A stretch of DNA of 12,666 nucleotides from a bacterium. GTDB taxonomy: Bacteria > Zhuqueibacterota > Zhuqueibacteria > Oceanimicrobiales > Oceanimicrobiaceae. The position numbers and the translations under genes were made by a program. The DNA is taken from the NCBI GenBank assembly GCA_046757165.1, contig JBHHXT010000134.1, positions 1 through 12,666 of the forward strand, written 5' to 3'. Shown here one piece after another: positions 1 to 12,666 of this stretch; position 1 is the first letter of the stretch, and each line of letters starts with the position of its first letter. Under the pieces are notes generated by a model, which worked only from the letters and a program-made list of their open reading frames with translations, did no database searches and was not told the origin of the DNA.

Positions 1-86
1 GTGTCCTCGGCTTTGTACACCACGCCCATGCCGCCCTCGCCTAACTGTTCAAGAACTCTGTAATGAGAGACCTCTCGTCCCATCAT
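1..86 (-). CDS. Hanks-type Ser/Thr protein kinase, N-terminal 29 codons (runs off the window start)
   Basis: Reverse strand reads [29 protein letters not shown]: Gly-rich loop LGxGGMGxVY of kinase subdomain I. GAGGTG RBS lies at 95-100 on the minus strand. Not in the ORF track (truncated). Confidence 0.93.
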
Positions 87-344
87 ATTTTTGTCACCTC
101 TTGCAACTTCACCAGCCGTGTCTGAACGTCGAACAACTCCGGTCCCCCTTCATCCGCATCTGCCGGATCTCCAAAAAGCGTGTATACTCCTGGATCGCCA
201 GCCCGGCCAGTTTTTTTCTTCGTACAATTTCGCCAGGTGATAGTGGTTTATCGACCGTCCCATGTCGCGCCGGCCCTGCGACCTGTCGAGGGTGATGAGC
301 TTGCGATAGGCTTCGATTGCAGCGTCGAGATTGCCATTCTGTTT
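83..344 (-). pseudogene. Frameshifted C-terminal TPR remnant, probably of a kinase-TPR paralog
   Basis: Minus strand reads KQNGNLDAAIEAYRKLITLDRSQGRRDMGRSINHYHLAKLYEEKNWP, then after a 1-nt shift LAIQEYTRFLEIR, then after a second shift [25 protein letters not shown]. This is the typical TPR tail pattern (YxLAKLYE..G....AI..Y..FL..W.DAD...PEL.D...RL..L). The stop TGA (83-85) overlaps the kinase ATG. No credible start codon. Confidence 0.72.
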
Positions 345-442
345 ACCACTTTTCAGGAAAAAAATGTACAGTATTCTTGCATTAGAGTAAAGAAAAATCT
401 ATTCATTGCCTCAAGGCACTCGAGCTTATTTGCATAAAGGAC

Positions 443-471
443 TTGCATAAGTTGCCTAAAAATGGTATCAT
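443..471 (+). promoter_or_regulatory. Putative sigma70 promoter of ggt
   Basis: TTGCAT (443-448), 17 bp spacer, TATCAT (466-471), with extended -10 TG at 463-464; about 50 nt upstream of the start codon. Confidence 0.5.
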
Positions 472-519
472 TCTGAAATTTTTCCCCACCTTGTACTCAA
501 TCACATCCGGAGGTTGCCA

Positions 520-2253
520 GTGGCACGGAGTCTCAGATCTCTTGCAGTTTCTTTTTTCTTTGCATTTGGTTGGTTTCACGCGGCCACGCTCCACGCACAA
601 AAACAGCCCGTCTATGCCCAGCATGGCATGGTTGTTTCCACCAACCGCATCGCCTCGCAGATCGGCACGGAGATTCTCGAGAAAGGAGGCAATGCCATCG
701 ATGCCGCTGTGGCGACAGGATTCGCCCTGGCCGTGGTGGATATCAAAGCCGGAAACATTGGCGGCGGCGGCTTTATGGTCATCCGGCTGCATGACGGTCG
801 AGTCACGACCATCGACTACCGTGAAATGGCGCCCCGGGCCGCTCACGAGAAAATGTATCTCGATGAATCCGGCCACCCGGTCAAGAATCTCAACCATGAG
901 GGATATCTCTCGGTCGGCGTTCCGGGCACGGTTGCCGGACTTGCGATGGCGCTGGAGCAGTTTGGCGCCCTGTCTCTGGCGCAGGTGATTCAGCCCGCCA
1001 TAGAGCTTGCAGAAAAGGGCTTTCCAGTTTCCTACCAGTTGAGCCGTCACTTCGCAGCGAGTGCGACAAGACTCGAGCAATACCCTTCCACGACGAAGGC
1101 CTTCTACAAAGAGGGAGGGGAGCTTTACCAGCCCGGTGAACTCCTGGTTCAACAGGACCTGGCTGAGACATTGAAAAGAATTGCCGCCAACGGCAGAGAC
1201 GGGTTTTATACCGGCGCCACAGCCGATTTCATCGCGACTCAGATGCAAGCCAATGGCGGACTCATCACCAAAGAAGACCTGGCCAGCTATCACGCCGTCC
1301 TCCGTGACCCAATCGTTTCCAGCTACCGCGACTATACGGTCTACGGCATGCCGCCCCCGAGCTCCGGAGGGGTCACTCTGGCGATCATGCTCAATATTCT
1401 GGAGGGATTCGATCTGGAAAAAATGGGCCACAACTCAGCACGATATATGCATGTCGTGGTAGAGGCGATGCGCCGGGCTTATGCCGACCGTGCAACTTAT
1501 CTCGGCGACCCGGACTTCAACCCGGACATGCCGGTTTCCTGGCTGCTGTCGAAAGAGCATGGTGAGGCGCTGCGCAGAACAATCAACCTGGAACAGGCCT
1601 CAACAAGCACACCGGATTCCATGAGCTTTGATTCTTCCACCCGGGAAACCACCCATTTTTGTGTTGTGGATGTGGAAGGAAACGCAGTGTCCAATACTTA
1701 CACGTTGGAGTACTGGTTTGGCTCAGGGATTGTGGTCGAGGGCGCGGGCTTTCTGCTGAACAATGAAATGGGTGACTTCAACGCCTGGCCCGGACACACA
1801 GATACGCTGGGCCGTATCGGGACAAAGCCGAATTTGATCCAGCCCGGTAAACGCATGCTTTCCTCCATGACGCCCACCCTGATCACGAAGAAGGACAGCC
1901 TGGTCATGGTCATCGGGAGTCCGGGAGGACGAAGAATCATCGGGATCGTGCTCCAGTGCATCCTGAACGTGGTGGACCATCAGATGAATATTTTCGAGGC
2001 AATCGATGCCCCCCGGTTTTTCCATACCTGGCTCCCAGACGTGGTCGACATCGAAAAGTGGGGCACCACGACGGACACCCTCGAGCGCTTGCAAGAGATG
2101 GGACACCGGTTGGTGATCGGCCGGTTCAACACCAGCCTTGGCGTGCTCAGAACAAAAGGCCGCGCCATGGGCATCACCATCGACCCGGCGACTGGATACA
2201 GAATTGGCGCAGCCGACCCGAGAAGTGCGGACGGTGCGGCCGTGGGATACTGA
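520..2253 (+). CDS. ggt: Gamma-glutamyltranspeptidase / glutathione hydrolase, secreted (Sec signal peptide)
   Basis: Motifs GGNAIDAAVA, GNIGGGGF, IDYRE, PPPSSGG, autocleavage site ET|TH, NNEMGDF, RMLSSMTP, GSPGG and terminal GAADPR. Start moved from 514 to GTG 520 because GGAGGT sits at 509-514. Signal peptide ends ...TLHA. Confidence 0.96.
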   Translation: MARSLRSLAVSFFFAFGWFHAATLHAQKQPVYAQHGMVVSTNRIASQIGTEILEKGGNAIDAAVATGFALAVVDIKAGNIGGGGFMVIRLHDGRVTTIDYREMAPRAAHEKMYLDESGHPVKNLNHEGYLSVGVPGTVAGLAMALEQFGALSLAQVIQPAIELAEKGFPVSYQLSRHFAASATRLEQYPSTTKAFYKEGGELYQPGELLVQQDLAETLKRIAANGRDGFYTGATADFIATQMQANGGLITKEDLASYHAVLRDPIVSSYRDYTVYGMPPPSSGGVTLAIMLNILEGFDLEKMGHNSARYMHVVVEAMRRAYADRATYLGDPDFNPDMPVSWLLSKEHGEALRRTINLEQASTSTPDSMSFDSSTRETTHFCVVDVEGNAVSNTYTLEYWFGSGIVVEGAGFLLNNEMGDFNAWPGHTDTLGRIGTKPNLIQPGKRMLSSMTPTLITKKDSLVMVIGSPGGRRIIGIVLQCILNVVDHQMNIFEAIDAPRFFHTWLPDVVDIEKWGTTTDTLERLQEMGHRLVIGRFNTSLGVLRTKGRAMGITIDPATGYRIGAADPRSADGAAVGY

Positions 2254-2392
2254 CGGAGAAAGAGAAATGGGGGGGAGCAAACTGTTTCTTTGACAAACAG
2301 AAAGAGGGTCTGGCCGGCGCCAGCGGTTCAGTCCAAGAGCACGTCCGACTTCCCGCCTCAAATATCGATGAGAAAAAAAACGAAAATTTCTC

Positions 2393-2421
2393 TTGACAAA
2401 TAGCATGTCGTTAACTATATT
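2393..2421 (+). promoter_or_regulatory. Sigma70 promoter of the DtxR/MntR regulator (possibly of the whole cluster)
   Basis: Consensus TTGACA (2393-2398), 17 bp spacer, TATATT (2416-2421); A-tract (UP-like) at about 2371-2386. Confidence 0.8.
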
Positions 2422-2428
2422 GCCTGCG

Positions 2429-2447
2429 ATTTGTCAGGCTAATAAAA
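2429..2447. promoter_or_regulatory. Candidate DtxR-family operator (autorepression)
   Basis: ATTTGTCAGGCTAATAAAA is an imperfect palindrome (TTTGTCAG-G-CTAATAAA). Its core GTCAGGCTAAT matches 9/11 of the DtxR/IdeR core GTTAGSCTAAC, and it lies directly after the predicted +1. Confidence 0.55.
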
Positions 2448-2512
2448 CAAGTTGCATGTTTCTATACCAATAAGCATGCTTGGCTACCTCCTTATGAACT
2501 GCGAGTAGAACA

Positions 2513-3037
2513 ATGGAAACCTGGAAAGCTTTTGAACACAACGTCATCACGCACAGCGCCGCACACCACATCATGACGATCGCACATTTGATCGACAAAA
2601 AGGGCTATGCCCGAGTCACCGATGTGGCCAAACATCTTGGAATTACGCGCAGCAGCGCTTCCATTACGCTCAAGACTTTGAAAGAACGAGGGTATATCGA
2701 GGAGGACGAGAACAAGTTTCTTCGACTTTCTCAGGAAGGGAAACGCCTCAGTTCATCTATTCTATCCAACAGAATCATTCTGATCAGATTCCTGCAGGAC
2801 GTGCTTCAGGTTGAGCCGTCGCAAGCAGAGATCGATGCCTGTAAGATGGAGCATTTGCTGAGCAAGGAATCCTGTGAAAAACTCTTTCGGTTTTTGAGGT
2901 TTTTATCTTCCGAGGACACCCGGGTGAAAACCTTATTGAGTGCCTTTTGGCAGTATGAATGCACCTGTGCAGGTCAGGCCGATGATTGTGGAATCTGCGA
3001 AACAGAGTGTTTAATGCCGGAGGATGGAGACCTTTAG
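2513..3037 (+). CDS. DtxR/MntR-family metal-dependent transcriptional regulator with Cys-rich C-terminal tail
   Basis: wHTH (ARVTDVAKHLGITRSSASITLKTLKERGYI), dimerisation/metal motif AEIDACKMEH (CxxEH), tail CxC-x6-CxxC-x3-C; 174 aa, no SH3/FeoA domain. Confidence 0.92.
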   Translation: METWKAFEHNVITHSAAHHIMTIAHLIDKKGYARVTDVAKHLGITRSSASITLKTLKERGYIEEDENKFLRLSQEGKRLSSSILSNRIILIRFLQDVLQVEPSQAEIDACKMEHLLSKESCEKLFRFLRFLSSEDTRVKTLLSAFWQYECTCAGQADDCGICETECLMPEDGDL

Positions 3038-3072
3038 GCGCTGACAAGTCAAGTTCTGTCATTTTTTGGCAA

Positions 3073-3126
3073 GCCCCGACTGTCCAAATTGTATTCCCAA
3101 AATGACTGTCGGGGCAAGACTTTTTT
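3073..3126 (+). terminator. Inverted repeat after the regulator; possible weak terminator or repeat-element end
   Basis: GCCCCGAC-T-GTC (3073-3084) pairs with GAC-T-GTCGGGGC (3104-3115); 19-nt loop; T6 starts 5 nt after the stem. Non-canonical geometry. Confidence 0.35.
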
Positions 3127-3140
3127 GTGGTTCAGTTCTT

Positions 3141-3190
3141 TTTCGAATTTAGAGCTTACGATTTCGAATTTCCGGCTTGTCCGGCTTAGG
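3141..3190. repeat. Heptamer-periodic repeat remnant ending in CCGGCTTGTCCGGCTTAGG
   Basis: TTTCGAATTT occurs twice, 21 nt apart (3141, 3162), with 7-nt periodicity between; CCGGCTT occurs twice (3172, 3181). Confidence 0.45.
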
Positions 3191-3193
3191 ACA

Positions 3194-3317
3194 TAAAAAA
3201 CACGCTGCTTCCCTCTGCCAAGGGTAAGGCAGCGTGTTATTCAGAAAAGAGGCAACATACAGGGCTAGTGTATTCACCACTTCTTCTTTTGAGGAGAGGA
3301 GTAGTGCGCCTTTTTCT
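3194..3317 (-). ncRNA. Putative antisense sRNA 1 (~120 nt)
   Basis: Bounded by a minus-strand promoter (3323-3351) and a minus-strand terminator (3195-3238). Closing stem AGAAAAAGGC/GCCTCTTTTCT encloses two hairpins. Same layout as 8084-8243. Confidence 0.6.
3195..3238 (-). terminator. Intrinsic terminator on the minus strand
   Basis: Minus strand AACACGCTGC...GCAGCGTGTT 10-bp perfect stem, inner CCCTT/GAGGG stem with a G-U pair, followed by a U6 run (A6 at 3195-3200 on +). Confidence 0.7.
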
Positions 3318-3322
3318 TTGTC

Positions 3323-3351
3323 AAAATAGTTATCGAACAGCAAAAAGTCAA
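3323..3351 (-). promoter_or_regulatory. Antisense sigma70 promoter 1
   Basis: Minus strand TTGACT (3351-3346), 17 bp spacer, TATTTT (3328-3323). Confidence 0.62.
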
Positions 3352-3429
3352 GCTTTAATCCCTTTCAATTCAAGTATCGGAACGATGACGAATAGAACCA
3401 TTTCAACCAACAAATTAACGGAGGCTATC

Positions 3430-5943
3430 ATGCGAAGTAATCGAGGCCTGATTCGCTCAGTTTTTCTCCTGTTCCTGACTTTTTCGATTTGCTCTTTATC
3501 GCACGCGCAAACGCGCCAGAACAATGGCACCGGCTCTGATTCAAACCACGGAAACATCCGAGGCGTGGTACACGCTCTGGGCACCGGCCAACCTCTGGCC
3601 GCTGTGAACGTTGTGCTCAAAGGGACAAATTACGGTGCAGCGACGGCGAGTGATGGCAGTTTTGTCATCAGCAACGTGCCGTCAGGCCGTTATGTCATGG
3701 TGGTGAGCAGGGTGGGCTACCAGCGCGAGAAGCGCGAATTTCGCCTGACCAAAGATGAGGTGCTGAGCTTCGAGTTCAACCTGTCTGTCAAAGCGGTCGA
3801 ATTCGATGCCATCGTGGTGGAACGAACCTCGCTGGTCGGAAACAAGGACCGCATATTCAGCATCCCCGGTTCGGCACATTACTTGGATGCGAAGGATCTG
3901 GCCAAATTCGACTACAACGACATCCATCGCGCCTTGCGGGAGGTGCCAGGCATCAATATCCAGGATGAAGACGGGTATGGGTTGCGCCCGAACATTGGAT
4001 TCCGCGGCACGGGTGTGGAACGGAGCTCGAAAATTACGGTGATGGAAGATGGGATCTTGCAAGCGCCCGCCCCGTACTCAGCGCCAGCAGCCTACTATTT
4101 CCCAACCGTTGGGCGCATGAGCGGCATCGAAGTCCGAAAAGGCTCCAGCCAGATCAAGTATGGTCCCTACACCACCGGAGGCGCATTGAATCTTATTTCC
4201 ACACCGATACCAGGCGATTTTGACGGCTATTTGGAGATTCTCGCCGGTGAGGATGACACGCGACGAATTCACGCCACGGCCGGGAATTCCTTCAAGAATT
4301 TTGGATTTGTGGCAGAAACCTTTCAAGCAAAGACCGACGGCTTCAAAAGGCTTGACGGCGGTGGCAATACCGGATTCGATAAAGACGACTACATGCTCAA
4401 GTTCCGGTTCAACACGGACGAAGAGGCGAAAGTTTACCAGCAGCTCAGTTTCAAATTTGCGCAAACAGATGAGATTTCCAATGAAACCTACCTGGGCCTG
4501 ACCGAAGCCGATTTCCGCAAAAATCCGGTTCGCCGCTATGCCGCCTCTCAGAATGATGTCATGAAGACCGAGCATACTCAGATTCTGGTCCGCCATTTTA
4601 TCAAGCCGGCAAACGCCCTTGATCTGACGACGTCGTTTTACCGAACGGACTTCCAACGCAACTGGTACAAATTGGACCGAATTCGCGCCACAGAAGATGG
4701 CTCGAGAACGAAAATCGCTGCGGTCCTGGCAGATCCATCAACCTTTGCGGCGGAATATGCCATTGCGACCGGGCAAACCAGCCCAAATGACAATGCCCTG
4801 GAAGTGAAAGCCAACAACCGGGATTACTTTGCCTGGGGCCTGCAAACTCAGGTCGGACTCCGATTCAAGGCCTTGAATGCCTCCCATGAAGCGGAAGTCG
4901 GCCTCAGATATCACAAAGATCAAATCGACCGCTTTCAGTGGGTTGATTTGTTTCGGATGGAAGAGGGGACCATGGAACTCAGCCGGCCGGGCATCCCGGG
5001 CACGGAGAGCAACCGCATCGGCGAAGCAAAAGTCTGGGCCGGATTTGCCCAGGTCACGCTACACTTCGGCAAGCTGACGGCGGTCCCCGGAATCCGGTAT
5101 GAAAACATGGACCTGACCCGCGATGACTTTGGCAAAGAGGATCCGGACAGAACGGGAATCAACCTGAAGAGCCGCAGCAACCAGGTGGAGGTCGTGATCC
5201 CCGGTGTGGGGTTGGACTACAAGTTTACGCCCACCTTCAGTTCGTTTCTGGGCGTCCACAAAGGGTTTGCTCCACCAGGCTCGAAGGAAGGGACCGACCC
5301 CGAGGAAAGTATCAACTATGAATTAGGCGTCAGAATAAACCGGCCGGACTTCAGTGCACAAGGTGTGGTATTCTTCAATGATTACAGCAACTTGTTAGGC
5401 TCCGACCTGCTGGCGAGCGGGGGCGAGGGCACGGGCGACCAATTCAACGGCGGCGAAGTCAATGTCGTTGGCCTGGAGCTCTCTCTGAACACTGACTTCG
5501 CCAGCAGAATGACACGCCCGGGCCTCGTCATTCCATTTCGCCTGGCCTATACCCTGACGGAGACGGAATTCCAAAATACCTTTGAAAGCAGTTTTGGCCC
5601 CTGGGGGAATGTCGAAAACGGCGATGAATTGCCATATGTGCCCAAACATCAATTATTTGCCAGTATCGGCATGGAAAGTCAGCGAGTTGGCGTGACTGTT
5701 GGCGCAAAATACACCAGCAAAACACGAACCCAACCGGGTCAGGGTGAGTTTGTTGACGAATCGAGTACAGATTCTCGCCTGGTATTCGATCTTTCTGCCA
5801 ATTTCGCTCTCACCAACGCGAACAAGATCTTTGCGACTGTCCGCAACCTCTTTGACGAGAAATATGTCGCAGCGCGACGACCGGCAGGAGCCCGGCCGGG
5901 CCTGCCAAGGACGTTTGTGGCCGGGATCAAAACGAATTTTTAG
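3430..5943 (+). CDS. TonB-dependent outer-membrane receptor, FecA-like, with N-terminal carboxypeptidase-regulatory-like domain
   Basis: GGAGG RBS at 3420-3424, so true start is ATG 3430 (837 aa). Signal peptide ends ...SHA. N-terminal GNIRGVV...GRYVMVVSRVGY domain; TonB-box-like DAIVV; plug EDGYGLRPNIGFRG...SSKITVMEDG...APAPYSAPAAYYFP...IEVRKG; C-terminal NLFDEKY...PRTFVAGIKTNF. Confidence 0.93.
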   Translation: MRSNRGLIRSVFLLFLTFSICSLSHAQTRQNNGTGSDSNHGNIRGVVHALGTGQPLAAVNVVLKGTNYGAATASDGSFVISNVPSGRYVMVVSRVGYQREKREFRLTKDEVLSFEFNLSVKAVEFDAIVVERTSLVGNKDRIFSIPGSAHYLDAKDLAKFDYNDIHRALREVPGINIQDEDGYGLRPNIGFRGTGVERSSKITVMEDGILQAPAPYSAPAAYYFPTVGRMSGIEVRKGSSQIKYGPYTTGGALNLISTPIPGDFDGYLEILAGEDDTRRIHATAGNSFKNFGFVAETFQAKTDGFKRLDGGGNTGFDKDDYMLKFRFNTDEEAKVYQQLSFKFAQTDEISNETYLGLTEADFRKNPVRRYAASQNDVMKTEHTQILVRHFIKPANALDLTTSFYRTDFQRNWYKLDRIRATEDGSRTKIAAVLADPSTFAAEYAIATGQTSPNDNALEVKANNRDYFAWGLQTQVGLRFKALNASHEAEVGLRYHKDQIDRFQWVDLFRMEEGTMELSRPGIPGTESNRIGEAKVWAGFAQVTLHFGKLTAVPGIRYENMDLTRDDFGKEDPDRTGINLKSRSNQVEVVIPGVGLDYKFTPTFSSFLGVHKGFAPPGSKEGTDPEESINYELGVRINRPDFSAQGVVFFNDYSNLLGSDLLASGGEGTGDQFNGGEVNVVGLELSLNTDFASRMTRPGLVIPFRLAYTLTETEFQNTFESSFGPWGNVENGDELPYVPKHQLFASIGMESQRVGVTVGAKYTSKTRTQPGQGEFVDESSTDSRLVFDLSANFALTNANKIFATVRNLFDEKYVAARRPAGARPGLPRTFVAGIKTNF

Positions 5944-6008
5944 GGAGCTAGCGAAGCTCCAGGTGTCGGTTCAACTGAATGCGGTAGGATGAAAGAGAGA
6001 CGTCGTGC

Positions 6009-8036
6009 ATGACCATGAAACAAAAACTACGAACTAGTCTGGTTTTCGCACCGCTTGCAATCGCAATCCTGTTCCTGGTTCTGCCAGCAGGGGACAAGAC
6101 TGCCTCAGGTTTGAATCGTGCGCCAAAGATACAGAGGGCGACCCCGAGCATTGAACCTGAAAGACTCATTTCCTACCTGCAGTACATCGGGGCGGATTAT
6201 GATGCAGCGGTCGAGAATCACAAGATAGTCAATAAAGATGAATACCAGGAGATGGTGGAGTTCAGTGAGGCCGCCATCGAAGGATACATATCACTGAACC
6301 GGGAGAACACCGCCAGGCCAACATACCGGGCGTTACAAAGAGTGCGAGAGCTTGTCGGGGCAAAAGCTTCTGGGTCAGAAATCAAAATCTTGACCAGCAA
6401 ATTAGTCCGGGAGTTATCTACGGAATTGAGTGTCACCCCTTATCCTACCCACACACCGGATTTGACAGCGGGCAAGAAGTTCTACGAGATCGCCTGCGCT
6501 GAATGTCATGGCTCGAGCGGCGATGGCCAGGGACGTTCGGCGAAAGCGTTGAATCCTCCGCCGAGCAATTTTCAGAATCCCGAGCGCATGTTGGAGGCGA
6601 CGCCGCACCAATTCTTCAACGTGATCACGTTCGGGGTTCAAGGCACCGCCATGCCTTCCCACCAACAGGCCTTTACCGACCAGCAGTGTTGGGATATTGC
6701 ATTCTATTTGATGACGCTGCGCGGGGATTTTTCACCTGAGCTGCCGGAACAGGAAGTCGGGTTTTCCATAAGAGATTTGGCCACTTTATCCGACAAGCAG
6801 CTCGTCCAGCGTCTGGCAACTGAGCCCCGTGCAAAGGTTCTGACATCTTCTCCAGACTCGCACTGGACGAGCGTCATTGACTATTGGCGCCAGAATCCGC
6901 CAGAAGTCAATCCCGATGAAAAACTGAATGCCGCGCAGCAGAAACTCAGCAAGAGTATCACGGCCTATCAAAATGGGCAATCGGACCAGGCGGTGCAGCT
7001 TGCATTGGACGCTTATTTGGAAGGGATCGAACCGGTGGAGCCACTTCTGTCGCAAAAGGCGCCGGCGTTGGTCACGGTTGTAGAAAAAGAATTTGGCCAG
7101 TACCGTCGCGCTGTCAGAAGTGAAGCGCCCATGACGCAGGTCACTCAGCGTTATCGAAAGTTGGTGAACATTTTTGAAGAAATCAGGTCCACATTCGGGT
7201 CTTCAGAAGCTGTCACCGGGTTTGCTTTCATTCAATCCTTAACGATCATCTTGCGCGAAGGAACCGAAGCCGTACTTTTGATCGCTCTTTTGATGACTTT
7301 GCTGGTGGCCCTGGGCCATCAAGGGTTGAAAAAATATTTGACCGCCGGGGCCGTGGCGGGTATCGTTCTGGGCGGCTTGACCTGGATCGCCGCGCAACGC
7401 TTTGTGGTGATCACTCAATTTGAACAAGAGACTCTGGAGGGGATGACCTCTCTATTGGCCGCCGCGGTTTTGTTTTGTGTAAGTTTTTGGATTATCCACA
7501 AGTCAGACCTGCAAAAGTGGAAAACCTATATCCAGACAAAAGCTGAAAAAGCGCTCGGAACAGGAAGTGGCTTCGCGCTTGCGATGGCGGCGTTTTTGGT
7601 TGTTTATCGCGAAGCATTCGAGACCGTCCTTTTCTATCAGGCATTATGGTTGAGGAGCAGTGTGGTTCATTCTCAAATAATCTCCGGATTTATTTTGGGA
7701 GTGGCGGCTCTTATCGTACTCGTATTTTTCATTCTCAAGTTTGGATTGAAGATTCCTCTCGGGCCCTTTTTTGGTGTTACCGGAGTTCTACTCGGACTTT
7801 TGGCCATCGTTTTTGCTGGCTATGGCGTGAGAGAATTACAAAGCATCGGCTTGCTGAACGAAACCCCTCTTTCTCTGAATGTTGATTTGAACTTTTTGGA
7901 AATCCATTCGACTTTGGAGGGGCTGGCCCTTCAGTCGGGAATCCTGCTTTCGTTCTTGTTAGGTTGGTTTGGCCTTCTTGTCGATAAATTCAGGTTGGCC
8001 AGGCAGGTCGAGCCAAAACACGCCACTGCTGAGTAA
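6009..8036 (+). CDS. Cytochrome c / FTR1 (EfeU, PbrT-like) high-affinity iron permease fusion
   Basis: CxxCH heme site CAECHG with distal Met in GTAMP; N-terminal YIGADY...EYQEMVEF block; C-terminal multi-pass membrane domain with two RExxE motifs (REGTE, REAFE). Start could be 6015. Confidence 0.92.
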   Translation: MTMKQKLRTSLVFAPLAIAILFLVLPAGDKTASGLNRAPKIQRATPSIEPERLISYLQYIGADYDAAVENHKIVNKDEYQEMVEFSEAAIEGYISLNRENTARPTYRALQRVRELVGAKASGSEIKILTSKLVRELSTELSVTPYPTHTPDLTAGKKFYEIACAECHGSSGDGQGRSAKALNPPPSNFQNPERMLEATPHQFFNVITFGVQGTAMPSHQQAFTDQQCWDIAFYLMTLRGDFSPELPEQEVGFSIRDLATLSDKQLVQRLATEPRAKVLTSSPDSHWTSVIDYWRQNPPEVNPDEKLNAAQQKLSKSITAYQNGQSDQAVQLALDAYLEGIEPVEPLLSQKAPALVTVVEKEFGQYRRAVRSEAPMTQVTQRYRKLVNIFEEIRSTFGSSEAVTGFAFIQSLTIILREGTEAVLLIALLMTLLVALGHQGLKKYLTAGAVAGIVLGGLTWIAAQRFVVITQFEQETLEGMTSLLAAAVLFCVSFWIIHKSDLQKWKTYIQTKAEKALGTGSGFALAMAAFLVVYREAFETVLFYQALWLRSSVVHSQIISGFILGVAALIVLVFFILKFGLKIPLGPFFGVTGVLLGLLAIVFAGYGVRELQSIGLLNETPLSLNVDLNFLEIHSTLEGLALQSGILLSFLLGWFGLLVDKFRLARQVEPKHATAE

Positions 8037-8083
8037 CAGAGAACAAAGCGGGCATGTCAAGATAGACAAAATAGCTGCAAAAT

Positions 8084-8135
8084 AAAAAAGGAGTGAGCCA
8101 ACTTCCCTCGGCAAAGGTTTGAGCTGACTCACTCC
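8084..8135 (-). terminator. Intrinsic terminator on the minus strand
   Basis: Minus strand GGAGTGAGTCAGCT/AGTTGGCTCACTCC 14-bp stem with two G-U pairs (A-C mismatches if read on +), followed by UUUUUUAUUUU. Confidence 0.75.
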
Positions 8136-8243
8136 AGGAAAGCGGGAAAAGACGGACCCCTCAGATGCCACCAGGCTTGTCGGCCAGCCGGCATTCTTTT
8201 GGGGGTGACAAAGGAATGAACCTTTGTCACCGGCTTTTTCCGT
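8084..8243 (-). ncRNA. Putative antisense sRNA 2 (~160 nt)
   Basis: Bounded by a minus-strand promoter (8249-8277) and terminator (8084-8135). Closing stem CGGAAAAAG/CTTTTCCCG encloses an 11-bp perfect hairpin and an ATGCC/GGCAT hairpin. Shares architecture and a 16-nt motif with 3194-3317. Confidence 0.62.
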
Positions 8244-8245
8244 TT
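8204..8245 (+). terminator. Perfect 11-bp hairpin followed by GGCTTTTTCCGTTT; possible sense-strand attenuator before receptor 2
   Basis: GGTGACAAAGG (8204-8214), loop AATGAA, CCTTTGTCACC (8221-8231), then a U-rich tail offset by 3 nt. Confidence 0.4.
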
Positions 8246-8248
8246 GGG

Positions 8249-8277
8249 AATATAGCAAATCAAAAAATAAAAGTCAA
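8249..8277 (-). promoter_or_regulatory. Antisense sigma70 promoter 2
   Basis: Minus strand TTGACT (8277-8272), 17 bp spacer, TATATT (8254-8249). Confidence 0.68.
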
Positions 8278-8289
8278 AGGAGGAGAATC

Positions 8290-8376
8290 ATGAATAATAG
8301 AGCGCCGCCATTTACAGACTCGATTGTCAAAAAACAAACGACATTACCAAATTACAACGGACAAGGAGATATCTAA
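8290..8376 (+). CDS. 28-aa upstream ORF / leader peptide MNNRAPPFTDSIVKKQTTLPNYNGQGDI
   Basis: Strong SD AGGAGG (8278-8283) 6 nt before the ATG. Stop TAA (8374-8376) is 1 nt before the receptor-2 ATG, and the ORF runs over that gene's own SD. Confidence 0.5.
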   Translation: MNNRAPPFTDSIVKKQTTLPNYNGQGDI

Positions 8377-8377
8377 A

Positions 8378-10546
8378 ATGCAGATAAGAAACAGACTCTC
8401 AGTCATCATGCTGGTCTGCCTGTTGGCTCCTGTTGGCGCCTTTGCGCAAAACAAAGGCGAAATAAAAGGACGCGTGACGGACCAGGAAACCGGTGATCCG
8501 CTCATCGGTGCCAATGTAACGATCGTCGGGACGGCTTTGGGGGCGGCAACGGACCGGCATGGCGCCTACCGCATATCTCGAGTCCCGCCTGGAAGGTGCA
8601 CGCTACGTGCCTCCATGATCGGTTTCCAAACCGTCACCGTGAAGGAAGTTCAAGTCAATGTGCAGGAAAAGGCGACTGTGGACTTTGTGCTGGCCGCGCG
8701 GGCCCTGCCTCTGGATGAAATCGTGGTCACCGCCACCCGCACCGAAAAACTTCTCAAAGATGTGCCAGCCACCACCGAGATTGTCAGCCGCGAGGAGATC
8801 GAAGAAAGCGGAGCAGAAGATATCAGCGAGATACTGGAGGAGAAGGCCGGCATTCGCATGCGAAAAAGCGAAGGGCACGGCTGGGGTGTGCAGATGCAAG
8901 GCCTGGACGCCGAGTACGTGCTGGTTCTGGTGGATGGCGAAGAGATCATCGGCCGCACCGCCGGCTTGGTGGACCTGCGGCAGATTCCCATCGAGAGCAT
9001 CGACCATATCGAGATTGTCAAAGGCGCCGCGTCTTCGCTATATGGCAGCGAGGCCATGGGCGGGGTCATCAATATCATCACCAAAACCGCCAGTGCGCCG
9101 TTGGCTGCGCGGATCACCACGACTTTTGGCACCCACGACAAGAAAGAACCGCGGGCGACGCTGGAATTCAAACAGCACGGGCTCAGCGGCATTCTGACCG
9201 CCAGTCGCAACCTCTCCGACGGCTTTGACATGGACAAGTCAGATGTGGCGCACAACGGCTCGCCGTATGAAAAAACCAGCGTGACGGGGAAATTTACCTA
9301 TGACTTGTCCTCCAATGCCAGGCTGACCTTTTCCGGGTATCTCTACGATGAAACTTACCGGCCGGTGAGTATCTCGCGCGGCGATGTTTTCGATGCGGCT
9401 TCCGATGAAAAGCGCAAGCACGGCAGTCTGGCGCTGAACTGGAAGCCGGACGCCCTTTCCAATGTGCAGATCAAATTCTACGCCTCCGATTACGACCGCG
9501 ATACAGACAAGAGCTTTCGCACCAGCGAACGGCTGGATCAATCCTTTGAGGAAGAAAATCAAATACGCGGCGAGCTGGTTTTCAGCCGGCTTTTTGTGGG
9601 AAAACATCTCCTGACCGTTGGCCTGGACGCTTTCCGGGAAACTTTAGAAGCGAAAGAGTCCAGTACGGTTTCAACCGAAGTAAATGAGACGCCGCATCAA
9701 AGTGAGAACACCAAGGTCGTTTACCTGCAGGATGAAATTCAACTGCTGAAACCCTTGACTCTGGTGGTCGGCGGCCGTTTGGACCATCATTCCGCTTTTG
9801 GGTCGCATATTTCGCCCAAGGTCAATTTGCACTACAAACTGAGCGAAAATGTATCCTTTCGCGGGTCTTACGGCCAGGGGTTCCGCGCGCCATCGATCAA
9901 AGACCTGCACCGGACGTTTATCAATTTCGCTCACGGCTACCAGGTGTTGGGCAATACCGACCTGCAGCCGGAAACCTCCACCAGCGTCAATTTTGGGGCT
10001 GATTTCCGCTGGCGGGACAACATACTCGGTAAAGTCAATGTCTTCCGTAACGATTTGCACGACGCCATCCGGGCCAATTTCGACGGCATGGTCGAAAATC
10101 GTTTGAACTTTGTACAGCAAAATATCGGCGAGGCTTTCACCGAGGGAATTGAAACGGAAATCCAAACCCATTTTGCCAGGTATTTTTCCGTTTCAGCCTC
10201 CCATGCTTACGTCTGGTCGGAAGACAAAGAAACCGGTGAGGAGCTTTTGGGCGTTTCCCGTAACACCGCCGATTGGAAGCTGGAGTTCAACCACAGGTCC
10301 ATTGGGTTCAATGCGAACATTCGTGGCGAATATGAAGGCGGGTGGCTGTTCACCAGCGGCCGCGGTCAAAACGTTGAAACCAAAAGGTCGCCTTCGTACG
10401 TGACCTGGGATTTTCGAGCCAGTCAGAGATTGTCCCGATATCTCAAGCTTCATTTTGGTGTGGATAATATTTTTGACCGGCAGGAGATAAAGTTTGAACC
10501 GCGTCCGGGACGCGAGGTTTATGGCGGGTTCAGTTTGAGCTACTAA
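8378..10546 (+). CDS. TonB-dependent outer-membrane receptor (heme/CirA/BtuB-type) with N-terminal carboxypeptidase-regulatory-like domain
   Basis: AAGGAG RBS at 8363-8368, start ATG 8378 (722 aa). Signal peptide ends ...AFA. TonB box DEIVVTATRT; plug IDHIEIVKGAASSLYGSEAMGGVINIITK; barrel GFRAPS...NTDLQPE; C-terminal GVDNIFD...GREVYGGFSLSY. Confidence 0.94.
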   Translation: MQIRNRLSVIMLVCLLAPVGAFAQNKGEIKGRVTDQETGDPLIGANVTIVGTALGAATDRHGAYRISRVPPGRCTLRASMIGFQTVTVKEVQVNVQEKATVDFVLAARALPLDEIVVTATRTEKLLKDVPATTEIVSREEIEESGAEDISEILEEKAGIRMRKSEGHGWGVQMQGLDAEYVLVLVDGEEIIGRTAGLVDLRQIPIESIDHIEIVKGAASSLYGSEAMGGVINIITKTASAPLAARITTTFGTHDKKEPRATLEFKQHGLSGILTASRNLSDGFDMDKSDVAHNGSPYEKTSVTGKFTYDLSSNARLTFSGYLYDETYRPVSISRGDVFDAASDEKRKHGSLALNWKPDALSNVQIKFYASDYDRDTDKSFRTSERLDQSFEEENQIRGELVFSRLFVGKHLLTVGLDAFRETLEAKESSTVSTEVNETPHQSENTKVVYLQDEIQLLKPLTLVVGGRLDHHSAFGSHISPKVNLHYKLSENVSFRGSYGQGFRAPSIKDLHRTFINFAHGYQVLGNTDLQPETSTSVNFGADFRWRDNILGKVNVFRNDLHDAIRANFDGMVENRLNFVQQNIGEAFTEGIETEIQTHFARYFSVSASHAYVWSEDKETGEELLGVSRNTADWKLEFNHRSIGFNANIRGEYEGGWLFTSGRGQNVETKRSPSYVTWDFRASQRLSRYLKLHFGVDNIFDRQEIKFEPRPGREVYGGFSLSY

Positions 10547-10561
10547 GCTCAAAAATGGATG

Positions 10562-10596
10562 GAACGCGGATTTAGCGGATAGAACGAATCGTCACG
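10562..10596. repeat. Short 9-nt-period repeat remnant (GCGGAT/ACGAAT units)
   Basis: AAC-GCGGAT-TTA-GCGGAT-AGA-ACGAAT-CGTC-ACG: three units with 9-nt spacing. Confidence 0.3.
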
Positions 10597-10655
10597 CCTT
10601 TGTCGAGAATCGTTCCTTGCAAACCCGAAATTCTCATAAAACAGGAGTCAATCCA

Positions 10656-12428
10656 ATGCAGACAAGAAAGGCACAAGCTCTCAGACTGATTATTGTAACA
10701 GGCATACTGCTGGCTGTTTTTGGTTCCAGCCTCGCCCGTGCCGGCACCGGGCCAGGGTTCATCGTTTTGGCTCCTGACCGCGGCTTTATGGGCAACAACG
10801 AAATCCGCGAGGTTTATCATGAGTTTCAAAAGACTCACGCCAACGTCCCGTCGCAACTGGTCTTTGCCAGCCGCAAGGCGCTGTCAACCTATTTGACGGA
10901 TGCGGTGCAGGCTTTGGAGAACGCGGGCGCGACGGAAATCGTGGTCATCCCGTTGTTCTTATCGGAAAGCGATCCGGATCTGCAAAGAGCCAGAAGTCTT
11001 TTTGCTCCTTCGTCTGAAAGTTCAAATGTCGCGGAACAAAATGATAGAGTTAAGGTGGACCGACCTCTCACACTTGCTCAGACGCTGTCCGCAAGCTATC
11101 TCACCGTCCAGATTCTCGAAGACCGGGCCAAAGAGCTGAGCGAGACGCCTTCCAATGAACGGCTGATTGTGATCGGGACGGGCGCCTCCAACCGCAAAGA
11201 AGCAGCAATGATGGAGGAAGAACTGCACAGGCTGGCGCAGCAAGTGCAAAGAAAGATAGGTTTTGAAGAAACCCATAGTCTTGTTTATCTACGCCGGGAG
11301 TCAGAAGAGGGACCGGCGCGCCGGACGGAAATCAGCCAGGAGATCGAGCGCCTGGCTGCGCTGGAAGGCAGAACCCTGGTCGTGCCGTTTTTCATCAGCA
11401 TGAAGCTCACGCCCATGATGTCGGTCGAAAACATGCTGGGCAAGTACACCCTGCGGGATGTGGAAATCAGTTACGCCGGCAAATCGATTCTGCCGCACGC
11501 CAATGTCGTGCGCTGGCTCCAGAGAACGGCCAACCGTTACTTGCCGGTAACAAAGGAGAACATCGGCGTCGTGTTCATGAATCACGGCTCGTTTTACTAT
11601 TATAATGAAAAGGTGCGCCGGGTGGTCCAGCCGATGGCGGAAAAGTACAAATTAGAGTACGCCATGAGTATGGGCGACCCCTTTCTCATTCAAGAAGCCG
11701 TGAGCCGGTTGGAAGCACGGGGAGCGACGCATATCGTCTTACTGCGTGCCTTTTCTTTGACCTCCTCTTTCAAAGCAAAGATCGAATACATCCTCGGCCT
11801 CGACGATGCGCTGGCCGAAAACAACCGCATGGGGCGTCTCCCGGACCGCGTGCGCAGCAGCGCCCTTCTTTACACCGCCGGCGGCGTGGAGGATGATCCG
11901 CTGTTCGCCGAAGTGCTGCTCGAACGAGCGCTGGCCATCAGTCAAAAGCCGGAAGAAGAGACGGTGATTCTGGTAGCGCACGGATTGGGCGACGACCAGG
12001 GCGACGAGCGGTGGCGAACGATTCTGCGGTCTTTAGCCTCTCAGATGCAGGCGCTGGCCAAAGACAAATTCAAGGCAATCAAGGCAGCCACCTGGCGGGA
12101 AGACTGGCCGGACAAACGCCCGCAGGCGGTTGCGGAGGTCAAAACGCTGATTCAACAGGCGCAGGAAGACGGCGGCCGCGCGCTGGTGGTCGCGGCCCGG
12201 CTGGAAGGCAACGACCCGGGGGATGAGTTTCTCGAGGGCGTGGACTTTCTTTACAACGAACAGGGGTTTTCCGGGCACCCGAATTTCACGAAGTGGATTG
12301 CGCAGGAAATCGAGGCGGCGGTTGTCAGGATTCAGGGGGCGCAGCAGACGTTGTCGAAAGAATCCGCCGCTGGCGGCTCACCTGTTACAGACTATTCTGA
12401 GGATGGGTATTCAGAAAAACAGCTTTGA
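10656..12428 (+). CDS. Secreted CbiX/SirB-like (class II chelatase fold) protein with four tandem domains
   Basis: AGGAG RBS at 10643-10647, start ATG 10656 (590 aa). Signal peptide ends ...ARA. CbiX-type motifs: AVQALENAGATEIVVIPLFL, LIVIGTG...VVPFFI...LPHANV, VVFMNHGS...EAVSRLEARGATHIVLL, VILVAHG...GHPNF. Internal duplication: ILEDRAKELSETPSNERLIVIG versus VLLERALAISQKPEEETVILVAHG. Confidence 0.8.
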   Translation: MQTRKAQALRLIIVTGILLAVFGSSLARAGTGPGFIVLAPDRGFMGNNEIREVYHEFQKTHANVPSQLVFASRKALSTYLTDAVQALENAGATEIVVIPLFLSESDPDLQRARSLFAPSSESSNVAEQNDRVKVDRPLTLAQTLSASYLTVQILEDRAKELSETPSNERLIVIGTGASNRKEAAMMEEELHRLAQQVQRKIGFEETHSLVYLRRESEEGPARRTEISQEIERLAALEGRTLVVPFFISMKLTPMMSVENMLGKYTLRDVEISYAGKSILPHANVVRWLQRTANRYLPVTKENIGVVFMNHGSFYYYNEKVRRVVQPMAEKYKLEYAMSMGDPFLIQEAVSRLEARGATHIVLLRAFSLTSSFKAKIEYILGLDDALAENNRMGRLPDRVRSSALLYTAGGVEDDPLFAEVLLERALAISQKPEEETVILVAHGLGDDQGDERWRTILRSLASQMQALAKDKFKAIKAATWREDWPDKRPQAVAEVKTLIQQAQEDGGRALVVAARLEGNDPGDEFLEGVDFLYNEQGFSGHPNFTKWIAQEIEAAVVRIQGAQQTLSKESAAGGSPVTDYSEDGYSEKQL

Positions 12429-12446
12429 TGTCCGGTGCGCCTCAGG

Positions 12447-12633
12447 CTCCGGCGTGAGCACATGGCCCGGACGGCGGATGTTTGCCCCTGGCCTGGCGGT
12501 CTTTGAGCCACTTCTCACACACCTGGTAGCCGCCGATGTGGAAGTTCCACACTTCCTCTGGTACGCCACTGAAACCATAGGTTTTGGCTTTGTTCAGTCA
12601 GACGGTCTCGCCGGAGTAGGAGACTTTCTCGAA
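12447..12633 (-). pseudogene. Remnant of a Type ISP (LlaBIII-like) / related N6-adenine methyltransferase C-terminal specificity domain
   Basis: Minus strand FEKVSYSGETV*LNKAKTYGFSGVPEEVWNFHIGGYQVCEKWLKDRQARGKHP, then after a frameshift RPGHVLTPE. The signature is VP..VW.F.IGGYQV..KWLKDR. An in-frame TGA at 12598-12600 falls where Trp is expected. Confidence 0.8.
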
Positions 12634-12638
12634 CCTGT

Positions 12639-12666
12639 AACCTTGCGAAGGTTTCAAACCTTCGCA
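12639..12666. repeat. REP-like nested palindrome (cut by the window end)
   Basis: TGCGAAGGTTT-C-AAACCTTCGCA is a perfect 11-bp inverted repeat (12644-12666), with nested AACCTT-GCG-AAGGTT (12639-12653). Confidence 0.7.

Follow-up and report, generated by a model that had tools for sequence, protein, structure and literature searches.

Two cassettes, each under 200 bases, oppose an operon headed by a metal-dependent repressor gene in the 12,666-nt stretch of DNA analyzed here (the window), and likely yield RNAs of about 125 and 160 bases (Table 1). With modest confidence, we read these as constitutive cis-antisense RNAs whose pairing to the operon messenger would start from the loop at the tip of their terminators and lower expression of the downstream gene. 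The cassette family is uncatalogued in Rfam, and its copies are known from related uncultured bacteria. At the level of sequence, this bears out the proposal of a preliminary description that the cassettes represent an undescribed, structured RNA family antisense within a long regulator-driven operon: a scan of the window and seven homolog loci against Rfam returned nothing near a gathering score.

Table 1. Coordinates of the cassettes, their predicted parts and the surrounding operon within the window
Feature	Position	Strand	Details
Operon promoter	2393..2421	+	TTGACA-N17-TATATT; single good sense promoter within the window
DtxR-like regulator operator, predicted	2431..2450		Matrix scan
DtxR/MntR-like metal-dependent repressor	2513..3037	+	
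Multi-copy non-coding repeat	3041..3190		Outside cassette
Cassette 1 terminator hairpin and U-tract	3194..3238	-	
Cassette 1 body	3244..3316	-	Closing helix 3304-3316 with 3244-3257, two hairpins inside
Candidate sense-strand terminator in cassette 1	3268..3318	+	Hairpin end 1 base ahead of UUUUUCUU; prediction
Cassette 1 antisense promoter, predicted	3323..3351 (3351-3323)	-	TTGACT-N17-TATTTT
TonB-dependent receptor 1	3430..5943	+	Siderophore-receptor-like, below curated cut-off
Cytochrome c / FTR1 iron permease fusion	6009..8036	+	
Cassette 2 terminator hairpin and U-tract	8084..8135	-	Hexaloop UUGCCG, 8109-8114
Cassette 2 body	8145..8241	-	Closing helix 8230-8241 with 8145-8155, two hairpin arms inside
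Candidate sense-strand terminator in cassette 2	8204..8239	+	11-bp hairpin, three bases, U run; prediction
Cassette 2 antisense promoter, predicted	8249..8277 (8277-8249)	-	TTGACT-N17-TATATT
Upstream ORF	8290..8376	+	28 codons, strong ribosome site; stops 1 base before receptor 2
TonB-dependent receptor 2	8378..10546	+	Heme-receptor-like, below cut-off
CbiX/ferrochelatase-like protein	10656..12428	+	Final operon gene

Promoter and operator scans suggest that the iron repressor governs one long messenger starting from 2393. Scored with a matrix derived from 26 homologous upstream regions, this site itself excluded, the predicted operator ranks first in the window, and iron is the likely signal because relatives of the repressor mostly precede feoAB. 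The same operator scan found no sites at either antisense promoter, and the antisense RNAs would therefore stay at a steady level.

Both of the minus-strand TTGACT-N17-TAT(T/A)TT promoters proposed earlier were located, and their pattern is the organism's own consensus, with 124 genome-wide matches at a spacing of 17 versus a mean of 5.5 over eight off-spacings. Across 14 copies the consensus is kept in 11, partial in one and absent from two (G005B and G013:C15), which still retain the hexaloop module; it also occurs in one more community contig, with a different spacer. As previously noted, neither region contains a convincing sense promoter, and the lineage consensus is missing from the sense strand of both spacers.

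In both copies, the 5′ purine tract is predicted to pair with a distal CUUUUC around two hairpins, as first described (z = -4.1 for the body fold of copy 1). The shared terminator motif was likewise recovered: its core is identical at 14 of 16 bases between the copies, a value that no other terminator-like hairpin in the genome reaches (0 of 172). In copy 1, the hexaloop UGGCAG (3215-3220) caps an upper stem of 3 bp, with a 5x3 internal loop beneath it. The claim that G-U pairs restrict the terminators to the minus strand held for copy 2 (-27.4 vs -19.1 kcal/mol) but failed for copy 1, whose terminator has no stem G-U pair and is equally stable on either strand (-23.9 vs -24.2), and whose second hairpin gives a good plus-strand fold with G-U pairs. 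Of 12 copies compared, 11 have the more stable terminator on the U-tract strand, by a margin of at most 0.3 kcal/mol in two of them. The counts of G-U versus A-C in the terminator stems, at 10 to 3, fall short of significance (p = 0.09).

The sense folds of copy 1 and G002A are almost as stable as the antisense folds, as would be expected if the sense strand itself were functional, either as a metal-sensing riboswitch or as a messenger processing or stability element. The persistence of two promoterless copies and the candidate sense hairpin-U stops also fit such a role. We consider it very unlikely, however, given that there are no conserved junction bases, that promoters are kept in 11 of 14 copies, that four copies lie in non-metal arrays, and that no Rfam riboswitch matches.

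The two cassettes had been described as paralogous, and indeed a model based on copy 2 and three relatives, blind to copy 1, recovers it. We found at least 12 family copies in seven genomes of one family, along with two shorter look-alikes (G007 and G022); in each genome, the searches scored 20-150 candidates out of several hundred, such that copy counts are lower bounds. All 14 oppose two co-oriented genes, with ten in iron-uptake operons and four in arrays of secreted proteins, and the genes downstream encode transport or secreted proteins. The suggested tie to TonB receptors was thus too narrow (just four of 14 copies precede one), and the association with metal genes is not strict. Copies in related genomes carry compensatory changes, as anticipated: in the terminator lower stem, changes on both sides preserve pairing at 14 of 14 pairs among eight aligned copies, in an alignment fitted to the model, while covariation among four close copies alone did not beat shuffles (242 of 500). 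MAFFT alignments were off by one column between two subtypes and were excluded from the models. The look-alikes have the promoter, orientation and terminator in common with the family without its loop module, and were not recovered by the family model. The genome also holds one other, unrelated unit of like layout (C27).

Beyond these relatives, the core 16-base pattern had one outside match in 167 genomes, within a coding region. It was found in none of 53 metagenomic loci with receptor-1 homologs at 0-1 mismatches, and 31 upstream regions of receptor-1 homologs contained AT-rich Fur-like boxes or nothing, with no cassette. A pattern scan of all species genomes gave four matches, two in already-counted DNA (L176, L178) and two by chance in coding sequence; viral contigs gave none. 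R1 matches in G070, G078 and G083 and R2/R3 matches in G017, G022:C444 and G013:C662 were rejected, as the module is missing, and the count leaves out R2 matches in G001, G011 and G025 (E 0.19-0.44).

The preliminary description had also considered a repeat. Because this 6.09 Mb genome contains only two copies, the family is not a repeat, and we regard a repeat, mobile miniature element or invertible promoter as highly improbable. A 12-13 base inverted repeat does flank the promoter in the two short look-alikes, but no above-chance inverted repeat was found in the seven family copies tested, the longest arm in the window copies being 5-6 bases (chance level), and no strand-changing joint is listed among the contigs of four DNA runs.

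What is conserved in the family is the apical module of the terminator, with the loop U[UG]G[GC][CA]G in nine of 12 family terminators (G012, whose hexaloop parse is forced, is not among the nine). A retained apical module combined with freely variable inner hairpins is expected if pairing kinetics alone matter; by eye, the loops of the two inner hairpins show no pairing with each other across copies. The window loops differ from one another, and cross pairing is predicted to be weaker (-20.4 vs -31 kcal/mol).

Kissing-loop antisense control is familiar chiefly from plasmid copy control. CopA/CopT of IncFII (RF00042) and Inc RNA/repZ of the I-complex likewise involve short counter-transcripts, and share with the cassettes a terminator hairpin topped by a GC-rich hexaloop, with an interior loop below it. 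UUGGCG is the loop common to three plasmid systems, with an interior loop required near the hairpin top, according to the accessible part of PMC3753616. Cassette and CopA/CopT loops both belong to the UUGGCG/CGCCAA type: the exact sequence UUGGCG occurs in the G002A and G009:C4 terminators, the G003 RNA has a 13-base word in common with CopT, and CopA of plasmid R100 likewise bears its kissing loop on the terminator hairpin (R100 region, L229). The polarity, however, is reversed, as the UUGGCG-type loop lies on the small RNA in cassettes but on the messenger in CopA/CopT, where the antisense RNA carries CGCCAA. The cassettes further differ in being chromosomal, in lacking a rep gene, tap-repA leader or conserved leader peptide, and in having a 5′ end sealed in a helix that encloses one or two hairpins. 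The RF00042 covariance model left the cassettes unmatched, while the R100 CopA control scored 106 bits.

This opposite polarity could instead indicate action in trans, as a U-turn-type loop on the small RNA would mark that RNA as the target; the RNA would act on other messengers and be sponged by the operon messenger at low iron. A 5′ end buried in a helix would stabilize such an RNA, and there is precedent for an iron receptor gene being regulated through the terminator loops of trans sRNAs, as the available portion of PMC11979758 reports. We nevertheless judge this quite unlikely: a conserved single-stranded seed is absent, placement is always antisense within an operon, there is no Hfq match, and the start regions of 4268 ORFs (a noisy set), screened crudely, gave no partner above shuffles.

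For the cis-antisense reading, we propose, by analogy to CopA/CopT, that pairing starts at the conserved six-base loop above the internal loop and needs no Hfq; the genome contains RNase III and has no Hfq match. RNase III would then cleave the resulting duplex, and/or the duplex would promote a hairpin-U stop on the sense strand. Leaky, low-level transcription would thereby be absorbed, with the downstream exported protein made only when derepression exceeds the RNA, such that the antisense RNA would set a threshold for the downstream gene.

Candidate sense hairpins lie 0-3 bases ahead of a U run in window copies 1 and 2, G005A, G005B and G012, and less firmly in G002A; G002B has none. They sit within the antisense-covered stretch, which fits activation equally well: the messenger would halt by default at the sense hairpin-U, and the antisense RNA, making its first contact at the loop, would unzip the hairpin to allow read-through. 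Such activation, which we view as doubtful, draws on these hairpins, on the lack of a sense promoter downstream of the stop, and on the variable inner hairpins, which would buy binding time. Besides G002B, it is countered by the short U runs of several copies, by the sense U runs being the mere complement of the RNA's own 5′ tract, by the repression predicted for the short look-alikes, and by the plasmid and iron-operon analogues, which repress as far as the accessible parts of their sources describe.

In equilibrium folds, the sense hairpins form with or without blocking, and copy 1 has a transient competing helix. Blocking the cassette left ribosome-site access unchanged in the window copies (5.2 to 4.8 and 3.9 to 4.0), blocking the kissing hairpin alone altered no downstream fold, and folding of these copies gave no antisense-dependent terminator or ribosome-site switch. 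In the look-alikes, blocking made the ribosome site costlier to open by prediction, with a rise from 9.4 to 16.5 kcal/mol in one and from 7.5 to 13.2 kcal/mol in the other. A ribosome-site switch is therefore predicted for the two short look-alikes only, and may not transfer, since the family model misses them. For the window copies, premature termination and RNase III cleavage are candidates for the regulated step.

These predictions can be compared with known attenuators, to the extent covered by the available text of PMC5703833. Like pT181 RNAI and pIP501 RNAIII, the cassettes have an antisense promoter inside the leader, at the level of sequence, and a candidate sense terminator, with an earlier, pre-emptor-like competing helix in copy 1. 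They differ in that the antisense-covered stretch includes the terminator, copy 1 alone has a strong competing helix, and equilibrium folding predicts no antisense-dependent terminator switch. The pSK41 RNAI switch resembles the G007/G022 prediction, in which a covered upstream arm frees an anti-ribosome-site arm; such a translational switch is predicted for neither window copy. RNAbeta of Vibrio anguillarum fatDCBA-angRT (PMC8383071) and IsrR/isiA of Synechocystis (PMC3516471) are, like the RNAs proposed here, cis-antisense RNAs at iron-regulated operons, acting by termination or co-degradation in the accessible parts of these reports. These are single locus-specific RNAs, whereas the cassettes are modular, found at several junctions, twice per operon, and also outside iron operons.

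Convergent transcription could also act alone, through polymerase collision or occlusion, with the terminator shielding the upstream gene and the RNA as a by-product. The features that vary least are promoter, orientation and terminator, which are shared by the look-alikes without the loop module and mirrored in the layout of C27. We find this unlikely, as it leaves unexplained the conserved hexaloop module and its retention in the promoterless G005B and G013:C15.

If the cis-antisense reading is correct, a chromosomal family recurring at operon junctions would show the reuse of a plasmid-type kissing-loop device. In an uncultured lineage without an Hfq match, such reuse would govern both the ratio in which costly envelope proteins are made and their threshold, and the natural loop variants are ready parts for testing specificity rules and for synthetic regulators. 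A bolder and doubtful extension is that of a portable module serving as a gene-by-gene dial at operon junctions, with reversed-polarity kissing loops, loop sequences diversified to keep two modules of one operon independent, and activation by read-through; if true, this would constitute a natural transcription-activating RNA.

The surroundings of the cassettes offer several minor observations. We rejected a type I antitoxin RNA, as the sole small ORF, the 28-codon upstream ORF, is hydrophilic and not seen in other cassette copies. The receptor 2 ortholog in G003 is 71% identical and also lies downstream of a cassette. Finally, the 150 bases directly left of cassette 1 belong to a separate repeat, of which the genome contains 11 copies over 120 nt.

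Both window cassettes carry the layout ascribed to them in the preliminary description, namely a minus-strand promoter, a two-hairpin body closed by a helix, and a terminator followed by a U-tract. Their promoters follow a pattern proper to this organism (124 genome matches at a spacing of 17, against 5.5 at off-spacings). The terminator motif that the two were said to share is likewise present, with tips identical at 14/16 bases, a level that none of the 172 other terminator-like hairpins of the genome reaches. A strict scan for promoter, A-tract and terminator, set after the fact, returned three matches genome-wide, two of which are the window cassettes. The proposed minus-strand bias through G-U pairs holds for copy 2, before TonB receptor 2, and not for copy 1, before TonB receptor 1. 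As anticipated, the window has no match in Rfam. Another antisense promoter-terminator unit of this genome, on contig C27, is unrelated to the cassettes in sequence and lies 3′ of a ZIP-like transporter, a name given by reading the protein rather than by a family scan.

A protein-guided search of 167 genomes of the phylum, entered via the operon's proteins, yielded two copies each in the related genomes G005 and G002. The best non-training matches of a first model (R1), trained on four copy-2-like terminators, were copy 1 (E 0.002) and the corresponding G002 cassette (E 0.0001), both in 28 kb of sequence, indicating that the window copies are paralogs, as had been proposed. An architecture scan contributed a copy in G012 as well as two short units, one in G007 and one in G022. 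A second model (R2), for which three copy-1-like cassettes served as training set, picked up the copy-2 type along with new copies in G003 and G009:C4. At E 0.05, a third model (R3) matched 7/150 genomes, all within the window's taxonomic family, with a new copy in G013:C15; two more, G009:C89 and G013:C230, came from deeper scoring. The total is 12 family copies from 7 genomes, besides 2 look-alikes missed by R3. Among the 150 of 477 candidates scored in the window genome, R3 found only the two window copies. Distribution is patchy, with a cassette directly 3′ of the regulator at 4/31 regulator loci, and a cassette at 1/5 receptor-1 orthologs in relatives. Our literature search, outside which lay most subscription journals and all supplements (with possible motif-discovery tables), found no paper describing these elements. 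We conclude that the cassettes are a real, uncatalogued and lineage-restricted family.

What the analysis shows is the sequence of the cassettes, their layout and their conservation. A clear promoter is present in 11/14, a purine-rich 5′ arm pairing with a pyrimidine tract is kept, and so is a terminator design with a 5-base by 1–5-base internal loop, a short upper stem and a hexaloop. In an alignment of eight copies, which was fitted to the model and holds kin that are not independent, 93% of cells are paired and both-side changes occur at 14/14 lower-stem pairs (0/500 shuffles); the four close copies alone gave no covariation signal over shuffles. The terminator loop fits U[UG]G[GC][CA]G in 9/12 family terminators. 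Window DNA is present in public runs labelled hydrothermal vent metagenome, all from one study. Contigs from these same four runs hold further copy-2 hairpin variants, at low depth and possibly from the window's own source study; three of these are in run X1, all the variants have a change giving the loop UUGGCG, and one variant keeps the promoter with a different spacer.

UUGGCG is described as the common target loop of three plasmid systems, in which an interior loop near the top is reported to be needed (PMC3753616), and CopT is described as bearing a U-turn motif (PMC10798244). In plasmid R100, CGCCAA lies on the CopA terminator hairpin and UUGGCG on the messenger, a polarity that is reversed in the cassettes. 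By analogy, the cassettes would work like plasmid kissing-loop antisense control, though as a family they lie outside CopA and probably outside pT181.

All 14 copies point against two co-oriented genes. Ten sit in iron-uptake operons, where the next gene is a TonB receptor (4), a porin-like gene (2), an FTR1 fusion, an Fe2+-transport protein, an ABC binding protein or a small Cys-rich gene. The other four lie in arrays whose secreted proteins have FlgD/type IX-type tails. The claimed tie to TonB receptors thus does not stand; the association is with operon junctions, most of them preceding genes for exported proteins. G005 has a separate sense promoter upstream of its cassette, which places the cassette inside the messenger there too. 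Within a G001 TonB receptor gene, 19 bases match the plus-strand tip of cassette 2 and fall on a conserved S-x-G-x-G-F-R-A-P motif. About one 16-base match is expected, and this one is probably chance because its codons are not kept by the other loops.

Coordinates of features in the window and in related sequences
Feature	Coordinates	Strand	Genome or contig	Context or basis
Sole good sense promoter	2393	+	window	sequence scan
Predicted operator	2431-2450		window	beside the sense promoter at 2393
Non-coding repeat	3041-3190		window	between regulator and cassette 1
Second short repeat	10553-10590		window	between receptor 2 and CbiX-like gene
Antisense promoter-terminator unit	C27:30854-30967		G000 (window genome)	before a small gene and a receptor-like gene
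Short look-alike cassette	L152:1215-1425		G007	before porin-like gene
Short look-alike cassette	L122:2955-3165		G022	before porin-like gene
19-base match	L017:1501-1519		G001	TonB receptor gene
Array cassettes	L219, L233, L230, L234: around 1500-1660			between TolB-like lipoproteins and secreted proteins
Receptor-2 ortholog with the genes after it	L227:2019-10544		G003	MotA/ExbB and CobN/Mg-chelatase

The cassettes are very probably transcribed antisense RNA genes, and we infer that their RNAs pair and affect the operon. We found no operator at the antisense promoters, so the straightforward interpretation would be a steady RNA level. The genome encodes RNase III and gives no match to Hfq. Folding of the window copies with the cassette arm blocked gave no ribosome-site effect, and their sense strands contain predicted hairpin-U candidates. 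We lean slightly towards cis repression that would set a threshold, through RNase III cleavage and/or premature termination, for which RNAbeta (PMC8383071) and IsrR (PMC3516471) are named as precedents. The main rival is activation, in which the antisense RNA would unzip a sense-strand stop. The sense strand of copy 1 has a helix (-8.6) that precedes and competes with the final hairpin (-15.4), but at equilibrium this hairpin wins either way.

The mechanism is clearer in the G007 and G022 look-alikes than in the window. Folding predicts a conserved three-part ribosome-site switch, in which a cassette-internal arm pairs with a 12–13-base complement just past the promoter (0/100 shuffles) that terminates in an anti-ribosome-site. 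With the arm blocked, the predicted cost of opening the ribosome site rises by 7.1 and 5.7 kcal/mol, respectively, as would befit a clear repressive switch. The predicted logic is the same as that described for pSK41 (PMC5703833), in contrast to the window copies.

The window corresponds to contig C134 of its genome, which is 6.09 Mb and 99.98% complete. Its operon encodes, in one direction, a DtxR/MntR-like repressor, TonB receptor 1, a cytochrome c-FTR1 permease, TonB receptor 2 and a CbiX-like protein. The palindromic TGTTT-N10-AAACA operator type recurs class-wide just 3′ of DtxR-like regulator promoters (2431-2450 in the window; L146-L175), and these regulators are mostly upstream of feoAB. 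At L153 and other regulator loci, several relatives have a small, conserved ORF rich in Cys (C-x2-C ... C-P-Q-H-L-P) next after the regulator gene. The repeat before cassette 1, also present in relatives, occurs 11 times over 120 nt in the genome, alongside many partial copies, and its hairpin and U run might lower read-through; the second, of ~37 nt, gives 52 BLAST rows in the genome. In G003, the genes downstream of the receptor-2 ortholog follow what we take to be the layout of heme-uptake operons, a hint at a role in heme uptake for receptor 2 and the CbiX-like gene.
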